From a virus: a stretch of DNA of 34,947 bases. The number at the start of each line of letters is the position of its first letter. Within the stretch, counting starts at the first letter, position 1. The stretch lies in the UHGV virus genome UHGV-0108399; one strand, written 5' to 3'. The translations under genes were made by a program, and so were the position numbers. Below the pieces are notes generated by a model. That model was not told the origin of the DNA and did not search any database. It saw only the letters and a list, made by a program, of their open reading frames with translations. Positions 1 to 34,947 of the stretch are shown here, in pieces.

Positions 1-1161
1 TTACCTCGTATTTAAGTAAACTACGTTCTCCTCTTGTGCCGTATTTGTGCCATTGCGACTTATAATCGCATCGATTTTGCTCGCGTGCTCGGTGAGATGC
101 CCAGCTGAAAGGTGGGCGTATCTTTGAACCATTTCGAGAGTTTCCCATCCTCCCATCTCTTTAAGTGCAAGAAGAGAGACACCGGACTGAACCAGCCAGC
201 TTGCCCAGGTATGCCTCAGGTCATGGAAGCGGAAGTTGCTAATGCCTGCCCGCTTTAACGCTCCCTTCCATGCCTTGTTGCTGTCGGTTCTCATCTTCCT
301 TACCGCTGCTGTTTTTGTTCCGTCGCTTCGGTAGGCAGGTTTGGTGTGGACAAATACCCATCTCTTATGGAGCCCCTGCTGTTTTCTTAATATCTGGCAT
401 GCGGTTTCGTTAAGAGGAACTCCGATCGCATTGCCAGCTTTTGTTTCATCAGGGTGCATCCATGCCATTTTCTTATCCAGATCGACCTGTGACCACTCAA
501 GGTCTGTAACGTTGGAACGGCGAAGGCCTGTCGTGATTGCAAACATGACCACAGGGAAGAAATGAGGAGCAATTTCTGCAAACAGGCGCTTCGATTCCTC
601 CTCTGTAAGCCATCTGATGCGTCCATTCTTAACGCGTGGTGTTGATATTTTGGGTGCCCTGTCAAGCCATCCCCATTCAACAGCCATATTGAGAATGGCG
701 CGAAGTATTGCCAGATGCCTCGTCTTCGTTCCTTTGCTTGCCAGCTTTGGTTTATACTCCGGCACCGGATTGCCAAGTCGCAAACACCTGTCCCGGCTCA
801 TCTCCCAGTTCAGGCGATGGCGGCGGTTTTCCATCCCGTCTACCGCCTCCATTATTTTTTCTGTTGTTATGTCAGAGAGAATGGCTTCTCTGAAGTGCAA
901 CATCCAGAACGATATAATGCTCTTGTCATCATCAATGGACTTCTTATCCGATTTCTCACGCAGCCACCGTATGCAGGCTTCCTTGAATAGCTTTTTCGGT
1001 GATTCCCCGAGATTTTTTACTCTCCACGCTTCTGCTTTCAGACGATCGTGAAGTTCTTGCGCTTGCCTTTTGTCCGATGTTTCAAGAGAGCGTCTAACTC
1101 TTGATCCATCTGGCGCGACGAAATCGCAGTGCCACGTGCCACCGCGTAGTTTGATTGACAT
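1..1161 (-). CDS. int: Tyrosine recombinase / phage integrase (P22 Int-like)
   Basis: 386 aa; C-terminal catalytic motifs (HDLRHTWASWLVQ ... MVQRYAH) typical of tyrosine integrases; N-terminus resembles P22 Int; stop codon at window position 1-3. Confidence 0.9.
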   Translation of the reverse strand: MSIKLRGGTWHCDFVAPDGSRVRRSLETSDKRQAQELHDRLKAEAWRVKNLGESPKKLFKEACIRWLREKSDKKSIDDDKSIISFWMLHFREAILSDITTEKIMEAVDGMENRRHRLNWEMSRDRCLRLGNPVPEYKPKLASKGTKTRHLAILRAILNMAVEWGWLDRAPKISTPRVKNGRIRWLTEEESKRLFAEIAPHFFPVVMFAITTGLRRSNVTDLEWSQVDLDKKMAWMHPDETKAGNAIGVPLNETACQILRKQQGLHKRWVFVHTKPAYRSDGTKTAAVRKMRTDSNKAWKGALKRAGISNFRFHDLRHTWASWLVQSGVSLLALKEMGGWETLEMVQRYAHLSAGHLTEHASKIDAIISRNGTNTAQEENVVYLNTR

Positions 1162-1385
1162 GCTTTAACCTCCTGCACATCAACCGCATTCACCGCGCTA
1201 TTGTGTCTCACAGACTTAAGCGCCGCAATGCAGTCTGACTTGCAAATGCGATATGGGCTTTTAGGTTTATCTGGATTTATCTTTGCGGCCTGAAGTCGTC
1301 CACTTCGTATCCACTGCGTGATAGTGCCTTTGTCTACCTTCAGATACGACGCTGCCTCTTCACGAGTGAAGATTTCTTCTTCCAC
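1038..1385 (-). CDS. xis: Excisionase (P22 Xis-like, HTH)
   Basis: 115 aa directly upstream of int and overlapping its 5' end in another frame, as in P22; HTH-like segment TREEAASYLKVDKGTITQWIRSGRL. Confidence 0.75.
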   Translation of the reverse strand: MEEEIFTREEAASYLKVDKGTITQWIRSGRLQAAKINPDKPKSPYRICKSDCIAALKSVRHNSAVNAVDVQEVKACQSNYAVARGTAISSRQMDQELDALLKHRTKGKRKNFTIV

Positions 1386-1475
1386 CTGGAATCTCCATTT
1401 ATTGGATTGGTATTATTGCGGTAGGTCTGGATATCATTGAGCAATGAACAGGCCTCATCGAGTGTGAGGCTGTGG

Positions 1476-1820
1476 TTAGTCCTTGCGTAACTCGCTAATT
1501 CTTCTGTAAGTCTCTGGTGCTTTGTTCCCGTACGTCTTCATTTCAGACTTCAACAGAGCAACGAGTGAATCCCATTCGTTGAGGATTCCTTTGAATGCCG
1601 GAACGCGCTTTGCAACCTTGTCGAATGAATCTCTGATTTCTGGAATCTGCTCAACAAGTGCAACGCATCGTCTGAAATCGGCTGCGTCATGGGGAGCGCC
1701 GAAGTGATGACCATAGATATTCTTTTTCAGCCCACATGCGATTGAGGCAAGAGTTGCGCTACTGATGCCTACATCGCCAGTCGATTGCCATTTCAAAACC
1801 TTCATAGCCAAATCTGACAT
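1476..1820 (-). CDS. Hypothetical protein (114 aa; alternative start at 1847)
   Basis: ORF with GGAGA RBS about 6 nt before the ATG at 1820; the longer track ORF (start 1847) begins inside the upstream terminator hairpin. Confidence 0.5.
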   Translation of the reverse strand: MSDLAMKVLKWQSTGDVGISSATLASIACGLKKNIYGHHFGAPHDAADFRRCVALVEQIPEIRDSFDKVAKRVPAFKGILNEWDSLVALLKSEMKTYGNKAPETYRRISELRKD

Positions 1821-1834
1821 TTCTTGTCTCCAAT

Positions 1835-1862
1835 AAAAAACCGCCATCAGGCGGTTTGGTGT
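1835..1862 (-). terminator. Intrinsic terminator-like hairpin with T-run (AAACCGCC-TGAT-GGCGGTTT-TTTTATT)
   Basis: Perfect 8-bp stem and 4-nt loop followed by T-run on the minus strand; overlaps the stop codon of the small ORF 1847..2014. Confidence 0.5.
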
Positions 1863-2014
1863 TCTTTCAGTTCTTCAATTCGAATATTGGTTACGTCTGC
1901 ATGCGCTATCTGCGCCCATATCATCCAGTGGTTATAGCAGTCGTTGATGTCCTCTGCTTCGATAACTCTGTTGAATGGTTCTCCATTCCATTCACCTGTG
2001 ACTCGGAAGTGCAT
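1847..2014 (-). CDS. Small hypothetical protein (55 aa, MHFRVTGEWNGEPFNRVIEAEDINDCYNHWMIW...)
   Basis: Hand-translated ORF below the track size cutoff; GGAG RBS 7 nt upstream of ATG; TGA stop lies in the loop of the terminator hairpin. Confidence 0.35.
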   Translation of the reverse strand: MHFRVTGEWNGEPFNRVIEAEDINDCYNHWMIWAQIAHADVTNIRIEELKEHQTA

Positions 2015-2132
2015 TTATCATCTCCATAAAACAAAACTCGCCGTAGCGAGTTCAGATAAAAGAAATCCCCGCGAGTGCGAGGATTGTTATTCATTGCCGA
2101 TATTCACCTTTATCGCGAACATCTTTACCGGT

Positions 2133-2375
2133 TTATCTCCTTTGCATAGCACGTAATTTTTTCAGATGGTTCTCCTGTTCTGTTTCAGCCAGGATCTGGT
2201 GATATTCTCTGTGATCAATGTGTTCGAATAAATTATTGAATTTTCTGATGCACACTCTTCCAGGATAGCCATCCATCCTCTTGAAGAATACTGAGTGATC
2301 AGTACTACGAATGATTTTTACTGGATAGCCAGCGCTATCGGTGTATATCTGACCACGTTGAATCAGAGAGAACAT
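2133..2375 (-). CDS. Hypothetical protein (80 aa)
   Basis: Track ORF in the leftward early operon; no recognisable domain. Confidence 0.45.
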   Translation of the reverse strand: MFSLIQRGQIYTDSAGYPVKIIRSTDHSVFFKRMDGYPGRVCIRKFNNLFEHIDHREYHQILAETEQENHLKKLRAMQRR

Positions 2376-2441
2376 TCGTTTATCCCCAGATAAAAATATA
2401 GCAATACCAATTACATAAAATACTTCAGGCCAAGCATCATT

Positions 2442-3089
2442 TCACCCCTGCGGCGGTTCTGGCAGCGGCATCCAGTGTGATGGTATCCACGACGCACCAG
2501 GTATTACCCACCCATCATTAGCGTCAGGATGCCCCGGGATGTAAGTCGCCCATTTCATTCGCCAGTCACCTTTCCTGTCAAACTCCCTGGCAACAAGAAC
2601 GGCTGTTTTGGTATCCGGCATTCGCTCACTACAGCTTATCCAACCATCCGGAGTTACCGGATAGTTGCCAGCCAGCTCGTTCAACTTGTAAGTCTGGCTT
2701 ACAGGTTCGGCACCATGAAGCATGGCGGCACGGCAGGCATTCCAACCATCAACATAATCAAACGTATTGCCATCGTCTGGCTCGATTTCATCCGGCACTA
2801 CCGGCGCTGGTTGGGCGGTGACGTTGGAAAAGGCAGCACGCAACCCTGTCTTAATTTCCTCTACCTCATCAGCGCCTGGCGATGAATCTGACAGTGCGTG
2901 ATGGAATGCGTAAGCCATGTCGTCGTTGATTTCTACAGGCACACTATCAGCTTTGCGACGCTCCTGTAGCTCGCGCAGAGCCGCTGCAACATAATGACTA
3001 TTGTGCTGGTCAGCCCACAGAATGAGCCGAATCAACGTTGCATTTGAAACGTATTCGTCTGTTAGTTTGCTATTGGTAAAAATGGTCAT
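2442..3089 (-). CDS. DUF551-domain protein (Eaa-like early accessory protein)
   Basis: 215 aa; C-terminal W-rich region (WISCSERMPD ... WRMKW ... WMPLPEPP) resembles the DUF551 signature of lambdoid Eaa proteins; start overlaps the stop of the upstream gene (ATGA). Confidence 0.6.
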   Translation of the reverse strand: MTIFTNSKLTDEYVSNATLIRLILWADQHNSHYVAAALRELQERRKADSVPVEINDDMAYAFHHALSDSSPGADEVEEIKTGLRAAFSNVTAQPAPVVPDEIEPDDGNTFDYVDGWNACRAAMLHGAEPVSQTYKLNELAGNYPVTPDGWISCSERMPDTKTAVLVAREFDRKGDWRMKWATYIPGHPDANDGWVIPGASWIPSHWMPLPEPPQG

Positions 3090-3601
3090 GCCGCGTTTCC
3101 TTCTTTCTTATTAACAATTACACCGTCATATATTTCATTAAGGTGCCCTCTCAACTCCATGCGCCTTAATGCAGATAACATGTAATCGCATTCAACCTGC
3201 TTATTTCCAGTAAATGGCTTATCGTCAGGATTACCCCAACAGCAATTACCCTTGGGCCACCCATGTACTTTCCGTACTCTTCCGTTAACAACGTGAAGTA
3301 ATCCCCAGCCAGGTGGTAAATCCTCAATTGAAATAATTCCCGGCTCACTAATAAAGAATCGCCAGTCGCCCATTCCAAGAGACGGATTTTTACGAAAACG
3401 CTTTTTTCTATCTGCCAACAAGTCAGCACGAGAACATTTCGCCTCTATCAGGCATGATGCTGAATTTCTGAATCCCATAGCATCTGGCTGTTCTCCGGTA
3501 CTGGTTACAGCTATAAAGCGGTCATGAAAACAAACCTTGAACCCGTTGCGCTTAAGGAACTTGTACGCAATCTGACAGAGTTCGCGGTGTGTTAGCGCCA
3601 T
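3086..3601 (-). CDS. Putative PD-(D/E)xK-fold nuclease-like protein
   Basis: 171 aa; motif GEQPD ... CLIEAK matches the PD-x(n)-(D/E)xK arrangement of restriction-endonuclease-fold nucleases; translationally coupled to flanking genes. Confidence 0.45.
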   Translation of the reverse strand: MALTHRELCQIAYKFLKRNGFKVCFHDRFIAVTSTGEQPDAMGFRNSASCLIEAKCSRADLLADRKKRFRKNPSLGMGDWRFFISEPGIISIEDLPPGWGLLHVVNGRVRKVHGWPKGNCCWGNPDDKPFTGNKQVECDYMLSALRRMELRGHLNEIYDGVIVNKKEGNAA

Positions 3602-3602
3602 A

Positions 3603-3842
3603 TCACTCTCCTTTGATGCCAGTGTTTAGAACCTGACAAGCCTCTTTGAGCACCCAGTCAACAGCGTCTTTCCATGCTCCGGTTTCGGCTGGCGGATTCT
3701 CACGTTTTACCTGCTCATAGAAGCGCACTGCTTGAACCAGTCCTTCCGGCACTACTGGCGATGGCTGTTTAGCTTCTAAATCAGCAATTCTGTCAACCAC
3801 GGCATCGACAAGCTCTCTGTTAGTCATTCTTTTTCCGCTCAC
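3603..3842 (-). CDS. Hypothetical protein (79 aa, GTG start)
   Basis: Track ORF; start overlaps the stop of the upstream gene (GTGA). Confidence 0.45.
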   Translation of the reverse strand: MSGKRMTNRELVDAVVDRIADLEAKQPSPVVPEGLVQAVRFYEQVKRENPPAETGAWKDAVDWVLKEACQVLNTGIKGE

Positions 3843-4342
3843 TGGTTGCCTCCTTTGCGAAGCTCTGCAGCGAAATATACAGCTGCGGAAACAATAGCTG
3901 CATGTCGGTATTCACCATCAGAAAATAAAGAATCTCCCTTAAGTGCATTGACGATACTCTGATGATTTTTTGCCAGCATCTCCACGCCCTGCGCCCGTAC
4001 TTCAGCCAGAAAAGCATCGGTGGCGGGGGTGTCTGATTGCAGAGACTTTGCGCGATAGTCATTCCACCCTCTTGCATACATGTGATTAACTTGCACTCCA
4101 TCTTTTACGCAATATGCCTGCCCTCCACGGTTGATAACCTTGATTTCGTCCATAGCGCCAGACTTCAGCCCCGCATTCTCCGCTGCCAGCGCCGCGCACT
4201 TGGCCTGCGCTTCAGCAAATTTACGCACCAGATATTCAGCGTTTGTTTCGTTAACCTTTAAATCACTTGGGATGCATTTACCTTTCAGGAATCCATCCAT
4301 CTCAATTAGTGACATTTGTTTCATTTCTTCCCACTCCGCCAC
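3839..4342 (-). CDS. Hypothetical protein, coiled-coil N-terminus (possibly Ead/Ea22-like)
   Basis: 167 aa in the early-left accessory region; family assignment is a guess from composition and position. Confidence 0.5.
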
Positions 4343-4485
4343 ATCGCATTCAGATATTTGTTTTGATTTACTGATGGAAAAGAATTTCTCTTAAGCAATT
4401 CCTCTCTCGATGGCATTGGCTTTACGCGTTGGCGAATAATCATTTCTGCCGGAAGAATGCCGGGATTGTATGCAAGTCCTCTCAT
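4321..4485 (-). CDS. Small hypothetical protein (55 aa, [34 protein letters not shown]...)
   Basis: Internal ATG of track ORF 4321..4635 with GAGGA RBS, located just after the stop of ORF 4496..4789; the upstream part of the track ORF overlaps that gene in another frame. Confidence 0.3.
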
Positions 4486-4495
4486 GGTAAATTCC

Positions 4496-4789
4496 TCAGT
4501 CATTACTGATAGCGCCATAGCGTGAGCGGTAATTACGCAGGCGCGGGTCAATTTCAGGGAAGTGGGTATATGTGGCTTTGCGGAATGGTCGGATTGATGT
4601 CTGGTAAATTCGCTCGCGTTCTTCTTTCTCTGCAAGCCATATACAATGGCGAAATTCCTTTTCCTCTTTCGTTTCCTGCGGTAGCGACATTATCCGGTTG
4701 TAGTTTTTCCTGAATTTATCCAGCACCTCCGATACGGAATTGCCGGAACAGCGGCGCGCGTCATCCGCACCATACAGAGGCGCTGGCAT
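4496..4789 (-). CDS. Hypothetical protein, 97 aa; possible Abc2-like anti-RecBCD protein
   Basis: Strong RBS AGGAGAAAATC-ATG; lies immediately downstream of the recombination module (ssb, SSAP), the position and size of P22 abc2. Assignment is by synteny and size only. Confidence 0.5.
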
Positions 4790-4802
4790 GATTTTCTCCT
4801 GA

Positions 4803-5309
4803 TTAAATTGCGTGAATAGCGTGACGAGGGAAGGGGAGAGTTACTGGTGCAAAGGGTATATCGTCGTCAAAATCCATCGGAGGTTCGTTGTGTTGTGCTG
4901 GTGATGATTGCTGCTGTGGCTTCTGTGATTGCCTGCTGGCTGCTTGTTGTTTGCTGTCGCCAATGCCGCCAAGCATTTGCATCACGCCATTAATTCCGAC
5001 ATGAACCTCGGTTGTGTAACGGTCTTGCCCTGACTGGTCTTTCCACTTTCTGGTTCTCAGCATTCCCTCGAAATAAATCTGATCACCTTTTTTCACATAC
5101 TGCCCCACGACCTCAGCCAGTTTCCCGGATACAGCAACACGATGCCATTCAGTCAATTCCTTTTGCTCGCCAGTATTTTTATCTCGCCATTGTTCTGACG
5201 TGGCTATTGTCAGGTTAGCGAACGCTGTTCCTGATGGTGAGTATCGAACTTCCGGGTCTTGTCCTACCCGACCAAGGATAATCACCTTATTTACGCCTCT
5301 GCTTGCCAT
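4803..5309 (-). CDS. ssb: Single-stranded DNA-binding protein (SSB) with 15-aa extension after the DDDIPF tip
   Basis: OB-fold N-terminus ([36 protein letters not shown]), Q/S-rich linker, conserved [11 protein letters not shown] followed by [15 protein letters not shown] before the stop. Confidence 0.85.
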
Positions 5310-6017
5310 TTATGCCGCCTGTTTTAGTTCGTTAACTCTGATGTTCATTACCTGAACGCATTTAGCCTGCGCCTCCTCGTTGCCAGCCATTAATTGCCAG
5401 TCACGCTGATAACGCTCGATGAGTTTTTTCTTGTCAGTTTCTGTTGACGCATAATCGCTGAAGTCTTTCAGGATTTGTTCGCAGTCAACCGATGGAGATT
5501 TCTGGTTGGTATTTTCTGGTGATGGTTTGTTATCTGATGCTGGGATTGCCCATCCCGGCAGCGATGGAGGGAGCCAGCAAAATCCTGTTCCATCCTTCAG
5601 TTTTGCCCTGTGCCACCCCTGCTTTTTATCGAGAGATGTTTGTGCGAAACCTTCCTCAAGGTTATACAGATACCGACCGATTCCCCACTGAACGGCAGCA
5701 CGCTTCATTGCACCTGAACGACCACCTTTGACGGCTTCTACCTGCGTGTTTTCAGCAGCATCCCATTTGGTTACCCATTCGGAATCAATCTTGATTGATA
5801 TGCCGCATTCAACTCCGCCGTTGTTGGGAATATCGCGGTATTCATTGCGCCATCCTGCTTTGCCGCAAACATCGTCCAGGCGTTTCATGATTGCCCTGTT
5901 CGTGACATAAGCCAGCACCATAGCCCACACCTTTCCATCGCGTGTTTTACCGCTTTGCTGTATTCGCCATTCGATATCTTCAGGGCTGAATGGCTCATCG
6001 AATTTGTTCAAATCCAT
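5310..6017 (-). CDS. Rad52/22-family single-strand annealing recombinase (SSAP)
   Basis: 235 aa; conserved core (VECGISIKIDSEWVTKWDAAEN ... AMKRAAVQWGIGRYLYNL) resembles the Rad52/22 phage recombinase family; sits between kil/cIII and ssb where lambda has bet and P22 has erf. Confidence 0.65.
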   Translation of the reverse strand: MDLNKFDEPFSPEDIEWRIQQSGKTRDGKVWAMVLAYVTNRAIMKRLDDVCGKAGWRNEYRDIPNNGGVECGISIKIDSEWVTKWDAAENTQVEAVKGGRSGAMKRAAVQWGIGRYLYNLEEGFAQTSLDKKQGWHRAKLKDGTGFCWLPPSLPGWAIPASDNKPSPENTNQKSPSVDCEQILKDFSDYASTETDKKKLIERYQRDWQLMAGNEEAQAKCVQVMNIRVNELKQAA

Positions 6018-6025
6018 AATTCACC

Positions 6026-6214
6026 TCAGAATGGTAATTCGGATGGGGAGGAAAGAAATTCGCGCTCATTCATGCGCTCTCTTTGTGCTTGCCATAAACA
6101 AAGTTGTTTCTTTGATTTATCTCCCGCTTTACGCCAGTAACGAGCCTCAGCAATGTGATACTCTCTTTTTAATCGACTTAACTCTGGGGTTTTCGCCAGT
6201 TCTACCGTAATCAT
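6026..6214 (-). CDS. Small hypothetical protein (62 aa; track ORF has an alternative start at 6226)
   Basis: GGAGG RBS before internal ATG; ATGA overlap with the kil-like stop; its TGA stop lies in the RBS of the recombinase gene. Position matches P22 arf, but no similarity is claimed. Confidence 0.4.
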   Translation of the reverse strand: MITVELAKTPELSRLKREYHIAEARYWRKAGDKSKKQLCLWQAQRERMNEREFLSSPSELPF

Positions 6215-6324
6215 TTTGACCTCCATTTTCTGTAGGCTTCGATGGCCTCACGAAACATCTTTTCATCGCCAATAAAAGTGGCGATAGTGAATTTAGTCTG
6301 GATAGCCATAAGTGTTTTATCCAT
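6211..6324 (-). CDS. kil: Kil-like host cell-division inhibitor (37 aa)
   Basis: MDKTLMAIQTKFTIATFIGDEKMFREAIEAYRKW matches my recollection of the lambda Kil N-terminus; ATG overlaps the cIII stop (ATGGATAA). Confidence 0.6.
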   Translation of the reverse strand: MDKTLMAIQTKFTIATFIGDEKMFREAIEAYRKWRSK

Positions 6325-6457
6325 TTTTGGGAACTCCTGGCTGATTAAGTACGTCGATGAGTCGTTTCCATCCGTCACGTAATTTACGGGTGATTCGTTC
6401 AAGTAAAGATTCGGAAGGGCAGCCAGCAACAGGCCACCCTGCAATGGCATATTGCAT
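6317..6457 (-). CDS. cIII: cIII (FtsH/HflB protease inhibitor), 46 aa
   Basis: Hand-translated, not in the track (<60 aa, different frame from track ORF 6211..6450): MQYAIAGWPVAGCPSESLLERITRKLRDGWKRLIDVLNQPGVPKNG, near-identical to the lambda cIII core; RBS TAAGGAG. Confidence 0.8.
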   Translation of the reverse strand: MQYAIAGWPVAGCPSESLLERITRKLRDGWKRLIDVLNQPGVPKNG

Positions 6458-6529
6458 GGTGTGCTCCTTATTTATACATAACGAAAAACGCCTCGAGTGA
6501 AGCGTTATTGGTATGCGGTAACGCCGCGC

Positions 6530-6898
6530 TCAGGCGGCTTTGATAGTCATATCATCTGAATCAAATATTCCTGATGTATCGATATCGGTAATTCTTATTC
6601 CTTCGCTACCATCCATTGGAGGCCATCCTTCCTGACCATTTCCATCATTCCAGTCGAACTCACACACAACACCATATGCATTTAAGTCGCTTGAAATTGC
6701 TATAAGCAGAGCATGTTGCGCCAGCATGATTAATACAGCATTTAATACAGAGCCGTGTTTATTGAGTCGGTATTCAGAGTCTGACCAGAAATTATTAATC
6801 TGGTGAAGTTTTTCCTCTGTCATTACGTCATGGTCGATTTCAATTTCTATTGATGCTTTCCAGTCGTAATCAATGATGTATTTTTTGATGTTTGACAT
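6530..6898 (-). CDS. Hypothetical protein (122 aa), acidic C-terminus
   Basis: Track ORF between cIII and sieB/N with GAGGA RBS; no confident family assignment. Confidence 0.5.
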   Translation of the reverse strand: MSNIKKYIIDYDWKASIEIEIDHDVMTEEKLHQINNFWSDSEYRLNKHGSVLNAVLIMLAQHALLIAISSDLNAYGVVCEFDWNDGNGQEGWPPMDGSEGIRITDIDTSGIFDSDDMTIKAA

Positions 6899-6915
6899 CT
6901 ATTCATATCCTCACA

Positions 6916-6944
6916 GATAAAAAATCGCCCTCACATTGGAGGGC
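6916..6944 (-). terminator. Intrinsic terminator in the pL operon (tL-like): GCCCTC-CAATGT-GAGGGC followed by GATTTTTTATC
   Basis: 6-bp GC stem followed by a T6 run on the minus strand, between the sieB/N region and ORF 6530..6898. Confidence 0.55.
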
Positions 6945-7158
6945 AAAGAAGATTTCCAATAATCAGAACAAGTCGGCTCCTGTTTAGTTACGAGCGACAT
7001 TGCTCAGTGTATTCACTCGTTGGAATGAATACACCGTGCAGTGTTTATTCGTATGCCTGTCTTTTAACCACATCAGGCTCGGTGGTTCTCGTGTACCCCT
7101 ACAGCGAGAAATCGGATAAACTCTATTCACCCCTACAGAGAGCAAAAGAGAAACGCCG

Positions 7159-7740
7159 ATGAACAACTCATGGTGGCAGGAACTAATGCATTTTTTCCTG
7201 CAAGGAATGACACTTAAACAGTTGATTCATATGCTAATCATCCTGATCATATTGATTATTGTTATGCCGGTAAGCGTAAAAGAATGGATAAACCTGCATA
7301 ATCCAGAAATCCTTCCTCATTACTGGATGTATTACATCCTGTTGTTTTGCGTTAGCTATGTGCTTAACGGCGTTGTTAATTCCGCTTATCACGCTGTGAC
7401 TGAAAGAATTGAGGTATTCGCTGCTCAGAAGCGCAAATCTAAAGAAGAGAAATACGTGCAAGATTTGTTTGATTCGTTAACTCTTGGAGAAAGAGCGTAT
7501 TTGGCACTCGCTGTAGTCGCTAATAACCAGCTACAAACGGAAAAGGGAAGCCCTGAAGCAATCTCATTGCTCGAAAAAGGGCTTCTTATTCGGATACCTT
7601 CTGCTACTGGATATCCTGAAATCGACCGTTTTGTTATCCCAGAACGCTATAGAAATGAGTGCTACATTAGGTTTGCTGGGAAGAAAGACAGTCTTATGGA
7701 TGAACTTATCGCTCAGGATAAGCACGGCAAAAACAAGTAA
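7159..7740 (+). CDS. sieB: Superinfection exclusion protein B (SieB)
   Basis: 193 aa; N-terminal MNNSWWQELMHFFLQGMTLKQLIHMLIILIIL... with transmembrane segments, matching lambda SieB as I recall it. Confidence 0.8.
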   Translation: MNNSWWQELMHFFLQGMTLKQLIHMLIILIILIIVMPVSVKEWINLHNPEILPHYWMYYILLFCVSYVLNGVVNSAYHAVTERIEVFAAQKRKSKEEKYVQDLFDSLTLGERAYLALAVVANNQLQTEKGSPEAISLLEKGLLIRIPSATGYPEIDRFVIPERYRNECYIRFAGKKDSLMDELIAQDKHGKNK

Positions 7741-7756
7741 TTAGCAAATTAATTTA

Positions 7757-8140
7757 TCATCTCGCCGTCAGTTGTTTTGATTTCCGGTAGCCTGCCGCGT
7801 AAATGGCTACGTTTGGAAGACATACACCAGTTTCTGGTTGCTTATGTCCAAACTCATTCGCGTACACAATGGCCGCTCGCTCCAGATTGCGTCTGTATTC
7901 TTTCTGTTGCCAGATCACGTCCTGTGCCATGAACTTAATTGGCTTAGCGTCTTCTATGCGCTCAGGCGTTTCGTGAGTACCTTTAGCCTGAATCTGCGCT
8001 CTGCTTAGAGTAGGGCGGTGTAATACTTCTGAACTTATTGCTTCTTCGCGGGCCAGTACGCCGTTAGCTAATGCCTTTGCCTTTAAACGCTCACGACGAC
8101 GAGAACGTGAATTGCCTTTGAACTGAGTTCTGCGTGTCAT
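7757..8140 (-). CDS. N: Antitermination protein N (P22 gp24 / phage 21 N type)
   Basis: Arginine-rich motif near N-terminus (GNSRSRRRERLKAKALANG), C-terminus AIYAAGYRKSKQLTAR; AGGAGG RBS; first gene downstream of pL and nutL. Confidence 0.75.
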   Translation of the reverse strand: MTRRTQFKGNSRSRRRERLKAKALANGVLAREEAISSEVLHRPTLSRAQIQAKGTHETPERIEDAKPIKFMAQDVIWQQKEYRRNLERAAIVYANEFGHKQPETGVCLPNVAIYAAGYRKSKQLTAR

Positions 8141-8305
8141 ATAGACCTCCTGATGAACTTTGGTGGTGTGGTAGGTGGGAGACCCATTTCGACCTGTTTC
8201 GGCCTACTTCAATTCGGCAATAGTCCCGCAGGCCTCGCCGCTTTACGTGCGACATATTCCCGTCCATGAACCCTTCACTACACCCCAAAGTTCACTTTGG
8301 TTATT

Positions 8306-8320
8306 GCGCTTTGTCAGCGC
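8306..8320 (-). promoter_or_regulatory. nutL boxB hairpin (GCGCTGACAAAGCGC, P22-type GACAA loop)
   Basis: Transcribed-strand sequence is a 5-bp stem with GACAA pentaloop, identical in core to the boxB found downstream of cro; no canonical boxA seen next to it. Confidence 0.6.
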
Positions 8321-8388
8321 CGTAGATTCATATTCGAATCGTTGTATATTCACCGCCATGGTGAGTAGTGCGTCCTGCTGATGGCTAA

Positions 8389-8417
8389 ATAGTACGATGT
8401 GTACTTTATTGAGTCAA
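8389..8417 (-). promoter_or_regulatory. pL promoter (-35 TTGACT, 17-nt spacer, -10 TACTAT) overlapping OL operator palindromes
   Basis: Read on the minus strand; the spacer contains the perfect palindrome AGTAC-N5-GTACT (8391..8405); an imperfect second site lies at about 8416..8430. Confidence 0.55.
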
Positions 8418-8480
8418 TACAAAATGTTCTAAATATGGTTGGTTTTTTATAACACTTTGTATTTTATTGATTTATATTTT

Positions 8481-8512
8481 GGAAAAAGAAAACCCGACGC
8501 TAAGGTCGGGTT
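8481..8512 (-). terminator. Intrinsic terminator downstream of cI (AACCCGAC-loop-GTCGGGTT followed by TTTTCTTTTT)
   Basis: 8-bp stem followed by a T-rich run on the minus strand, about 30 nt after the cI stop. Confidence 0.5.
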
Positions 8513-8542
8513 ATTGTTGTGTGTTTTAGAGTGGTGATGCTG

Positions 8543-9202
8543 TTAACTAAATGTCTCTTCAGGCCACTGGCTGGCGATAACTTTCCCTACTACGGAACAG
8601 CTATCATTGCATGGGATCATTGGATATTGCGGGTTTAGTGGTTGTAGGAACACCTGACCGCTATCCCTGATCAGTTTCTTGAAGGTAAACTCCTCACCAC
8701 CAAGTCTGGCTATGCAGAAATCACCTGGCTCAACAGCCTGCTCAGGGTCAACGAGAATTAACATCCCGTCAGGAAAACTTGGCTTGGATCCTGTTGGTGC
8801 GGTCATGGAATTACCTTCAACTTCAAGCCAAAACGCACAATCACTGGCTTTTTTGGTTGTGCTGACCCATCTCTCCGCATCACCTTTGGTAAAGGTTCTA
8901 AGCTCAGGCGAGAACATCCCGGCCTGAACATGAGAAAAAACAGGGTACTCATATTGTTTTTTTACGGGGGCAGATGAGTATTCGCCAACAGGTGAAAATG
9001 TACCGTCGTGGTTGAATGAGACGTTATCAATACCAAGGTATTTAAACACCACACCAATCTCGTCAAGAGATGGATGACGAGATCCGCGCAACCAGTGACC
9101 AATTCCACCCTGCGTCATACCAAGCTCTTCAGCTAACTTCTCTTGAGTTATGCCGAGCTCTTTCATTCTGGATCTAGCCAGTTCATACCATTTCATTTTC
9201 AT
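8543..9202 (-). CDS. cI: CI-type prophage repressor (HTH N-domain + LexA/S24-like C-domain); start at 9202 or 9196
   Basis: C-terminal domain near-identical to the lambda cI C-domain ([39 protein letters not shown] ... [11 protein letters not shown]); N-terminal HTH ([27 protein letters not shown]) is not lambda-like. The track ORF start at 9277 lies in the operator region; AAGGA RBS supports 9202/9196. Confidence 0.85.
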
Positions 9203-9211
9203 ATCCTTATT

Positions 9212-9287
9212 ATTACGCTCTGTACTAAAACCATCCATGCACAAGATGTATTTTTTGTTTGCATTCCAAGAGTACATATCGTATTAT
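9212..9287 (+). promoter_or_regulatory. OR operator region with pR promoter (-35 TTGCAT 9259..9264, -10 TATTAT 9282..9287)
   Basis: Candidate operator palindromes at 9212..9226 (ATTAC-N5-GTACT), 9238..9252 (weak) and 9271..9285 (AGTAC-N5-GTATT); the last sits in the pR spacer. Divergent pRM not precisely mapped. Confidence 0.5.
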
Positions 9288-9313
9288 TGTTTCATGGTTA
9301 CTATGGAGGGCAT

Positions 9314-9529
9314 ATGAGCAACCTACGAAAATATCGAGAGTCACTGAATATCTCTCAAACAACCCTTGCTAAGGCGGTTGGATGCACACAGGGGGCTATC
9401 GGACATTGGGAATCTGGTCGTCGCTTCCCAGACCTTAAAACATGCCGTGCTCTTGTTGCGTGCCTAAACAAGTTAGGCGCAAAAGTCAGTCTTGATGACG
9501 TGTTCCCGCCGGAACACCAAGCCGCTTAA
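9314..9529 (+). CDS. cro: Cro-like repressor (HTH_XRE type, 71 aa)
   Basis: MSNLRKYRESLNISQTTLAKAVGCTQGAIGHWESGRRFP...; GGAGGG RBS; recognition region resembles the cI N-domain (TQG-IGHW). The track ORF 9143..9529 is an upstream extension across OR. Confidence 0.8.
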   Translation: MSNLRKYRESLNISQTTLAKAVGCTQGAIGHWESGRRFPDLKTCRALVACLNKLGAKVSLDDVFPPEHQAA

Positions 9530-9539
9530 TAAGCGGATC

Positions 9540-9585
9540 CGCTCTTTTCACAATGGACATTCGTCCTACGTCGCTGACAAAGCGA
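9540..9585 (+). promoter_or_regulatory. nutR (boxA CGCTCTTT at 9540..9547; boxB CGCTGACAAAGCG at 9572..9584)
   Basis: boxA-like octamer followed about 24 nt later by a boxB hairpin identical to the nutL boxB core; immediately downstream of cro. Confidence 0.65.
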
Positions 9586-9670
9586 GTCCCAAGATATCTG
9601 ACCAACTAAGGCCATATGTGTTTCCACGCATACCTTTCAACTAACTATTCACTAATGGAAATATTAAGAA

Positions 9671-9967
9671 ATGACACAAGCAAGTTACAGCAAGCCAACA
9701 CAGCGAGAAATTGATCGCGCTGAAACTGATTTACTCATCAACCTGTCAACGCTTACCCAGCGCGGTCTGGCAAAGATGATTGGCTGTCATGAATCGAAGA
9801 TAAGCAGAACGGACTGGAGATTTATTGCTTCGGTCTTGTGTGCTTTCGGAATGGCATCAGACATCAGTCCGATTAGCAGGGCTTTTAAGTATGCGCTTGA
9901 TGAAATCACAAAGAAAAAATCCCCGGCCGCCACCGAGGATTTTAAGCAAATTGATATGCAATTCTGA
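9671..9967 (+). CDS. cII: CII transcriptional activator
   Basis: 98 aa; HTH region and C-terminus ([18 protein letters not shown]) resemble lambda cII (KKRPAATERSEQIQMEF). Confidence 0.8.
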
Positions 9968-9999
9968 GGGAATTACTGGATCAATCCACAGGAGTAATT

Positions 10000-10146
10000 A
10001 TGACAAAACAACTCAGTCCTTACCAGGACAAAATTCACAAACACATACTACGTGATCGCTTCCTGTCCAGCTTCAAGCAGCCTGGTCGATTCCGGTCTGA
10101 GTTGGAAAAAGTGAAGCTGATGCAGAAGGAGAAAGGTCATGAGTAA
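10000..10146 (+). CDS. Small hypothetical protein (48 aa) between cII and O
   Basis: Hand-translated ORF ([48 protein letters not shown]) with AGGAG RBS 6 nt upstream; 3' end overlaps the start of the O-like gene. Confidence 0.3.
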
Positions 10147-10999
10147 TATTGCAACCGTAACACATTTAAGGCCTTCACAACGGCCTGTGGAGCGTCGTGT
10201 GGCAGAAGTTGAAGATGGTTATACCCGTCTTGCAAATGCCCTGTATGAAGAGCTTATCGGCGCAGATTTAACGAAAAATCAGAGCAAGGTTGCCCACGCC
10301 ATATGCCGTAAAACATACGGCTACGGTAAAAAGATGGATCGCATCTCTGATAGTCAGTTAGCTCAAATTACCAGGCTGCCAAGACAGAAGGTAAACAAGG
10401 CCAAGAATGAGCTTATCGCGATGAAGGTAATCCTTCGCGAAGGCCAGCAAATCGGGCCTAACAAGAACATCGAGGAATGGCAAATCGAAGGGTGTCACTA
10501 CTCTGGTGATAATGTCACTGCATTGGTGACAAAAAGTGTCACCAAAACGGTGACAGCGCTGTCACCAAAACAGGGACACACAAAAGAAACTATTACAAAA
10601 GAAAAAAGAAATAATAAAAACACTATGTCCGAAAGTGTTCGGACGGAGTGTGAAAAATCATCTGACCGTCACGAAGAAACCGACAAGGCATTCGAGGAAA
10701 TATTCTGGTGTGCAGGCATGCGGAAAGCCGGGAAGAAAAACGCAGCTTCAGCATTCAGAACACAGTTCAGGGAATGGCGTAAAACTACCAGGGGTACGGC
10801 AAGCGAGTTTGCCACGATGCTGGCAGAAGACATCGCATGCAGGAATGGTAAGCAGTTCGGATTCGACAGGTTGTTACCATCGAGCTACCTGAACGGTCAG
10901 CGCTGGAACGACGAAAAGCCAGAAACCATTCAACCACAATCCAAACCATCATCCGCAATCACCGTATCGAAAACTGGCTACGTGTTTTTCGACAGGTGA
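10139..10999 (+). CDS. O: Replication initiator, lambda O-like N-terminal domain
   Basis: N-terminal ~110 aa ([56 protein letters not shown] ... GPNKNIEEW) resembles the lambda O N-domain; C-terminal half is unrelated to lambda O. Confidence 0.8.
10504..10620 (+). repeat. Putative replication origin: GGTGAC / GTCACC iteron palindromes followed by an A-rich segment, inside the O-like gene
   Basis: GGTGATAATGTCAC, GGTGACAAAAAGTGTCACC and GGTGACAGCGCTGTCACC in tandem, then AAAAGAAACTATTACAAAAGAAAAAAGAAATAATAAAAA; architecture matches ori-lambda. Confidence 0.55.
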
Positions 11000-11106
11000 A
11001 CCATGAAATCAAAAATCAAATCGTTACTGGCCGCTGGTTATAACCACGGCTGGTTAAGTATTTCGTTTGTCGATTTCTGGTTTAAAAATCTCAATCTGAG
11101 GGAATC

Positions 11107-12987
11107 ATGACGCCAAGTGAACTTAGCGACCTGCTTTGGGCGCAGGTTGACAGGGTGGCTCCGCACCTGTTGCCAAACGGCAAGAAAGAGGGGCATGAGT
11201 GGGTTGCCGGTAACGTCAACGGTGACAAGGGAAACAGCCTTAAGGTCAACCTTAGCGGCAAGAAAAAATGGGCTGATTTCGCTGAGGGAGACGGCGGTGA
11301 CATGCTTGATTTGTGGATGGCATGTCGTGGAATTAACCTGCATCAGGCTATGCAGGAAGCGAAAGCCTTTCTCGGAATCAAGGATGACGATCACCATTTC
11401 GATGCCAAACGTGAGAAGAAATTCTCCAGACCTGACCGCAAGAAAATCGCCCGCTACGTTACCAGAACAGAATCCCATCTTGAGTACCTGCAATCGCGTG
11501 GCATATCGCCAGAAGTCGTAAAGCGCTACGAGGTTGTCAGCGGCAAGGTGTGGAATGGAGAACGAGAACTTGATGCACTGGTGCTTCCGTACAAACGCGA
11601 TGGTGAGTTGTTGCAGGTCAAGCGAATCAGCACTGAGCGCCCGGACGGGAAGAAAGTCATTATGGCAGAAGGTGATTGCGAACCTTGTCTGTTCGGATGG
11701 CAGGCTCTGGACGCTGGCGTGAGGGCGGTTGTACTTTGCGAAGGCGAAATTGATTGTATGAGCTATGCGCAATACGGCATCTCGGCGTTATCCGTGCCGT
11801 TTGGTGGCGGGAAAGGCGCTAAGCAACAGTGGATTGAGTTTGAGTATCACAACCTCGACAGGTTTGAGGAAATATTCATCTCGATGGATGTTGATGATGT
11901 TGGTCGTGAAGCCGCAAGGGAAATCGCAAGCCGACTCGGTGAACATCGTTGCCGTCTTGTTACTCTGCCGTACAAAGACATCAACGAATGCCTGATGAAC
12001 GGTGTTACCGAGGATGAAATCTGGCAGTACATCGGCACGGCATCCTACTTCGATCCTGAAGAACTCTACAGCGCGCGAGAGTTTTACCAGGACACTATCA
12101 ACGCTTTCTACGGCAAGCAGCAGTATCTGTTTAATCCACCGTGGGAATCTCTGGCAGATAAATTCCAGTTCCGTGAGGCAGAGTTGACGCTGGTCAATGG
12201 TGTGAACGGTCACGGAAAAACGGAGGTTGTCGGGCATATGGCACTTGAGGCAATGCGTCAGGGTGTGAAGACGTGCATCGCGTCACTTGAGCTGAAGCCT
12301 GGTATTCTCCTTAAGCGACTTACCCGTCAGGCAACGTGCTGCAAGATGCCGCCAGTGCTGGAAATTGACTCTGCATTTAAATTTTATGACGAAAGACTCT
12401 GGGTGTTTGGCCTGACCGGAACGGCGAAAGCCGACAGGCTGATCGAAATATTCGACTACGCTCGCCGCCGATACGGCATCCAGTTATTCATCATCGACAG
12501 CCTGATGAAATGCGGCATAGGTGACGATGATTATAACGGGCAGAAAGCATTTGTTGACTCGATTTGCGACTTCAAAAACAAAACAAACTCCCACGTCATT
12601 CTCGTTACTCACTCGCGAAAAGGAGACAGCGAAGAAAAACCAACCGGGAAAATGGACGTAAAAGGCTCTGGAGCGATAACAGACCTGACAGACAACCTTT
12701 TCATCATCTGGCGTAACAAGGCTCGCGAGAGAGCGTTACAGAGAGTTCAGAGTGGTGAAAAGATGTCAGAGAAGGACGAACAGCTACTGGCATCTCCGGC
12801 ATCTGTTTTGATGCTTGAAAAACAACGTAACGGCGAAGGTTGGGAAGGTGGCGTCCCGTTGTTCCTTGACGAGCAATCGCACCAGTTCCTGCAACTTGAA
12901 TCAGGATCGCCATATAGCTACATCGCCAATATGCCGAAATCGGAATATGACGAGGCGTGGCGACAGGAAAACGTGACGGAGTATTAA
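11107..12987 (+). CDS. Bifunctional primase-helicase (DnaG-like TOPRIM + SF4 DnaB/T7 gp4-like helicase)
   Basis: 626 aa; TOPRIM motifs (VVLCEGEIDCMSYAQ; ISMDVDDVGREAA); helicase Walker A NGVNGHGKTE and Walker B LFIIDSLMK; N-terminal region looks like a cysteine-poor relic of a primase zinc-binding domain. Confidence 0.8.
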   Translation: MTPSELSDLLWAQVDRVAPHLLPNGKKEGHEWVAGNVNGDKGNSLKVNLSGKKKWADFAEGDGGDMLDLWMACRGINLHQAMQEAKAFLGIKDDDHHFDAKREKKFSRPDRKKIARYVTRTESHLEYLQSRGISPEVVKRYEVVSGKVWNGERELDALVLPYKRDGELLQVKRISTERPDGKKVIMAEGDCEPCLFGWQALDAGVRAVVLCEGEIDCMSYAQYGISALSVPFGGGKGAKQQWIEFEYHNLDRFEEIFISMDVDDVGREAAREIASRLGEHRCRLVTLPYKDINECLMNGVTEDEIWQYIGTASYFDPEELYSAREFYQDTINAFYGKQQYLFNPPWESLADKFQFREAELTLVNGVNGHGKTEVVGHMALEAMRQGVKTCIASLELKPGILLKRLTRQATCCKMPPVLEIDSAFKFYDERLWVFGLTGTAKADRLIEIFDYARRRYGIQLFIIDSLMKCGIGDDDYNGQKAFVDSICDFKNKTNSHVILVTHSRKGDSEEKPTGKMDVKGSGAITDLTDNLFIIWRNKARERALQRVQSGEKMSEKDEQLLASPASVLMLEKQRNGEGWEGGVPLFLDEQSHQFLQLESGSPYSYIANMPKSEYDEAWRQENVTEY

Positions 12988-13016
12988 ATGACCATCTACA
13001 TCACTGAGCTTGTAAC

Positions 13017-13048
13017 AGGCCTGCTGGTAATCGCAGGCCTTTTTATTT
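13017..13048 (+). terminator. Intrinsic terminator after the primase-helicase gene (AGGCCTGC-loop-GCAGGCCT followed by TTTTTATTT)
   Basis: Perfect 8-bp GC-rich stem followed by a T-run on the plus strand. Confidence 0.6.
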
Positions 13049-13063
13049 GGGGGAGGGTAAATC

Positions 13064-13270
13064 GTGGCTGAGTTAATTTTCTCTGCATTGAGGATTCTCG
13101 GTGCTATGTGGATGGTGGTGACGTTCATTGTGGTTGCCAGCAGTTTTATCCGGTTGGTGGGTGAAGGTAAAGACATGGTGGGTGTGCTTTTCGGTAGCAT
13201 TCTCATGTGGGTGATTATCGGTGTTGCGCCTGTCGCTGTAGCAAAAATGGCGTGGCGTTTTGTGAGTTGA
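13064..13270 (+). CDS. Small hydrophobic membrane protein (68 aa, two predicted TM helices, GTG start)
   Basis: GGGGGAGGG RBS 7 nt before GTG; sequence almost entirely hydrophobic (ILGAMWMVVTFIVVASSF ... VLFGSILMWVIIGVAPVAVA). Confidence 0.45.
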   Translation: MAELIFSALRILGAMWMVVTFIVVASSFIRLVGEGKDMVGVLFGSILMWVIIGVAPVAVAKMAWRFVS

Positions 13271-13287
13271 ACTGATGGTAAGTACCG

Positions 13288-13665
13288 ATGGACGAATCAA
13301 GAAAGCAGTTTGAAGAAAGTTGGTTGCGACGTGGTGGCGAATCTTCAGACCTTATCCGTTACCCTGAAAATCACCATGAAATTGGCAGCGGTAATATTGG
13401 TGGTCAATACGTGATGGACGATGTTCAAGGCCACTGGCAAACGTGGCAGGCATCACGAGCAGCTATTGAACTGGATATCGACTGGCCCGAATCGAATGAC
13501 GACTTTTGGAAAGATGGTGAAGAAGGTGCTTATGCGATGGGTTATGAGGATGGGAGAGACAAAACGGTAATTGCAGTAATGAAAGCTATCAGAGCCGCTG
13601 GAATTAAAGAGAAGAATTTCGATGAAGCAAATATACATACTTCGCAACGAAGCAATCAGAAATAA
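13288..13665 (+). CDS. Hypothetical protein (125 aa)
   Basis: Track ORF upstream of ninB, overlapping its start by 44 nt. Confidence 0.45.
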   Translation: MDESRKQFEESWLRRGGESSDLIRYPENHHEIGSGNIGGQYVMDDVQGHWQTWQASRAAIELDIDWPESNDDFWKDGEEGAYAMGYEDGRDKTVIAVMKAIRAAGIKEKNFDEANIHTSQRSNQK

Positions 13666-14068
13666 CGCCATAGACGCCATTCTCTCACTACCCATCGACG
13701 AAAAGTCACCCCACGAAGTCCACGTTAGAGAACCCAAACGCAGCAAAGCGCAGAATGACCGTATGTGGCCGATGCTGAACGATGTTTCGCGTCAGGTGCT
13801 ATGGCATGGTCAACGGCTGGCGCCGGAAGACTGGAAAGACCTGTTCACTGCCCTGTGGCTTAAGACCAAAAAACTGGAGCAACGAAGTGTTCCTGGTATC
13901 GACGGTGGCGTTGTCATGCTTGGCGTGCGTACCAGCAAAATGCGAAAGGCCAGCATGACTGAGCTTATCGAAATCATGTTCTGGTTCGGCTCAGAGCGCA
14001 ACGTGCGGTGGAGTGATGACTCCCGGCGAGAGTATGAATGGTCACAACGAAAAGGGAGGGCGGCATGA
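13622..14068 (+). CDS. ninB: NinB (Orf-family recombination mediator)
   Basis: 148 aa; conserved segments ([19 protein letters not shown] ... WKDLFTA ... SERNVRWSD) resemble lambda NinB. Confidence 0.8.
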
Positions 14069-14247
14069 GACGACAGCGACGAAGTTTCACCGACATAATC
14101 TGCGAAAACTGCAAATACCTTCCAACGAAACGCTCCAGAAACAAACGCAAGCCAATCCCAAAAGAATCTGACGTAAAAACCTTCAATTACACGGCTCACC
14201 TGTGGGATATACGGTGGCTTAGAGAACGTGCGAGGAAAACAAGGTGA
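14065..14247 (+). CDS. ninE: NinE-like small basic protein (60 aa)
   Basis: [60 protein letters not shown]; GGAGGG RBS; ATGA overlap with the ninB stop. Nin-family name is from memory and may be the wrong member. Confidence 0.5.
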
Positions 14248-14414
14248 TTGACCCAAATCGAAGTTACGAACAAGAAAGCGTCGAGCGGGCTTTAACGTGC
14301 GCTAACTGCGGTCAGAAGCTGCATGTGCTGGAAGTTCACGTGTGCTCCGATTGCTGCGCAGAACTGATGAGCGATCCGAATAGCTCAATGTACGAGGAAG
14401 AAGACGATGAATGA
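14244..14414 (+). CDS. Small Cys-rich protein (56 aa; CxxC ... CxxCC), NinF-like
   Basis: Hand-translated: (V)[55 protein letters not shown]; GTGA overlap with the upstream stop; 3' end overlaps the start of the Rha gene. End coordinate approximate. Confidence 0.4.
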
Positions 14415-15132
14415 GTTAATAAATGGCAATGCCATCAAAATGACAAGCATTGAAATCGCTGAGTTGGTAGAAAGTCGCCATAGCAATGTAAAAGTATCCA
14501 TAGATAGATTGGTGAAACGTGGCGTTATCAAGCCTCCTGCATTGCAGCACACTAACATAATCAATGATTTAGGTGTTATTACCGGGAAGCGTGATTTCTA
14601 CGTCTTCGAAGGCGAACAAGGAAAGCGAGACAGTATTGTCGTTGTAGCCCAGTTGTCGCCGGAATTCACCGCTCGTCTTGTTGACCGTTGGCGAGAGCTT
14701 GAAGAAACTGCGGTTAATATCCCCAAAACGCTACCAGAAGCGTTGCGCCTTGCTGCTGATCTTGCTGAGCAGAAAATGCAACTGGAAAACCAGCTCGCAA
14801 TTGCCGCACCTAAAGTTGAGTTTGCCGATCGAGTTGGCGAGGCCAGCGGAATTTTGATTGGAAACTTTGCAAAGGTTGTTGGAATTGGTCCAAACAAACT
14901 GTTTGCGTGGATGCGCGATCACAAAATCCTTATTGCTTCAGGTTCCCGGCGCAATGTGCCAATGCAGGAATATATGGATCGCGGCTATTTCACAGTGAAA
15001 GAAACAGCGGTCAACACAAATCACGGAATACAGATATCGTTCACCACAAAAATCACCGGACGTGGTCAACAGTGGCTGACCAGAAAGCTGCTCGATAACG
15101 GAATGCTGAAAGTAACAGGGGAGGCTGCTTAA
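14407..15132 (+). CDS. Phage regulatory protein Rha / antirepressor (Rha N-domain + KilA-C/ANT C-domain)
   Basis: N-terminal IEIAELVESRHSNVKVSIDRL... resembles Phage_pRha; C-terminal FAKVVGIGPNKLFAWMRDHKIL... resembles the KilA-C antirepressor domain. Confidence 0.7.
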   Translation: MNELINGNAIKMTSIEIAELVESRHSNVKVSIDRLVKRGVIKPPALQHTNIINDLGVITGKRDFYVFEGEQGKRDSIVVVAQLSPEFTARLVDRWRELEETAVNIPKTLPEALRLAADLAEQKMQLENQLAIAAPKVEFADRVGEASGILIGNFAKVVGIGPNKLFAWMRDHKILIASGSRRNVPMQEYMDRGYFTVKETAVNTNHGIQISFTTKITGRGQQWLTRKLLDNGMLKVTGEAA

Positions 15133-15422
15133 TGGCTAACCTACGCAAAGAAGCACGCGGCAGAGAATGCCAGGTACGTATTTACGGCGTATGCAATGGC
15201 AATCCTGAAACTACAGTTCTGGCACATTACCGGATGTCTGGAATTTGCGGAACGGGAATGAAACCTGACGACCTGATCGGTGCATGGGCTTGTAGCGCGT
15301 GTCACGATGAAATCGACCGACGCACCCATAATCTCGACAACAAAGACGCCAGACTTTACCACCTCGAAGGCGTGATCAGGACGCAGGCGATACTGCTGAA
15401 GGAGGGGAAGATTAAGTCATGA
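15132..15422 (+). CDS. YbcO-like DUF1364 Cys-rich protein (putative nuclease)
   Basis: 96 aa; RECQVRIYGVCNGNPETTVLAHYR ... CSACHDEIDRR resembles DLP12 prophage YbcO; sits immediately upstream of rusA, as in DLP12. Confidence 0.7.
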   Translation: MANLRKEARGRECQVRIYGVCNGNPETTVLAHYRMSGICGTGMKPDDLIGAWACSACHDEIDRRTHNLDNKDARLYHLEGVIRTQAILLKEGKIKS

Positions 15423-15781
15423 ACGAATATCAGTTTGTGCTTCCTTACCCGCCGTCGGTGAATACCTACTGGCGAAGACGGGGAAGCCAATACTACATCA
15501 GCGATAAAGGCCAGAAATACCGAAAAGACGTTCAGCAAATCATCCGCCAACTCAAGTTAGACATTTTCACCAAATCACGACTCCGCATAAAAGTCATCGC
15601 AGACGTTCCAGACTCCCGCCGCCGCGACCTCGATAACATCCTGAAAGGTTTACTCGACTCCCTTATCCATGCCGGATTTGCGGAAGACGACGAGCAATTC
15701 GATGACATTCGCGTAATTCGTGGTGTGAAAGTACCAGGCGGACGGCTTGGAATAAAAATCACCGAACTGGAGAACGTATGA
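15419..15781 (+). CDS. rusA: Holliday junction resolvase RusA
   Basis: 120 aa; LPYPPSVNTYWRRRG ... DVPDSRRRDLDNILKGLLDSLIHAGF ... GGRLGIKITE resembles E. coli RusA. Confidence 0.85.
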   Translation: MNEYQFVLPYPPSVNTYWRRRGSQYYISDKGQKYRKDVQQIIRQLKLDIFTKSRLRIKVIADVPDSRRRDLDNILKGLLDSLIHAGFAEDDEQFDDIRVIRGVKVPGGRLGIKITELENV

Positions 15782-15966
15782 ACGCCACAATTCAAACGAT
15801 ACCAGAGCTTCTTATCAAGACACGAGGCAATCAGACCGAAGTGGCGAGGATGCTTTCCTGCGCAAGAGGAACGGTGCTCAAGTACAACCGAGACAGCAAA
15901 GGCGAGCGTCACGTAATAGTTAACGGCGTCCTGATGGTCACGCCAGGCAAAAAGGGAAGACGATGA
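15778..15966 (+). CDS. ninH: NinH-like small DNA-binding protein
   Basis: 62 aa; TIPELLIKTRGNQTEVARMLSCARGTVLKY ... HVIVNGVLMV resembles lambda NinH. Confidence 0.6.
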   Translation: MNATIQTIPELLIKTRGNQTEVARMLSCARGTVLKYNRDSKGERHVIVNGVLMVTPGKKGRR

Positions 15967-16481
15967 GCATAAGAGAGCTAAATCTCACCAAAGAACAGCA
16001 CGAGTGGCTGAATGGCTGGCTTGAACTGTGGGGCGCATGGGTTTATTCAGGTCGTCTGGAAAAGCGCATGAGCAGCGTAATAGCGAAGTTCATGGAGAGC
16101 GTAGAGCCGGGAAGAGTTATGACAAGGCCAATGTGTAATGATGATGATGGAATGTTGATTTCTCAGGTCGTCGATTCCGTCATGTACATTGACAAGAAAG
16201 CCTTTGGCATCCTCCTCAGCTACTACGCTCATGGTTCATCTAAGCGAGCAATTGCATCCTACTATCACGCGACTGCAAAGCCACGCAAGATGTGTGGACG
16301 TGGTGGCGATGGATGGAGAAAACCTTCACTGGCAACCTGTAGAAACGAAATTGACGACATCCTGAAAGCGTCGTTATTTGTTTTGTACCAACCAATGCAA
16401 AATGCTTTCAAAATGCGTAAACGTGTTGAGAAAGTTAAGCATGTTGCTGTTAAGAGCCTTGACATGCAATTATCCATTTAG
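15963..16481 (+). CDS. Q: Late-gene antiterminator Q (non-lambda type)
   Basis: 172 aa; between ninH and the late promoter and lysis cassette; resembles the Phage_antitermQ family by memory. Confidence 0.65.
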   Translation: MSIRELNLTKEQHEWLNGWLELWGAWVYSGRLEKRMSSVIAKFMESVEPGRVMTRPMCNDDDGMLISQVVDSVMYIDKKAFGILLSYYAHGSSKRAIASYYHATAKPRKMCGRGGDGWRKPSLATCRNEIDDILKASLFVLYQPMQNAFKMRKRVEKVKHVAVKSLDMQLSI

Positions 16482-16488
16482 CCATAAT
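16459..16488 (+). promoter_or_regulatory. Late promoter pR' (-35 TTGACA 16459..16464, 18-nt spacer, -10 CATAAT 16483..16488)
   Basis: Consensus -35 hexamer overlapping the 3' end of Q; predicted start about 16495; the qut site is presumed to overlap. Confidence 0.5.
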
Positions 16489-16498
16489 TAGAAGGTAA

Positions 16499-16540
16499 GC
16501 TGCCGTTAGTGACTCTTAAGTTGCAACGGTGGCTTTTTTT
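16499..16540 (+). terminator. tR'-like intrinsic terminator (9-bp stem with two G-U pairs, followed by T7 run)
   Basis: GCTGCCGTT ... AACGGTGGC-TTTTTTT immediately downstream of the predicted pR' start, giving a short terminated late transcript unless Q-modified. Confidence 0.55.
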
Positions 16541-17078
16541 GTTTGCACAACAGGTAAGAGCATTGAACCCGCAGACCTCGCGGAATTGGTTAAAGGTGCC
16601 GCGCAGTGCTCTTATCGTTGTGGTGAATACGCAGGCTGATGCGTTAATCAGGTGAACGAGATACCCGCCGGTCCGTGATATGGCACACCGTGCCGGTCAT
16701 ATCTGCCGCGGTTAGGTTTACGAGGATTTCGTAAAGCTGGTCTAGGGTGAAGCCGTGAAAGCGGAGGAAGTAAAACGAGGCGTCGGTACACGCCTATCGT
16801 CATTAAGTCGGAGTTCAGCACCGACCGCCACAACCCAAACTGAGCCGTAGCCACTGGCTGTCCTGAATTCATCAGTGATAGTTATGCTGCGGCCTTCTAC
16901 ACATGATCTTCGTGAAAGCGGGCGGCATGAGGTTGCGCTAACAACCTCCTGCCGTTTTGCCCGTGCATATCGGTCACGAACAAATCTGATTACTAAACAC
17001 AGTAGCCTGGATTTGTTCTATCAGTAATCGACCTTATTCCTAATTAAATAGAGCAAATCCCCTTATTGGGGGTAAGAC

Positions 17079-17402
17079 ATGAAGATGCCAGAAAAACATG
17101 ACCTGTTAGCCGCCATTCTCGCGGCAAAGGAACAAGGCATCGGGGCAATCCTTGCGTTTGCAATGGCGTACCTTCGCGGCAGATATAATGGCGGTGCGTT
17201 TACAAAAACAGTAATCGACGCAACGATGTGCGCCATTATCGCCTGGTTCATTCGTGACCTTCTCGACTTCGCCGGACTAAGTAGCAATCTCGCTTATATA
17301 ACGAGCGTGTTCATCGGCTACATCGGTACTGACTCGATTGGTTCGCTTATCAAACGCTTCGCTGCTAAAAAAGCCGGAGTAGAAGATGGTGGAAATCAAT
17401 AA
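17079..17402 (+). CDS. S: Holin (lambda S, class I; dual-start S107/S105)
   Basis: 107 aa, essentially identical to lambda S as I recall it ([41 protein letters not shown]...). Confidence 0.9.
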
Positions 17403-17862
17403 TCAACGTAAGGCGTTCCTCGATATGCTGGCGTGGTCAGAGGGAACAGATAACGGACGACAGAAAACCAGAAATCACGGTTATGACGTCATTGTTGGCG
17501 GAGAGCTATTCACTGATTACTCAGATCACCCTCGCAAACTTGTCACGCTAAACCCCAAACTCAAATCAACAGCAGCCGGACGTTACCAGCTTCTTTCCCG
17601 TTGGTGGGATGCCTATCGTAAGCAGCTTGGCCTGAAAGACTTCTCTCCGAAAAGCCAGGACGCTGTGGCACTGCAACAGATTAAAGAACGTGGCGCTTTA
17701 CCGATGATTGATCGCGGTGATATTCGTCAGGCTATCGACCGTTGCAGCAATATCTGGGCTTCACTGCCTGGCGCTGGTTATGGTCAGTTCGAGCATAAGG
17801 CTGACAGCCTGATAGCAAAATTCAAAGAAGCAGGCGGAACGGTCAGAGAGATTGAGGTATGA
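17386..17862 (+). CDS. R: Endolysin (lambda R lytic transglycosylase)
   Basis: 158 aa, near-identical to lambda R ([42 protein letters not shown]...). Confidence 0.9.
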
Positions 17863-18296
17863 GCAGGGTCACCGCGATTATCTCCGCTCTGGTTATCTGC
17901 ATCATTGTCTGCCTTTCATGGGCTGTTAATCATTACCGTGATAACGCCATCGCCTACAAAGAGCAGCGCGATAAGGCCGCATCCACAATTGCTGACATGC
18001 AGAAGCGTCAACGTGATGTAGCAGAACTCGACGCCAGATACACAAAGGAGCTTGCTGATGCTAACGAGACTATCGAAAGTCTCCGTGCTGATGTTTCTGC
18101 TGGGCGTAAGCGCCTGCAAGTCGCCGCCACCTGTGCAAAGTCAACGACCGGAGCCAGCAGCATGGGCGATGGAGAAAGCCCAAGACTTACAGCAGATGCT
18201 GAACTCAATTATTACCGTCTCAGAAGTGGAATCGATAGGATAACCGCGCAGGTTAACTACCTGCAGGAGTACATCAGGACGCAATGCCTTCGATGA
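17859..18296 (+). CDS. Rz: Inner-membrane spanin Rz
   Basis: 145 aa; N-terminus identical to lambda Rz ([31 protein letters not shown]), coiled-coil central region. Confidence 0.85.
18052..18243 (+). CDS. Rz1: Outer-membrane lipoprotein spanin Rz1 (embedded in Rz, +1 frame)
   Basis: Signal peptide with lipobox (LLGVSAC) and proline-rich mature region; fully nested in Rz; true start probably the ATG at about 18058. Confidence 0.7.
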
Positions 18297-18470
18297 TAGC
18301 GATAATTTTACTCATCATCCTTCACATCTGGCTCTGTAGGCAGGATGGTGAACACTTCTGGAGTGAATCCAGATTAAACATCTCATTGCTGATGCTTGAT
18401 ATTGAGCATATGGCGCGCGGTAAGGGGCTGCGTTGAGATAAGAGCCAGTTCATTACAAATACCAGGATTT

Positions 18471-18496
18471 AGCCTCGCATTTGCGGGGCTTTTTAT
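18471..18496 (+). terminator. Terminator-like hairpin after the lysis cassette (AGCCUCGC-AUUU-GCGGGGCU followed by TTTTTATT)
   Basis: 8-bp stem including one G-U pair, followed by a T-run, about 175 nt after the Rz stop. Confidence 0.4.
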
Positions 18497-18518
18497 TCCC
18501 AACTGCATAGGTAATTTT

Positions 18519-18998
18519 ATGACCCAGCATATTGGCGTAAAACTGATTAACGCCTTTCCGATGACGAGACAGGCATATAACGATTTTCGTGGCTGGCAGC
18601 TTCCTGCCGGAGAAAACGGCGAGGACGAAGGCTATCTGGTTGAATATCTGGATGGCGGAAAACCTAACACCGATCGCTTTGATGGCTACGTTAGCTGGAG
18701 TCCAAAAGAAGTATTCGAAAAGGCTTATCGTCCGGTATCAGGACTAAGTTTCGGCCTTGCCATGGAAGCGTTAAAACAGGGCAAAAGTTTGCAGCGGGCA
18801 GGATGGAATGGGAAAGACCAGTTTGTTTATCTCGTGAAAGGGGAAAAATTAGCGTCTGCGTTGGGTTATGGCTTTGGCGAATATGTTGGCGAGTCAACTT
18901 TCAATGACACGCTTGTATTGAAAAACTCACAGAACCGCCTTGCTACATGGGTTCCATCCATTGGCGACCTGATGGCTGAAGACTGGCAAATCATTTAA
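18519..18998 (+). CDS. DUF2829-like phage protein with extra N-terminal domain (159 aa)
   Basis: C-terminal half (AMEALKQGKSLQRAGWNGKDQFVYLVKGEK ... LATWVPSIGDLMAEDWQII) resembles the DUF2829 signature. The track ORF start 18396 spans the upstream hairpin, so the internal ATG is preferred. Confidence 0.5.
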   Translation: MTQHIGVKLINAFPMTRQAYNDFRGWQLPAGENGEDEGYLVEYLDGGKPNTDRFDGYVSWSPKEVFEKAYRPVSGLSFGLAMEALKQGKSLQRAGWNGKDQFVYLVKGEKLASALGYGFGEYVGESTFNDTLVLKNSQNRLATWVPSIGDLMAEDWQII

Positions 18999-19231
18999 CC
19001 ATGTAGGCATTACAAAGCCTATCTACGGGTGGGCTTGATAATGAAACCGGAATTTATTCTGGGCAACCAGTTACGGCAGTACCGCGAAACAACCCAAGCC
19101 AGTAAGTGGGGAAATAACACTGGCAGCCACTGAAAGATGAACCTCCAGCCTTATGGCAAAAAAGATTCTTTGTGGTGGCGGACTGATGGAAAGACATCCT
19201 AATCAAGCAACCACTCCACAGGGTCATAATT

Positions 19232-19588
19232 ATGAACGACCAGCAAATCGAAAAAGAAATCGTTGAGAAAGGCAAAACGGCACCGCGCGTTACGCCCCAA
19301 TATATCGAAAGCATCATTCTTGAAGAGCATTTCTTTACTGCTTATGACGGTATTCGTGCCGCCAATATGGGCGTTGGCGATGCGTGGACAGCGCATAAAT
19401 CTACAGACCTCCTTACTTTCTGCGTACTGGTGCTGAAGAATGGCTTCACCGTCACCGGAGAGAGTGCCTGTGCAAGCCCGGAAAACTTTGATGCAGAAAT
19501 TGGTCGGAAGATTGCCCGGCAAAATGCTGTAAACAAAATCTGGATGCTCGAAGGTTACTTGCTGAAGCAGAAGCTAAGCGAACAGTAG
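19232..19588 (+). CDS. Hypothetical conserved phage protein (118 aa)
   Basis: Track ORF between the lysis cassette and terS; no confident family assignment. Confidence 0.45.
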   Translation: MNDQQIEKEIVEKGKTAPRVTPQYIESIILEEHFFTAYDGIRAANMGVGDAWTAHKSTDLLTFCVLVLKNGFTVTGESACASPENFDAEIGRKIARQNAVNKIWMLEGYLLKQKLSEQ

Positions 19589-19691
19589 TTATTACAAAAG
19601 CCATTCCTTACTGAGTGGCTTTGACAATGGCTTATACCCTACACGGGATAACTTAACTGATATCCCTTTTAACGGATAAACGGAGCCAACA

Positions 19692-19934
19692 ATGGCAGAG
19701 ATTATTCCCATGACTGAAGAACAGAAATTCCAGTTAGAGATTTACAAGCTGGTCATGAACCAGAACGCAGCAGCAGAGGAAGCATTTCAGTTCATTGGCA
19801 CTGACGAGCTGAAGCTTGAGCTATTCAAAATTCACTTCCAGTCAGGTGGCGCTAATTCAGATATCACGACCCGCACAATCGAAGCGGTGCGTAAATCGAA
19901 GGAAGCGTTAGACCTGTTCACCACCGGAGCATGA
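19692..19934 (+). CDS. Hypothetical protein (80 aa)
   Basis: Track ORF immediately upstream of terS. Confidence 0.45.
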   Translation: MAEIIPMTEEQKFQLEIYKLVMNQNAAAEEAFQFIGTDELKLELFKIHFQSGGANSDITTRTIEAVRKSKEALDLFTTGA

Positions 19935-19969
19935 TGCTCAACCTGAAATAACAACTAAGTGAGATGAAT

Positions 19970-20458
19970 ATGGCAGCACCAAAGGGCAACCGATTTTGGG
20001 AGGCCCGCAGTAGTCATGGGCGAAATCCTAAATTCGAATCGCCTGAGGCGCTGTGGGCTGCTTGTTGTGAATACTTCGAGTGGGTAGAAGCTAACCCGCT
20101 ATGGGAGATGAAGGCGTTCTCGTATCAGGGTGAAGTGATACAAGAGCCTATCGCCAAGATGCGAGCGATGACTATTACAGGCCTCACTCTGTTCATTGAT
20201 GTGACGCTTGAAACATGGCGCACATATCGCCTGCGAGAAGATTTATCTGAAGTCGTTACGCGAGCAGAGCAGGTCATCTACGACCAGAAATTCTCTGGCG
20301 CAGCCGCTGACCTTCTCAACGCTAACATCATCGCCCGTGATTTGGGCCTCAAAGAGCAGTCGCAAGTTGAAGACGTGACACCTGATAAGGGAGATCGCGA
20401 TAAGCGGCGCTCTCGTATCAAGGAGCTTTTCAACCGTGGAACTGGACGCGATTCTTGA
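19970..20458 (+). CDS. Terminase small subunit (P22 gp3-like)
   Basis: 162 aa from [29 protein letters not shown]...; immediately upstream of and overlapping terL; the track ORF begins two codons earlier (19964). Confidence 0.75.
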
Positions 20459-21935
20459 TAACCTGAGCGACGAAGAGCAAATCGAATTGCTCGAACTACT
20501 CGAAGAAGAAGAGAACTACCGGAACACACACCTGCTATATGAATTTACGCCATACAGCAAACAGCGTGAGTTCATCGACGCCGGGTATGACTATCCAGAG
20601 CGATGTTTTATGGCTGGTAACCAGCTTGGCAAGTCATTTACTGGTGCTGCTGAAGTCGCGTTTCACCTTACCGGGCGTTATCCTGGCACAAAAGGCTATC
20701 CTGCTGATGGTAAATATGGCGGTGAGTGGAAAGGTAAGCGTTTCTATGAGCCTGTTGTCTTCTGGATTGGTGGCGAGACAAACGAGACGGTAACCAAAAC
20801 GACTCAACGCATCCTGTGCGGTCGTATCGAAGAGAATGATGAGCCAGGCTACGGTTCCATACCGAAAGAGGACATCATTAGCTGGAAGAAGTCTCCTTTC
20901 TTTCCGAACCTTGTTGATCATCTTCTGGTTAAGCATCACACGGCTGATGGCGTTGAAGATGGCATTTCAATCTGCTACTTCAAGCCATACTCGCAAGGCC
21001 GCGCTCGCTGGCAGGGTGACACAATCCACGGCGTGTGGTTTGACGAAGAGCCACCATACAGCATTTATGGCGAAGGGCTTACCCGTACCAACAAATACGG
21101 GCAATTCTCAATTCTGACGTTTACCCCGCTGATGGGTATGTCTGACGTTGTTACCAAGTTCCTGAAGAATCCCAGCAAGTCGCAGAAAGTGGTCAACATG
21201 ACCATCTATGACGCTGAGCACTATACCGACGAGCAGAAAGAGCAAATCATCGCATCCTATCCTGAGCATGAGAGAGAGGCGCGTGCTCGCGGTATTCCTA
21301 CGATGGGTAGCGGTCGAATCTTCCAGATACCGGAAGAGACGATTAAGTGCCAGCCGTTCGAGTGTCCTGATCACTTCTACGTAATTGGCGGGATGGATTT
21401 CGGATGGGATCACCCGCAGGCGCAGGTTCAGCTTTGGTGGGATAAGGACGCAGACACAATCTACGTTTCACGCGTGTGGAAGGCGAAAGAAAAAACAGCC
21501 GTTCAGGCGTGGGGAGCAGTTAAATCATGGGCGCATAAAGTGCCAACCGCATGGCCTCATGACGGAAACCAGCACGAGAAGGGCGGCGGTGAGCAGCTTA
21601 AAGGGCAGTACGCGGAAGCTGGTTTTATGATGTTGCAGGAGCATGCGACATGGCCTGATGGCGGTAATGCTGTTGAGCCTGGCATCACTGAATTGCGAGA
21701 CATGATGCTCGATGGCCGCTTCAAAGTATTCAACACCTGTGAGCCATTCTTTGAGGAGTTCCGCCTCTATCACCGTGATGAAAACGGGAAGATCGTCAAG
21801 CTTAACGACGACGTTCTCTCAGCCGTTCGCTATGCATACATGATGCGCCGCTTCGCCAAAATGATGCGCGACATCAAAAAACCAAAAGAGAAAAAGATAC
21901 CAGCCCCAATCAGGCCCATCGCACGGAGAACTTAA
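20436..21935 (+). CDS. Terminase large subunit (P22 gp2-like), GTG start
   Basis: 499 aa, same length as P22 gp2; AAGGAG RBS before GTG; C-terminal nuclease-like region. Confidence 0.9.
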
Positions 21936-24101
21936 ATGGCCGACGAAAACAGACTCAATTCCATTCTGTGTAAGTTTGACGCAGACTGGATGGCGAGCGA
22001 TGAAGCCAGAACCGAGGCGACAAATGACCTGTATTTTAGCCGAGTGTCGCAATGGGATGACTGGCTATCAAACTACACCACCCTGCAATATCGCGGACAA
22101 TTCGATGTTGTTCGCCCGGTGGTCAGGAAGCTGGTCGCAGAGATGCGCCGGAACCCTATCGACGTTCTCTTCCGACCCAAAGATGGCGCTAATCCTGATG
22201 CAGCCGATGTGTTGATGGGGATGTATCGTACTGATATGCGCCATAACACGGCAAAGATTGCCGTTAACGTTGGCGTTCGTGAGCAGATAGAGTCCGGCGT
22301 TGGTGCATGGCGTCTGGTCACACAGTACGAAGACAACGACCCAACAAGCAACAATCAGGTAATCCGACGCCTGCCAATCCATGAAGCCTGCTCACACGTC
22401 ATATGGGACGCCAACAGCAAGCAGATGGATAAGAGCGACGCTAAGCACTGCACGGTGATTAACGCTTTGTCACGCAATGGCTGGAAAGAGTTCGCAGAGG
22501 ATTACGGTATTGATCCGGATACCTTGCCATCTTTCCAGAATCCGAACGATACATGGCTGTTCCCTTGGGTATCGAATGATGTCGTCTACGTCGCTGAGTA
22601 TTACGAGGTCGAAGAGAAGAAAGAGAAAGTCTTCATCTACCGCGACCCGCTGACAGGTGAGCCGGTCAGCTATTACCAGCAGGATATCAAAGACGTCATC
22701 GACGACCTGGCTAATCGTGGATTCATTAAGGTAGCAGAGCGCAAGGTGAAGCGTCGGCGTGTGTATAAGTCGATCATCACCTGTACGCAGATACTGAAAG
22801 ACCGCGAGAAGATAGCCGGAGAGCATATTCCAATCGTTCCAGTGTATGGTGAATGGTCATTCGCTGGTGACAAGGAGTGCTACGAAGGAGTGGTAAGGCT
22901 GACGAAAGACGGTCAACGCCTTCGTAACATGATCATGTCGTTCAACGCCGATATTGTTGCTCGTTCACCGAAGAAGAAACCTACCTTCTTCCCTGAGCAA
23001 ATCGAAGGCTACGAATACATGTACGGTGGAAATGATGACTATCCGTACTATCTGCAGAACAGGACCGATGAAAACGGTAACGACCTGCCGATTGGTCCAA
23101 TCTCCTACATGGAAAACCCTGAAGTGCCGCAAGCCAACGCTTACATGCTTGAGGCTGCCACCAACGCAGTGAAAGAGGTGGCTAGTCTTGGCGTTGATGC
23201 GCAGGCAGCAAACTCTCAGGTCGCTTTCGATACCGTCAATCAACTGAACATGCGGGCAGACCTTGAGACATACGTGTTTCAGGATAACCTGGCTACCGCA
23301 ATGCGACGTGATGGCGAGATTTATGCCTCAATGGTAAACGATATTTATGACGTTCCTCGTCATGTAACGCTGACACTTGAAGATGGAAGCGAGAAAGACG
23401 TTCAACTCTATGCGCAAGTTGTCGATTACCAGTCTGGCAATGTGGTCACACTCAACGACATTCGCGGTCGATATGAGTGCTATACAGACGTTGGGCCATC
23501 CTTCCAGAGTATGAAGGAACAGAACCGCGCAGAGATTCAGGAGTTGCTAACCAAGGTTCCGCAAGGTACTCCAGAGTTCCAGATGCTGATGCTGCAATAC
23601 TTCACGCTGCTTGACGGTAAAGGCGTCGAGATGATGCGAGAGTACGCGAACAAGCAACTGGTGATGATGGGGCTGAAGAAACCAGAAACACCTGAAGAGA
23701 TGGAGATGGTACAGCAGGCTCAACAGCAGCCGCAGCAGCCATCAGCAGAGCAAATTCAGGCGCAGGGCATCCTTCTGCAAGGTCAGGCTGAATTGCTCAA
23801 GGCAGAGAACCAACAGGCGCAGATTCAGGTTGAAGCCGCCAAGGTTGAAGCCCAAAACCAACTCAACGCCGCGAAGATTGCAGAAATCTTCAACAATATG
23901 GACCTCGACAAGCAGGCAGAACTGCGTGAGTACCTCAAGCTCGTAGGTCAATTCCAGCAACAGCGCAGCAAGGACGCTCGTGCTAACGCTGAGCTGCTTC
24001 TTAAAGATGCAGACCAGACTCATTCACAACGCATGGATTTCGCGAATCTTATGCGTCAAGTTCAAATCCCCTCCGGCGGAGTAGCCGAGACACCTCAATA
24101 A
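21936..24101 (+). CDS. Portal protein (P22 gp1-like)
   Basis: 721 aa with long Q-rich C-terminal helical region, as in the P22 portal; position after terL. Confidence 0.9.
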
Positions 24102-24114
24102 GAGAGAGTTAATC

Positions 24115-25026
24115 ATGGACCAAACCACCGACATTCAGGCTTCTGAAGAATTAACCCTGCCCGGCAATCATGCAGCGGCATCTGCTGATGGCTTAGTTGT
24201 CGATAATGCCAACGACAACGCAGGTCAGGAAGAAGGCTTCGAGATTGTCCTGAAAGACGATGAGAAACCAAAACAAGACCCGGCAACTAATGCTGAATTT
24301 GCCCGTCGCCGCATCGAACGCAAACGCCAGCGTGAGCTTGAGCAGCAGATGGAAGCGGTTAAGCGAGGGGAGTTGCCGGAGCACCTGCGGGTGAACCCTG
24401 AGTTACCAAAACAACCAGACCCTAACGATTATCTTTCCGAAGACGCACTGGCTAAGTACGACTATGACCAGAGCCGCGCACTGGCTGCCTTCCAGCAGGC
24501 AAACAGTGAATGGCAGATCAAGGCTATGGACGCACGAAGCCAGGCTGTCGCCGAGCAGGGCCGCAAAACTCAGGAGTTCACCCAGCAATCAGCGCAATAC
24601 GTCGAGGCAGCCCGTAAGCACTACGACGCAGCGGAAAAGCTCAATATCCCTGACTATCAGGAGAAAGAGGACGCATTCATGCAACTGGTGCCGCCAGCAG
24701 TCGGTGCCGACATCATGCGCCTCTTCCCGGAGAAATCCGCTGCACTCATGTATCACCTTGGTGCTAATCCTGAGAAAACACGCCAGTTGCTGGCGATGGA
24801 CGGGCAATCCGCGCTGATTGAACTCACTCGACTGTCAGAACGTTTAACTCTCAAGCCTCGAGCCAAACCTGTTTCAGAAGCCCCGCTACCTGATGAACCC
24901 ATTCAGGGACACGCTGTTGCTGCAAATATCTCTGCGATTGAAAAGCAGATGGAAGCGGCAGCAAACAAAGGGGATGTAGAGACGTACCGCAAGCTCAAGG
25001 CGCAACTGAATAAAGGAATTCGATAA
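24115..25026 (+). CDS. Scaffolding protein (P22 gp8-like)
   Basis: 303 aa, same length as P22 gp8; acidic and helical; C-terminus [12 protein letters not shown] resembles the coat-binding helix-turn-helix. Confidence 0.85.
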
Positions 25027-26321
25027 TGGCATTAAATGAAGGTCAACTGGTCACGTATGCTCTGGATGAAATCATCGAAACCGTCCAGAACCTGACGCCA
25101 ATGGCGTCCAAAGTGACAAAATACACCCCTCCGGCAGAATCCATGCAGCGTTCAAGCAACACCGTGTGGATGCCTGTTGAGCAGGAAGCGCCAACCCAGA
25201 CTGGCTGGGATTTAACTGGCAAAGCTACTGGGATTCTGGAACTCTCCGTGAAATGCAACATGGGTGATCCGGATAACGATTTCTTCGAGCTTCGTGCAGA
25301 TGACCTGCGTGATGAGCGTTCTTACCGTCGCCGCATCCAGGCATCCGCCAAAAAACTGGCGAATAACATTGAGTCAGCAATTGCCAAACAGGCAACCGAA
25401 ATGGGCTCACTTGTTGTTCACGATACCCGCGCAATTGGTCCATCTACTGGCCTGTCTGGCTGGGATTTTGTGTCTGATGCAGAGCGCCTGATGTTCTCCC
25501 GTGAGCTAAACCGCGATATGGGCATCAGTTACTTCCTGAACCCTGACGATTACCGCAAAGCAGGCCGCAACCTGGTAGATGGAGACATCTTTGGGCGCGT
25601 TCCTGAAGAAGCGTATCGCAACGGTACTATTCAGCGTCAGATTGCTGGCTTTGATGAAATTCTTCGCTCACCGAAACTTCCGGCAGTTACCAAGTCAACC
25701 GCTACTGGTGTAACTGTTTCTGGTGAGCAGAAGTTTAAGCCGCAGGCATACACCCTTGATACCGATGGTAACAAAGAGAACGTCGACAACCGTGTTGCAA
25801 CGGTGACCGTATCCTCCACCACCGGATTTAAGCGCGGCGACAAAATCAGCTTCACTGGTGTGAAATTCCTGTCTCAGATGGCGAAGAACGTGCTGACTGA
25901 TGACGCGACTTTCTCAATCACCCGTGTGATCGATGGTACTCACATCGAAATCACGCCGAAGCCGATTGCGCTTGATGACGCTTCACTGACAAAAGAAGAG
26001 AAGGCTTACGCTAACGTAAATACTTCTCTTGCTAATAACACTCCGGTAAACGTTCTGAACGTGGCAACAACCACCGCTAACGTGTTCTGGGCTGATGACT
26101 CAATCCGTCTGCTTTCTCAGCCGATCCCGGTAACCCATGAACTGTTTGCTGGCATGAAAACGTCTTCCTTCAGCATTCCAGGTATTGGTGTTAACGGCAT
26201 CTTCGCAACGCAGGGTGATATCAACACTCTGTCTGGTAAGTGCCGTATTGCTGTGTGGTATTCAGCATGTGCTGTACGACCAGAGGCAATTGGTGTTGGT
26301 CTGCCTAACCAGACCGCGTGA
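25026..26321 (+). CDS. Major coat protein (P22 gp5-like)
   Basis: 431 aa; extensive similarity to P22 coat protein throughout (MALNEGQ ... [10 protein letters not shown] ... IAVWY ... [13 protein letters not shown]). Confidence 0.9.
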
Positions 26322-26365
26322 TAACCAGAGGGAGCTTCGGCTCCCTTTTCTATCTGGAGACAAGC

Positions 26366-26614
26366 ATGACACACATGATCTTTCGTCATGGCGACATGAA
26401 GAAGTGGAAAGGCGTTGGCTACGACTTTGAAATCGTGAAAGCCGAAGAGCTTCAGGAATATCTGGATGCTGGTTGGTTTTCACATCCTGATGACCTTTTG
26501 AAGGATGTTGCAGAGCCAGAGCCAGAGCCAGAGCCAGAGCCAGAAGAAAAACAGCGTAAAAAGCCTGGTCGAAAACCTAAGGCGGCAGCAGATGAACCTG
26601 ACAACGAAGGGTGA
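26366..26614 (+). CDS. Small protein with (EP)5 linker and basic C-terminal tail (82 aa)
   Basis: GGAGA RBS before the ATG at 26366; folded-looking N-terminal region, [10 protein letters not shown] encoded by a hexanucleotide repeat, then [13 protein letters not shown]. Confidence 0.45.
26513..26542 (+). repeat. Perfect tandem hexanucleotide repeat (GAGCCA)x5
   Basis: Directly visible at 26513..26542; gives repeat-amino-acid artefacts in several reading frames of the ORF track (SQSQ, GSGS, WLWL). Confidence 0.9.
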
Positions 26615-27092
26615 TTTAGTTCTTGCGGCATTACGTAAGCTCGGTGTGGCATCAAATGCCACGTTAACCGATGTCGAACCGCAGTCTATGGAAGACGGCG
26701 TCAACGACCTTGAAATGATGATGGCTGAATGGCTTGGCGGTGATGCGTCACCTGGTATCAACGTTGGCTACATTTTTGCTGATGCAGATGTTGCTCCGGA
26801 TCCGGGCGATGAGCACGGTTTATCAAATAACGCTATCAATGCCGTCATTTTCAACCTTGCCTGCCGAATTGCTCCAGATTATGCGCTGGAAGCGTCTGCA
26901 AAACTTATAACCACTGCCAGATACGGGAAAGAGCGACTCGTCAAACTGTCTGCAATGGACAGGGCAAAAGCAGCTAAATGTAAGTCCGGTTATCCAAACC
27001 GTATGCCTGTTGGTAGTGGTAACCAGTTTGCGAAGTGGAATGGTTGGAATTACTTCCACCGAAAGGAACCTTGCGATAACGGGAGCGAATAA
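26592..27092 (+). CDS. Head-completion / portal-closure protein (P22 gp4-like)
   Basis: 166 aa from [33 protein letters not shown]...; the track ORF start 26505 is a frame extension through the repeat. Confidence 0.8.
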
Positions 27093-28510
27093 TGCCTATT
27101 CAGAAACTTCCGCTTATGAAAGGTGTCGGCAAAGACTTCCGAAACGCCGATTATATCGACTATCTGCCAGTGAATATGTTGGCTACACCCAAAGAAATCC
27201 TCAACAGTAGCGGATATCTTCGCTCATTCCCGGGCATTGCCAAACGTTCTGATGTGAACGGTGTATCTCGAGGCGTCGAGTACAACATGGCGCAGAGTGC
27301 TGTTTATCGCGTGTGCGGGGGCAAGCTGTATAAGGGCGAAAGCGAAGTCGGTGATGTTGCCGGAAGTGGTCGTGTATCAATGGCGCATGGTCGGACATCA
27401 CAGGCGGTAGGCGTTAATGGTCAACTGGTCGAGTATCGCTATGATGGCACGGTTAAAACAGTCTCAAACTGGCCTACAGACAGCGGATTCACTCAGTATG
27501 AGTTAGGTTCAGTCCGCGACATTACACGCTTACGTGGGCGTTATGCGTGGTCAAAAGACGGCACGGATTCATGGTTTATCACTGACCTTGAAGACGAATC
27601 GCATCCTGACCGTTACAGCGCACAATATCGCGCAGAATCGCAGCCGGACGGCATCATCGGCATAGGTACATGGCGAGACTTCATCGTCTGTTTTGGTTCA
27701 TCGACGATTGAATATTTTTCCCTGACTGGTGCAACCACCGTTGGTGCTGCTTTGTATGTCGCACAGCCATCGCTGATGGTGCAGAAAGGCATTGCCGGAA
27801 CCTACTGCAAAACGCCGTTTGCTGATTCCTATGCGTTCATCAGCAATCCGGCAACAGGTGCTCCGTCTGTATACATCATCGGATCCGGTCAGGTTTCACC
27901 AATCGCCAGCGCGAGCATTGAGAAAATTCTCCGCTCCTACACTGCTGATGAACTGGCTGATGGCGTGATGGAATCGCTGCGATTTGATGCTCATGAGTTG
28001 CTGATTATCCACCTTCCGCGCCACGTCCTCGTGTATGACGCATCTTCAAGCGCTAATGGTCCGCAATGGTGTGTGCTGAAAACAGGCATGTATGACGATG
28101 TGTACCGCGCTATCGACTTCATTTACGAAGGCAATCAGATAACGTGCGGCGATAAGCTGGAGTCCGTGACCGGGAAATTGCAGTTCGATATCAGCAGTCA
28201 GTATGGTCTTCAACAGGAACACCTGCTGTTTACTCCGTTGTTCAAAGCGGATAACGCCAGATGCTTCGATCTGGAGGTGGAATCATCCACTGGCGTAGCT
28301 CAGTACGCCGACCGCCTGTTCCTTTCTGCAACCACTGACGGCATAAATTACGGGCGTGAGCAGATGATTGAGCAGAATGAACCGTTCGTTTACGACAAAC
28401 GCGTTTTGTGGAAGCGTGTCGGGCGAATCAGGAAAAATGTCGGCTTCAAACTTCGCGTTATCACGAAGTCACCTGTAACTCTGTCTGGCGCTCAGATAAG
28501 GATTGAGTAA
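27092..28510 (+). CDS. Tail hub / head-completion protein (P22 gp10-like)
   Basis: 472 aa, same length and position as P22 gp10. Confidence 0.85.
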
Positions 28511-29211
28511 TGGCGGATTCATCACTGAATAATCCTGTCGCGGTTCAGGCTACGCGCCTTGATGCTTCAATTTTGCCACGCAATATATTCAGCCAGTCTT
28601 ACCTGCTGTATGTCATAAATCAGGGTGCTGATGTCGGTGCAATTGCCGGGAAGGCAAATCATGCTGGTCAGGGCGCTTACGAAGCCCAGGTAAAAAACGA
28701 TGAACAGGACGTCGAACTGGCTGATCACGACGCAAGAATCACCGCAAACACAAAAGCGATAAATCTCCTTGAGGTCAGGTTAACAACCGCCGAAGGGAAG
28801 ATAGTCGTACTGCGTAGCGATGTTGATTACTTGCTGGATGAGGTTATCGATATTCAGGCGCATCTGGTCACTGTTGACAAAAGACTGGATAGCGTAGAAA
28901 GCGATGTATCTGACATTAAGAGTGATTACGTATCAAAAACTGTAACCGAATCGCAGTCTCTTGCGTCACCGCTGGATGTAAAAACATCATATTCAGTTGA
29001 TGGAATTCAGGTCGTTGGAGCAAGGCATACCGGATGGACAGCGGCCACAGGCACACCACTTCTTGGCTCATTCAACGCTAACCAGTCATACACAGTCGGC
29101 ACTACGTACACACAATCCGAAGTCGCAGCTATCGCTACAGGTTTGCAGCAGGCGCGGCAGCGTATTCTGGCGCTTGAAACAGCACTTAGATTACATGGGC
29201 TGATTGACTGA
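28510..29211 (+). CDS. Tail needle (P22 gp26-like)
   Basis: 233 aa, same length as P22 gp26; conserved N- and C-terminal tips, variable coiled-coil core. Confidence 0.85.
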
Positions 29212-29666
29212 TGATTACATTCAAACCAACGCGAAACATCGACCTGATAGAAGCCGTGGGAAATCACCCCGACATTATCGCCGGGAGCAACAACGGTGAT
29301 GGATACGACTACAAACCTGAATGCCGTTACTTTGAGGTGAACGTGCACGGGCAGTTCGGCGGAATTGTTTACTATCAGGAGATTCAGCCACTGACATTCG
29401 ATTGCCACGCCATGTACCTGCCAGAGGTTCGTGGATTCAGCAAGGAAATCGGGCTGGCGTTCTGGCGATACATTCTGACCAACACCACCGTTCAGTGCGT
29501 CACATCATTTGCTGCACGCAAATTCCGCCACGGGCAGATGTACTGCGCAATGATTGGCCTTAAGCGTGTAGGAACCATCAAGAAATACTTCAAAGGCGTG
29601 GATGACGTGACGTTTTACAGCGCCACACGCGAAGAACTAATCGACTTCCTGAATCACGGGAGATAG
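29211..29666 (+). CDS. Virion assembly protein (P22 gp14 position)
   Basis: 151 aa between the tail needle and ejection proteins; assigned by synteny. Confidence 0.6.
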   Translation: MITFKPTRNIDLIEAVGNHPDIIAGSNNGDGYDYKPECRYFEVNVHGQFGGIVYYQEIQPLTFDCHAMYLPEVRGFSKEIGLAFWRYILTNTTVQCVTSFAARKFRHGQMYCAMIGLKRVGTIKKYFKGVDDVTFYSATREELIDFLNHGR

Positions 29667-29668
29667 CC

Positions 29669-30364
29669 ATGTTATATGCATTTACGCTGGGCAGAAAACT
29701 GCGCGGCGAGGAACCTTATTGCCCTGAAAAAGGCGGGAAAGGTGGCAGTTCTGATAAAAGCGCAAAGTATGCCGCAGAAGCTCAGAAGTATGCCGCAGAC
29801 CTGCAGAATAAGCAGTGGCAGACGATCATGAAAAACCTTGCTCCGTTCACGCCACTCGCTCAGCAGTACGTATCACAATTGCAGAATCTTTCCTCTCTTC
29901 AGGGGCAAGGTCAGGCACTTAACCAGTATTACAACTCTCAGCAGTACAAAGATCTTGCTGGTCAGGCTCGCTATCAGAGTCTGGCTGCAGCGGAAGCAAC
30001 AGGTGGATTGGGTTCCACTGCAACCGGTAATCAGTTAGCAACAATCGCACCAACGCTTGGTCAGCAGTGGCTGTCTGGTCAGATGAACAACTACCAGAAT
30101 CTGGCAAATATTGGTCTTGGCGCACTGCAAGGTCAGGCAAACGCCGGGCAGACATATGCCAACAACATGAGTCAGATTTCGCAGCAAAGTGCGGCTCTTG
30201 CCGCTGCTAATGCCAATAAACCATCAGGTCTTCAGACAGCAATTAGCGGCGGAGCTTCAGGGGCTATGACTGGCGCTGCTCTTGGCTCTATTGTTCCCGG
30301 ACTTGGCACTGGATTAGGTGCGGCAATTGGCGGCGGACTTGGCCTGCTTGGATCGTTGTTTTAA
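29669..30364 (+). CDS. Ejection protein (P22 gp7-like)
   Basis: 231 aa; Q/N/G-rich low-complexity region and glycine-rich hydrophobic C-terminus, typical of P22 gp7. Confidence 0.75.
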   Translation: MLYAFTLGRKLRGEEPYCPEKGGKGGSSDKSAKYAAEAQKYAADLQNKQWQTIMKNLAPFTPLAQQYVSQLQNLSSLQGQGQALNQYYNSQQYKDLAGQARYQSLAAAEATGGLGSTATGNQLATIAPTLGQQWLSGQMNNYQNLANIGLGALQGQANAGQTYANNMSQISQQSAALAAANANKPSGLQTAISGGASGAMTGAALGSIVPGLGTGLGAAIGGGLGLLGSLF

Positions 30365-30373
30365 GGGGTAATC

Positions 30374-31705
30374 ATGGCTACTTGGCAAGGATCAAATGGC
30401 GGATTGTTGGCTGGTATCGGCGGCGTCAACTCAAACGCTCCGAGCGTAAATGACATCGGCAATACGCTTCAGCTTATCAGGCAGAACAATGATATTGAGC
30501 GTTCAGGCGCTAACAATGTTGGGCTGACTGCTTTGCAAGGCCTTTCAGGTATTGCGGGGGTGTTTCAGCAGGAAAAGCAGGCTCAGCGGCAGAAAGAATT
30601 TCAGCAGGCATACGCTAATGCTTATGCTTCTGGTGATCGCGGAGCTTTGCGTCAGTTGGCTACTCAATATCCAGACCAGATTGAATCCGTTCGTAAAGGC
30701 ATGGGATTCATCGATGAAGAGCAGCGTAATTCTATCGGCACCTTAGCGGCTGGCGCACGCCTTGCGTCATCGTCTCCAGAAGCAATGCAATCATGGCTGC
30801 AAAACAACGCCGGTGAGTTAGCTCGTGTTGGCGTTAATCCTCATGACGTCGCTCAGATGTACCAACAGAACCCGCGGCAGTTCGGCGAATTTGTCGATCA
30901 CCTGGGGATGAACAGTCTCGGGCCAGAAAAATACTTTGACCTACAGGATAAAATGCAGGGTATCCAGGTTACCATGCGCGGTCAGGATCTGGATTCGCAA
31001 ACCGCCGCTCGGAATCAGGCAATCACAATGCGCGGACAAGATATCCAGGCGAATTTAGGTCAGCAGCGCATTAATCTGGACGCAGAAACAAACCGCATTA
31101 ACAACGAAAATAAGCGCCTTGACCGGATGCTATCAGCGGAAACTAACGACCTGAAGCGCCAGGAAATACAGAGCCGCATAGCAGCCAACAACCAGCAGTT
31201 GCAGCAGAAGCAGCAAGCGCTAAATGATGGCTACAAAGACGGCATCAACACCCTCACAACCAGCATGTTCACTCTGAACGATATCGTTAGTTCTCCTTCA
31301 CTTAAGAGCATTACAGGCTTACGTGGAGTAATCCCCAACGTTCCAGGCTCACAGGCTGCAGACACTCAGGCACGACTTGATACCTTTAAATCACAAGCAT
31401 ACCTGACAGCGGTTCAGGCCATGCGAGGCATGGGCGCACTTTCTGATGCCGAGGGCAAAAAGCTCGACCAGGCTGTTGGTTCGCTGCAGAACTCGCAGAG
31501 CGAGGAGTCCTTTCGTCGCAACGCTGGCGTCATCCTGAACACGCTCAACCAGAAGCGTAATGAGGCGGTTGGTAAGTACGTTCAGCAAAACGGTATCAAG
31601 CGAGTGGAAGCGCCTCAGGCTTCTATAGATTACCTGAAGCAGCACCCCGAGCTGTCAATCGACTTCATTAATCGCTACGGATATCTTCCATCTTTGGGGC
31701 AGTAA
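30374..31705 (+). CDS. Ejection protein (P22 gp20-like)
   Basis: 443 aa; position and composition match P22 gp20. Confidence 0.75.
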   Translation: MATWQGSNGGLLAGIGGVNSNAPSVNDIGNTLQLIRQNNDIERSGANNVGLTALQGLSGIAGVFQQEKQAQRQKEFQQAYANAYASGDRGALRQLATQYPDQIESVRKGMGFIDEEQRNSIGTLAAGARLASSSPEAMQSWLQNNAGELARVGVNPHDVAQMYQQNPRQFGEFVDHLGMNSLGPEKYFDLQDKMQGIQVTMRGQDLDSQTAARNQAITMRGQDIQANLGQQRINLDAETNRINNENKRLDRMLSAETNDLKRQEIQSRIAANNQQLQQKQQALNDGYKDGINTLTTSMFTLNDIVSSPSLKSITGLRGVIPNVPGSQAADTQARLDTFKSQAYLTAVQAMRGMGALSDAEGKKLDQAVGSLQNSQSEESFRRNAGVILNTLNQKRNEAVGKYVQQNGIKRVEAPQASIDYLKQHPELSIDFINRYGYLPSLGQ

Positions 31706-34099
31706 ATGGCTAATTACCGTGATTTGTTAGAGCAGGCTGGCGCACGTTACGGTGTGCCAGAAGGGTTGATGACTGCACTGGGTGCCAAGGAGTCTTCTTA
31801 CGACCCTGCCGCAGTAAGCTCCGCCGGGGCTGTAGGATTGACTCAGGTCATGCCTGGGACATGGCGTGATATGGGTTATACCGATGAGCAAATGCAAAAC
31901 CCCGAATATCAGGCTGACGCTGGCGCGCGCTATCTGGCAAAGATGTACCAGCAGTTTGGTAACTGGCGTGACGCTCTTCAGGCTTATCACGACGGTCCCG
32001 GCAACGTTATGAAGGCAAAGCGTGGTGAATATACGCCAGGACCTGAAGGCCGCGGTTACGTTGATGATCGCTTTGCTCAATGGGCGGGTGACCCGGTGAC
32101 AGACTCAACAGTCGAACAGCGCGCCACCTCTGCAAAGGTACATCCTCAGCAAGACCCTAACAACCCGTTTGCACAACTGGAAGTACAGTCATCCGAACAA
32201 GTATCGGCATCAGGTGTGCAGTCAGACCCAAATAATCCATTTGCTCAGATTGAGCAGCAGGCAGCCAGTCAGCAGCCACCTCAACCCGTAAGTTCTGTCG
32301 CACCGAAACCTGTTCAGCAACAAGGCGGAATAATGTCTGACCTTGGTAATGGACTTGCTGAAACCGGGCGCGGCTTACTACAGGCAGGAATCAACGTGGC
32401 GAACATACCTGCTGAACTCACTGATGCTGTAACAAGCGCGGCGGCTTGGGCTGGCGGTAAACTCGGCATTGGCGATGGTACATATCAACCAGCACCACGA
32501 TTAACAACGCAGGGATTAGAGCAGGACTTTGGCCTTCAGCAAGGAGCGCTGACTCCACAAACGACAGAGGGAAGGGTATTTGCTGAAGCATTGCCTTACC
32601 TCACTCCTGCCGGCGTTGAGAGAGCGGCAACACAGGCACCAACACTTGCTGGTCGAATTGCTCAGGGTGCAACTCGCCTTCTCGCTGAAAACGCAGTTGG
32701 ATCACTTGCTGCAAACAGTGTGAAAGATGATGCGGAAGCACTAGCCACCGACTTAGGCGTTGGCGTTCTGGCTGGCGGAGCTATTAACGCTGCCGGACGT
32801 GGATTAGGTGCTGCTTATCGTGGAGTTCGTGGTGCGATAGCGCCAGAAGCGCAACAGGCTATCAGGTTTGCAGAGCGTGAAGGAGTGCCTCTGCACACCA
32901 CAGACCTGTTACAACCTACTTCCCGCGTCGGAAAAATGGCGCAGACTACAGCAGAAAATATCCCTCTGGCTGGCACAAGCGGAATGAGAGCAACGCAACA
33001 GGAAGCGAGAAGCCAGTTGGTGCAGAGATTTGCTGATAAATTCGGTGAGTATGATCCAGCTGTTGTTATTGAAAGCCTTAAAGCGAAAACATCAGGAATT
33101 CGTCGTGCTGCAGGTAATCGACTTGAACAGGTTCAGAATGCAATGGCGGGAGTCAACATTCAGCCTGTGCGAGCAATTCAGCAGATTGATACTGAGATAT
33201 CTAACCTGCAGAAGCTTGGTAAGGTCGCTGATAACGAGACGATTTCAAAACTTCAATCCTATCGTGATGAGCTTATTCGCAATGCTGGTCATGATGGTCC
33301 GGTAAATCTGGATTTGAAGCAATTAAGCGATCTGCGCAGCCAGTTCAGAATGGACGTGAAGGGTGAGCGACCAGTGTTACCAAATCGTTCCGATGCCGCC
33401 ATACAGCGCGTTTACAAGGCGATGACCGACGATATCAATGGTGCCATTGGTCATAATCTTGGCAACGATACTCTCCGTAAATATCAGCAGGCCAATGCCG
33501 TCTACGCTGACGAAGCGGCGAAACTAAAGAATACCAGGCTGAAGAATGTTCTCATGAAAGGCGACCTGACACCGGAAATTGTCAACAACATGCTATTCAG
33601 CAAGAACAAATCGGAAATTAAGACGCTGTATAACTCAGTTGGTCGTGTTGGCAGGGCGCAAATGCGCAATGGCATCATTGGAAAGGCGATGGAGAAATCT
33701 GGCGGATCCCCTGACCAGTTCCTTCGGCAGCTTAACATCCTGCAAAACCAGACTGGCATCACATTTAAGGGGCAGGATGCTGCTTATCTGAAAGGATTGA
33801 AAAATTACCTTCAGTCCACTCAGCAGGCAGCAAAAGCGGCAGTAACAACACCCACAGGGCAGCAAACCATCCCGTTCATTATCGGGTATGGGACGGCAAT
33901 GAACCCGGCGACAACTGGCGCAGCAGTAAGCTACGGACTTCTTACTCGCGCCTATGAGAGCGAACCATTCAGAAATGCAATGCTCAGAATGGCAAACACC
34001 CCACGCGGATCAACAGCCTTTGAGAAAGCAATGCAGCAGGCACAAAAGGCAATTAACGCTCTGACGCAGGGGGCTAAGTCTGATTCGTTGTCAGAATAG
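31706..34099 (+). CDS. Ejection protein (gp16 position) with N-terminal soluble lytic transglycosylase domain
   Basis: 797 aa; N-terminal SLT motif (GAKESSYDPAAVSSAGAVGLTQVMPGTWRDMGY); long A/G/Q-rich extended region; internal DPNNPFAQ duplication. Confidence 0.75.
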   Translation: MANYRDLLEQAGARYGVPEGLMTALGAKESSYDPAAVSSAGAVGLTQVMPGTWRDMGYTDEQMQNPEYQADAGARYLAKMYQQFGNWRDALQAYHDGPGNVMKAKRGEYTPGPEGRGYVDDRFAQWAGDPVTDSTVEQRATSAKVHPQQDPNNPFAQLEVQSSEQVSASGVQSDPNNPFAQIEQQAASQQPPQPVSSVAPKPVQQQGGIMSDLGNGLAETGRGLLQAGINVANIPAELTDAVTSAAAWAGGKLGIGDGTYQPAPRLTTQGLEQDFGLQQGALTPQTTEGRVFAEALPYLTPAGVERAATQAPTLAGRIAQGATRLLAENAVGSLAANSVKDDAEALATDLGVGVLAGGAINAAGRGLGAAYRGVRGAIAPEAQQAIRFAEREGVPLHTTDLLQPTSRVGKMAQTTAENIPLAGTSGMRATQQEARSQLVQRFADKFGEYDPAVVIESLKAKTSGIRRAAGNRLEQVQNAMAGVNIQPVRAIQQIDTEISNLQKLGKVADNETISKLQSYRDELIRNAGHDGPVNLDLKQLSDLRSQFRMDVKGERPVLPNRSDAAIQRVYKAMTDDINGAIGHNLGNDTLRKYQQANAVYADEAAKLKNTRLKNVLMKGDLTPEIVNNMLFSKNKSEIKTLYNSVGRVGRAQMRNGIIGKAMEKSGGSPDQFLRQLNILQNQTGITFKGQDAAYLKGLKNYLQSTQQAAKAAVTTPTGQQTIPFIIGYGTAMNPATTGAAVSYGLLTRAYESEPFRNAMLRMANTPRGSTAFEKAMQQAQKAINALTQGAKSDSLSE

Positions 34100-34262
34100 C
34101 TTTGCAAACACCAGAAATGTGCAAAAACCAAATATATAGAACGCAATATTCAACTGATCTTTTTGCATAGACTCATCTCATAGTTAACAAATCATAACTT
34201 ACATTAATGCAATGCCGGGCAAGTTGCATCTTGTTCCGCATTGCTACGTCTGGAGAAAATTA

Positions 34263-34947
34263 AATGACAGACATTACAGCCAATGTTGTAGTGAGTATGC
34301 CTTCGCAACTCTTCACTATGGCGCGTTCTTTTAAAGCAGTAGCCAACGGCAAAATTTATATCGGAAAAATTGACACTGACCCGGTAAGTCCAGAAAACCA
34401 GATTCAGGTTTATGTAGAGAACGAAGACGGCTCTCATGTTCCTGTTTCGCAGCCAATCATCATTAACGCTGCTGGATATCCGGTATATAACGGGCAGATT
34501 GCCAAATTCGTAACTGTTCAAGGCCATTCTATGGCTGTATATGATGCATATGGCACTCAGCAGTTCTATTTCCCTAATGTGCTGAAGTATGACCCGGATC
34601 AGCTACGGCAGCAGTTAGAAGACCCGGATGGTGCTAAAAAATATCCCGAATTGCAGATTGCACGATGGCGTGATGACAAAGATGTTCGCGGTTGGGGGGC
34701 TATCAGTGATGGAATAACTGACGCTACTGAGGCATTCTCTAACGCAGGCTATAGAATGTTTGTTCCTGATGGCGATTTTGCAGTAAATACTCTCGAAGTT
34801 GATGTATCTTCTGCTCGAGGTATTGGGAGGATTGTTGCAGATAATGGCTCTCTTATTTCCGTTTCTCGTCTACTTGAAACTGACAAACTTGCGCAGAGAA
34901 AAATGATGGAACCTTTTTTTGGTTTTCAGGGAGAAACAAACACAGAA
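34263..34947 (+). CDS. Tailspike protein, N-terminal part (P22 gp9-type head-binding domain + start of divergent receptor-binding domain); truncated by window end
   Basis: Hand-translated: [41 protein letters not shown] ... [15 protein letters not shown] ... NVLKYDPDQ closely matches the P22 tailspike head-binding domain; downstream sequence is not P22-like; no stop before the window end; GGAGA RBS. Confidence 0.85.

Follow-up and report, generated by a model that had tools for sequence, protein, structure and literature searches.

How is replication initiated and primed in a phage whose lambda O-like initiator is followed by a primase-helicase instead of P? The question arises from positions 10139-12987 of UHGV virus genome UHGV-0108399, analysed over its whole stretch of 34,947 nt (the window). 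A sequence-only reading of this DNA had proposed that the two genes form a replication module with host DnaB/DnaG-independent priming. In our view the locus is quite probably a replication module of the ES18/mEp043/Sf101 type, located in the early-right region of a P22-like/lambdoid temperate phage and working through the mechanism set out below. Both ORFs were recovered at the stated positions on the + strand; the features of the module are collected in Table 1.

Table 1. Features of the replication module, in window coordinates.
Feature	Position	Strand	Basis or remark
Initiator gene, lambda O-like, 286 aa, ES18 gp59 homologue	10139-10999	+	ORF, AAGGAG Shine-Dalgarno upstream
Initiator N-terminal origin-binding domain, residues 20-114	10196-10480	+	Phage_rep_O and TIGR01610 matches
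Four 19-bp internally palindromic iterons, TGTCAC-N7-GTGACA	10493-10578	.	Start-to-start spacing 20, 24, 23 bp
A-rich stretch, presumed DNA-unwinding element	10579-10620	.	Adjoins iterons; 71% A, 83% A+T
Initiator C-half, residues 176-286: conserved helical core, Pro/Gln-rich linker, conserved tail	10664-10996	+	phrog_33384
35-aa ORF, ES18 gp60 homologue, overlaps primase-helicase start (ATGA)	11003-11110	+	phrog_21848 E 4e-25
Bifunctional primase-helicase gene, 626 aa, ES18 gp61 homologue, T7 gp4/Twinkle type	11107-12987	+	phrog_239 E 2e-171
Cysteine-free zinc-binding-domain-like fold, residues about 20-92	11164-11382	+	
TOPRIM catalytic domain, residues 207-298	11725-12000	+	Acidic residues E212, D261, D263, D291; Toprim_2
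SF4 (DnaB/gp4-type) helicase domain, residues 355-594	12169-12888	+	AAA_25 and DnaB_C matches; T7 gp4 alignment

The arrangement of an initiator next to a primase-helicase is already known and is not new. P22-like phages carry three types of replication module, of which the ES18 type is one (PMC10307801). In the GenBank annotation of ES18, which covers the gp59-gp60-gp61 module, gp59 is described as lambda-O-like, gp61 as a "putative primase/helicase" similar to T7 gene 4, and the origin as "similar to lambda ori"; the finding of this module thus adds little, its annotation dating back to the ES18 genome record. Gene order in the window is that of ES18 gp59/gp60/gp61: an initiator with an internal origin and the same C-terminal half (C-half), a 35-aa ORF and a 626-aa primase-helicase, located between cII and the nin genes. 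The same type of module is found in E. coli phage mEp043, Shigella phage Sf101 and Salmonella phages SEN22, epsilon34 and g341c. At the DNA level it shares 99% identity with mEp043 and Sf101, which, like ES18, are represented by complete phage genome records, each with a named host. The module is an ordinary replication cassette of ES18/mEp043/Sf101-type temperate phages. Among 80 viral contigs carrying a window-type C-half, three types of N-domain were observed; the primase-helicase lay downstream in 79, the remaining contig ending at that point, and lambda P was found in none of the 80.

The N-terminal part of the initiator belongs to the lambda O family, as had been suggested. Pfam PF04492 (Phage_rep_O) matched residues 20-114 with 128.8 bits (cutoff 28.7, E 1.1e-37) and TIGR01610 scored 105.4 bits (cutoff 45.5), both above the curated cutoffs. 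Residues 1-157 are 49% identical to lambda O, and the initiator is 69% identical to ES18 gp59. The predicted origin, composed of four iterons and an A-rich stretch, lies within the initiator's own coding sequence, in agreement with the earlier description of in-gene iterons followed by A-rich DNA. The iterons occupy positions 10493-10511, 10513-10531, 10537-10555 and 10560-10578. Allowing up to two mismatches, the window has 6 occurrences of TGTCAC-N7-GTGACA where 1.57 are expected, a count reached in 0 of 100 shuffles, and all four occurrences with at most one mismatch fall inside the 86-bp cluster. The spacing is the same for the iterons of lambda (39034, 39054, 39078 and 39101) and of ES18. 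The 42 nt that adjoin the cluster have the highest A content of all 42-nt stretches in the window; in lambda ori, an AT-rich stretch is placed likewise relative to the iterons. The module therefore resembles lambda in its O N-domain family, its four in-gene iterons, the adjacent AT-rich stretch and its position after cII. The N-domain of ES18 gp59 is much closer to lambda O than that of the window and goes with lambda-type iterons (ATCCCTCAAAACGAGGGA), whereas the window N-domain and iteron type is that of mEp043 and Sf101.

Beyond residue 157, no significant BLAST similarity was detected between the initiator and lambda O. PHROG assignments of the two C-halves are disjoint (277, 2357, 391, 2514, 9773 and 4880 for lambda O; 33384, 270, 678, 9327 and 9474 for the window), and hhalign gave a probability of 0.2% when one was compared with the other. 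The C-half is thus unlike the part of lambda O that recruits P, as the sequence-only reading had stated; its AlphaFold2 model was poor (pLDDT 55). Also unlike lambda, the module has no P homologue, and its next large gene encodes a primase-helicase and not a loader of host DnaB. The C-half is near-identical in the window initiator, ES18 gp59 and the O protein of phage phi24B, whereas their N-domains differ: one C-half is joined to three N-domains with three iteron sets, and the same primase-helicase comes next each time.

Domain and structure-database searches agreed that the large downstream gene encodes a fusion of TOPRIM and SF4 helicase domains of the T7 gp4 type, which bears out the initial assignment. 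Toprim_2 scored 47.1 bits (cutoff 22.1, E 3e-12), and residues E212, D261, D263 and D291 align to E157, D207, D209 and D237 of T7 gp4. In the helicase part we located a Walker A motif (GVNGHGKT, 365-372), a Walker B motif (FIIDSL, 461-466), VTHSRK (500-505), KGSGAI (519-524) and an arginine-finger motif (KQRNG, 572-576); AAA_25 scored 28.0 bits, just over its cutoff of 27, and DnaB_C 23.8 bits, under its cutoff of 27. Every SF4 motif is conserved, H3 and H4 included, and the helicase is contiguous with the primase. The best relatives of solved structure were T7 gp4 (E 2.7e-23, in a single alignment of residues 191-539) and Twinkle. The protein, 94% identical to ES18 gp61, shares with T7 gp4 and Twinkle an N-terminal DnaG-type primase, with zinc-binding-domain fold and TOPRIM, and a C-terminal SF4 helicase; identity to T7 gp4 is 26% over 371 residues covering TOPRIM and helicase, with the catalytic motifs conserved. 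The bacterial DnaG equivalog TIGR01391 reached 37.9 bits where its cutoff is 283.6; the protein is a homologue of DnaG in fold and primase core, not a DnaG orthologue. Searches on both proteins, which had been proposed as a check, thus recovered the expected domains in the primase-helicase and gave the initiator no P-binding C-terminus. The C-terminal tail of the primase-helicase (...DEAWRQENVTEY) is acidic/aromatic and recalls the tails of gp4 and SSB, a parallel that we considered and rejected: family C-termini are net acidic in 52% and carry an aromatic residue among the last three positions in 40 of 112, so that an acidic tail such as that of T7 gp4 is not conserved across the family.

On these grounds we propose the following mechanism. 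The lambda-O-like N-domain of the initiator would bind the four iterons in its own gene and form an O-some-like complex, which would destabilise the adjoining A-rich stretch. The C-half, its C-terminal tail or both would recruit the phage's own hexameric primase-helicase of the T7 gp4 type. If it behaves like gp4, the enzyme would load itself on single-stranded DNA and unwind it in the 5'-3' direction, and its TOPRIM domain would lay RNA primers. The phage itself would provide initiator, helicase, primase and SSB, a gene for the latter being present in the window (4803-5309, minus strand). An unsystematic look through the window revealed no polymerase, and the phage presumably relies on the host Pol III holoenzyme. 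In contrast to T7 gp4, the enzyme belongs to a temperate phage and would have to work with a host polymerase. The analysis itself shows which domains are present and that they are intact, how the origin is laid out, which fold the cysteine-free N-domain has, and that C-half and primase-helicase are inherited jointly. What we infer is that initiator and helicase touch each other, that the helicase loads itself, that the protein primes, and that DnaB, DnaC and DnaG can be dispensed with; for priming independent of host DnaB and DnaG, as first proposed, gene content makes the inference reasonable. No biochemical or genetic test of an ES18-type module was found in the searchable literature.

The N-terminus of the primase bears directly on this mechanism. 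It was described at the outset as having the shape of a zinc-binding domain without the cysteines, and indeed the Cys4 zinc ribbon is absent, all zinc ligands being missing (Zn_ribbon_DnaG scored 13.3 bits, below its cutoff of 24.9, and the CHC2 zinc finger was not recovered), while the fold is DnaG-like, nearer to that of bacterial DnaG than to that of T7. In T7 gp4 the zinc ligands are needed for template-directed priming, and their loss here leaves room for a weakened or differently working primase. The protein might then be a helicase only, its primase part having degenerated to a relic that no longer primes, as in animal Twinkle, with primers supplied by host DnaG or by transcripts. We regard this as unlikely, since the four acidic residues of TOPRIM are conserved, the first three within motifs that a consensus built from 73 diverse relatives retains. 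The strong conservation of the N-domain itself (S44 invariant; G35, G39, G42, W55, D57, G64 and D65 at 90% or more) also argues for a retained function. Moreover, DnaG is normally recruited through the N-domain of DnaB, which the window helicase does not possess. We tentatively suggest, as one possible reading, that the cysteine-free domain may be a working, metal-independent version of the zinc-binding domain that still picks priming sites and hands over primers, with a conserved Gly/Ser/Asp network of G35, S44 and D57 in place of the zinc site. Such a domain would then be shared by a large clade of primase-helicases from temperate phages, comprising 410 clusters (50% identity, E below 1e-30). 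A non-exhaustive literature search returned no description of a metal-independent primase zinc-binding domain.

The recruiting role of the C-half can also be questioned. It might instead have a general role in initiation, for example by oligomerising, by binding ssDNA or by contacting a host factor, and the primase-helicase would then reach the opened origin alone or via the product of the 35-aa ORF. Homologues of the helical core occur at 37-44% identity in the initiators of Pseudomonas phage Skulduggery, where a DnaC-like loader follows, and of Vibrio phage D59, where the next gene is small and has no known function; the core is therefore not specific to the primase-helicase, and the idea that it acts as a primase-helicase-specific adaptor is weakened. 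Conversely, distant primase-helicases adjoin initiators with other C-termini, without the helical core. A narrow HMM of the C-half had no match upstream of distant primase-helicases, and scans of viral contigs with the distant relatives P0183 and P0190 found nothing. The 35-aa ORF is also conserved in position (79 of 80 related viral loci), including a diverged copy at the same place in LMessi; in a substitution-pattern test it showed only 4 differences from ES18. Against this reading, three independent initiator types have their mosaic breakpoint at the origin, within the initiator gene, and not between the two genes, so that the C-half stays with the primase-helicase as the C-half of lambda O stays with P. 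Furthermore, the conserved C-terminal tail is confined to initiators partnered with a primase-helicase: those of the window type carry it, and Fraca, LMessi and protein P0165 have a diverged version. The pairing persists in Fraca and LMessi, where identity is about 55% in the C-half and, for the LMessi primase-helicase, 61%. Initiator-type genes also lie directly upstream of primase-helicase relatives at 31-43% identity. The C-half and the primase-helicase are inherited jointly, a pattern partly confounded by their being neighbours. We find a C-half without a helicase-recruiting role improbable, and favour recruitment through the C-half, its tail or both. That the module is a non-functional remnant of a decayed prophage could be suspected from its spread in E. 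coli chromosomes, the region being matched wholly or in part in 2001 of 5426 complete genomes. This appears most improbable given that both large ORFs are intact and preceded by good ribosome-binding sites, that the DNA is almost that of the mEp043 and Sf101 phage genomes, and that the remainder of the window looks like a complete phage genome, running from integrase to morphogenesis-sized late genes.

Phage-encoded helicases are found in other lambdoid modules. P22 gp12, which Wickner reportedly described in 1984 as a helicase of the DnaB type that has no primase domain and works with host DnaG, differs from the window enzyme, in which primase and helicase are fused. P22 gene 18/gene 12 form a lambdoid module with the phage's own SF4 helicase and no loader for host DnaB (PMC8022706, PMC10307801). 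In the Stx phages phi24B and Min27, the proteins named "O" and "P" share their initiator C-half and primase-helicase with the window (about 97-98% identity), phi24B "P" reaching 968 aa owing to an intein (PMC3430580). The N-domain and iterons of phi24B (GGGGTGGGGCAGGAGCTGCCC) are unrelated to lambda O. One C-half and one primase-helicase, found with three origin-binding domains and iteron sets that are unrelated to each other, form a clean and useful natural domain-swap series. It illustrates how recognition of the origin and delivery of the helicase divide the replication specificity of lambdoid phages between them. Whether priming proceeds without zinc ligands, and which part of the initiator contacts the helicase, bear on whether phi24B and Min27 depend on DnaB and DnaG. 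The module is widespread in prophages of Enterobacterales, Stx phages included.

The replication module (10139-12987, + strand) is bounded exactly by the start codon of a 286-aa initiator ORF and the stop codon of a 626-aa ORF. In the initiator, residues 20-114 matched the Pfam family Phage_rep_O with 128.8 bits (cutoff 28.7), TIGR01610 was matched too, and BLASTP aligned residues 1-157 to lambda O at 49% identity, with no significant lambda O match past residue 157. The gene carries four 19-bp iterons, each an internal palindrome, spaced by 20, 24 and 23 bp start-to-start, exactly as in ES18 and as the annotated lambda iterons (39034, 39054, 39078, 39101). Allowing up to two mismatches, the window contained 6 occurrences of the iteron pattern where 1.57 were expected, and 0/100 shuffles reached that count of 6; allowing up to one, the four hits all fell in the 10493-10578 cluster. 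The A-rich stretch 3' of them is the highest-A 42-mer of the whole window. A further iteron-like site, with two mismatches and inside the primase-helicase gene towards its 5' end, is probably fortuitous: the expectation for the whole window is 1.6 sites of this quality. Pfam gave no match for the C-half of the initiator (residues 176-286), and its PHROGs (33384, 270, 678, 9327, 9474) share none with those of the lambda O C-half (277, 2357, 391, 2514, 9773, 4880). Profile-profile comparison of the two C-halves returned a probability of 0.2% (E 0.27), the window-side profile being shallow (Neff 1.6). The sequence-only reading had described a lambda O-like N-domain and in-gene iterons followed by an A-rich stretch, which proved correct and well beyond chance, and a C-half unlike the P-recruiting half of lambda O, a difference that holds at these three sensitivity levels.

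Features of the replication module and its surroundings
Feature	Position	Strand	Remarks
386-aa ORF	left end of window, left arm	-	position where an integrase would sit; candidate by position
SSB	4803-5309	-	phrog_44, E 2e-66
Erf-like annealing protein	5310-6017	-	phrog_1097
phrog_1301 gene	7159-7740	+	superinfection-exclusion family; description mentions SieB
Initiator	10139-10999	+	286 aa; ES18 gp59 homologue
Iteron TGTCACTACTCTGGTGATA	start 10493		19 bp
Iteron TGTCACTGCATTGGTGACA	start 10513		19 bp
Iteron TGTCACCAAAACGGTGACA	start 10537		19 bp
Iteron TGTCACCAAAACAGGGACA	start 10560		19 bp
A-rich stretch	10579-10620		42 nt; 71% A, 83% A+T
35-aa ORF MKSKIKSLLAAGYNHGWLSISFVDFWFKNLNLRES	11003-11110	+	ES18 gp60 homologue, phrog_21848
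Primase-helicase	11107-12987	+	626 aa; ES18 gp61 homologue
Iteron-like site GGTAACGTCAACGGTGACA	11209-11227	+	2 mismatches
68-aa ORF	13064-13270	+	phrog_1165; ES18 gp62 position

The 626-aa protein was assigned to phrog_239 ('DNA primase/helicase', E 2e-171); in Pfam it matched Toprim_2 (E 3e-12), with AAA_25 slightly over and DnaB_C slightly under the cutoff. Its best solved-structure match was T7 gp4 (E 2.7e-23), in a single alignment of residues 191-539 that spans TOPRIM and helicase, and Twinkle was also among the best (E 6.5e-14). The gp4 TOPRIM metal ligands E157, D207, D209 and D237 align with E212, D261, D263 and D291. Helicase motifs were seen as well (Walker A GVNGHGKT, Walker B FIIDSL, VTHSRK, KGSGAI and the arginine-finger KQRNG), several of them kept in a consensus drawn from 73 diverse relatives. 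Upstream of TOPRIM, residues 26-92 matched Pfam Zn_ribbon_DnaG weakly (E 0.076, below threshold) and exactly in register, and residues 26-143 aligned with positions 27-155 of TIGR01391 (dnaG). A search of residues 1-319 against 1.84 billion representative proteins returned 6057 relatives at E ≤0.001 (410 at E ≤1e-30), and we aligned the window protein with 122 representatives of full length, whose identity to it is about 35-60%. In these 123 sequences the N-domain is strongly conserved, with S44 invariant and G35, G39, G42, W55, D57, G64 and D65 present in at least 90%. The zinc ligands of E. coli DnaG (C40, H43, C61, C64) correspond to G35, N38, D57 and E60; position 38 is variable, position 60 is mostly T, S or G, cysteine occurs at position 35 or 57 in 0/123, and 49/123 have no cysteine anywhere in residues 25-70. 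AlphaFold2 modelled residues 1-105 confidently from 74 sequences (pLDDT 90.2). Both the fusion of a TOPRIM primase to an SF4 helicase and the zinc-binding-domain shape lacking its cysteines, as first read from the DNA, are thus upheld, the former by agreement of Pfam, PHROGs, structure matches and motifs, the latter by the in-register DnaG matches, the alignment and the model.

This cysteine-free domain is a trait of the whole clade, not of this phage alone. In T7 gp4, template-directed priming requires the zinc-binding domain. Animal Twinkle is reported to be without primase activity (PMC3610141). Given an intact TOPRIM site and the high conservation of the zinc-free domain, our tentative preference for the window protein is an enzyme that does prime, with a recognition domain that works without metal; this reading is plausible but short of probable. 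A helicase-only protein is unlikely.

The window initiator, ES18 gp59 and phi24B O share an essentially identical C-half beginning just 3' of the origin, behind N-domains of a diverged lambda-O type, the lambda type and an unrelated winged-helix type, respectively. Each type has its own iterons and the same primase-helicase next, so that the three form a natural domain-swap series, which fits the classical split in which the N-domain would read the origin and the C-half handle helicase delivery. Across viral contigs carrying the C-half, the three types numbered 71, 7 and 1; the primase-helicase lay downstream in 79/80, the remaining contig ending 53 nt past the match, and lambda P was found in 0 of 80. 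This joint inheritance is partly linkage, the two genes being neighbours. AlphaFold2 placed three helices at residues about 176-234 of the initiator (unreliable, pLDDT 55), and a conserved C-terminal tail follows a Pro/Gln-rich linker. At 37-44% identity, the helical core also occurred in initiators with other downstream neighbours: a DnaC-like loader (Pseudomonas phage Skulduggery, L169 2587-4301), a 174-aa protein of no assigned function (Vibrio phage D59, L168 2626-3862) or a stretch without annotated gene (Vibrio phage PVA1). Conversely, primase-helicases 31-43% identical to that of the window had directly upstream initiator-type proteins with quite different C-termini. The pairing was retained at intermediate divergence only in Fraca and LMessi (C-half about 55%, LMessi primase-helicase 61%). 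The core is thus a domain of initiators in general rather than a primase-helicase-specific adaptor; specificity for the enzyme, if any, may reside in fast-evolving surfaces or in the C-terminal tail.

On the model of lambda and T7, the initiator is proposed to melt the A-rich stretch and bring in the primase-helicase, which would load itself and synthesise primers. DNA synthesis would fall to host Pol III, proposed because no polymerase gene was noticed in a non-systematic look through the window. We infer the initiator-helicase contact, self-loading, priming and DnaB/DnaG independence alike, and the literature searched yielded no experimental study of an ES18-type module. Besides initiator, helicase and primase, the phage supplies its own SSB. 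Between initiator and primase-helicase, overlapping the start codon of the latter, the 35-aa ORF was found in 79/80 related loci and, as a diverged copy (MKTILKRLLVAGYNRGLLREEFVTMCFIKFDLRSV), at the same position in phage LMessi, which suggests a real small gene of the module. In 5/80 viral loci (L033, L043, L047, L062, L067), about 490 nt are inserted between this ORF and the primase-helicase gene; the insert contains, by eye, a candidate HNH homing endonuclease (GYLRVTL, VHRLVAQLF, VNHINGDKSDN).

This gene arrangement is common and has been described before. PMC10307801 counts it among three types of replication module in P22-like phages. The 3.1-kb region shares 99.1% identity with mEp043, 98.9% with Sf101 and 98.4% with vB_EcoP-720R6; 395 phage records match it partially, and 2001/5426 complete E. 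coli genomes match part or all of it, 173 carrying at least 80%. In the ES18 record, gp59 is labelled 'similar to phage lambda gpO', a rep_origin is given as 'similar to lambda ori', and gp61, 94% identical to the window enzyme, appears under 'putative primase/helicase; similar to phage T7 gene 4'. The 'P' of phi24B/Min27 is the same enzyme with an intein, which the window copy does not have; a 2012 paper described a TOPRIM domain and a gp4-type helicase domain in this 'P' (PMC3430580). The sole mildly new angle is the zinc-free primase domain across the clade. Some copies of this primase-helicase take up about 2.9-3.1 kb rather than 1.9 kb (viral loci L003 1996-4902, L009, L014, L077); in phi24B 'P' (L003; 968 aa) the extra length is the intein (PMC3430580).

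As a whole, the window represents a temperate phage or prophage of the P22-like/lambdoid kind. Its left arm also encodes, on the minus strand, an N-like antiterminator and a cI-like repressor; the right arm continues from cro- and cII-sized ORFs through the module to a NinB-sized ORF, placed as NinB in ES18 and lambda, and the late genes. The 68-aa ORF directly 3' of the primase-helicase is hydrophobic by eye. The phrog_1301 gene, in the early-left region, has the N-like antiterminator gene on one side and ORFs further left on the other.

Follow-up and report, generated by a model that had tools for sequence, protein, structure and literature searches.

A conserved gene for a predicted two-helix membrane protein follows tR2 and ninA in the nin region of a P22-like prophage

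The window analyzed here, the whole 34,947-nt virus genome UHGV-0108399, is a P22-like prophage with cI, cro, cII, N-like, SieB-like, Q and holin genes. Within its early right operon, directly after the primase-helicase gene and ninA and inside the nin region, lies a gene for a hydrophobic 68-aa protein, in the position that the initial annotation had given it. The features that bear on this locus are:

7159-7740: SieB-like gene, in its usual place
7757-8140, minus strand: N-like antitermination gene (PHROG 271, 3e-39)
9540-9585, plus strand: nutR-like site after cro, with boxA (CGCTCTTT, 9540-9547) and boxB (UCGC-UGACAAA-GCGA, 9571-9585)
11107-12987, plus strand: primase-helicase of 626 aa, toprim plus DnaB-like ATPase (Toprim_2, 3e-12; DnaB_C; PHROG 239, 2e-171)
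12988-13071, plus strand: ninA, a 27-codon ATG ORF (MTIYITELVTGLLVIAGLFIWGRVNRG) encoding one hydrophobic helix (ORF list, PHROG 5907)
13017-13040, plus strand: tR2 hairpin, an 8-bp stem (AGGCCTGC/GCAGGCCT) with an 8-nt loop (TGGTAATC) (terminator scan, folding)
13041-13048, plus strand: tR2 U-tract (TTTTATTT) (read from the sequence, terminator scan)
13052-13056, plus strand: Shine-Dalgarno sequence of the 68-aa gene (GGAGG), inside the G-run 13049-13057 and 7 nt before the GTG
13064-13270, plus strand: 68-aa membrane-protein gene (PHROG 1165), with its GTG start at 13064 (ORF list, HMM, conservation)
13288-13665, plus strand: next nin-region gene, of the phiTE_015 family (PHROG 343), 17-18 nt past the stop of the 68-aa ORF
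15963-16481: Q gene
17079-17402: holin gene (PHROG 126)

With its boxB, the nutR-like site at 9540-9585 is of the P22 type. The primase-helicase is annotated in E. coli MB46 as a ‘toprim domain-containing protein’.

A strong intrinsic terminator had been described directly after the primase-helicase gene, and the 8-bp hairpin and U-tract bear this out: six of the eight stem pairs are G-C, the site is listed first among terminator-like sites in a scan of 9000-17000, and the hairpin folded alone reaches -15.7 kcal/mol (z = -3.1), a value equaled by 0 of 200 shuffles. The terminator does not, as that description implied, occupy a plain intergenic gap, since the whole hairpin is contained in the ninA ORF. 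Hairpin and U-tract together (AGGCCTGCTGGTAATCGCAGGCCTTTTTATTT) are those of lambda tR2 (NC_001416, locus L090 1097-1128), with no base differing; the lambda ren-ninB interval reads AAAAGATGACCATCTACATTACTGAGCTAATAACAGGCCTGCTGGTAATCGCAGGCCTTTTTATTTGGGGGAGAGGGAAGTCATGA. The map position is also that of lambda, 3' of the replication genes, 5' of the nin genes and within ninA, whereas the flanking genes differ (ren and ninB in lambda, the primase-helicase and 68-aa genes in the window). The homologous block is labeled terminator tR2 in HK620, where it lies inside ninA, rho-independent terminator in mEp235, and ‘terminator; homology to phage lambda tR2’ in the Sf6 record. The hairpin is unchanged in 84 of 90 loci, all observed stem substitutions lead to G.U wobble pairs, and those stem changes that can be scored in the ninA frame are synonymous. 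Based on the G+C-rich hairpin with its U-tract, the identity with lambda and the map position, the terminator in the window is identified as lambda tR2.

In vivo measurements on lambda tR2 (Li et al. 2016, PMC4824070) gave a maximum termination efficiency of ~0.9, with basal read-through of ~10% and repression of the terminator when a ribosome stops within ~27-30 nt of the hairpin. The stop codon of the primase-helicase gene lies 29 nt 5' of the hairpin, a spacing that by analogy is about the distance that gave near-full terminator strength in that study. Hairpin, U-tract and position show where unmodified pR transcripts are predicted to halt, at 13041-13048 and hence 5' of the ribosome binding site of the 68-aa gene. 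If read-through were also ~10% here, some N-independent expression of the 68-aa gene could occur.

The ninA peptide matches PHROG 5907 at 1e-18. Its ATG abuts the stop codon of the primase-helicase gene (TAAATG), it holds tR2, and its end overlaps the start of the 68-aa gene (GTGGCTGA), ninA ending 8 nt inside that gene with its stop codon 5 nt in; this is the architecture of NinA, which starts at the upstream stop and ends at the start of the next gene, and the overlap logic with both neighbors is common to the window and lambda-type ninA. Its only differences from lambda NinA are residue 9 (V/I) and a few residues at the end, the C-terminus being GRVNRG in the window, GRGKS in lambda and GRGKHG in Salmonella phages. 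These end residues change with the gene that comes next. ninA is annotated in HK620 (‘similar to P22 NinA’), HK630 and SPN9CC, and the Sf6 record lists both ‘gene 45, similar to phage 21 NinA’ and ‘bsq6; boundary sequence’. Substitution types across codons 2-21 number 8 synonymous and 6 conservative non-synonymous, which is mild evidence that the NinA peptide may matter; breakage of the C-terminus by indels in the G-run in two loci (L045 and L087), the missing N-terminus in the HK022 type and the dependence of the end residues on the next gene count against selection on the peptide. The start site of NinA has been described as ‘not weak’, and its translation cuts termination by only ~10% (PMC4824070). 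NinA has no stop codon on RNAs that end at tR2, and in a synthetic construct this was linked to a two-fold loss of an upstream reporter, for which ribosome stalling, tmRNA rescue and decay were proposed (PMC4824070). Terminator and ninA are thus known, annotated textbook features, with nothing new about them.

The 76-nt block from 12988 to 13063 is found at ≥90% identity in 385 of 50,697 phage records, including lambda, 933W, H-19B, Sf6 and P22-like phages. In an alignment of the region (59 distinct copies from 84 sequences, the window plus 83 loci), at least six unrelated upstream contexts give way to homology precisely at the ninA ATG, and the upstream joints are either TAAATG or ATGA overlaps that supply the upstream gene's stop codon. 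In seven loci the ATG of ninA is changed to GTG, and a start codon is thereby kept. In HK022-type phages the joint falls on the first base of the hairpin, so that the hairpin is retained and the N-terminus of ninA is absent. On the right, homology often stops just past the TGA of the 68-aa ORF and is followed by a phiTE_015-family gene, ninB, or other genes. Judging from these joints, modules of lambdoid mosaics meet at the ninA span, a conserved boundary sequence.

There are 99 ORFs of ≥30 aa within the same 8 kb, and an ORF of such size alone means little; the 68-aa ORF is taken as real rather than a chance frame because it is conserved, in length and by dN/dS. The protein matches PHROG 1165, a family of unknown function, over residues 1-68 of 68 (6e-36), and the length of precisely 68 codons is kept in 88 of 89 related loci. 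The start codon GTG is replaced by ATG, without a shift in nucleotide position, in Salmonella phages; 81 of 90 loci have GGGGAG(A/G)GTAAATC-GTG as the block from Shine-Dalgarno to start, and the Salmonella type has GGGGAGAGGGAAGC-ATG. The excellent ribosome binding site and GTG start reported initially are thus upheld, with GGAGG 7 nt before the GTG at 13064, and the conservation proposed as a check on the ORF is found in both its length and its dN/dS (0.26-0.47).

Three allelic types of the gene can be distinguished: A, which includes the window; B (HK620, mEp213, 720R6); and C (Salmonella P22-like phages). Their ends are shared and their middle is different, with amino-acid identity to type A of 54-58% for type B and 44% for type C. 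Nei-Gojobori dN/dS is 0.47 within A, 0.34 for A vs. B and 0.26 for A vs. C, with dS > 1; values of 0.3-0.5 indicate only moderate constraint. Along the gene, pN/pS ranges from 0.12 for the last eight residues through 0.36 for the loop and 0.49 for the first 13 codons to 0.5-0.67 for the helices. Every frame other than the sense frame gained stops in at least some copies; the antisense ORFs at 12901-13206 and 13073-13300 were rejected as genes on the same grounds, having acquired stops in other alleles. A shorter gene model starting at an internal ATG, as in mEp235 and HK630, would remove the conserved K/R10 and half of the first transmembrane (TM) helix. Since constraint on the first 13 codons is similar to that on the remainder of the gene, the GTG start is supported over the internal ATG. 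Feature names returned by tblastn would make the 68-aa ORF itself ‘NinA’; the records place ninA at the 84-nt ORF upstream. From these comparisons among alleles, the 68-aa ORF is shown to be a genuine and already catalogued phage gene under purifying selection, and the copy in the window is an ordinary member of type A without unusual features.

A search of 5.8 billion clustered proteins returned 193 protein clusters; among the 120 listed, 114 are exactly 68 aa, and all source-named clusters among the matches listed come from Escherichia or Salmonella. The gene is found by tblastn in 107 phage records, and the window-type coding sequence is present in 409-522 of 5426 complete E. coli genomes (~8-10%). 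The window copy is 100% identical to the MB46 prophage copy and 84.8-97% identical to those of HK022 and mEp235. Many Stx2a-converting phages carry the gene, and its host phages as a whole (lambda-like, HK022, P22-like, Stx podoviruses) have very different tails and entry routes. Family members such as HK022 gp58, orf70 of Stx2-converting phage 86, SPN9CC_0027, mEp213 gp58 and WP_141021653.1 are all annotated as ‘hypothetical protein’.

More distant relatives were sought with a profile search of 1.84 billion representative proteins, which gave 26 matches, all from the same small family. About a dozen of the 26 are proteins of 60-85 aa that are 25-36% identical to the window protein; they retain W16, W49, G53, P56 and W64 and have lost T20 and S27. 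Each of 17 diverse family members matches PHROG 1165 alone. Genes for distant relatives were located in prophages of Izhakiella capsodis and Erwinia endophytica and on three metagenomic viral contigs; a scan of viral contigs with P0162 found no relatives. At the well-resolved loci their slot lies between O-like plus DnaB-/P-like replication genes and ninB, and they are usually fused to the upstream early-operon neighbor through an ATGA overlap. Neither tR2 nor ninA is present upstream of the distant-relative genes in the located loci. The PHROG 1165 family is thus an old, optional occupant of the first slot of the nin region, and its association with tR2 in phages of E. coli and Salmonella is a secondary one. 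The upstream and downstream neighbors of the 68-aa gene vary freely.

The product was initially described as a hydrophobic protein with two TM segments, and this description holds. Its GRAVY is 1.49, the hydrophobic segments span residues ~11-29 (TM1) and ~39-60 (TM2), and an AlphaFold model based on a 30-sequence alignment (pLDDT 89.7) has helices at 2-33 and 38-67. Residues 30-38 form the loop between TM1 and TM2 (GEGKD), and TM2 is followed by the conserved tail AKMAWRFVS. Conserved positive residues (K/R10, K61, R65) lie on the N- and C-terminal sides, while the loop (R30...G35-K36-D37) is net neutral; from this charge placement the positive-inside rule predicts both termini and the tail in the cytoplasm and the loop in the periplasm. 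The topology check that had been proposed thus yields two helices in a predicted N-in/C-in inner-membrane hairpin, by a rule applied here to few charges. Constraint is strongest on the 8-residue C-terminal tail (K61, W64, R65, F66), which has a net charge of +2, and on G35-K36-D37 of the loop. Conservation falls on Trp, Gly and Pro packing positions and on the tail AKMAWRF; small-residue motifs occur in TM2 (type A has G40xxxG44, and G44, G53 and P56 are conserved), and no polar stripe or face is conserved across the whole PHROG 1165 family.

Homology of the 68-aa protein to a characterized protein was not found in sequence, profile or fold searches. Scans of the 68-aa protein and NinA against Pfam, NCBIfam and PADLOC returned no matches (for PADLOC, 0 families at E ≤ 1), Pfam gave only noise (E ≥ 0.05) for the 17 diverse family members, and a profile search of PDB sequences gave nothing under E = 0.49. 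A Foldseek comparison of the AlphaFold model with PDB and BFVD returned generic helical hairpins at E > 0.7 (ATP-synthase c subunits, LH1); helical hairpins carry no function signal at the fold level. Rfam gave only two sub-threshold chance matches in 12500-13800. Full-text literature searches found no paper with the peptide strings AKMAWRF, MTIYITEL or LVGEGKD, and searches on the nin region and transmembrane proteins turned up nothing concerning the 68-aa ORF.

A scan for sigma-70 consensus sites found no sigma-70-like promoter on the plus strand of 11016-14070, and tR2 lies 24 nt upstream of the start codon of the 68-aa gene. With no promoter and tR2 so close upstream, the gene should be off in a lysogen. 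Since an N-like gene and nutR are both present in the window, N-modified polymerase is expected to read through tR2, in agreement with the initial proposal that expression depends on terminator read-through. N would load onto RNA polymerase at nutR, and the modified polymerase would then pass tR2. The 68-aa gene would thus be the first delayed-early gene after tR2, transcribed from pR only, with its product made in lytic growth or induction and not in the lysogen. Translation would start from its own strong Shine-Dalgarno sequence and GTG, and ribosomes finishing ninA could re-initiate there too.

Several classes of element were considered for the 68-aa gene and rejected. It is not a moron: there is no plus-strand promoter of its own in 11016-14070, the terminator is upstream rather than downstream, and the next gene follows 17-18 nt after the stop. 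Type I toxins (Hok/TisB-like) have a single TM segment, ≤50 aa and an antisense RNA, whereas the protein here has two TM segments and 68 aa; no minus-strand promoter/terminator pair overlaps 12988-13270, and Rfam finds nothing there. A described defense or exclusion protein was dismissed for lack of homology to PADLOC families or to the SieA, SieB, Rex and Imm PHROGs, PHROG 1165 being the only one matched.

How the locus functions can be read in several ways. One could suppose that no functional protein is made and that the frame is kept open by the recombination boundary block or by an RNA or regulatory element, given that the adjoining ninA/tR2 block shows nucleotide-level conservation as a boundary sequence, that two antisense frames are largely open in type A, and that the annotators of mEp235 and HK630 called only the shorter internal-ATG version. 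This is extremely improbable: the sense frame alone is open across alleles with dS > 1 and dN/dS of 0.26-0.34, length is invariant, GTG changes to ATG at the same site, relatives at 25-35% identity keep W16, W49, G53, P56 and W64, and Rfam finds nothing. P22 SieA and SieB, lambda RexB and HK97 gp15 are lysogen-membrane proteins that block or abort incoming phages, and the initial annotation suggested superinfection exclusion or abortive infection for the 68-aa protein as well. A prophage-expressed factor in the lysogen membrane would suit a temperate phage's small, hydrophobic membrane protein and a family carried by many E. coli prophages (409-522 of 5426 complete genomes). Prophage-borne exclusion or abortive infection, however, calls for expression in the lysogen, where this gene should be off. 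The suggestion is weakened further by the strong terminator 24 nt before the start codon with no promoter-like site upstream, the lack of a promoter-gene-terminator unit as in morons, the failure of PADLOC and exclusion PHROGs to match, the separate SieB-like gene already in the window, and the ATGA overlaps that join distant relatives into the early operon; we consider it very unlikely.

Membrane permeabilization or lysis timing (pinholin, antiholin or viroporin-like), in which hairpins would oligomerize, collapse the proton-motive force and adjust lysis or switch off functions of the host, draws on the small-residue motifs of TM2 (G40xxxG44 in type A, G44, G53, P56) and on a size and N-in/C-in two-TM layout equal to those of class II holins. 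The gene is nevertheless outside the lysis cassette of a phage that has its own holin (17079-17402), its expression would be early rather than late, a charged C-terminal tail and a conserved polar face are lacking, and holin PHROGs and Pfam give no matches, which leaves this role unlikely. We give a similarly low probability to modulation of a host inner-membrane regulator in the lysis-lysogeny decision or replication, for example by inhibiting FtsH/HflKC or countering RexB/SieB. FtsH/HflKC degrade CII, CIII and Xis in lambda, and lambda Ren counters Rex. A position beside replication and the ren/nin accessory slot that is kept from E. coli to Erwinia phages, the tightest constraint falling on the cytoplasmic juxtamembrane tail, as for a docking peptide, and independence of virion type would all accord with such a modulator. 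The argument is purely positional and analogical, though, without homology to CIII, Ren or known inhibitors, and the protein would be expressed after tR2 and so later than CII. A more elaborate scheme, which we judge quite unlikely, treats ninA, tR2 and the 68-aa ORF as one block through which N would control both the stability of the replication mRNA and the synthesis of NinA and the 68-aa protein. RNA ended at tR2 would leave ninA without a stop codon, causing stalling, tmRNA rescue and decay of the replication-gene message; N-dependent read-through would restore the ninA stop and pass ribosomes directly to the 68-aa ORF. N would thereby govern two small membrane proteins, NinA (one TM) and the 68-aa protein (two TM), the latter Imm-like or anti-abortive-infection in role, in that it might close the inner membrane to competitors or antagonize membrane abortive-infection effectors.

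The reading that we prefer treats the region as a standard lambdoid junction cassette plus an optional nin-region gene. Deletions in P22 and Sf6 show that the nin region as a whole can be dispensed with in the laboratory (PMC11016777, PMC5630979), and the 68-aa protein would be an accessory factor, itself dispensable, whose tail and loop bind a partner in the host inner membrane and which forms no pore. A binder is favored over a pore because the protein lacks both a conserved polar stripe and a charged tail; we hold this step with low confidence. Taken jointly, tR2 within ninA, N-dependent delayed-early expression, a hairpin protein translated from its own Shine-Dalgarno sequence and a lytic-phase role as accessory binder form a somewhat probable account of the locus. 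Exclusion during lytic growth, or a membrane-perturbing activity, is possible for the 68-aa protein. As its specific role we tentatively favor, by analogy with T4 Imm and with considerable doubt, a lytic-phase barrier that keeps additional phage DNA from entering the infected cell; an entry block specific to one receptor or route fits poorly with the varied tails and entry routes of the host phages.

The 68-aa gene is thus an already catalogued, well-conserved ‘hypothetical protein’ gene with a clear expression logic. Its family is small and taxonomically narrow, yet occurs in ~8-10% of complete E. coli genomes. If the protein controls phage entry, membrane physiology or host defenses at induction, this would add a function to the nin region, and such control would also bear on the induction biology of Stx phages.

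Among known classes of small phage membrane proteins, class II holins such as pinholin S21-68 have ~68-71 aa and two TM helices in an N-in/C-in arrangement. The predicted topology of the 68-aa protein shares this layout. Its location differs, the gene belonging to the early right operon and lying 3.8 kb upstream of the holin gene at 17079, and it is missing the charged C-terminal domain; in comparison with pinholin S21-68, no dual-start motif was seen in the gene and no holin HMM matched. T4 Imm is an 83-aa two-TM inner-membrane protein, made early in lytic growth and dispensable in the laboratory. A sequence relationship to Imm was not detected (no immunity PHROG at E ≤ 1, for the 68-aa protein or the 17 diverse family members), and the phages that carry the 68-aa gene are temperate and of several tail types, unlike the setting of T4 Imm. 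The likeness lies in architecture and timing: both proteins belong to the same class of two-TM inner-membrane proteins, and expression of the 68-aa gene in the early part of the lytic program would match that of Imm.

The lambda-type intrinsic terminator tR2 lies within a short gene, ninA, located between the primase-helicase gene and the gene for the predicted two-TM, 68-aa membrane protein (PHROG 1165). Three features of the window are listed here:

7159-7740, plus strand, SieB-like gene (PHROG 1301, ‘superinfection exclusion; inhibits SieB’, 2e-122)
12557-12530, minus strand, sigma-70-like promoter match (10/12; TCAACA-16-TATAAT)
12988-13071, plus strand, ninA, a 27-codon ORF whose product is a single hydrophobic helix

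The primase stop directly adjoins the ninA start (TAAATG), the ORF encloses the entire tR2 hairpin, and its 3’ end overlaps the start of the 68-aa gene by 8 nt. RNAs ending at tR2 would lack the ninA stop codon; non-stop translation of the lambda ninA copy is discussed by Li et al. 2016 (PMC4824070). Relatives L045 and L087 (phage 720R6) have 1-2 extra G in the G-run that follows the U-tract (window 13049-13053), shifting the ninA frame to give 24- and 44-aa products and leaving the downstream start of the 68-aa gene unaffected. These insertions could be true variants or homopolymer sequencing errors. The minus-strand promoter match falls within the primase-helicase gene and could represent either a chance match or an antisense promoter.

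Three alleles of the 68-aa gene were distinguished by comparing window 13064-13270 with L084 (HK620), L085 (SPN9CC), L087 and L089. Their 5’ and 3’ ends are near-identical while the middle (codons ~4-48) is swapped and highly diverged, a sequence pattern that suggests intragenic recombination. Distant PHROG 1165 relatives of 63-69 aa (L091-L093, L096-L098) are present in prophages of Erwinia endophytica and Izhakiella capsodis, as well as in phages from metagenomes; these genes lie directly 3’ of replication genes with ATGA overlap joints, and no terminator was found at these loci.

The SieB-like gene, which lies to the left of cI and of the minus-strand N-like gene (7757-8140), is likely a dedicated exclusion or abortive-infection module of this phage.

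Despite 100% identity over 12900-13400, the window as a whole differs in sequence from the E. coli MB46 prophage. Compared with window 14407-15132, the MB46 segment (L003, 4508-5732) carries ~500 bp of additional sequence, which separates ninF from the gene for the KilAC antirepressor and includes a partial Rha gene; thus, the window is not simply the MB46 prophage.

In HK022-type phages (L001 [HK022], L023, L039, L058) homology begins with the first nucleotide of the tR2 hairpin, the ninA N-terminus is absent, and the hairpin lies directly 3’ of the TAA of another upstream gene. Under the distance rule of PMC4824070, tR2 in these phages would be repressed during translation of that gene.

What the first reader, a model, noticed from the sequence alone, without database searches (positions are those of the whole stretch)
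14407..15132. Rha/KilA-C antirepressor-type gene embedded in the nin region
A two-domain Rha plus KilA-C protein lies between NinE/F-like genes and ybcO-rusA. Such proteins are implicated in lysis-lysogeny decisions and antirepression. It is an additional regulatory layer over the chimeric cI/cro switch, and the window lacks the P22 immI (ant) region near the tailspike.
Basis: established knowledge. Interest (0 to 1): 0.35.

Follow-up and report, generated by a model that had tools for sequence, protein, structure and literature searches.

The report
Known lambdoid phage gene roi
This gene is roi, a lambdoid-phage DNA-binding regulator first described in 1996; its "antirepressor" label comes only from a shared domain, so the finding is real but ordinary.

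Summary
The Rha domain is below Pfam's cutoff in this allele (24.6 against 29.9), but sister alleles pass it and a confident structure model supports it.

The protein matches phage HK022 Roi at 239 of 241 residues, so this is roi. Clerget & Boccard (1996) described Roi as a DNA-binding protein that blocks lytic growth in IHF-deficient hosts. That summary is from my memory of the abstract; I could not open the paper.

No evidence shows Roi acts as an antirepressor. The gene is translationally coupled into the N-dependent nin operon and has no good promoter match of its own, so it cannot start induction of its own prophage.

Comparing roi alleles from 182 fetched sequence stretches, I found a 135-bp hypervariable cassette (14467-14601) that encodes the recognition helix and wing. 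Inside it are a dyad that keeps its symmetry through compensating base changes (14536-14548) and a conserved IHF core (14559-14571). I propose these as the Roi operator and IHF site. The KilAC half is nearly invariant.

Verdict: already known, low interest.

The parts
14407..15132 (+). roi coding sequence (241 aa). Its ATG overlaps the ninF stop (ATGAATGA) and its TAA overlaps the ybcO ATG (TAATG).
   Evidence: 97.7% DNA identity to HK022 roi and 239/241 aa identical, V78I and T101A.
14440..14706 (+). N-terminal Rha-type winged helix-turn-helix domain (aa 12-100). Model topology: strand 11-13, helices 14-21 and 25-37, hairpin 45-52/58-68, helices 69-81 and 85-101.
14467..14601 (+). Hypervariable cassette (CDS nt 61-195, aa 21-65: recognition helix plus beta-hairpin wing). 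At least 6 types occur in DNA and a 7th is seen in protein.
   Evidence: 54-81% nt identity between types here, against 100% for nt 1-60 and 90-99% for nt 196-330. Type lists.
14536..14548 (.). Candidate Roi operator: 13-bp dyad cCTGCATTGCAGc (perfect core 14537-14547). The only exact copy in the window.
   Evidence: Symmetry is kept through paired changes in other cassette types: CCTCAAATTGAGG, CCTGCATTGCAGG, CCCCCAATGGTGG. Top-scoring of 735 variable position-by-spacer windows, 28/30 arm pairs against a mean of 7.7, sd 3.9. Unique in the window and not recurrent in the flanks. Binding by Roi is inferred, not shown.
14559..14571 (+). IHF core consensus AATCAATGATTTA (WATCAANNNNTTR).
   Evidence: One of only 3 matches in 34,947 bp. 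Identical in HK022. Present at the same CDS position (nt 153-165) in all 65 distinct alleles of the first set, despite the diverged surroundings. One cassette type (T6) has one mismatch.
14423..14435 (.). Invariant 6-1-6 dyad ATGGCAATGCCAT within the 100%-conserved first 60 nt of roi. Its role is unknown.
   Evidence: 6/6 arm pairs in types T1-T5.
14731..14841 (+). Long linker helix (aa 109-145). It occupies the position of the MerR-family dimerisation helix.
   Evidence: AF2 model. Two mosaic sequence variants of aa 100-138 exist in the family. Dimerisation is inferred.
14785..15093 (+). KilAC/ANT domain (aa 127-229), nearly invariant across roi alleles.
   Evidence: Pfam 113.2 bits. Amino-acid diversity at or below 0.02 over aa 129-241. 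67.7% identical to the C-terminal part of the P1-like SJ46 antirepressor and 35-42% to Gram-positive phage proteins.
13017..13040 (+). tR2-like intrinsic terminator between the primase/helicase gene and the nin genes. It makes roi expression dependent on N antitermination (inferred).
   Evidence: 8-bp stem, 6 GC pairs, T-run. N gene at 7757-8140.
14244..14414 (+). ninF, the upstream neighbour.
   Evidence: Pfam NinF 51.7 bits. Upstream neighbour in most of 122 distinct contexts.
15132..15422 (+). ybcO (DUF1364), the downstream neighbour.
   Evidence: Pfam YbcO 149.5 bits. Downstream neighbour in about 101 of 122 contexts; a 201-aa ORF that I take to be NinG (not domain-tested) in 17.

Best explanation
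The ORF is roi, a delayed-early gene of lambdoid phages that lies in the nin region between the replication genes and Q. Its product has two parts. The N-terminal part is a Rha-type winged helix-turn-helix followed by a long helix, a MerR-like topology that suggests a dimer. This part binds a specific site inside the roi coding sequence next to an IHF site. I propose that the site is the dyad at 14536-14548, 11 bp upstream of the IHF core at 14559-14571. The C-terminal part is a KilAC domain that hardly varies between alleles, which suggests it works on a conserved partner such as a host protein. The Roi-IHF-DNA complex sits in the middle of the pR transcript just upstream of Q. It most likely autoregulates roi and damps read-through towards Q. 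Without IHF the protein is mis-regulated and blocks lytic growth. Status of each step: gene identity is shown here. DNA binding, IHF cooperation and the IHF-mutant phenotype were reported for the 99%-identical HK022 protein; they are not tested here and are recalled from the abstract. The identity of the operator, dimerisation, the roadblock effect on Q and the target of KilAC are inferred. It is not an established antirepressor.
For: Identity: HK022 record annotates 'roi, DNA binding protein'; DNA identical to HK022 across the dyad and IHF core. [quoted passage not shown] The Rha founders in phi80 and P22 have the same IHF-mutant phenotype. Domains and fold. IHF core. Dyad with paired compensating changes and co-variation with recognition-helix residue 30 (V/I, Q, R). 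Variable N-terminal cassette against invariant KilAC. Operon position: overlapping start and stop codons, upstream terminator and no strong promoter (the best match, 9 of 12, lies at 14070-14099). Conserved synteny in 122 contexts.
Confidence: 0.8

Rival explanations
1. One reading: a true antirepressor. Roi binds and inactivates the cI-type repressor (8543-9277) of this phage or of heteroimmune prophages, replacing the missing immI Ant.
For: The KilAC half is 67.7% identical to the C-terminal part of the antirepressor of P1-like phage SJ46, which sits next to kilA-repL as P1 ant1 does. PHROG 63 and RefSeq label it 'anti-repressor'. immI is absent.
Against: The label is by homology only. From my own knowledge, the P1 C1 repressor is unrelated to the S24/HTH_3 repressor encoded here. 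No mnt/arc-like control genes or own promoter are present; the gene is coupled into the repressed pR operon downstream of a terminator, so it would appear only after derepression. The reported Roi phenotype is inhibition of lytic growth, not promotion. HK022 and HK97 carry roi, and no antirepressor phenotype turned up in the held library.
Confidence: 0.12
2. An AriS-like dual-function regulator in which the main role lies in KilAC. That domain dampens the host SOS/RecA response to coordinate or restrain induction of co-resident prophages, while the N-terminal domain tunes the phage's own genes. This overlaps with the best explanation rather than excluding it.
For: Listeria AriS (AntA/B + KilAC): KilAC alone blocks SOS when overexpressed, the N-terminal domain acts only on its own phage, and pRha + KilAC variants are listed as AriS-like. 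Roi shows the same pattern of variable N-terminus and invariant KilAC. Roi's KilAC is 35-42% identical to those of Gram-positive phages.
Against: The AriS effect required overexpression, and deleting the KilAC domain did not change SOS gene transcription at native expression levels. Identity to listerial KilAC is only about 35%. No E. coli data exist.
Confidence: 0.2
3. A host-killing or cell-division inhibitor, like P1 KilA or phi11 Gp07.
For: The phi11 Gp07 KilA-C domain alone causes growth arrest and filamentation in E. coli. The domain is named after P1 KilA.
Against: That was overexpression of a distant homologue. It does not explain the intragenic site, the IHF link or the variable DNA-binding cassette.
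Confidence: 0.08
4. A cis-acting nucleoprotein element. Roi plus its intragenic site and IHF would act like lambda O at ori, or like a Par/RacA-type anchoring complex, rather than as a transcription regulator.
Confidence: 0.04

Closest known systems
Roi of coliphages HK022 and HK97 (Clerget & Boccard 1996, J Bacteriol 178:4077)
   Same: 239/241 aa identical. Same length and same position (ninF-roi-ybcO-rusA-ninH-Q). DNA is identical across the IHF core and the dyad.
   Different: Two conservative substitutions (V78I, T101A). The host phage here is a P22/Sf6-like podovirus, not a siphovirus.
Rha of phi80 and P22 orf201 (Pfam PF09669 founders)
   Same: Same N-terminal DNA-binding domain family, and the same phenotype: blocks phage growth in IHF-deficient hosts.
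   Different: As cited, rha is a late-operon gene, whereas roi is in the nin region and carries a KilAC domain. This allele scores below the Pfam cutoff.
P1 Ant1/Ant2 antirepressor and KilA
   Same: Shares the C-terminal KilAC domain; 67.7% identity to the P1-like SJ46 homologue.
   Different: Different N-terminal domain: AntA/B in Ant1. From my own knowledge, P1 ant is controlled by a dedicated immI region (c4 and icd), and no such control genes flank roi. The target repressor families are unrelated.
Listeria phage phi10403S AriS and AriS-like proteins
   Same: Two-domain layout: a variable DNA-binding N-terminus (AntA/B, Bro-N or pRha) plus a conserved KilAC domain.
   Different: About 35% identity in KilAC. 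SOS inhibition has not been tested for Roi. No intragenic operator or IHF link is reported for AriS.
Staphylococcus phage phi11 Gp07 (Bro-N + KilA-C)
   Same: KilA-C domain, 36-40% identical in related staphylococcal phages.
   Different: Bro-N rather than Rha N-terminus. The phenotype is filamentation on overexpression.
MerR-family winged-helix regulators (structural resemblance only)

Membership tests
Roi (HK022/HK97 roi orthologues) | Near-identical sequence to HK022 Roi over its full length | tested here: met
   239/241 aa and 97.7% nt identity.
Roi (HK022/HK97 roi orthologues) | Located between the replication genes and Q in the nin region | tested here: met
Roi (HK022/HK97 roi orthologues) | Intragenic IHF site next to the Roi-binding site | tested here: inconclusive
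   A perfect IHF core lies at 14559-14571, identical to HK022 and conserved across alleles. A candidate dyad lies at 14536-14548.
Roi (HK022/HK97 roi orthologues) | Blocks lytic growth on IHF-deficient hosts | not testable with these tools
   Needs plating on ihfA/ihfB mutants.
Pfam ANT/KilAC (PF03374) | Score above the gathering cutoff | tested here: met
   113.2 bits against 25.3, profile positions 1-106 of 108.
Pfam Phage_pRha (PF09669) | Score above the gathering cutoff | tested here: not met
   24.6 bits against 29.9 for this allele. However, the whole profile is aligned, alleles L052 and L079 pass (36.3 and 33.5 bits), and Rha-family structures match the model. Homology is therefore supported even though this allele fails the formal cutoff.
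Antirepressors (functional class: P1 Ant, P22 Ant) | Binds and inactivates the prophage repressor | not testable with these tools
   No such report for Roi in the held library.
Antirepressors (functional class: P1 Ant, P22 Ant) | Own promoter under a dedicated secondary immunity control (Mnt/Arc or c4), so it can be expressed in or against a lysogen | tested here: not met
   The neighbours are NinF and YbcO. The gene overlaps both. No promoter match better than 9/12, and that one is 300 bp upstream.
AriS-like dual-function regulators | N-terminal AntA/B, Bro-N or pRha domain plus a C-terminal KilAC domain | tested here: met
AriS-like dual-function regulators | KilAC domain inhibits the host SOS response | not testable with these tools
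   Needs an SOS reporter assay in E. coli.
Known anti-phage defence proteins (PADLOC) | Match to any PADLOC model | tested here: not met
   No match at E 0.01 or better.

The most novel reading that the evidence does not exclude
roi carries a self-contained, exchangeable specificity cassette. About 135 bp encode the recognition helix and wing, and the same stretch contains the matching dyad operator and an IHF site. At least six such cassettes circulate among lambdoid phages between invariant flanks. That would give the nin region an immunity-like set of Roi specificities that has not, to my knowledge, been described. It would imply that Roi distinguishes its own genome from related ones.
Probability: 0.4. 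Interest if true: 0.4.

Novelty: already known. Interest (0 to 1): 0.12.

Why it matters
For the window, the result corrects an annotation. Databases label this gene 'antirepressor', but it is roi, whose reported activity is site-specific DNA binding with IHF and inhibition of lytic growth in IHF mutants. It should not be counted as an extra induction switch or as a stand-in for immI.

More generally, roi matches occur in 986 of 5,426 complete E. coli genomes and in many Stx-converting phages, yet its role is still unclear 30 years on. The cassette, dyad and IHF-core pattern gives a concrete, cheap experiment to define its operator and specificity. The invariant KilAC half links it to the AriS work on control of the SOS response.

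Tried and rejected
1. I could not open Clerget & Boccard 1996 by PubMed id, PMC id or DOI. Its content is cited from memory, from its title, and from paraphrases in two other papers.
2. Sequence searches of the PDB with the protein and with a profile found nothing usable.
3. The first AlphaFold run, on a shallow alignment of 82-99% identical sequences, failed (pLDDT 37.9), and I discarded it.
4. A second homologous-protein search with a diverse profile returned only E. coli Roi again, so it added no diversity. The diverse set from the search of protein representatives was accepted directly and gave the good model.
5. Foldseek against the PDB gave no match at E 0.001 or better.
6. The shared GCAWTGC core of the two dyads is not enriched enough to count as a motif: 16 matches in the window against 10.2 expected.
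7. The type-specific dyads do not recur in the flanks of 166 loci or elsewhere in the window, so I found no second operator.
8. There were no PADLOC hits and no useful NCBIfam hit.
9. I found no further experimental literature on Roi in the held library.
10. The CDS positions printed are 3 nt too low because of an offset error in my script. Searches give the correct positions, and all coordinates in this report are the corrected ones.

Full report
**Observation.** The ORF is exactly as described: 14407..15132, + strand, ATG start, 241 aa. Its ATG overlaps the ninF stop codon and its TAA overlaps the ATG of the next gene. Pfam gives a strong ANT/KilAC match (aa 127-229, 113.2 bits against a cutoff of 25.3). 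It also gives a Phage_pRha match that spans the whole profile (aa 12-100, positions 1-91 of 91) but scores 24.6 bits, below the cutoff of 29.9. PHROGs places the protein in phrog_63, 'anti-repressor Ant' (7e-93).

**Identity.** The DNA is 97.7% identical over its full length to roi of phage HK022, which is annotated 'roi, DNA binding protein'. It is 97.1% identical to roi of HK97. The protein differs from HK022 Roi at 2 of 241 positions, V78I and T101A. Similar sequences occur in 219 phage records, many of them Stx-converting phages, and in 986 of 5,426 complete E. coli genomes. This is the known gene roi.

I could not open the primary paper (Clerget & Boccard 1996, J Bacteriol 178:4077). [quoted passage not shown] From my memory of the abstract:
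- Roi has a helix-turn-helix.
- It binds a site within its own gene, close to an IHF site.
- IHF stabilises that binding.
- Three single-residue roi mutants grow on IHF-deficient hosts.
- The C-terminal half resembles P1 Ant1 and KilA.

**The phage.** The window is a mosaic P22/Sf6-like temperate podovirus; the best matches cover at most 51% of the first 25 kb. It encodes an S24/HTH_3 cI-type repressor, N, SieB, cII, O and a primase/helicase. The DNA-transfer protein gene ends at 34099, and a P22-type tailspike ORF starts at 34264 and runs off the window end, as in Sf6.

**Is the N-terminal domain really Rha?** I fetched roi alleles from IMG/VR: 80 loci by protein and 120 more stretches by a conserved 32-mer, with many contigs appearing in both sets. 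Alleles that differ from the window's only in a short cassette pass the Pfam Rha cutoff with the same boundaries (L052 36.3 bits, L079 33.5 bits). Others fall below it, as the window's does (L038 27.8, L029 21.0).

A first AlphaFold run on near-identical sequences failed (pLDDT 37.9). A second run used 47 diverse full-length relatives (34-56% identity) taken from the representative search. That search found 6,601 clusters at E 1e-3 or better and 2,422 at 1e-10 or better. The second run gave a confident model (pLDDT 91.5).

**A variable cassette with embedded sites.** Codon-wise comparison of 65 distinct alleles shows an uneven pattern:
- CDS nt 1-60 are identical in all five main types.
- nt 61-195 (window 14467-14601) are only 54-81% identical between types.
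- nt 196-330 are 90-99% identical.
- The KilAC half is nearly invariant, with amino-acid diversity at or below 0.02 over aa 129-241.

On the model, the variable stretch is the recognition helix plus the wing. I found at least six cassette types in DNA and a seventh in protein.

Two islands stand out inside the cassette. The first is an IHF core consensus (WATCAANNNNTTR) at 14559-14571. It is one of only three in the window and is identical in HK022. It sits at the same CDS position in all 65 alleles of the first set, with the same ATC, AAT and TTA codons despite the diverged surroundings. Type T6 has one mismatch.

The second is a 13-bp dyad at 14536-14548 whose symmetry survives sequence change:

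| Cassette type | Dyad sequence | Paired arm positions |
|---|---|---|
| T1 and T5 | CCTCAAATTGAGG | 6/6 |
| T4 | CCTGCATTGCAGG | 6/6 |
| T3 (window and HK022) | CCTGCATTGCAGC | 5/6 |
| T2 | CCCCCAATGGTGG | 5/6 |

Two arm positions change on both sides together. The encoded residues also differ between types (PQIE, PALQ, PPMV), so the symmetry is not a by-product of protein conservation. Among 735 position-by-spacer windows with at least three distinct sequences, this dyad is the top scorer, with 28 of 30 arm pairs against a mean of 7.7 (sd 3.9). The dyad type tracks residue 30 of the predicted recognition helix: V or I with CTGCA, Q with CCCCA, R with CTCAA. The dyad occurs once in the window and does not recur in the flanks of 166 loci.

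I propose this dyad as the Roi operator. It would fit the reported 'site within its own gene closely linked to an IHF site', but binding is inferred and the published footprint could not be checked. Three caveats apply:
- The half-sites are only 7 bp apart.
- Type T6 lacks the dyad.
- The IHF core alone is not statistically significant window-wide.

**Expression.** A tR2-like terminator follows the primase/helicase gene (13017-13040). The best promoter-like match near roi scores only 9 of 12 and lies 300 bp upstream (14070-14099). A strong pR'-like promoter lies after Q (16459-16488). The genes from ninE to Q overlap at their start and stop codons. roi is therefore an N-dependent delayed-early gene of the repressed pR operon. 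It should be silent in a lysogen, so it cannot trigger induction of its own prophage.

**What KilAC might do.** The C-terminal half has relatives in 1,450 phage records. It is 67.7% identical to the C-terminal part of the antirepressor of P1-like phage SJ46, which sits beside kilA and repL. It is 35-42% identical to proteins of Gram-positive phages. Experimental data on KilAC proteins point in different directions:
- From my own knowledge, P1 Ant binds the C1 repressor.
- In Listeria AriS the KilAC domain alone blocks the SOS response when overexpressed, while the variable N-terminal domain acts on the phage's own genes. pRha + KilAC proteins are listed as AriS-like.
- In phi11 Gp07 the KilA-C domain causes growth arrest and filamentation in E. 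coli.

The Roi pattern of a variable DNA-binding cassette and an invariant KilAC fits the AriS logic of a phage-specific head and a tail aimed at a conserved partner. Nothing here shows what that partner is.

**Verdict.** The finding is a correct description of a known gene. The 'antirepressor' reading is a database label, not a demonstrated function. It conflicts with the gene's place in the operon and with the reported phenotype, although it is not excluded.

The best-supported mechanism is a site-specific, IHF-assisted DNA-binding regulator acting inside the nin transcription unit upstream of Q, with a conserved KilAC effector of unknown target. roi is dispensable: it is interrupted by IS629 in some Stx2a phages and by a stop codon, a deletion or another disruption in several fetched prophages.

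The cassette, dyad and IHF-core pattern is a modest new observation that is easy to test. Novelty: already known. Interest: low.

Noticed in passing
window 18519-18998 (+); the ORF listing gives 18396-18998 from a TTG: Just downstream of Rz lies an ORF (about 159 aa from the first ATG) whose C-terminal part matches Pfam Tad2-like, the Thoeris anti-defence 2-like domain (77.5 bits, E 1.2e-21). It falls in phrog_872, unknown function, and has no PADLOC hit. From memory, P22 has rha/orf201 at this position. It may be an anti-Thoeris gene.
   Followed up: partly
window 14407-14466 and 14423-14435: The first 60 nt of roi are identical in all five main allele types, although the rest of the gene diverges. 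They contain a perfect 6-1-6 dyad, ATGGCAATGCCAT. This could be a recombination boundary or a second binding site. It shares the GCAWTGC core with the window-type dyad, but that motif is not significantly enriched.
   Followed up: partly
window 14704-14820 (Roi aa 100-138): There is a second mosaic segment in the linker helix. Two variants circulate (TAVNIPKTLPEALRLAADLAEQKMQLENQLAIAAPKVE and ATAKIPQTFSEALRLAADLEDQKAELEKQLALAAPKVD), independently of the N-terminal cassette type.
   Followed up: no
loci L075, L127, L175; Stx2a phages PST1-3 and PST1-6: Some roi copies are inactivated: a stop codon at residue 49 (L075), a deletion joining the roi 5' end to ybcO (L127), a disrupted copy (L175), and IS629 insertions reported in Stx2a phages. 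The gene is therefore dispensable in prophages.
   Followed up: partly
window 34100-34947: A P22-type tailspike ORF starts at 34264 ([11 protein letters not shown]...), only 164 bp after the DNA-transfer protein gene, and runs off the window end. This is the Sf6-like arrangement without sieA-mnt-arc-ant. The minus-strand ORF 34204-34527 has no family match and is probably spurious.
   Followed up: yes
window 11107-12987: Replication uses a 626-aa Toprim plus DnaB-like primase/helicase fusion next to an O-type initiator (10139-10999), in place of a lambda P-type loader.
   Followed up: no
window 31706-34099: The 797-aa DNA-transfer (ejection) protein carries an N-terminal SLT lytic transglycosylase domain (86.9 bits).
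   Followed up: no
window 13288-13665: A 125-aa ORF at the start of the nin region has no Pfam match and falls in phrog_343, unknown function.
   Followed up: no

Follow-up and report, generated by a model that had tools for sequence, protein, structure and literature searches.

Positions 16546-16836 of the stretch analysed here (34,947 nt, UHGV-0108399, from a P22-like phage of E. coli; referred to as the window) probably encode, on the + strand, a neighbouring pair of structured noncoding RNAs of tRNA origin, in the slot that holds the tRNA genes of phages 21, Sf6 and L. We give this reading a probability of about 0.6. The core is most likely an RNA gene in its own right and not a regulatory leader, and our best guess is that it yields a trans-acting, tRNA-like stable RNA cut from the late transcript. 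We could not find this widespread phage RNA family in Rfam or in the searchable literature, where signature strings gave chance matches only, the coverage of the literature being incomplete.

The interval between Q and S

Judged by sequence, the Q-to-S interval is made up of three units: the pR'/QBE/tR' region (16459-16540), a core unlike that of lambda (16546-16836) and an S leader of lambda type (16837-17078). The preliminary description had taken the interval for a single leader of about 540 nt, and this has to be given up, as one unit comprises 290 nt of RNA gene or genes; its placing of a structured segment after pR'/tR' and before the holin is confirmed, pR' and tR' both matching annotated features of Sf6 and HK75. 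The GC content is 54.6% in the core as against 48.6% in the whole window, 40.6% in pR'/tR' and 46.3% in the S leader, so that the GC-rich core described earlier exists but its excess is modest.

The 5′ neighbour is an ORF (15963-16481, + strand) for a 172-aa antiterminator Q of the phage 21/L type (Pfam PF06530 Phage_antitermQ, E = 1.4e-25), whose equivalent is annotated as Q in CUS-3, Sf6 (gene 59) and HK75. The late promoter pR' (16459-16488, +) overlaps the 3′ end of Q and consists of a -35 box TTGACA (16459-16464), an 18-nt spacer and a -10 box CATAAT (16483-16488); it scored 11 of 12 matches in a promoter scan and is identical in sequence to the feature annotated as pR' in Sf6 and HK75. 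Tandem octamers at 16468-16483 (+) form a Q-binding element (QBE) of the phage-L type, AATTATCC/ATTTAGCC, and agree with the QBE sequence given for phage L (PMC8022706). The intrinsic terminator tR' of the short pR' transcript (16499-16540, +), with the stem GCTGCCGTT...AACGGTGGC followed by T7, comes within about 50 nt; its hairpin and U run are identical to the annotated tR' of Sf6 and HK75 and lie inside 'bsq4' of CUS-3. This is the late regulatory arrangement of the phage 21/L type, a functional counterpart of lambda pR'/tR'. The 3′ neighbour is an ORF for a lambda-type holin S (107 aa, dual start MKM; 17079-17402, +), the counterpart of which is annotated as holin in CUS-3, Sf6, HK75, HK629 and lambda.

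In Sf6 a tRNA-Asn and a tRNA-Thr gene begin directly 3′ of tR', in the slot taken by the core in the window. Two tRNA genes (tRNA-Asn plus tRNA-Thr or tRNA-Leu) occupy the Q-to-S slot in phages 21, Sf6 and L, which agrees with the earlier expectation of tRNAs in this slot of other lambdoid phages; phage L is reported to have them after tR' in the arrangement of Sf6 (PMC8022706). Comparison of Sf6 with the window places the right-hand junction of the variable slot at the 3′ end of a tRNA or tRNA-like element.

On alignment with lambda, the frame of module 1 (see below) and everything from about 16826 onwards match, and lambda is unrelated to the module 1 insert and to the interior of module 2 (about 16626-16825). 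The preliminary description, in which part of the interval resembled the lambda late leader and about 16620-16800 differed, was therefore right. Lambda has a different module 1 insert and lacks H1, H2 and X, yet at the same place it has a compensated closing stem like that of module 2, GTTGTGCTG...CAGCACAAC; its version of the core elements looks degenerate. The S leader (16837-17078, +) is of the canonical lambda type, nearly identical to that of lambda, with few differences among lambda, HK629, HK75, Sf6 and CUS-3. It contains the detected inverted repeats I1, I2 and I6, a GC-rich hairpin (16923-16954) with GTTTTG after it, and a stem CCCCTTATTGGGG immediately before the S start codons. Pairing in the hairpin is kept by compensation (G-C in lambda, U-A in CUS-3, U.C in the window).

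CUS-3 is colinear with the interval at 98.5% identity. Colinearity with known leaders had been named beforehand as evidence against a new element and is formally present here, but the CUS-3 core is simply unannotated, lying between two 'boundary sequences', bsq4 (window 16482-16545) and bsq3 (16837-17078), that flank the core and do not cover it. The term denotes short conserved stretches at module junctions and makes no claim about RNA.

Predicted modules of the core

Module 1 (16546-16622, +), which corresponds to inverted repeat I3 and is recovered by the MFE fold, has a long hairpin as its frame and holds a variable insert. The frame reads CACAAC, AGGU, AAGAGCAUUG, insert, CAGUGCUCUU, (U/A)YC and GUUGUG. 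Its outer stem joins CACAAC (16546-16551) to GTTGTG (16617-16622), and beyond an internal loop (AGGT/ATC) the inner stem joins AAGAGCATTG (16556-16565) to CAGTGCTCTT (16604-16613) around the insert (16566-16603). The inverted repeat noticed earlier at about 16552-16613 is thus real, its 11-nt arms (16555-16565 and 16604-16614) being 91% complementary. We found the frame with about 50 different inserts among the loci examined; it is also present in lambda, SeSz-2, IME207, IME11, phiEt88, MK54, KsaM-C1 and Entb_48, and one stem variant, GAGAGCA...TGCTCTC, is compensatory. The GTTGTG strand is common to both modules, and module 1, as predicted, lies directly 5′ of module 2 as another frame built on the same modular plan.

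Module 2 (16617-16834, +) is a tRNA-like frame in which an acceptor-like stem of 7 bp, extendable to 9 bp, is followed by an AA linker and two hairpins with kissing loops. Its 5′ half (16617-16644) comprises the acceptor-like strand GT-TGTGGTG (16617-16625), AA (16626-16627) at the place of tRNA positions 8-9, and hairpin H1, T-ACGCA-GGCTGA-TGCGT (16628-16644); its 3′ half (16807-16836) comprises the T-arm-like hairpin H2, GTCGG-AGTTCAGCA-CCGAC (16807-16825), the acceptor-like strand CGCCACA-AC (16826-16834) and then CC. As in a tRNA, the 7-bp stem TGTGGTG/CGCCACA abuts the 5-bp stem GTCGG/CCGAC, and in its predicted fold module 2 reproduces the upper half of a tRNA, with the acceptor-like stem stacked on the T-arm-like stem. 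All features of the family (closing stem, AA, GGCUGA loop in H1, insert, CAGC loop in H2) are found at 16617-16834. The D-loop/T-loop elbow is replaced by a predicted kissing contact of 4-6 Watson-Crick bp between the two hairpin loops, in which GCUG of H1 pairs with CAGC of H2; the loops GGCTGA and AGTTCAGCA pair with each other and do not form the canonical elbow of D-loop GG and T-loop TTCRA. Nor is there a canonical cloverleaf, X standing in place of the anticodon arm, and tRNA detectors are silent: ARAGORN found no tRNA or tmRNA gene in the window, CUS-3 or HK75, and cmscan with Rfam 15 over 15900-17500 gave no tRNA match at E up to 10. The 3′ tail here is A-CCC, and CCA is not conserved across the family.

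When elements were anchored on the sequences of H1 and H2 only, all seven pairs of the closing stem were formed in 118 of the 125 distinct elements, and with shuffled partners the number fell to 43 of 125; 41 distinct closing stems were seen, with 4-5 pair types at each of positions 1-3. The H1 stem is also variable (TGCACA..TGTGT in HK629, GCCCG..CGGGC at locus L134, GCTCA..TGAGA in KsaM-C1). In the loops, all four independent occurrences of GGCCGA are matched by CGGC, a single GGTTGA is matched by CAAC, and CGGC is absent from the 118 canonical elements. It may be noted that exact signature patterns were used to find the members, a search which itself imposes part of the apparent invariance of H1, Pc and the junctions, and that the sample holds many closely related E. 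coli prophages.

The X domain (16645-16806, +), a three-way junction of 162 nt, replaces the anticodon arm. From its 5′ end it shows UAAUCAG (16645-16651), helix Pa (16652-16659 with 16797-16804), (A)CGAGA, the Pb arm (16662-16770) of at least four helices including a GNRA-type hairpin at 16748-16760, the junction UAAAACG (16771-16777), hairpin Pc (AGGCG-UCGGUACA-CGCCU, 16778-16795), A, UCG and Pa'. Pa is 93.9% paired, with both-side changes at 4 of 7 pairs, and its covariation score of 0.329 (0.119 in shuffles) was reached in 0 of 500 shuffles. RNAalifold on seven natural X sequences gave 42 pairs, 13 of them with compensatory changes, and thus covariation supports the hairpins of the Pb arm as well. 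The length of X is 130-185 nt across homologues, and about 30 near-invariant nucleotides are concentrated at the three-way junction.

These nucleotides, together with the position of X exactly at the site of bacterial tRNA introns, raise the idea that X, or all of module 2, is a new ribozyme able to cleave or process itself, or else a degenerate intron; lying within a tRNA-like gene, it would free the cargo of the Pb arm, at times a whole tRNA, or split the transcript. In keeping with this, a complete tRNA occurs in 7 of 57 distinct Pb arms and a T-loop motif in 14 of 57, X-bearing contigs also carry small ribozymes (Twister-P5 in one of them), and module 2, at about 220 nt, is near the size of the smallest group I introns. 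The invariance of X is, however, partly imposed by the search pattern, and Rfam at E up to 10 gave no group I, hammerhead, twister, pistol or hatchet match to X or module 2. Also, Pa runs on into conserved CGA/UCG pairs, so that removal of X leaves no anticodon stem-loop, which is unlike an intron. We consider such a ribozyme or intron quite improbable. A group I intron proper was rejected for X, as there is no Rfam Intron_gpI match and excision would restore no anticodon loop.

Compensatory changes were seen in the closing stem, in Pa, in three of the hairpins that X contains, and in the contact between the two loops. Over all stems 57 G-U pairs stand against 6 A-C mismatches, an excess that points to + strand RNA. 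The MFE z-score of about -1.4 on either strand is uninformative, thermodynamic stability by itself not being significant; the evidence for structure comes from the comparison of homologues. The same observations speak against the view that the core consists of non-functional relics, that is, decayed tRNA genes and DNA-level 'boundary sequences' kept by lambdoid recombination at linkers: five helices and the loop-loop contact remain paired through compensation, the G-U excess marks RNA of one strand, and the frames are nearly identical in phages without homology in their flanks and with hosts from different bacterial orders. Relics would agree with the bsq4 and bsq3 labels of the CUS-3 flanks, with the clear mosaic junction that the interval forms, with the degenerate look of the lambda copy and with inserts that are pieces of tRNA or 16S rRNA, and we hold them very improbable.

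Small protein-coding genes are a reading to which we give hardly any credence. Among the ORFs of the interval are one of 74 aa on the minus strand (16648-16872), one of 48 aa and one of 50 aa (16875-17027); the last matches PHROG 22751 (E = 1.8e-27), and annotators have placed two hypothetical proteins here in Huey and one, on the minus strand, in Meifeng. Yet in lambda both possible start codons of the 50-aa ORF are mutated and the DNA is kept, its differences between the window and lambda are 3 nonsynonymous and 2 synonymous, and it overlaps a hairpin whose pairing is kept through compensatory change; on these grounds we read it as a probable annotation artefact. The remaining small ORFs, including those in the core, have no PHROG or Pfam family match. 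Loop lengths vary among homologues (Pc 8-11 nt, H2 7-13 nt) in steps that are not multiples of three, so any reading frame would shift and the loops are not coding; conservation follows helices and not codons. The earlier statement that no credible ORF is present holds with one caveat, the PHROG match of the 50-aa ORF. Annotation pipelines now leave the core region blank or give it spurious small ORFs.

Distribution and possible roles

Module 1, module 2 and X recur in hundreds of viral contigs. The H1 signature was found in more than 120 viral contigs and the X signature in 102 viral stretches; a scan of species-representative bacterial genomes for X gave only 6 matches, too few for a useful host map. 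The version of the window is present in 116 of 5,426 complete E. coli genomes and is unannotated among the matches listed. Carriers include unrelated phages, among them the N4-like IME11, the siphoviruses IME207, MK54 and SeSz-2, Erwinia phiEt88, phages of Hafnia and Aeromonas, and alpha-proteobacterial phages. The frames are near-invariant and the inserts differ in nearly every phage. At four loci an insert stretch of about 45 nt resembles helix 11 of 16S rRNA and looks like real homology. Two further sequences, CAGGCUGAU, which we take to resemble 23S rRNA, and GCCGCGGU, which we take to resemble the 16S 530 loop, were judged compatible with chance as rRNA identities.

As to neighbours, a tRNA lies within 500 nt at 32 of 219 loci, every such tRNA being on the same strand, and a lambda-type holin is the next gene at 43 of the loci examined. 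When neighbour genes were clustered, the lambdoid Q and S were the only consistent protein partners, which reflects sampling. Terminator-like sites occur within 160 nt downstream of 38 of 122 elements, as against 18 of 124 in the upstream control window.

The position of the core between tR' and S, with the holin next at those 43 loci, would suit a cis-acting leader element of the late operon, acting as a processing site that sets the 5′ end or stability of the S-R-Rz message, as a pause or antitermination aid, or in the timing of holin translation. Lambda retains the module 1 frame and the compensated closing stem at the same place, and elements precede lysis or packaging genes elsewhere (the holin in Hafnia phage Meifeng, the small terminase in an Aeromonas phage). 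Against this, frames are found away from the start of the late operon, as in SeSz-2 and MK54, where the elements are intergenic and antisense to both neighbours (tail genes), in the lytic N4-like IME11, and beside tRNA genes. Also, Sf6, which agrees in Q, pR', tR' and the S leader, carries tRNAs instead, and inserts that differ in nearly every phage are hard to reconcile with one fixed cis function. We consider a cis-acting leader unlikely. The intergenic elements opposite to their neighbours and those beside tRNA genes argue for an independent gene. Of the two possibilities first raised, an uncharacterised structured RNA or a regulatory element, the former is supported by a covariation-backed structure shared with many unrelated phages and the regulatory leader gives way to an RNA gene.

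If the core is a tRNA-like stable RNA, Q-mediated read-through of tR' would lead to strong transcription of the modules, which would form the 5′ part of the late RNA. Judging from their shape, tRNA-processing enzymes may excise them, with RNase P acting at the 5′ side of the acceptor-like stem and with 3′ trimming, possibly CCA repair, at ...CACA-A-CC. The excised modules would persist in late infection as a stable trans-acting RNA, whose frame would provide processing signals and stability and whose X or other insert would provide the activity; in other phages the equivalent RNA would be a free-standing gene. Counting against this explanation are the lack of conservation of CCA, the silence of ARAGORN and the Rfam tRNA model, the unremarkable MFE z-score and the pattern-based detection.

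If this reading is true, CUS-3 (E. coli K1), HK629, HK75, IME10 and, in decayed form, lambda harbour an unrecognised family of structured RNA genes that is found in lambdoid, N4-like and siphoviral phages whose hosts belong to several bacterial orders and that has a nested modular design of frame, X domain and cargo arm. It would stand beside GOLLD/ROOL and the species 1 and 2 RNAs of T4 among the phage RNAs associated with tRNA genes, and would offer a genetically tractable E. coli system for studying their role. A bolder proposal, which we make tentatively and with the odds against it, is that the frame-plus-insert RNAs form a new ornate class in which a tRNA-shaped kissing-loop scaffold displays exchangeable cargo, X is a new functional fold (either a ribozyme that processes itself or an RNA that binds with high affinity a conserved component or signal of the host or of its defence) able to carry whole tRNAs as GOLLD does, and the lambda leader is a decayed member.

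Comparison with known RNAs

Rfam 15, run on the window region and 20 related loci, gave only tRNAs, one Twister-P5 elsewhere and sub-threshold noise, with no GOLLD or ROOL match. A tmRNA was rejected, as ARAGORN found none and the Rfam tmRNA matches were below noise and off target; a 10-codon tag frame in the window, NEASVHAYRH*, is not kept in the Hafnia and Aeromonas homologues. The M3 RNA of phi80, considered as a possible RNase P substrate from a late leader, was dropped as a precedent, since the record shows M3 to be an oop homologue and the phi80 leader to be without any module. The Pas sRNAs of EPEC Stx-type prophages, which adjoin the holin/lysozyme operon and a sialic acid esterase gene (bioRxiv 10.64898/2026.05.13.724894), were compared with the core elements by described location only.

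The tRNA genes of phages 21, Sf6 and L are like the core elements in the slot after tR', the strand, the right junction into the S leader, the two tandem units and the 7-bp acceptor (or acceptor-like) stem contiguous with a 5-bp T (or T-like) stem. Unlike them, the window elements have a kissing-loop elbow in place of canonical D and T loops, lack an anticodon arm and an encoded CCA, are missed by ARAGORN and the Rfam tRNA model, and cannot decode. Group I introns in the anticodon loops of bacterial tRNAs are alike in being structured inserts, over 100 nt long, placed where the anticodon is, with a multi-helix core that X parallels, GNRA-type hairpin included. The tRNA-like domain of tmRNA and YrlA also mimic an acceptor/T-arm and have a non-tRNA body leaving at the place of the anticodon stem, but module 2 has no conserved tag reading frame as tmRNA does; in YrlA the D/T-loop contacts are canonical and the tRNA-like part lies internally.

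The T4 species 1 and 2 RNAs (rnaC and rnaD) are likewise small stable phage RNAs, co-located and co-oriented with tRNA genes and processed together with tRNAs, and rnaC has a T-arm-like 3′ hairpin, a short 3′ tail and a large non-tRNA body. However, by reading they have no sequence similarity to the core, they lack an X domain and a modular variable insert, and rnaC has a canonical T loop, which H2 of module 2 has not. The core elements (about 80 nt and about 220 nt) are much smaller than GOLLD and ROOL, which are about 600-800 nt long by our estimate, and the family described here is found in phages of Proteobacteria, on a tRNA-like frame. GOLLD and ROOL are similarly ornate RNAs of phages and prophages, often near tRNA islands, and the GOLLD linker sometimes contains tRNAs (PMC12286853; PMC5737381), as do 7 of the 57 Pb arms of X. 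A natural tRNA-like scaffold with variable inserts also resembles the engineered 'tRNA scaffold' used for recombinant RNA expression.

Setting of the Q-to-S interval

The window belongs to a P22-like E. coli phage or prophage whose nearest relatives are IME10 and APC_JM3.2. The antiterminator gene Q (15963-16481; Pfam Phage_antitermQ, E 1.4e-25) and the lambda-type holin gene S (ORF 17079-17402) bound an interval that aligns over its full length with phage CUS-3 at 98.5% identity and with phage Huey at 98.0%; in the CUS-3 record the boundary sequences bsq4 and bsq3 are the sole annotation of this interval, and its middle is blank. The late promoter pR' and its terminator tR', as predicted in the preliminary description, were both recovered: the promoter (TTGACA-18-CATAAT) at 16459-16488 and the terminator, a hairpin with a U run identical to annotated Sf6 and HK75 features, at 16499-16540. 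A Q-binding element, AATTATCC/ATTTAGCC, at 16468-16483 is the same as that proposed for phage L (PMC8022706). The inverted repeat named earlier is real (16555-16565 pairs with 16604-16614), and the core between tR' and the S leader (16546-16836) is indeed GC rich, 54.6% as against 48.6% in the whole window. On aligning the interval with lambda, HK629, HK75 and Sf6, the block 16401-16545 was found to be common to phages with a phage-21-type Q, and the sequence from about 16826 through to S common to all aligned phages, lambda included. Between these blocks lies a variable slot, in agreement with the suspicion that the central part is unlike lambda; that relatives use the slot as a cargo site was likewise borne out, Sf6 carrying tRNA-Asn and tRNA-Thr there and phage L two tRNAs (PMC8022706). 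The window core was found in 116 of 5,426 complete E. coli genomes, UTI89 among them, and among the matches listed no annotated feature lies under it. Rfam 15, searched at permissive thresholds with the window and 20 related loci, gave no family for the core, and ARAGORN gave no match on it. The signature sequences returned chance matches only from the literature, where an older or paywalled description is possible, and a topical search with thin coverage of subscription journals found no description of the RNA family.

The interval had been described as free of ORFs, which holds except for a 50-aa ORF (16875-17027, + strand) that matches PHROG 22751 (E 1.8e-27). This ORF is probably an artefact, and the PHROG a family of mis-called ORFs, because lambda keeps the DNA with both candidate start codons mutated, and because the ORF overlaps a compensated, GC-rich 13-bp hairpin (16923-16954, + strand; GTTTTG next) in the conserved S leader. 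The compensating pair of this hairpin is G-C in lambda and U-A in CUS-3, with a U.C mismatch in the window; 3 of the 5 coding differences between window and lambda are nonsynonymous. The hairpin could act as an additional, weak terminator, or mark a site at which the late leader is processed. That the interval codes for small proteins is contradicted by loop lengths that shift the frame and by the absence of family matches for ORFs in the core, and we consider it scarcely credible.

Frames of the two modules

Comparative sequence analysis shows that the core has a conserved RNA architecture, specific to one strand and supported by covariation, whose top half is tRNA-like. Family members were traced into IMG/VR by signature patterns derived from the shared architecture; as these patterns were exact, the invariance of the H1, Pc and junction strings is partly search-imposed, and many members in the sample are near-identical E. 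coli prophage copies. Module 1 (16546-16622, + strand) runs CACAAC, AGGU, AAGAGCAUUG, insert, CAGUGCUCUU, AUC or UCC, GUUGUG. Across the compared loci this frame holds about 50 different inserts of 35-130 nt, some with a tRNA T-arm or a tRNA-Met-like anticodon arm, and occurs in a compensated variant (GAGAGCA...UGCUCUC). It usually stands directly 5' of module 2, the strand GUUGUG being common to both. CACAAC is present at both ends of the two-module unit (16546-16551 and 16829-16834), each copy complementary to GUUGUG at 16617-16622; the duplicates could provide alternative pairings, or be direct repeats flanking the unit that were left by cassette exchange.

The module 2 frame (16617-16644 and 16807-16836, + strand) is tRNA-like and encloses an insert whose length among members ranges from 20 nt to more than 250 nt. 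It consists, in order, of a 5' strand that reads TGTGGTG in the window and can be lengthened by GT, then AA, hairpin H1 (loop GGCUGA), the insert, hairpin H2 (GCCGG-AGAUCAGCA-CCGGC in most members, GUCGG-AGUUCAGCA-CCGAC in the window) and, abutting H2, the 3' strand CGCCACA with a further AC. Taken by itself, the H1 signature occurs in more than 120 viral contigs, at the least. Pairing between the 7 nt that precede AA-H1 and the 7 nt that follow H2 is complete (7/7) in 118 of 125 distinct elements, compared with 43 of 125 for shuffled partners; this test is anchored on the H1 and H2 sequences only and is free of the 3'-end parsing, which elsewhere relied partly on complementarity. There are 41 distinct closing stems (e.g. 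GAGGGTG/CACCCTC, GTTGGTG/CACCAAC, GCAGATG/CATCTGC, GGTGGAG/CTCCACC), and the H1 and H2 stems also have compensated variants. All stems combined contain 57 G-U pairs and 6 A-C mismatches, an imbalance that is predicted for RNA with the + strand sequence, not for a DNA hairpin or the opposite strand. That the core is a relic or a recombination linker is contradicted by this asymmetry and by the covariation, and seems very improbable.

The H1 loop GCUG(AU) is complementary to (AU)CAGC of the H2 loop, and H1 loop variants were sought specifically for a test of this contact. In all 4 independent elements with GGCCGA, whose closing stems all differ, the H2 loop has CGGC, found in 0 of 118 canonical elements. 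In one GGUUGA element the H2 loop has CAAC, and in another it retains CAGC, giving a U.G pair; the two GGAUGA elements and the two GGCUUA elements lack compensation. A kissing contact between H1 and H2 is thus supported by covariation. Overall, module 2 has the shape of a tRNA top half, in which a 7-bp acceptor-like stem passes straight into a 5-bp T-like stem, two bases occupy positions 8-9, and a Watson-Crick kiss replaces the D-loop/T-loop elbow. Three viral contigs (L007, L043, L176) have two module 2 copies with differing closing stems and inserts. At four other loci (L101, L113, L233, L235) some 45 nt of the insert, AGCTAGATGGTGAGGTAATGGCTCACCATGGCGACGA, closely resemble 16S rRNA helix 11, so that the frame appears able to carry a copy of a cellular RNA fragment.

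In lambda (L127, NC_001416; locus 990-1150, record positions about 44790-44950) the module 1 frame, with a different insert, directly follows tR'. A module-2-like closing stem, GTTGTGCTG...CAGCACAAC, is also present and differs from that of the window by compensatory changes; the aligned late leader of lambda is without H1, H2 and the X domain. Lambda's classical late leader would thus seem to be a decayed copy of this RNA family. HK629 has both modules with a different insert and a compensated H1. In its locus (L128, 539-1250) an inserted HNH endonuclease gene separates Q from the RNA modules and is followed by a second copy of the tR' hairpin; judged from this arrangement, the late leader has been duplicated, with a homing-type gene between the copies. 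In HK75 (L003, 1620-1760) the frame that comes after module 1 shares the acceptor stem, has a D-arm GCTCAATGGCGAGC and a T-arm GCCGGTTCGATTCCGGC of canonical type, and holds a different insert of some 75 nt; ARAGORN did not call this frame a tRNA.

The X domain

The module 2 insert of the window is a conserved element, the three-way junction X (16645-16806, + strand), laid out as UAAUCAG, helix Pa, (A)CGAGA, arm Pb, UAAAACG, hairpin Pc (AGGCG-loop-CGCCU), A, UCG and Pa'. Its signature, UAAAACGAGGCG-N6-11-CGCCUAUCG, was found in 102 viral stretches as against only 6 species-representative bacterial genomes (one Pseudomonas, five alpha-proteobacteria), and X is therefore phage-borne. Pa is 93.9% paired over 47 distinct cores (29-47% in slid controls), and 4 of its 7 pairs change on both sides, e.g. 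column 8-74 with GC 11, UA 11, CG 7, GU 7 and AU 3; the covariation score is 0.329 compared with 0.119 in shuffles, 0 of 500 being as high. The Pb arm of the window is of subtype A, common to the divergent contigs L129, L148, L204 and L223, for which RNAalifold predicted 42 pairs from 7 natural sequences, 13 with compensatory changes; three hairpins, one GNRA-type, belong to this arm. X is found in the kissing-loop frame of the window and in a class-II-like tRNA frame of canonical appearance, whose D-arm is GUGGCGGAAUUGGUAGACGC and T-arm GCAGGUUCGAGUCCUGC and which sometimes has ACCA (L130, L196); this confirms that X occupies the position of the anticodon arm. ARAGORN found a complete tRNA in 7 of 57 distinct Pb arms, and a T-loop motif is present in 14; the nested tRNAs are Pro, Ser, Gln, Ala, Phe and two with odd anticodon loops (L143, L145, L147, L150, L188, L205, L218). 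Viral contig L130, which has an X-bearing tRNA-like gene, also encodes a Twister-P5 self-cleaving ribozyme at 11480-11534 (- strand; 58.5 bits, exceeding the gathering score).

Occurrence in other phages and proposed role

A sensitive DNA search with 16546-16840 matched the first 80-100 nt of the core to many non-lambdoid phages (Skatevirus SeSz-2, Shuimuvirus IME207, N4-like IME11, Erwinia phiEt88, Klebsiella and Enterobacter phages), and the remainder, at 82-85% identity, to Hafnia phage Meifeng and an Aeromonas phage. These matches fall in long intergenic regions: ahead of tRNA-Arg, tRNA-Thr and the holin gene in Meifeng, of the small terminase gene in the Aeromonas phage and of tRNA-Phe in phiEt88, and between tail genes, antisense to both neighbours, in SeSz-2 and MK54. 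The core thus lies in a tRNA slot 3' of a Q-controlled terminator, and other phages carry it as a unit standing on its own. That it works as a cis-acting leader is unlikely, since the element is found also outside late leaders and antisense to its neighbours. We favour an RNA acting in trans. Read-through under Q would transcribe the core within the late RNA, RNase P and 3' processing enzymes would excise the modules as they do tRNAs in the same slot, and the stable product would act through X, which may be a ribozyme, may bind a conserved component of the cell or of its defences, or may serve as a scaffold that carries tRNAs.

Its nearest counterparts are the tRNA genes that other phages have in this slot, the T4 species 1 and 2 RNAs, and GOLLD and ROOL, phage RNAs near tRNA islands. 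The GOLLD linker sometimes contains tRNAs (PMC12286853, PMC5737381), which the tRNAs in the Pb arm of X recall.

Follow-up and report, generated by a model that had tools for sequence, protein, structure and literature searches.

The window analysed here is a stretch of 34,947 nucleotides of the virus genome UHGV-0108399. Between its Rz/Rz1 genes and the small terminase gene lie three genes, here termed A, B and C, whose ORF coordinates agree exactly with the original prediction and each of which scored far above the Pfam gathering threshold. The interval in which the three genes had been placed also holds part of a fourth conserved ORF of 50 aa. The features of the locus are listed in Table 1.

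Table 1 Features of the window from Rz to terL.
Feature	Position	Strand	Basis or remark
Rz	17859-18296		ORF list
Rz1	18052-18243		embedded in Rz; ORF list
50-aa ORF, equivalent of Sf6 gene 65	18284..18436	+	ORF list; phrog_11822
Gene A cassette, 559 bp	18449..19007	+	indel relative to Sf6
Intrinsic-terminator-like hairpin with T-run	18471..18500	+	fold energy; present in Huey and Kapi1
Gene A, 159 aa, begins MTQHIGVKLINAF	18519..18998	+	ORF; PF11195
Gene A N-terminal domain, aa 1-74	18519..18740	+	uncharacterised conserved beta/alpha module
Gene A C-terminal Tad2 (DUF2829) domain, aa 75-159, with stop codon	18741..18998	+	
Near-invariant spacer	18999..19231	+	alignment of the window, Sf6, Huey and Kapi1
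Gene B, 118 aa, Acb4 family	19232..19588	+	PF13876
Gene C, 80 aa, DUF2560	19692..19934	+	PF10834
terS	19964-20458		ORF list
terL	20436-21935		ORF list

Gene A had been described as a DUF2829-like C-terminal domain joined to a distinct N-terminal domain, and this division was found both in the domain search, in which PF11195 matched residues 77-159 only (78.3 bits, cutoff 25; profile positions 2-73 of 73 covered), and in the AlphaFold2 model (pLDDT 92.4), which consists of two separate folded units. The C-terminal unit shows the Tad2 fold, with an N-terminal helix, an antiparallel sheet and the short helices alpha2 and alpha3, and among PDB sequences it aligned without gaps to the crystallised SPO1 Tad2 (E 4.8e-25) and also matched ModTad2 and HgmTad2. 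Clades with a specificity for His-ADPR or N7-cADPR exist within the Tad2 family. DUF2829 is Tad2, an experimentally established anti-defence family, and the ligand residues of its prototype SPO1 gp34.65 (Thoeris anti-defence 2; PDB 8SME/8SMF/8SMG) are W25, N26, W73, S76 and D79 (bioRxiv 10.1101/2023.05.01.538930). These correspond to W96, N97, W144, S147 and D150 of gene A and show little or no variation among 113 full-length homologues, whereas the SPO1 residues making adenine and water-network contacts (T78, H71, D67, T65 and I63) are not conserved and are replaced by G149, A142, Q138, N136 and L134. The Tad2 allele of gene A belongs to a minority subclade, the exchange of T78 to G being found in 17 of the 113 homologues; further differences from SPO1 Tad2 are the exchange of F44 to L and the additional 74-aa N-terminal domain. 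The genomic setting differs as well, since gene A is a late-operon gene of a temperate Gram-negative podovirus and SPO1 is a virulent Bacillus myovirus. The Tad2 domain of gene A is most likely tetrameric, by analogy to other Tad2 proteins, and would most likely sequester the ADP-ribose-derived messenger of a Thoeris TIR protein, most probably 3'cADPR/2'cADPR, so that the Thoeris effector would never be activated. Because the secondary contacts differ from those of SPO1, the ligand could also be His-ADPR, N7-cADPR or another molecule.

The N-terminal domain of gene A (residues 1-74) had no match in Pfam, not even at E<=10 when ten N-domain sequences were searched, nor in NCBIfam or PADLOC, and a comparison with PDB sequences returned noise only. 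A prediction of this domain alone yielded a strand-helix-strand-strand-helix arrangement in which residues 1-9 are unpacked. The family comprises at least 425 clusters (50% identity, E<=1e-30), and conservation reaches 90% or more at about 33 of the 74 positions, many of which hold polar or aromatic residues of the surface type (R17, Y20, N21, R24, W26, E32, D36, E42, D45, N50, Y57 and W60). The domain is net acidic, whereas the pockets of typical nucleotide sponges are positively charged. It was found either alone, in versions of 73-78 aa, or in fusions with at least five sponge families: among the 145 best 50%-identity cluster representatives carrying it, 82 contain Tad2, 31 Sequestin, 11 Acb4, one Acb2/Tad1 and one RyR. 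N-terminal, C-terminal and internal positions of the domain all occur, as do three-domain chains. Between the window, Huey and Kapi1, the domain is 96-100% identical, while the attached Tad2 domains share just 46-63% identity; that the N-terminal domain stays constant while its Tad2 partner is exchanged suggests ongoing selection on ligand specificity.

Fusion between sponge domains is an established pattern and was the route to the discovery of Sequestin (bioRxiv 10.1101/2025.07.12.664507). Examples are Acb4-Tad2 in Pasteurella phage Pm86 and Acb4-Sequestin in Pseudomonas phage Ab09, arranged as 'beads on a string'. The distribution of the N-terminal domain resembles that of Sequestin (PF21825), a small autonomous anti-signalling domain that occurs alone or fused to Tad2 or Acb4. 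The domain is not itself a Sequestin, since PF21825 did not match at E<=10 and the model is of the beta/alpha type rather than all-helical. We infer that it represents a separate, self-sufficient module and most likely a further anti-signalling unit, which would bind a ligand or a protein. It is quite possible, and we put this forward tentatively, that it founds a new anti-signalling family, i.e. a sponge or inhibitor of an immune signal or component beyond the targets of the known sponges (Tad1, Tad2, Acb2, Acb4, Sequestin, Lockin, TadIV-1 and RyR Tad). If so, the domain would be more conserved than its partners because its target is invariant, gene A would act as a two-pronged inhibitor, and the domain would mark anti-defence loci in phages of Proteobacteria, crAss-like phages and others.

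A simpler role, in which the N-terminal domain is a mere dimerisation or scaffold module that joins or stabilises sponge oligomers and gene A is simply a Tad2, appears somewhat doubtful. It derives from RyR Tad (gp68 of Pectobacterium phage vB_PatP_CB1), which carries a homologous domain of about 70 aa likewise located upstream of a gcADPR sponge. The homology is supported by BLASTP against gp68 residues 1-70 (34% identity over 67 aa, E 7e-6) and by hhalign (probability 96.2%, E 2.2e-9). As crystallised, RyR Tad shows this domain as a domain-swapped dimer; in the only experiment on a relative of the gene A domain, gp68 residues 1-86 had no activity against Thoeris I, and the C-terminal domain alone was sufficient (bioRxiv 10.64898/2026.06.04.730250); the unpacked residues 1-9 in the model of the gene A domain would fit a swapped first strand. 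The gp68 domain, however, lacks the near-invariant RGW and DGGKPN motifs, so that its negative result may not transfer, and it is paired with an all-helical RyR Repeat12-like domain instead of a Tad2. The activity of the isolated RyR Tad C-terminal domain also argues against a scaffold, since the N-terminal domain is then not required for the function of its partner. The same holds for the differing oligomeric states (dimer, tetramer, hexamer) and domain orders of the partners, for a degree of conservation that exceeds what a scaffold usually needs, and for the stand-alone 73-aa versions, which are common in phage contigs; no sponge gene was found adjoining these stand-alone genes, which instead lie in RNR/glutaredoxin/PhoH contexts or at the start of an operon. 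That the domain is a protein-binding inhibitor, directed against a TIR protein, an effector or another host factor rather than acting as a small-molecule sponge, is unlikely.

Gene B matched PF13876 along the complete profile (118.6 bits, cutoff 27, E 1.7e-34; residues 20-115 correspond to profile positions 1-82 of 82). PF13876 is the Acb4 anti-CBASS family according to Chang et al., who found that 8 of 8 tested homologues bound 3'3'-cGAMP and that homologues from Gram-negative phages also bind 3'3'-cAA (bioRxiv 10.1101/2024.12.30.630793). From the latter, the specificity of gene B probably differs from that of SPO1 Acb4. Against the SPO1 Acb4 crystal chain (PDB 9E4W), the match reached E 0.006 over just 43 residues (aa 61-103), with the core beta-strands and helix alpha4 being aligned. 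F48, F62 and I66, which are stacking or hydrophobic residues, are conserved together with G52, G67 and R68. Of the SPO1 Acb4 contact residues, E49 is replaced by T, Y57 by A and T70 by I; V56 is replaced by C. The N-terminal region of gene B is longer than that of SPO1 Acb4 and, compared with Sf6 gp66, represents an exchanged allele. Gene B is thus a mosaic allele: identity to Sf6 and Huey is complete over aa 61-118, aa 20-60 are divergent, and aa 1-19 match both phages again, except for G3 of Sf6 and V20I. Judging from the tested homologues, the protein is most likely a tetramer that would sequester CBASS cyclic dinucleotides of the 3'3'-cGAMP/cUA/cAA type.

A counterpart of the gene pair is found in phage N4 (EF056009 numbering). 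N4 gp49 (160 aa) likewise consists of the N-terminal domain and a Tad2 domain and is 45% identical to gene A over the full length, although its Tad2 insertion differs. The adjoining gp48 belongs to PF13876/Acb4 and is 44% identical to gene B, the family of which is also labelled N4 gp49/Sf6 gp66. The N4 acb4 gene has been reported to trigger Panoptes (bioRxiv 10.64898/2026.06.04.730250). The gene order in N4 is reversed relative to the window, and the setting differs from the interval studied here, since the N4 genes adjoin the virion RNA polymerase in the 'anti-signalling hotspot' of N4-like phages.

Gene C is of a different kind. It matched PF10834 (DUF2560) over its full length (147.7 bits, cutoff 25, E 1.1e-43), and its equivalents P22 ORF80, HK620 hkbM and Sf6 gp67 are located directly upstream of terS, a position that is kept in these phages and many others whatever the type of terS. 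Its relatives fall into 93 clusters, in which most matches are unnamed metagenome sequences and all organism-named matches are from Enterobacterales. PF10834 is the sole Pfam domain on all of these matches apart from the weakest, which has none. A hidden sponge was considered for gene C and rejected, given the absence of fusions and of Pfam cross-matches among the 93 clusters and the PDB comparison at noise level. Gene C is a conserved, lineage-restricted gene and not cargo, and it forms the right frame of the slot. The left frame, outside the sponge cassettes, is the 50-aa ORF, which overlaps the stop codon of Rz, has a hydrophobic N-terminus and matched phrog_11822 over its full length (E 7.8e-37), in the same position as Sf6 gene 65. 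No match to it was obtained in Pfam, NCBIfam or PADLOC; its counterpart Kapi1_042 is annotated with a signal peptide.

The interval between these two frames is variable, as had been proposed for a cargo site: relatives carry Tad2 together with Acb4, Acb4 only, Tad2 only, or Rha, KilA-N or GIY-YIG genes. P22 and HK620 harbor neither A nor B and have Rha or KilA-N genes in the slot, and GIY-YIG is found in other relatives. The alignment with Sf6 extends to position 18448 and resumes at 19008, i.e. Sf6 lacks exactly the gene A cassette, which comprises the hairpin, gene A and 9 nt and is carried by Huey and Kapi1. Kapi1 in turn lacks gene B, from about 19200 to 19620. Judged by these sequence borders, the slot is mosaic, with A and B as independent cassettes. 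The three genes had been taken together as a trio, which does not hold up as a functional unit: A and B are found independently of each other, in separate cassettes, and C is a fixed gene. Homologues of A and B are also present at other positions in unrelated phages, namely N4-like, Vibrio, Pseudomonas, Ralstonia, crAss-like and Bacillus phages, and part of the A+B region was matched in 1368 of 5426 complete E. coli genomes. The spacer between the two genes is nearly invariant between the window, Sf6, Huey and Kapi1 despite differing flanking genes (fold z -2.46) and is likely a recombination joint. An Rfam search of positions 18200-20000 matched nothing.

The terminator-like hairpin noted upstream of gene A could be substantiated. 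Its arms at 18471-18490 (AGCCTCGC-ATTT-GCGGGGCT) form 8 pairs, 6 of them G-C, around a 4-nt loop, followed by the tail TTTTTATT. The folding energy is -16.4 kcal/mol (z = -3.8), and none of 200 shuffled sequences folded as well. The start codon of gene A is located 18 nt downstream of the hairpin and T-run, and a consensus scan from the hairpin to this codon revealed no promoter-like site. The hairpin is present in Huey and Kapi1 and absent from Sf6; by this distribution it is part of the gene A cassette and does not belong to the gene upstream. Both genes would be expressed on the Q-antiterminated late transcript, via read-through of the hairpin before A, and would then shield the late development of the phage itself following induction or infection.

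Taken together, we regard it as highly probable that the slot is a hot-spot holding a Tad2-type gene A and an Acb4-type gene B as anti-signalling cassettes. This explanation draws on what was observed here: the family memberships and the fold, the conservation of core ligand residues, the borders of the cassettes and the statistics of the fusions. On this view, recombination would be concentrated in the Rz-terS interval, where the lysis cassette of a P22-like (Lederbergvirus) prophage has its distal end within the late operon; the gene-65-like ORF and DUF2560/ORF80 frame this hot-spot, and the two cassettes would have been acquired into it independently. A and B are new members of known sponge families, to which gene A adds one uncharacterised domain. 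The candidacy for anti-defence functions, which had been extended to all three genes, is thus strengthened for A and B as members of established families and falls away for gene C, since DUF2560 has no link to defence; likewise, the label of unknown function is outdated at the family level for the C-terminal domain of gene A and for gene B. A point against the anti-signalling explanation is that A and B lie in a late operon behind a terminator, whereas the known sponges are considered most effective when produced early.

It is very unlikely that the genes represent a co-adapted lysis or DNA packaging unit with core late-operon functions. Their late-operon location, flanked by the lysis cassette and terS, and the conserved position of gene C in P22, HK620, Sf6 and many others would agree with such a unit, but viable close relatives lack A (Sf6), B (Kapi1) or both (P22, HK620), and homologues of A and B are found in unrelated phages elsewhere in the genome. 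The three are therefore not all core structural or packaging genes; for gene C alone, a role in lysis or packaging is possible. Neither E. coli nor Salmonella is known to have type II-A CRISPR-Cas9, and the only solved relative found for gene B is Acb4. An anti-CRISPR function of A (and B), as suggested by the label 'anti-CRISPR protein' of Huey CDS0064 and CDS0066, by the initial link of DUF2829 to AcrIIA7 and by the deposition of chains 8kbi and 9kzr under Acr names, is extremely unlikely, since the Cas9 inhibition by AcrIIA7/HgmTad2 and other Tad2 homologues was not reproducible for Li et al., who identified AcrIIA7/HgmTad2 as a gcADPR/CDN sponge (bioRxiv 10.1101/2023.11.15.567273), in agreement with Yirmiya et al.

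From the anti-signalling explanation it follows that two 'hypothetical' genes that are common in P22-like prophages of E. coli, Shigella and Salmonella become predicted anti-Thoeris and anti-CBASS sponges. The Rz-terS slot, as an anti-defence hot-spot whose cassette borders are precisely defined, would help to find further counter-defence genes in Lederbergvirus genomes, and the unannotated, very conserved 74-aa domain, which occurs alongside five sponge families, is a candidate for 'guilt by fusion', as was Sequestin.

The window represents a P22-like (Lederbergvirus) prophage, whose nearest phage records are HZ41, IME10, Huey, Kapi1 and Sf6, and in which an integrase at the left end is followed by an early region, a Q-like gene, a lysis cassette, terS, terL, the portal gene and the head and ejection genes. 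Three genes, here termed A, B and C, lie between Rz/Rz1 and terS. The coordinates and the gene A N-terminal sequence given in the original prediction proved exact in an ORF check, and the terminator-like hairpin proposed ahead of gene A is real, with 8 pairs (6 of them G-C), a T-run and a stability of -16.4 kcal/mol (z = -3.8), which was reached by 0 of 200 shuffled sequences. No tRNA genes were found between the Q-like gene and the holin gene (16400-17100); the equivalent position in Sf6 and Kapi1 carries tRNA-Asn and tRNA-Thr.

Features of the lysis cassette and the Rz-terS interval (window positions).
Feature	Position	Strand	Remark
Holin	17079-17402		lysis cassette
Endolysin	17386-17862		lysis cassette
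Rz	17859-18296		stop codon 18294-18296
Rz1	18052-18243		embedded in Rz
50-aa ORF	18284-18436	+	ATG at 18284; overlaps Rz stop codon
Hairpin with T-run	18471-18500	+	
Gene A	18519-18998	+	159 aa
Spacer between genes A and B	18999-19231		233 bp
Gene B	19232-19588	+	118 aa
Gene C	19692-19934	+	80 aa
terS	19964-20458	+	PF16677

Cassette borders were derived from a four-way alignment of the window, Sf6, Huey and Kapi1. Sf6 lacks exactly 18449-19007 (559 bp, comprising the hairpin, gene A and 9 nt) and Kapi1 carries gene A without gene B (about 19200-19620), so that A, B and C do not form the single trio that had been proposed. The same slot harbors Rha/ORF201 in P22 and Sf101, KilA-N and hkbL in HK620, and a GIY-YIG nuclease in epsilon34 and g341c, which agrees with its earlier description as a site of variable cargo. 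From this we conclude that the Rz-terS interval is a recombination hot-spot with A and B as separate cassettes. The spacer separating the two genes has hardly changed among the four phages, even where a neighbouring gene is different or missing. A 9-bp hairpin (AAGCCTATC/GGTGGGCTT) lacking a T-run stands at its start; the spacer shows an RNA fold z of -2.46, has no match in Rfam and may serve as a joint for recombination or have a regulatory role. A 37-aa ORF is annotated in the spacer of Huey (window 19153-19266). Of 5426 complete E. coli genomes, 1368 match the A+B region in some part and 13 have the full pair, under the annotation 'DUF2829 domain-containing protein | Gp49 family protein'.

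The variable slot is framed by the 50-aa ORF and gene C. The former is equivalent to Sf6 gene 65 (phrog_11822 over the full length, 7.8e-37) and has a hydrophobic N-terminus, its Kapi1 homologue being annotated with a signal peptide. Gene C belongs to DUF2560 (1.1e-43), and its counterparts P22 ORF80, HK620 hkbM and Sf6 gp67 are always located directly upstream of terS, regardless of the terS type. The family is small (93 clusters, identity of at least 59%); its organism-named members are all from Enterobacterales, most members being unnamed metagenome sequences, and apart from the weakest member, which has no Pfam domain, all carry PF10834 and no other. A PDB search with gene C gave noise-level matches only, and neither the 93 family clusters nor the Pfam domains nor the PDB revealed a link to defence. 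Gene C is a fixed lineage feature and not cargo. The observation behind the original prediction is confirmed and its interpretation supported in part: an anti-defence candidacy is backed for A and B, not for C, and at family level the label of unknown function no longer applies to the C-domain of A or to gene B, which fall into characterised sponge families, i.e. phage proteins sequestering bacterial immune signals.

As had been proposed, gene A joins a DUF2829-like C-domain, identified by family membership and predicted fold as Tad2 (PF11195, anti-Thoeris), to a distinct N-terminal domain (N-domain, residues 1-74), which also exists as stand-alone proteins of 73-78 aa. The Tad2 of SPO1 is a homotetramer sequestering 1''-3' gcADPR, which it contacts mainly through W25, N26, W73 and D79, with T78, I63, T65, D67, H71 and S76 as further contacts or water ligands (Yirmiya et al., bioRxiv 10.1101/2023.05.01.538930). 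In an ungapped alignment, the ligand residues kept in gene A are W96, N97, W144, D150 and S147, and the altered contact positions are G149, L134, N136, Q138 and A142. W96 and W144 are invariant across 113 full-length homologues, and N97, S147 and D150 are each conserved in at least 110 of them. The allele of the window falls within a minority 'WVPSxGD' subclade, T78 being changed to G in 17 of the 113. Certain Tad2 clades bind His-ADPR (type II Thoeris), one branch reportedly inhibits type IV Thoeris (signal N7-cADPR) and Tad2s with a long insertion additionally bind cyclic dinucleotides; a second pocket of the latter type is unlikely here, because the insertion is of the short SPO1 type (GYGFGEY vs GFGFGEY in SPO1). 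We infer from sequence that the C-domain is a putative sponge for a TIR signal, with 3'cADPR/2'cADPR as the likeliest ligand and another specificity being possible.

The Tad2 domains of the window, Huey and Kapi1 (lengths 85, 92 and 99 aa) are 46-63% identical at the protein level and the N-domains 96-100%, from which we conclude that Tad2 alleles were swapped behind a constant N-domain. The central Tad2 part (window 18741-18995) is a separate allele in each phage, and the N-domain coding part and the final ~30 nt of gene A are nearly identical. P0277 (354 aa) is a metagenomic N-domain-Tad2 protein in which ~200 inserted residues, matching HNH_3 and AP2, interrupt the Tad2 domain; the insert looks like a homing-endonuclease-like element within a sponge gene.

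Gene B matches PF13876 ('N4 Gp49/Sf6 gene 66 family', 1.7e-34), which Chang et al. equate with the anti-CBASS family Acb4. SPO1 Acb4 acts as a tetramer that sequesters 3'3'-cGAMP and related CBASS signals, 8 of 8 tested homologues bound 3'3'-cGAMP, and homologues of Gram-negative phages also bound 3'3'-cAA (Chang et al., bioRxiv 10.1101/2024.12.30.630793). The match to the Acb4 crystal chain 9e4w (E 0.006) covers residues 61-103 only; F48, F62 and I66 of Acb4 are conserved in gene B, and E49, Y57 and T70 are replaced. Relative to Sf6/Huey gp66, residues 1-19 match apart from position 3 (Sf6 only) and position 20, residues 61-118 are identical, and residues 20-60 (window 19289-19411) diverge and are 8 aa shorter, which makes gene B a mosaic allele. 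The divergent segment precedes the first core strand, the site of the K36 contact with guanine in SPO1 Acb4.

Phage N4 (EF056009) carries the A/B pair in reversed order: gp48 (PF13876/Acb4, 44% identical to gene B) and gp49, which has the N-domain-Tad2 architecture of gene A (45% identical), are adjacent at 1609-2462 and border the gene for the virion RNA polymerase, a locus described as an "anti-signalling hotspot" of N4-like phages (bioRxiv 10.64898/2026.06.04.730250). Since gp48 is the PF13876 member, the Pfam name 'N4 Gp49' refers to gp48 in this record.

The N-domain is the sole piece without an explanation from existing families. A search with the N-domain alone gave 139 clusters, and 425 clusters at E<=1e-30 were obtained when 1.84 billion representatives were searched with a profile; matches scoring more weakly than this may be Tad2-only, since the profile includes part of Tad2. 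By tblastn, the N-domain occurs in 137 phage records (Escherichia, Vibrio, Klebsiella, Pseudomonas, crAss-like, Clostridium and other hosts). Among the best 145 representatives, a ranking that favors Tad2 fusions for the same reason, it co-occurs with Tad2 (82), Sequestin (PF21825; 31), Acb4 (11) and, rarely, the Acb2/Tad1 hairpin domain (1) or a RyR domain (1). It is placed first, last or internally, and three-domain chains (N-domain-Acb4-Tad2, N-domain-Sequestin-Tad2) are also seen. Across the 113 N-domain-Tad2 proteins, mean pairwise identity is 72% for the N-domain vs 53% for Tad2, and in 89% of pairs the N-domain is the better conserved of the two. In metagenomic phage contigs (L007-L010), one phage type has the stand-alone gene between class II ribonucleotide reductase and glutaredoxin/PhoH genes, whereas in another it opens an operon, adjoining an HTH gene; no recognisable sponge genes lie beside it in these contigs.

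Sponge domains are often fused together, and Sequestin was discovered purely via its fusions to Tad2 and Acb4 (Tal et al., bioRxiv 10.1101/2025.07.12.664507); reasoning from fusions in the same way makes the N-domain a strong candidate for an anti-signalling module. We tentatively consider that it could constitute a new family of such modules, acting as sponge or inhibitor. A relative is known from RyR Tad (gp68 of Pectobacterium phage CB1), whose C-domain is a gcADPR sponge, whose N-domain forms a domain-swapped dimer in the crystal and whose residues 1-86 did not counter Thoeris I by themselves (bioRxiv 10.64898/2026.06.04.730250). BLASTP (34% identity over 67 residues, E 7e-6) and hhalign against the family profile (probability 96.2%, E 2e-9) show that the two N-domains are homologous. 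The inactivity of this relative and the net acidic character of the N-domain count against a classical nucleotide sponge; however, gp68 lacks the RGW and DGGKPN motifs, both near-invariant in the main family, to which the negative finding may therefore not extend. That the N-domain is instead a scaffold seems rather unlikely, and a protein-binding module is improbable.

By their sequences, A and B belong to sponge families that have already been characterised, and it is highly improbable that they are anti-CRISPR proteins: their Huey (PQ850609) homologues CDS0064 and CDS0066 are both labelled as such, but the label for A most likely derives from AcrIIA7 (DUF2829), whose Cas9 inhibition could not be reproduced (bioRxiv 10.1101/2023.11.15.567273).

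No promoter-like site was found between the hairpin and the gene A ATG. In the model that we propose for the two sponges, a Q-modified late transcript would read through the hairpin after induction or infection, the gene A protein would oligomerise via Tad2, possibly also via a swapped N-domain dimer, and soak up Thoeris TIR products, and gene B tetramers would soak up CBASS cyclic dinucleotides, by which effector activation would be blunted in late development. A late-operon placement is unusual for sponges and represents the weakest step. The presence-absence polymorphism of A and B may reflect a balance between a benefit on particular hosts and the cost that comes with sponge-sensing systems such as Panoptes, which N4 acb4 reportedly triggers (bioRxiv 10.64898/2026.06.04.730250). 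For the N-domain, uncharacterised yet very widespread, the fusion pattern provides a specific, testable prediction.

Follow-up and report, generated by a model that had tools for sequence, protein, structure and literature searches.

The stretch of DNA analysed here (the window, 34,947 nucleotides, UHGV virus genome UHGV-0108399) represents an almost complete P22-like (Lederbergvirus) E. coli prophage. In its late operon, a small ORF is located between the genes of the coat protein and of the head completion protein gp4, and its reading frame contains a perfect hexanucleotide repeat. The features of this region are collected in Table 1.

Table 1. Late operon and anatomy of the small ORF (positions refer to the window)
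Feature	Position	Strand	Remarks
Portal	21936-24101		late operon
Scaffold	24115-25026		late operon
Coat (major capsid) gene	25026-26321	+	upstream neighbour; Pfam P22_CoatProtein E 6.6e-165
Strong terminator-like stem-loop	26327-26348	+	directly after the coat stop codon; 9 bp stem, UUCG loop, then U-run
Shine-Dalgarno GGAG of the small ORF	26356-26359	+	6 nt before the ATG; read from the sequence
Small ORF	26366-26614	+	82 aa, ATG to TGA; P22 orf69 / epsilon34 gene 6 family (phrog_1175)
Folded N-terminal domain (predicted)	26366-26509	+	residues 1-48; β-hairpin, helix, conserved GW-x2-HPDD, second helix
(GAGCCA)x5 microsatellite, (Glu-Pro)5	26513-26542	+	residues 50-59; codon register GAG CCA
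Basic Lys/Pro/Gly-rich tail	26549-26584	+	residues 62-73; core net charge +7
CCTAAGGCGG, putative Shine-Dalgarno of gp4	26576-26585	+	inside the P-K-A codons; 6 nt before the gp4 ATG
gp4 (head-tail adaptor / head completion protein)	26592-27092	+	downstream neighbour; Pfam P22_Tail-4 E 4.1e-59; phrog_637 'head-tail adaptor Ad3'
Overlap of small ORF 3′ end and gp4 start	26592-26614	+	23 nt, different frames; ORF ends 20 bases past the gp4 start codon
gp10	27092-28510		late operon
gp26	28510-29211		late operon

The stem-loop that follows the coat gene has a calculated RNA folding energy of -16.8 kcal/mol (z -3.7), and none of 200 shuffled sequences is as stable. A simple pattern-based terminator scan made no call at this position, where direct folding shows a strong hairpin; in P22 the corresponding element carries the annotation stem_loop, and in phage L it is listed as a terminator. 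The Shine-Dalgarno sequence of the small ORF (GGAG/GAGG) is kept in place in the corresponding alleles of SJC33, P22 and phage L. Since no promoter-like site was found between 25900 and 27200, the ORF is apparently expressed from the late transcript, and it appears to be physically coupled to gp4, whose start overlaps its 3′ end as the first-pass annotation had stated. On the basis of its homology with P22 gene 4, the gp4 start codon was placed at ATG 26592. A longer gp4 with its N-terminus at ATG 26505, which would read (Gln-Ser)n across the repeat, was rejected, as it lacks a Shine-Dalgarno sequence and the start codon of P22 gene 4 corresponds to the internal ATG. The element CCTAAGGCGG is invariant in the window, SJC33, P22 and phage L alleles, while the surrounding codons vary. 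As even P22 retains its exact nucleotide sequence and it lies shortly ahead of the gp4 start, it very probably serves at the same time as the Shine-Dalgarno sequence of gp4, and part of the P-K-A conservation in the tail is probably explained in this way.

The window protein matches phrog_1175 ('unknown function') with E 4.1e-37 over residues 1-80, and its first 51 residues also match phrog_3769, a family of 186-aa proteins. P22 orf69 and Sf101 gp06 score E 4.5e-31 and E 9e-29, respectively, against the phrog_1175 profile. A search of 5.8 billion proteins yielded 348 homologous clusters from Escherichia, Shigella, Salmonella and Klebsiella, and the gene was found in 217 of 5,426 complete E. 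coli genomes as well as in 261 IMG/VR contigs. In one-genome-per-species data the gene order coat, ORF, gp4 is constant at ten loci from 7 genera (Escherichia, Shigella, Citrobacter, Kluyvera, Buttiauxella, Yersinia and Rahnella), the coat protein being of the P22 type in every case. The slot between coat and gp4 also holds a member of the family in P22, in phage L and in CUS-3/Sf101-type phages. The coat proteins of the latter are very different, and their slot member is a 62-aa protein of phrog_1175 devoid of both the Glu-Pro (EP) spacer and the basic tail.

Selection on the coding sequence was quantified as pN/pS for 84 loci. With values of 0.091 for the N-terminal domain, 0.088 for coat (last 900 nt) and 0.062 for gp4, the constraint on the N-terminal domain is indistinguishable from that on its two structural neighbours; the tail gives 0.59, a value calculated from 12 codons only. 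Of 92 loci, 91 have an intact ORF, and the remaining one (L080) carries a premature stop. By these comparative measures the small ORF is a real gene. Some databases label long alleles, or alleles with an inserted WDGH domain, as pseudogenes, and annotation pipelines have also named intact alleles 'dihydrolipoamide acetyltransferase'; translation shows the supposed pseudogenes to be intact. Odd-length E. coli alleles (matches of 372 and 426 bp), for which a frameshift had been considered, proved to be intact (EP)7 and (EP)16 alleles whose leader differs by 1 nt. NCBIfam holds no family for the window protein and none for the WDGH allele. The sole Pfam 'hit' of the window protein, trypanosome procyclin/PARP (PF05887, E 0.0066), was discarded: with 16.9 bits against a gathering threshold of 100 it is purely compositional, the likeness being confined to the (Glu-Pro)n composition with no homology.

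The window protein is predicted to consist of three parts, namely a folded N-terminal domain of about 48 residues, a disordered (Glu-Pro)n spacer and a Lys/Pro/Gly-rich basic tail. In the AlphaFold2 model, calculated from a 12-sequence alignment, the mean pLDDT of 10-residue blocks is 86-93 for residues 1-40 and 73 for residues 41-50, dropping to 46-54 in the blocks of linker and tail, so that the earlier description of a folded-looking N-terminal part followed by a linker agrees with the model. The predicted elements are a β-hairpin (2-14 and 17-25), a helix (26-34), the G36-W37...H40-P41-D42 motif and a second helix (41-48). Residues Met1, Met4, Arg7, Gly9, Trp14, Gly16, Tyr19, Asp20, Gly36, Trp37, Pro41 and Asp42 are invariant. 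The linker reads A49-(EP)5-EE, and the tail is followed by AADEPDNEG, which is encoded within the gp4 overlap. As each unit contributes one negative charge, the net charge of the whole protein is -3 with 0 units, -8 with 5 and -32 with 29.

Orthologous tails read KKPG(R/P)KPKA, KRGRKPKA or RKGRKPKA, with synonymous codon changes in P22, phage L and other genera, which argues for constraint at the protein level. The first-pass annotation had compared the tail to AT-hooks. The peptide it named, KKPGRKPK, is indeed present (residues 65-72), and like the HMGA-type minor-groove peptide it is a short basic Gly/Pro stretch in a disordered region. Its core, however, is G-R-K-P and not the canonical R-G-R-P, many orthologues read G-P-K-P-K, half of the orthologues having no arginine there, and the Pfam AT_hook model (PF02178) does not match the window protein at E <= 1. 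Only one distant orthologue (P0134) contains RRGRPPK and hence RGRP; other orthologues carry KRGRKPK. As judged from the motif, 'AT-hook-like' describes a resemblance and not membership.

An exhaustive phmmer search with residues 1-50 against 1.8 billion (1.8e9) representative sequences retrieved no more than a handful of orthologues and, with E 3e-7 to 8e-4, proteins bearing GIY-YIG, HNH or NUMOD3 signatures in which a module of about 40 residues (...k.wInkdg..k.Vk.eeLQ.YLDdGW..G) is repeated 4-6 times. When the N-terminal domain is aligned to this module by hhalign, the probability is 95.9% over 22 columns, the module set having been collected with the same query. Among the 668 ORFs of the window the module HMM detects only the small ORF, with E 3e-7 over 16 residues and with the same ascertainment by this query; the next best ORF scores E 1.9 and the reversed control 1.4. 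Since the set was gathered with this query and the match is short (16-22 residues), a relationship of the N-terminal domain to a module from the DNA-binding region of homing endonucleases is graded as suggestive only. No Pfam model and no solved structure were found for the module, and PDB sequence searches with the orthologue profile and with the module profile returned nothing at E <= 1.

The repeat itself is unambiguous. Tandem Repeats Finder reports period 6 at 26511-26544 with 5.7 copies and 100% matches, and this result together with the codon register agrees with the original description of a perfect 30-bp array, (GAGCCA)x5 encoding (EP)5, in a small ORF between coat and gp4. The 34-base perfect run is the longest in the window, whatever the period. 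In 300 first-order Markov simulations of the window the longest period-6 run measured 17 bases, and the analytic chance expectation of a 34-base run is about 5e-13.

It had been proposed that slippage would change the length of the linker without shifting the frame, and a comparison of copy numbers among related prophages had been suggested. This comparison shows that relatives carry 0-29 units, always in frame. The repeat number is thus not invariant, and the gene around it is intact nearly throughout, as described above. The 80 IMG/VR loci contain 4-13 units, mostly pure GAGCCA and all in frame, with arrays homogenised to GAACCA in two loci. Complete E. coli genomes contain 1-17 units, with the addition of ECONIH6, which carries a perfect (GAGCCA)x29 of 174 bp. 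All arrays of at least 10 units that were examined are pure, and the frame is kept in all 84 arrays dissected. Of 11 locus pairs whose flanks agree at every one of 2,800 bases, six differ by 1-4 units, and the complete genomes EC11 and MS14385 possess 10 and 15 units despite only 1 mismatch in 2,900 bases, so that near-identical prophages stand 1-5 units apart. A part of the copy-number differences comes from metagenome assemblies; complete genomes agree in pattern.

At the protein level, comparison of 120 clusters depicts a nearly invariant N-terminal domain and tail, with a linker that varies in length and composition. Besides (EP)n, linkers of DP, ES, ET, EQ and EL and 12-nt compound units occur, and every variant corresponds to a single-base change of GAGCCA that has subsequently been amplified. 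Kluyvera, Buttiauxella, Citrobacter and Rahnella carry pure GAGCCA x6-8, while Yersinia proxima carries GAGCCT x8, a synonymous unit that has been homogenised. Neighbouring synonymous sites have diverged across these genera while the arrays stay internally pure, which points to continuous turnover by slippage (concerted evolution within the array) and not to ancient conservation. From these comparisons the array is hypermutable, its length changing far faster than point substitutions accumulate, and it is a real, fast-mutating length polymorphism that is not peculiar to one genome. This account of the repeat we hold with high confidence. P22 orf69 and a Citrobacter allele (L092, ...HPDDLLKRGRKPKA...) contain no repeat; the spacer is therefore, by comparison of these orthologues, dispensable for whatever the N-terminal domain and the tail do.

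The window was compared with SJC33, whose alternative E. coli allele combines a variant N-terminal domain, a WDGH domain and the same EP-plus-tail as the window. Both sequences are identical up to and including the hairpin after coat, then diverge, and are again identical from TTGCAGAGCCAGAG onward. Identity on both sides of a divergent stretch identifies the N-terminal domain cassette, with or without WDGH, as the unit of exchange. By this alignment its upstream edge is the hairpin, and EP-plus-tail is part of the conserved sequence on the right. Many proteins carry EP-plus-tail behind one or the other kind of cassette. In an alternative allele of the same slot (L002) WDGH (PF25311) is recognised with E 1.5e-39; in the window protein a Pfam search gives no match to PF25311. 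Elsewhere WDGH occurs together with many further accessory regions of phages, among them DUF2829 (PF11195) and PF21825. The literature searched contains no mention of a 'WDGH domain', and the main text on phage L virion proteomics does not name orf186.

The closest known relatives are P22 orf69, epsilon34 gene 6 and orf186 of phages L and ST64T (phrog_1175, phrog_3769). They share the succession of coat, hairpin, ORF and gp4, a homologous N-terminal domain with the GW-x2-HP motif, a basic ...G(R/P)KPKA tail and an acidic end overlapping gene 4. P22 orf69, however, has 69 aa with a short, non-repetitive acidic spacer (PVEADDV), whereas in phage L and ST64T orf186 the WDGH domain is inserted between the same N-terminal domain and tail. 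The (GAGCCA)n of the E. coli-clade alleles is missing from both. According to the epsilon34 genome paper, homologues of 'epsilon34 gene 6' vary greatly in length, the P22 version being internally deleted, and P22 orf69 is non-essential, for which Eppler et al. 1991 is cited (PMC2629481). The published length differences correspond to the internal deletion of WDGH and not to the repeat. The gene family and its variable length were thus already known, and surveys of simple repeats in phage genomes exist (PMC6426759, PMC3585866). Of the hypervariable EP array, an in-frame coding VNTR in a disordered linker, no description was found in the literature searched, although one GenBank record, APC_JM3.2, marks a 'repeat_region' at its position.

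The arrangement of an acidic EP run directly before a basic Lys/Pro-rich stretch recalls the proline-rich spacer of TonB, where EP and KP stretches adopt the shape of extended polyproline-II rods and may pair through their opposite charges (PMC10771500). Contrary to TonB, the window protein possesses neither a membrane anchor nor the TonB C-terminal domain and has no Pfam TonB match; its N-terminus is predicted to be a soluble β-hairpin/helix domain in the context of a cytoplasmic phage protein, and in place of (Lys-Pro)m its basic part of about 11 residues contains only K-P ... K-P-K. The parallel is a physical analogy and not homology. With regard to gene position and architecture, the closest functional analogue would be gpFI of phage lambda, a small protein in which a flexible acidic region connects two functional ends, and whose gene lies between E (major capsid) and FII, ahead of the head-completion genes. 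GpFI acts as a bridging packaging chaperone between the capsid and the terminase-DNA complex and is an accessory, not a core, factor (PMC13595911). Homology to gpFI was rejected (hhalign probability 0.1%, no sequence or fold similarity), which leaves the link as an analogy only. Furthermore, the array resembles contingency loci of simple sequence repeats and in-frame bacterial VNTRs in being a pure short-unit coding repeat (5-29 units) whose copy number outpaces substitution. It differs from them in that a 6-nt unit permits no ON/OFF phase switch, only spacer length and charge being altered, and in that the host gene encodes an accessory protein of a phage late operon and not a surface antigen.

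Taken together, we consider it on balance probable that the array is an in-frame microsatellite in a late accessory gene which encodes a three-part tether with a passive spacer. Replication slippage would add or remove GAGCCA units much faster than point mutations accumulate, and as each unit is two codons long, such changes never affect the frame, the tail or the gp4 start in the overlap. The spacer would act as a passive, polyanionic connector, either disordered or polyproline-II-like, with a weakly constrained length. Under such a weak constraint mutation pressure would dominate, so that alleles of 0-29 units occur in populations and variants such as ES, ET, EQ and DP can spread. At 3.1 Å per residue the spacer would extend over about 3 nm with 5 units and about 18 nm with 29 units. 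The protein would be made late from its own Shine-Dalgarno sequence on a transcript reading past the coat hairpin, and the basic tail, perhaps together with the N-terminal domain, may bind nucleic acid. As to its role, we tentatively propose, by analogy, a non-essential late helper which tethers nucleic acid near DNA packaging or head completion. Since the CUS-3/Sf101-type members contain neither spacer nor tail, the tether model cannot cover the whole family.

Alternatively, the slot gene could be accessory cargo directed at host interaction or anti-defence, with N-terminal domain, spacer and tail serving as a carrier scaffold into which a WDGH effector is inserted in some alleles. The strong WDGH match of the L002 allele in the same slot, positioned between the N-terminal domain and EP-plus-tail, the combination of WDGH with other phage accessory regions elsewhere, the reported dispensability in the laboratory and the strongly acidic character of the protein are all in line with such a role. 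Nevertheless, the gene has no promoter-like site of its own in the region searched, it is located inside the late operon overlapping gp4, and its slot is constant in P22-like lineages with very different coat types, unlike that of typical morons. Late expression would also be odd for an anti-defence function unless the protein is packaged. We therefore regard cargo as an unlikely explanation.

Quite unlikely, too, is a tuned, contingency-like locus in which spacer length and charge, changing by one negative charge per unit, modulate the activity of the protein and hypermutability is kept by selection in order to sample settings. The persistence of a pure, turning-over array across genera whose flanks show 63-80% identity, the very wide range within E. 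coli (1-29 units) and the span in net charge from -3 to -32 speak for such a locus, and the TonB simulations, which suggest EP/KP pairing, make autoinhibition of the adjacent basic tail plausible (PMC10771500). On the other hand, a unit that is a multiple of 3 provides no ON/OFF switch, orthologues without spacer exist (P22, L092), the units drift freely to ES/ET/EQ/EL/DP as weak constraint predicts, and the gene is reported as non-essential in P22. A stepwise mutation-drift model accounts for the same data. The most far-reaching version, in which a late-made tether, possibly packaged with the DNA or linking DNA to a component of the head or of the packaging apparatus, would be a 'rheostat' whose reach and charge are set by the array and selected across Enterobacterales for diversifying packaging, ejection or anti-defence performance, appears rather improbable.

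It is very improbable that the repeat matters mainly as DNA, as a conserved joint for homologous recombination at which cassettes of the N-terminal domain and WDGH are swapped. The pattern of identity and divergence between the window and SJC33 and the presence of the same EP-plus-tail behind both cassette kinds in many proteins would fit a joint, but any conserved flank yields this pattern, since the break in homology must coincide with the edge of the tail/gp4 region, and the same types of cassette are exchanged between P22 and phage L, where no EP repeat is present. Finally, the view that the ORF does not function as a gene, the repeat being either neutral non-coding spacer DNA or an artefact of assembly, is contradicted by the selection and conservation data and is almost certainly wrong, because against the pseudogene labels on long and WDGH alleles and the premature stop in L080 stand an N-terminal domain pN/pS of 0.09, the intact ORF in 91 of 92 loci, array lengths that are always multiples of 6, a conserved Shine-Dalgarno sequence, a family conserved across genera, 'pseudogene' alleles that translate intact and arrays in complete genomes.

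P22 is among the best-studied phages, and orf69, whose family occupies the slot between coat and gp4 throughout the P22-like phages, has stood as an unexplained non-essential ORF since 1991. In the clade of E. coli, Citrobacter and Yersinia the array attains up to 174 bp, which places it among the longest pure coding microsatellites observed in E. coli prophages. The natural alleles of 0-29 units constitute a graded series for the effect of a polyanionic EP spacer beside a basic tail. If spacer length were functional, the idea of contingency loci would extend to non-frameshifting tuning in a virion-assembly operon. The array is also usable as a VNTR marker to type and track P22-like prophages. 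At the same time it is a trap for annotation pipelines, as the wrong labels given to intact alleles show.

Two intact alleles of the small ORF between the coat gene and gp4 carry pseudogene labels in RefSeq/PGAP, in both cases with a shortened CDS and the remark 'incomplete; missing C-terminus'. On translation the allele of E. coli ECONIH6 is uninterrupted and carries (EP)29, and that of E. coli SJC33, equally intact, is the variant with the inserted WDGH domain; both labels look like annotation artefacts due to the repeat. A disrupted ORF is found in only one of the 92 loci, the IMG/VR UViG 2684622552_000004, where a premature stop follows codon 13 and the array as well as the remainder of the gene are present despite it.

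The repeat is also traversed by the reading frame of gp4, in which it would read (Gln-Ser)n. Because this frame stays open upstream to an ATG at 26505, ORF finders give a 195-aa 'gp4'; a start at that position is ruled out by homology to P22 gene 4 together with the position of the SD, and the real start lies at 26592. The three other tandem repeats reported by TRF in the window are all short, and none of them is perfect.

Coordinates of the features discussed
Feature	Sequence	Position	Strand	Remark
21-nt unit x2	window	29758-29808		TRF; within ORF 29669-30364
12-nt unit x2.4	window	23711-23739		TRF; Gln-rich C-terminal part of portal gene
19-nt unit x1.9	window	10923-10960		TRF; early region
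16-residue motif	window	26426-26473		small-ORF residues 21-36
Open gp4 frame	window	26505-27092	+
Small-ORF allele, ECONIH6	L001	1567-1959		labeled pseudogene
Small-ORF allele, SJC33	L002	1566-2177		labeled pseudogene
Sf101 gp06	L095	2047-2235		62-aa family member

Within the folded N-terminal domain, the 16-residue motif shows a suggestive match to a module of about 40 residues which occurs in four to six repeats in GIY-YIG/HNH/NUMOD3 endonuclease-like proteins (P0130-P0142) and for which there is neither a Pfam model nor a solved structure. At the end of this domain 11 residues are tandemly duplicated in a 93-aa E. coli allele (P0001), which is a second type of in-frame length change in the gene. 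In the 97-aa protein P0133 a nucleotide-sugar dehydrogenase-like N-terminus (MKITISGTGYVGLSNG...) is fused to the C-terminal half of the small protein; this chimera is probably an artefact of assembly or gene calling.

In some sources the small protein goes under the name 'putative dihydrolipoamide acetyltransferase' (P0021, P0028, P0082), an identity that is spurious, the match being driven by low-complexity sequence. In the record of phage APC_JM3.2 (L096) the EP array is flagged as 'repeat_region', and the gp4 gene is named 'recombinase RmuC'. For gp06 of phage Sf101 (NC_027398.1) RefSeq gives the name 'virion structural protein'; in GenBank it is a 'hypothetical protein', as are all close relatives, and its PHROG is listed as 'unknown function'.

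What the first reader, a model, noticed from the sequence alone, without database searches (positions are those of the whole stretch)
31706..34099. Third ejection protein carries an N-terminal lytic transglycosylase domain and an internal DPNNPFAQ duplication
At the position of P22 gp16 the phage encodes a 797-aa protein beginning with an SLT-type domain, followed by low-complexity A/G/Q-rich sequence. The motif DPNNPFAQ is duplicated about 70 nt apart (about 32153..32176 and 32224..32247) with different codons, suggesting selection at protein level. This would make the ejection protein a peptidoglycan-cutting internal virion protein, analogous to T7 gp16.
Basis: partly seen in the sequence, partly recalled or inferred. 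Interest (0 to 1): 0.4.

Follow-up and report, generated by a model that had tools for sequence, protein, structure and literature searches.

The report
Wall-cutting phage ejection protein with docking motifs
The third DNA-ejection protein of this P22-like phage carries a cell-wall-cutting domain like the one on phage T7's gp16, and its duplicated DPNNPFAQ peptide is one form of a widespread paired motif that always occurs with a conserved tail on the preceding ejection protein, which suggests it is where the two proteins dock.

Summary
ORF 31706..34099 (+) encodes 797 aa directly after the P22 gp7 and gp20 homologues and before the tailspike.

- **SLT domain (aa 1-145):** Pfam SLT E=9e-25. 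Glu29 aligns with the catalytic Glu478 of Slt70 and Glu37 of T7 gp16. The AF2 model matches only lytic transglycosylases.
- **Core (aa 207-797):** 96% identical to Sf6 gp13, which has no SLT.
- **Motif:** Six of eight codons differ, all synonymously. Across diverged relatives the motifs keep pN=0 while the spacer diverges.

The pair is the local form of a widespread paired motif, N-x-F-[DA]-Q-[FYLI]-[DE]. It sits tandem at the N-terminus in many phage proteins, and flanks the SLT in Sortsnevirus-like phages. In both scan directions it co-occurs with a conserved roughly 31-aa C-terminal tail on the upstream gp20-like protein. The gp20 C-half and the gp16 head move as one mosaic cassette.

Most likely the SLT opens peptidoglycan during entry, and the paired motif docks gp16 onto the gp20 tail. 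The docking step is inferred. The SLT part is a new member of a known kind and is already annotated in RefSeq. I found no paper describing the motif-tail pairing.

The parts
29669..30364 (+). First ejection protein (P22 gp7 homologue), 231 aa
   Evidence: Pfam P22_gp7 E=4.4e-131; phrog_598 'DNA ejection'
30374..31705 (+). Second ejection protein (P22 gp20 homologue), 443 aa. The N-half is shared with Sf6 gp12. The C-half (from about 30910) belongs to the same mosaic cassette as the SLT head.
   Evidence: Pfam Inj_translocase E=2.2e-66; mosaic breakpoints
31610..31702 (+). Conserved C-terminal tail of gp20, 'APQASIDYLKQHPELSIDFINRYGYLPSLGQ'. This is the proposed docking partner of the paired motif.
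   Evidence: The tail family (consensus AP.AAI.YLK.NP.L...F.AKYGYLP) is found upstream of about 104 of 107 proteins that start with the motif. It was present in 13/13 Lederbergvirus-type loci with an NxF[AD]Q head and 0/61 with other heads or no assignable third protein. In the reverse scan, about 58 of 59 tails are followed by a paired motif.
31706..34099 (+). Third ejection protein, 797 aa: SLT head, paired motif, Q/P linker and Sf6 gp13-type core
   Evidence: ORF; phrog_770 'DNA transfer protein' aa 108-797, E=3.5e-238; 96.6% nt identity to an unannotated stretch of phage IME10
31706..32140 (+). Lytic transglycosylase (SLT, GH23 family 1) domain, aa 1-145
   Evidence: Pfam SLT E=9.4e-25; Slt70 1qsa E=2.4e-9; AF2 pLDDT 87-98 for aa 1-110 and about 72 for aa 111-145; Foldseek top hits are all lytic transglycosylases; 28% identity to T7 gp16-N
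31790..31792 (+). Codon GAG for Glu29, the predicted catalytic acid (E-S motif)
   Evidence: Aligns with Slt70 Glu478 and T7 gp16 Glu37. Invariant in 93 SLT homologues and in 52/52 copies of this module.
32153..32182 (+). Motif copy 1, DPNNPFAQLE (aa 150-159). It is positionally homologous to the post-SLT 'GNxFDQF' motif of other genera.
32183..32224 (+). Variable 14-aa spacer between the motif copies
   Evidence: pN 0.28-0.56 between lineages, against 0 for the motifs in seven of eight comparisons; its length is constant
32225..32254 (+). Motif copy 2, DPNNPFAQIE (aa 174-183)
32255..32323 (+). Q/P-rich linker that ends the mobile head module. The recombination junction lies at aa 206.
   Evidence: Identity to Sf101 drops after ORF nt 618, and identity to Sf6 rises from about nt 620-720
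32324..34096 (+). Core of the ejection protein (aa 207-797), Sf6 gp13 / P22 gp16 family. By homology it forms the channel across the cytoplasmic membrane.
   Evidence: 96% aa identity to Sf6 gp13 over 590 aa; 78% to BTP1 gp16; no similarity to T7 gp16-C

Best explanation
The gene encodes the third ejection (E) protein of a P22-like (Lederbergvirus) phage. It is built from a mobile 206-aa head fused to an Sf6 gp13-type core.

The first part of the head (aa 1-145) is a family-1 lytic transglycosylase. After the protein is expelled from the capsid into the periplasm, this domain would cut glycan strands with Glu29 as the catalytic acid. That would open the peptidoglycan mesh where the gp20 tube has to cross it, as the N-domain of T7 gp16 does.

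The second part of the head (aa 146-206) is predicted to be disordered and carries two copies of N-P-F-A-Q-[LI]-E. I propose that these two copies are a paired short linear docking motif that binds the conserved C-terminal tail of gp20 (APQASIDYLKQHPELSIDFINRYGYLPSLGQ). This would tether the gp16 core to the foot of the gp20 periplasmic channel at the cytoplasmic membrane, where the core completes the DNA conduit.

Shown here: the domain identities, the catalytic residues, purifying selection, the mosaic structure and the motif-tail co-occurrence. Inferred: enzymatic activity, the timing of ejection, and physical motif-tail binding.

My confidence is about 0.85 that the SLT is a functional entry-associated muralytic domain, and about 0.5 that the motif pair docks on the gp20 tail.
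For: **SLT domain.**
- Pfam SLT E=9.4e-25.
- E29 aligns with Slt70 E478 and T7 gp16 E37.
- The invariant E-S, G-L-x-Q and A-Y-x-x-G positions are all kept.
- The AF2 model and Foldseek return only lytic transglycosylases plus the T7 core protein 7eyb_I.
- pN/pS is about 0.05-0.18, and E29 is kept in 52/52 copies.

**Ejection-protein identity.**
- Synteny is gp7-gp20-X-tailspike.
- The core is 96% identical to Sf6 gp13.

**The motif is functional.**
- All 6 differences between the two copies are synonymous.
- The motifs are invariant (pN=0 in seven of eight comparisons) while the spacer diverges (pN 0.28-0.56), with a constant 24-aa period, in relatives down to 71% identity.

**The motif family.**
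- Two copies flank the SLT in Sortsne-, Murray-, Skarpretter- and Hungariovirus phages and in Kosakonia phages, and the two copies co-vary within each phage.
- Two tandem copies sit at the extreme N-terminus of SLT-less third E proteins (L128, Shewanella ZP9).
- At least 120 viral contigs carry it; 92 of 120 have exactly two copies.

**The partner.**
- The upstream ORFs of 107 such contigs form one BLAST cluster, and conservation rises toward a C-terminal tail.
- Tail presence is 13/13 with this head type and 0/61 with other heads or no assignable third protein in Lederbergvirus-type loci.
- In the reverse scan from the tail, about 58 of 59 contigs have the paired motif next.
- Tail variants track motif variants in the window lineage, C130_2 and Kc166B.
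- The gp20 C-half and the gp16 head diverge together as one cassette (94-96% and 93-94%) inside more diverged flanks (66% and 74%).
- The same head works with procapsid proteins that are only 26-40% identical.

**Literature.**
- P22 needs a cognate gp16/gp20 pair (PMC10461980).
- The gp20 C-terminal 'plinth' is proposed to template gp16. AF3 places the extreme gp20 C-terminus differently when gp16 residues 1-205 are included, and gp16 is probably ejected before gp20 (bioRxiv 10.64898/2026.09.03.749273).
- In T7, gp16-N carries the transglycosylase and a 'molecular tape' that binds gp15 (PMC8954989).
Against: - No enzymatic or virion-proteomic data exist for this protein.
- P22-like virions already have a reported muralytic activity in gp4 (PMC5380687), so the SLT may be dispensable under laboratory conditions, as in T7.
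- The tail and the motif are encoded within about 100 nt of each other in most phages, so co-occurrence among close relatives is partly plain linkage.
- The motif is far more conserved than the bodies of the gp20-like proteins. That would also fit a conserved host partner.
- AF2 gave the motif region low confidence (pLDDT below 50), and no complex model could be computed here.
- The motif-tail pair is absent from P22 and Sf6 themselves, which use other head and tail types, so the published structural work does not address it directly.
Confidence: 0.6

Rival explanations
1. The paired motif binds a conserved host component in the periplasm or at the cytoplasmic membrane, not the gp20 tail. Candidates would be a Tol/Sec-associated protein such as YajC, or peptidoglycan itself. 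This is how colicin translocation domains use short disordered epitopes.
For: The motif is nearly invariant (NxFDQFD) across very diverse viral contigs whose proteins are otherwise unalignable, as expected for a conserved pocket. The region is predicted to be disordered. P22 entry needs host YajC, and free gp16 diffuses in the envelope (bioRxiv 10.64898/2026.09.03.749273).
Against: This does not explain why a conserved tail on the upstream phage protein accompanies the motif in both scan directions. It also does not explain why tail variants track motif variants. Phages of the same host (E. coli) use clearly different head types.
Confidence: 0.15
2. The conserved gp20 tail and gp16 head are kept for reasons tied to the gene junction, not because the two peptides bind each other. 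The reason could be translational coupling or a conserved 'linker' that promotes homologous recombination between mosaic modules.
For: The two elements straddle a tightly coupled gene junction; gaps of -1, 0 or +1 nt dominate. Mosaic breakpoints cluster near them.
Against: Conservation is at the amino-acid level with saturated synonymous sites. The reading-frame relation at the junction varies. In the window lineage 435 nt of SLT separate the tail from the motifs. In Sortsnevirus-like phages the SLT separates the two motif copies. Yet all elements are retained.
Confidence: 0.08
3. The paired motif is a virion-incorporation signal, comparable to the T4 capsid-targeting sequence. It would direct the protein into procapsids or position it in the portal/tail lumen.
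For: The motif is usually at the extreme N-terminus (MANxFDQFD). E proteins must be packaged and positioned for exit.
Against: The identical head (99%) serves phages whose portal, scaffold, coat and gp4 are only 34%, 31%, 26% and 40% identical. Sf6 gp16 assembles into P22 particles yet is non-functional without its cognate gp20 (PMC10461980). In the window the motif is internal, not N-terminal.
Confidence: 0.12
4. The SLT domain is catalytically inert or serves only a structural role (for example as 'wings' on the channel), or it acts at lysis, not at entry.
For: Three related loci carry Q47G in the G-L-x-Q motif. T7 gp16 transglycosylase activity is needed only under special conditions (PMC8954989). 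P22 and Sf6 manage without such a domain.
Against: All catalytic-motif residues are kept in the window protein and in 49/52 relatives, under strong purifying selection. The domain is fused to a protein that leaves the virion at entry. Phages of this type normally carry a separate lysis cassette (not examined in this window).
Confidence: 0.1

Closest known systems
Phage T7 gp16 (internal virion protein D)
   Same: It is the largest ejection protein and carries an N-terminal family-1 lytic transglycosylase (28% identity, E=2e-10; catalytic E37 aligns with E29). The domain is followed by an extended segment that binds the preceding tube-forming protein: the 'molecular tape' on gp15 in T7 (PMC8954989), and the proposed paired motif on gp20 here.
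   Different: The rest of the protein is unrelated and shorter (797 against 1318 aa). The post-SLT segment has no sequence similarity to the T7 tape. P22-like E proteins are not arranged in a core stack.
Sf6 gp13 / P22 gp16 (third ejection protein of P22-like phages)
   Same: Same gene position. The core is 96% (Sf6) or 78% (BTP1, P22-type) identical over 590 aa. By homology it forms the cytoplasmic-membrane channel that docks on gp20.
   Different: Sf6 and P22 have short, unrelated heads (about 75 and 55 aa) with no SLT and no NxF[AD]Q pair. Their gp20 proteins end in different tails (…SNFSSLWGD and …SYTSKSGIQFTVE).
Sf101 gp13 and the third E proteins of Sortsnevirus, Murrayvirus, Skarprettervirus and Hungariovirus
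   Same: Sf101 has the same SLT head (99% identical). The other genera have an SLT domain 57-67% identical, with the shared signature ALQAYHDGPGN, at the same gene position and with two motif copies.
   Different: Sf101 joins the head to a different 700-aa core. In the other genera the two motif copies flank the SLT (one at the extreme N-terminus) and are not tandem after it.
E. coli Slt70 catalytic domain (PDB 1qsa/1qte)
   Same: Fold and catalytic motifs.
   Different: Slt70 is a cellular exo-lytic enzyme with large superhelical U and L domains. Here the catalytic domain stands alone on a virion protein, and the third motif reads AYHDG where Slt70 has AYNAG.
P22 gp4 and other virion-associated lysins (K1E/K1-5 gp15-like lysozyme, phiKMV gp36)
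   Same: Virion-borne peptidoglycan hydrolases used at entry. The muralytic module sits on different E proteins in different podophages (PMC5380687, PMC8954989).
   Different: gp4 is a neck/adaptor protein with no recognisable SLT domain. This phage has a gp4 homologue as well (26592-27092), so it may carry two muralytic activities.

Membership tests
Family-1 lytic transglycosylase (SLT domain, PF01464 / GH23) | Profile match above the curated threshold | tested here: met
   PF01464 86.9 bits against a cut-off of 21.3, E=9.4e-25, aa 7-110
Family-1 lytic transglycosylase (SLT domain, PF01464 / GH23) | Catalytic Glu in the E-S motif at the end of the second helix | tested here: met
   E29-S30 align with Slt70 E478-S479 and T7 gp16 E37-S38; invariant in 93 homologues
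Family-1 lytic transglycosylase (SLT domain, PF01464 / GH23) | Motifs G-L-x-Q and A-Y-N-x-G | tested here: met
   GLTQ (aa 44-47) and AYHDG (aa 93-97). G44, Q47, Y94 and G97 are invariant. N95 is replaced by H in this whole phage subfamily.
Family-1 lytic transglycosylase (SLT domain, PF01464 / GH23) | Lysozyme-like all-alpha fold | tested here: met
   AF2 pLDDT 87-98 for aa 1-110 and about 72 for aa 111-145. The Foldseek pdb top 50 are all Slt/LtgA/MltE/MltC/MltF plus T7 core 7eyb_I.
Family-1 lytic transglycosylase (SLT domain, PF01464 / GH23) | Cleaves MurNAc-GlcNAc bonds with formation of 1,6-anhydroMurNAc | not testable with these tools
   Needs a zymogram and muropeptide analysis
P22 gp16 / Sf6 gp13 ejection ('DNA transfer') protein | Gene position after the gp7 and gp20 homologues in a P22-type virion module | tested here: met
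P22 gp16 / Sf6 gp13 ejection ('DNA transfer') protein | Sequence homology of the core | tested here: met
   phrog_770 E=3.5e-238; 96% identity to Sf6 gp13 over 590 aa
P22 gp16 / Sf6 gp13 ejection ('DNA transfer') protein | Packaged in the virion and released at infection | not testable with these tools
   Inferred from near-identity to Sf6 gp13. Needs virion mass spectrometry.
T7 gp16-type internal virion protein D | N-terminal transglycosylase domain | tested here: met
   28% identity, E=2e-10; phrog_342 E=5.7e-23
T7 gp16-type internal virion protein D | Homologous C-terminal body (about 1100 aa) | tested here: not met
   BLASTP of the core against T7 gp16 aa 231-1318 gave best E=1.4. The protein works like T7 gp16 in its head but is not a member of that family.
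Paired N-x-F-[DA]-Q-[FYLI]-[DE] head with gp20-type C-terminal tail (grouping proposed here, not a curated family) | Two motif copies in the N-terminal region of the protein that follows a gp20-like gene | tested here: met
   NPFAQLE and NPFAQIE at aa 153-159 and 177-183. Copy 1 aligns with the post-SLT GNxFDQF of other genera.
Paired N-x-F-[DA]-Q-[FYLI]-[DE] head with gp20-type C-terminal tail (grouping proposed here, not a curated family) | Upstream protein ends in the tail AI.YLK..P.L...F..(K/R)YGYLP | tested here: met
   The window gp20 ends in SIDYLKQHPELSIDFINRYGYLPSLGQ
Paired N-x-F-[DA]-Q-[FYLI]-[DE] head with gp20-type C-terminal tail (grouping proposed here, not a curated family) | Physical binding of motif to tail | not testable with these tools

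The most novel reading that the evidence does not exclude
The DPNNPFAQ pair and the gp20 C-terminal tail are the two halves of an ancient, widespread and so far undescribed docking module. This module would couple consecutive ejection proteins in many short-tailed phages (at least 165 viral contigs found here, most with no annotated function). Muralytic and other domains (SLT, an endolysin-like domain, an unknown 'GNIDIHNRP' domain) have repeatedly been inserted between or next to the two motif copies. If so, the module would be the specificity determinant behind the cognate gp16/gp20 requirement seen experimentally in P22/Sf6 hybrids. It would also be a sequence tag for finding ejection proteins in unannotated phage genomes.
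Probability: 0.45. Interest if true: 0.65.

Novelty: new member of a known kind. Interest (0 to 1): 0.45.

Why it matters
[quoted passage not shown] This window, 70 of 5426 complete E. coli genomes, phages Sf101, IME10, Huey and Dewey, and at least four further phage genera, plus unclassified Kosakonia phages, with P22-type ejectosomes all show otherwise. The T7-style layout, with a muralytic head on the last ejection protein, recurs on an unrelated core.

**The gp16-gp20 interface.** The comparative data point to specific short elements: a roughly 31-aa gp20 tail and a paired 7-aa motif. These may be the interface between gp20 and gp16. Genetics (PMC10461980) and in situ cryo-EM (bioRxiv 10.64898/2026.09.03.749273) show that this contact must exist but have not resolved it. 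Peptide binding, motif mutation and tail swapping could now test it directly.

**Annotation.** The motif-tail signature could also help to annotate ejection proteins in metagenomic phages. Seven of ten motif-bearing proteins tested had no PHROG match.

Tried and rejected
- **Word-indexed protein search.** It returned only partial copies of the protein and generic SLT proteins, never the full-length ejection proteins. Family breadth was therefore taken from the phage records and IMG/VR instead.
- **The search for related loci with a gp20 N-domain alignment.** It failed because there was no conserved stretch. The gp7 anchor returned only close relatives (at least 89% identical). That set still served as a sample of head types.
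- **Casjens & Thuman-Commike 2011.** This paper may already mention SLT-type gp16 heads, but it is not held. Whether specialists have noted the SLT before therefore remains unverified.
- **A colicin TolB-box resemblance (ENNPW against PNNPF).** I considered this from memory and dropped it. The NNP part is specific to this lineage, whereas the family consensus is NxFDQFD.
- **The motif as a portal/scaffold/coat signal.** Judged unlikely, because the same head serves two very different procapsid sets.
- **The ~90-aa 'GNIDIHNRP' insert.** No Pfam or PHROG match was found.
- **The antisense ORF 31727..32080 (117 aa).** Treated as spurious, because it lies inside the strongly conserved SLT coding sequence.
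- **L061 figures.** Values for regions after aa 145 are invalid because of a 3-aa indel and were ignored.
Full report
**Observation**

The window carries a P22-like (Lederbergvirus-type) virion module. In order it encodes portal, scaffold, coat, gp4, gp10, the gp26 needle, gp14, gp7 (29669-30364), gp20 (30374-31705), the ORF in question (31706-34099, 797 aa), and the start of a tailspike at 34265.

The DPNNPFAQ octapeptide occurs at aa 150-157 (nt 32153-32176) and aa 174-181 (nt 32225-32248). The copies are 24 aa apart. Six of the eight codons differ and every difference is synonymous. The pattern N.F[AD][QE][FYLIV] occurs nowhere else in the six-frame translation of the window.

**The N-terminal domain is a lytic transglycosylase**

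- Pfam SLT matches aa 7-110 at E=9.4e-25.
- A phmmer search of PDB sequences finds Slt70 at E=2.4e-9, with Glu29 aligned to the catalytic Glu478.
- BLASTP against the T7 gp16 N-terminus gives 28% identity (E=2e-10), with Glu29 on Glu37. A review names Glu37 as the T7 catalytic residue (PMC8954989).
- In a 93-sequence alignment E29, S30, G44, Q47, Y94 and G97 are invariant.
- In an AF2 model aa 1-110 have pLDDT 87-98, aa 111-145 about 72, and aa 145-215 fall below 50.
- Foldseek against the PDB returns only lytic transglycosylases (Slt, Slt70, LtgA, MltE/C/F) and the T7 core chain 7eyb_I.

**The rest of the protein**

Residues 207-797 are 96% identical to Sf6 gp13 and 78% identical to the P22-type gp16 of BTP1. 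They match phrog_770 'DNA transfer protein' and show no similarity to the body of T7 gp16. The protein therefore belongs to the P22 gp16/Sf6 gp13 family and has a T7-like head. It is not a member of the T7 gp16 family.

**Mosaic structure**

- ORF nt 1-618 (aa 1-206) are 99.5% identical to Sf101 gene 13, whose product continues into an unrelated 700-aa core.
- From about nt 676 the ORF is 94.5% identical to Sf6 gene 13, whose product has a different 75-aa head without an SLT.
- IMG/VR holds the same head on at least three kinds of core, and on the Sf6-type core with an extra ~90-aa insert (797, 911, 836 and 886 aa).
- The unit that differs from Sf6 runs from mid-gp20 (about 30910) to the linker of the target (32318).
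- In loci L054-L056 the gp20 C-half and the SLT are 94-96% and 93-94% identical to the window, while the gp20 N-half (66-68%) and the core (72-74%) are much more diverged.

The gp20 C-half and the gp16 head therefore travel together as one cassette.

**The duplicated motif is under selection**

In 52 copies of the head, both motif copies and the 24-aa period are retained in all but one truncated copy. This holds down to 71% identity (DPDNPFAQIE / DPSNPFAQIE). Against four diverged relatives the motifs show pN=0, except 0.10 for motif 1 of L057, at pS 0.3-1.0. The 14-aa spacer between them shows pN 0.28-0.56, which is higher than the SLT itself (0.015-0.13). The duplication is therefore old and both copies are maintained.

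**The motif belongs to a wide family**

- **Flanking the SLT.** The third E proteins of Sortsnevirus IME279, Murrayvirus IME_EC2, Skarpretter, Hungariovirus C130_2 and Kosakonia phages carry an SLT 57-67% identical to this one. In them the SLT is flanked by two copies of N-x-F-[DA]-[QE]-[FY]. The first copy is at the extreme N-terminus (MANFFDQFDQ). The second lies about 20 aa after the SLT, where it aligns with copy 1 of the window protein.
- **Co-variation.** The two copies co-vary within each phage: NFFDQFD/NFFDQFD, NMFAQYA/NLFAEYA, FNFAATFG/NKFASQFG.
- **Without an SLT.** SLT-less third E proteins start with two tandem copies. Examples are contig L128 (MANFFDQFDE-12 aa-NFFDQFDE) and Shewanella phage ZP9 (MANPFDQFDAQQENPFDQFD).
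- **Breadth.** Of these, 92 have exactly two strict copies, mostly 10-20 aa apart, on proteins of about 375-2500 aa. Seven of ten tested had no PHROG match and two hit phrog_770.
- **Inserted domains.** Domains found between the two copies include the SLT, an endolysin-like domain (L213, phrog_3513) and an unknown ~90-aa 'GNIDIHNRP…' domain.
- **Literature.** No paper in the held library contains 'FDQFD' in a phage context.

**The partner**

- In 107 of the 120 contigs a same-strand ORF ends within a few nucleotides of the motif protein's ATG. The C-terminal 220 aa of 101 of them form a single BLAST cluster together with the gp20 C-termini of the window, IME279, ZP9, Sf6 and BTP1.
- Within that cluster, similarity rises toward a terminal segment with consensus AP.AAI.YLK.NP.L...F.AKYGYLP. 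The window gp20 ends in APQASIDYLKQHPELSIDFINRYGYLPSLGQ.
- Among 74 Lederbergvirus-type loci sampled through gp7, the tail is present in 13/13 with an NxF[AD]Q head and in 0/61 with other heads or no assignable third protein.
- Each other head type has its own tail: the Sf6 head with …SNFSSLWGD on two different gp20 bodies, the P22 head with …SYTSKSGIQFTVE, and the 'MAYSRE' head with …ELISKYLGGQ, the last also in Sodalis phiSG1.
- The reverse scan, starting from FKAKYGYLP, found 62 contigs, 45 of them new. In about 58 of 59 evaluable cases the next ORF begins with the paired motif or an obvious variant (NPFDKYD, NPYDQFD, NPFDELE).
- Deviant motifs go with deviant tails in the window lineage, C130_2 and Kc166B.
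- The same head (99%) and gp20 (98%) serve the window phage and Sf101, although their portal, scaffold, coat and gp4 are only 34%, 31%, 26% and 40% identical. This argues against a procapsid partner.

**Fit with experiments on P22**

P22 hybrids that carry only Sf6 gp16 or only Sf6 gp20 are dead, while the pair works. Sf6 gp16 is still packaged, so gp16 and gp20 'must interact during DNA delivery' (PMC10461980).

In situ cryo-EM shows a gp20 dodecamer whose barrel crosses the peptidoglycan and whose C-terminal plinth is proposed to template gp16. AF3 places the extreme gp20 C-terminus differently when gp16 residues 1-205 are included. The authors favour ejection of gp16 before gp20 (bioRxiv 10.64898/2026.09.03.749273).

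In T7, gp16-N carries the transglycosylase followed by a 'molecular tape' that binds gp15 (PMC8954989).

**Proposed mechanism**

1. Inferred: the protein leaves the capsid early.
2. The domain is shown and its action is inferred: the SLT head cuts glycan strands where the gp20 barrel must pass.
3. Co-occurrence and co-variation are shown and binding is inferred: the paired motif in the disordered linker docks on the gp20 tail at the foot of the channel.
4. By homology: the Sf6 gp13-type core completes the conduit through the cytoplasmic membrane.

**Novelty**

RefSeq already names this protein 'lytic transglycosylase domain-containing protein' in 70 of 5426 complete E. coli genomes. The Sf101 GenBank record calls it 'transglycosylase'. 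The SLT is therefore a new member of a known kind, a virion-associated lysin on an internal protein.

Two points in the literature are worth noting. It contradicts a general statement in a 2022 review. It is also not discussed in the Sf101 genome paper.

I did not find the paired-motif/gp20-tail association described in any held paper. It is the more interesting lead.

Noticed in passing
L123:2222-4219 (Salmonella phage VSe13, MT932212.1): The gp16 homologue is annotated 'lytic transglycosylase domain-containing protein', but it is Sf6 gp13-like (head MAKAWKDV…) with no SLT domain by Pfam or NCBIfam. The name was probably carried over from SLT-bearing relatives that share the core.
   Followed up: yes
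L056:4001-6661; also L218, L220, L227, L246, L352, L356, L364, L368, L370: An unknown ~90-aa domain ('GNIDIHNRPVVKNPDGSISTVRS…IPTVSDDGRIMSDDEAI…TGKHLG.F') sits after motif 2 in one window-lineage variant, and between the two motif copies in several other phages. It has no Pfam or PHROG match.
   Followed up: partly
L056 and two other loci among L012-L062: Q47 of the G-L-x-Q motif, invariant in 93 SLT homologues, is replaced by Gly in 3 of 52 copies of the head. These copies may have reduced or lost activity.
   Followed up: no
L125-L204 (Lederbergvirus-type contigs); L207 (Sodalis phiSG1): Every head type of the third ejection protein has its own matching gp20 C-terminal tail: Sf6 head with …SNFSSLWGD, P22 head with …SYTSKSGIQFTVE, and 'MAYSRE' head with …ELISKYLGGQ. 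The mosaic boundary is therefore offset into the end of gene 20 and does not lie at the gene border.
   Followed up: partly
L146:8031-10154: Another head type has a different tandem pair, 'GLPEGFVLDEQP … QLPDGFVLDSQP', and its own gp20 tail. Paired short motifs may be a general design of these heads.
   Followed up: no
L005:4908-8058 (Kosakonia phage Kc166B): The third ejection protein is split into a 310-aa protein (SLT plus motifs) and a 734-aa core protein. This could be a real split or a sequencing frameshift.
   Followed up: no
L213:2768-5677: In this contig the domain between the two NxFDQFD copies is an endolysin-like module (phrog_3513, E=2.5e-13), not an SLT. Different muralytic domains have been inserted at the same place.
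   Followed up: partly
window 31706-32140 compared with L004, L006, L008, L010, L005: The SLT domain is 57-67% identical between the window and phages of other genera, while their gp7, gp20 and gp16 cores are only 23-46% identical. Either the SLT is much more constrained or it was exchanged horizontally more recently.
   Followed up: no
window 21936-27092 compared with L208 (Sf101): The window's portal, scaffold, coat and gp4 are P22-type and only 26-40% identical to those of Sf101. gp10, gp14, gp7, gp20 and the SLT head are 90-99% identical. There is a sharp mosaic boundary between gp4 and gp10.
   Followed up: partly
L003 (phage IME10, NC_019501.1 31064-33457): The closest full-length relative (96.6% nt identity) has no annotated feature over this gene in the GenBank or RefSeq records.
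   Followed up: no
window 34100-34264: Only about 165 nt separate the gene-16 homologue from the tailspike start (34265). There is no immI region (sieA/mnt/arc/ant) such as P22 has here. The 107-aa antisense ORF 34204..34527 overlaps the tailspike head-binding domain and is probably spurious.
   Followed up: no
L206:5244-8069 (Pseudomonas phage PfAn1): The third protein after the gp7- and gp20-like genes is annotated 'putative peptidoglycan transglycosylase'. Its head (MAEFPKSFDD…) is different and its N-terminal muralytic domain is more distant. Muralytic heads on P22-type third ejection proteins therefore extend beyond enterobacterial phages.
   Followed up: no
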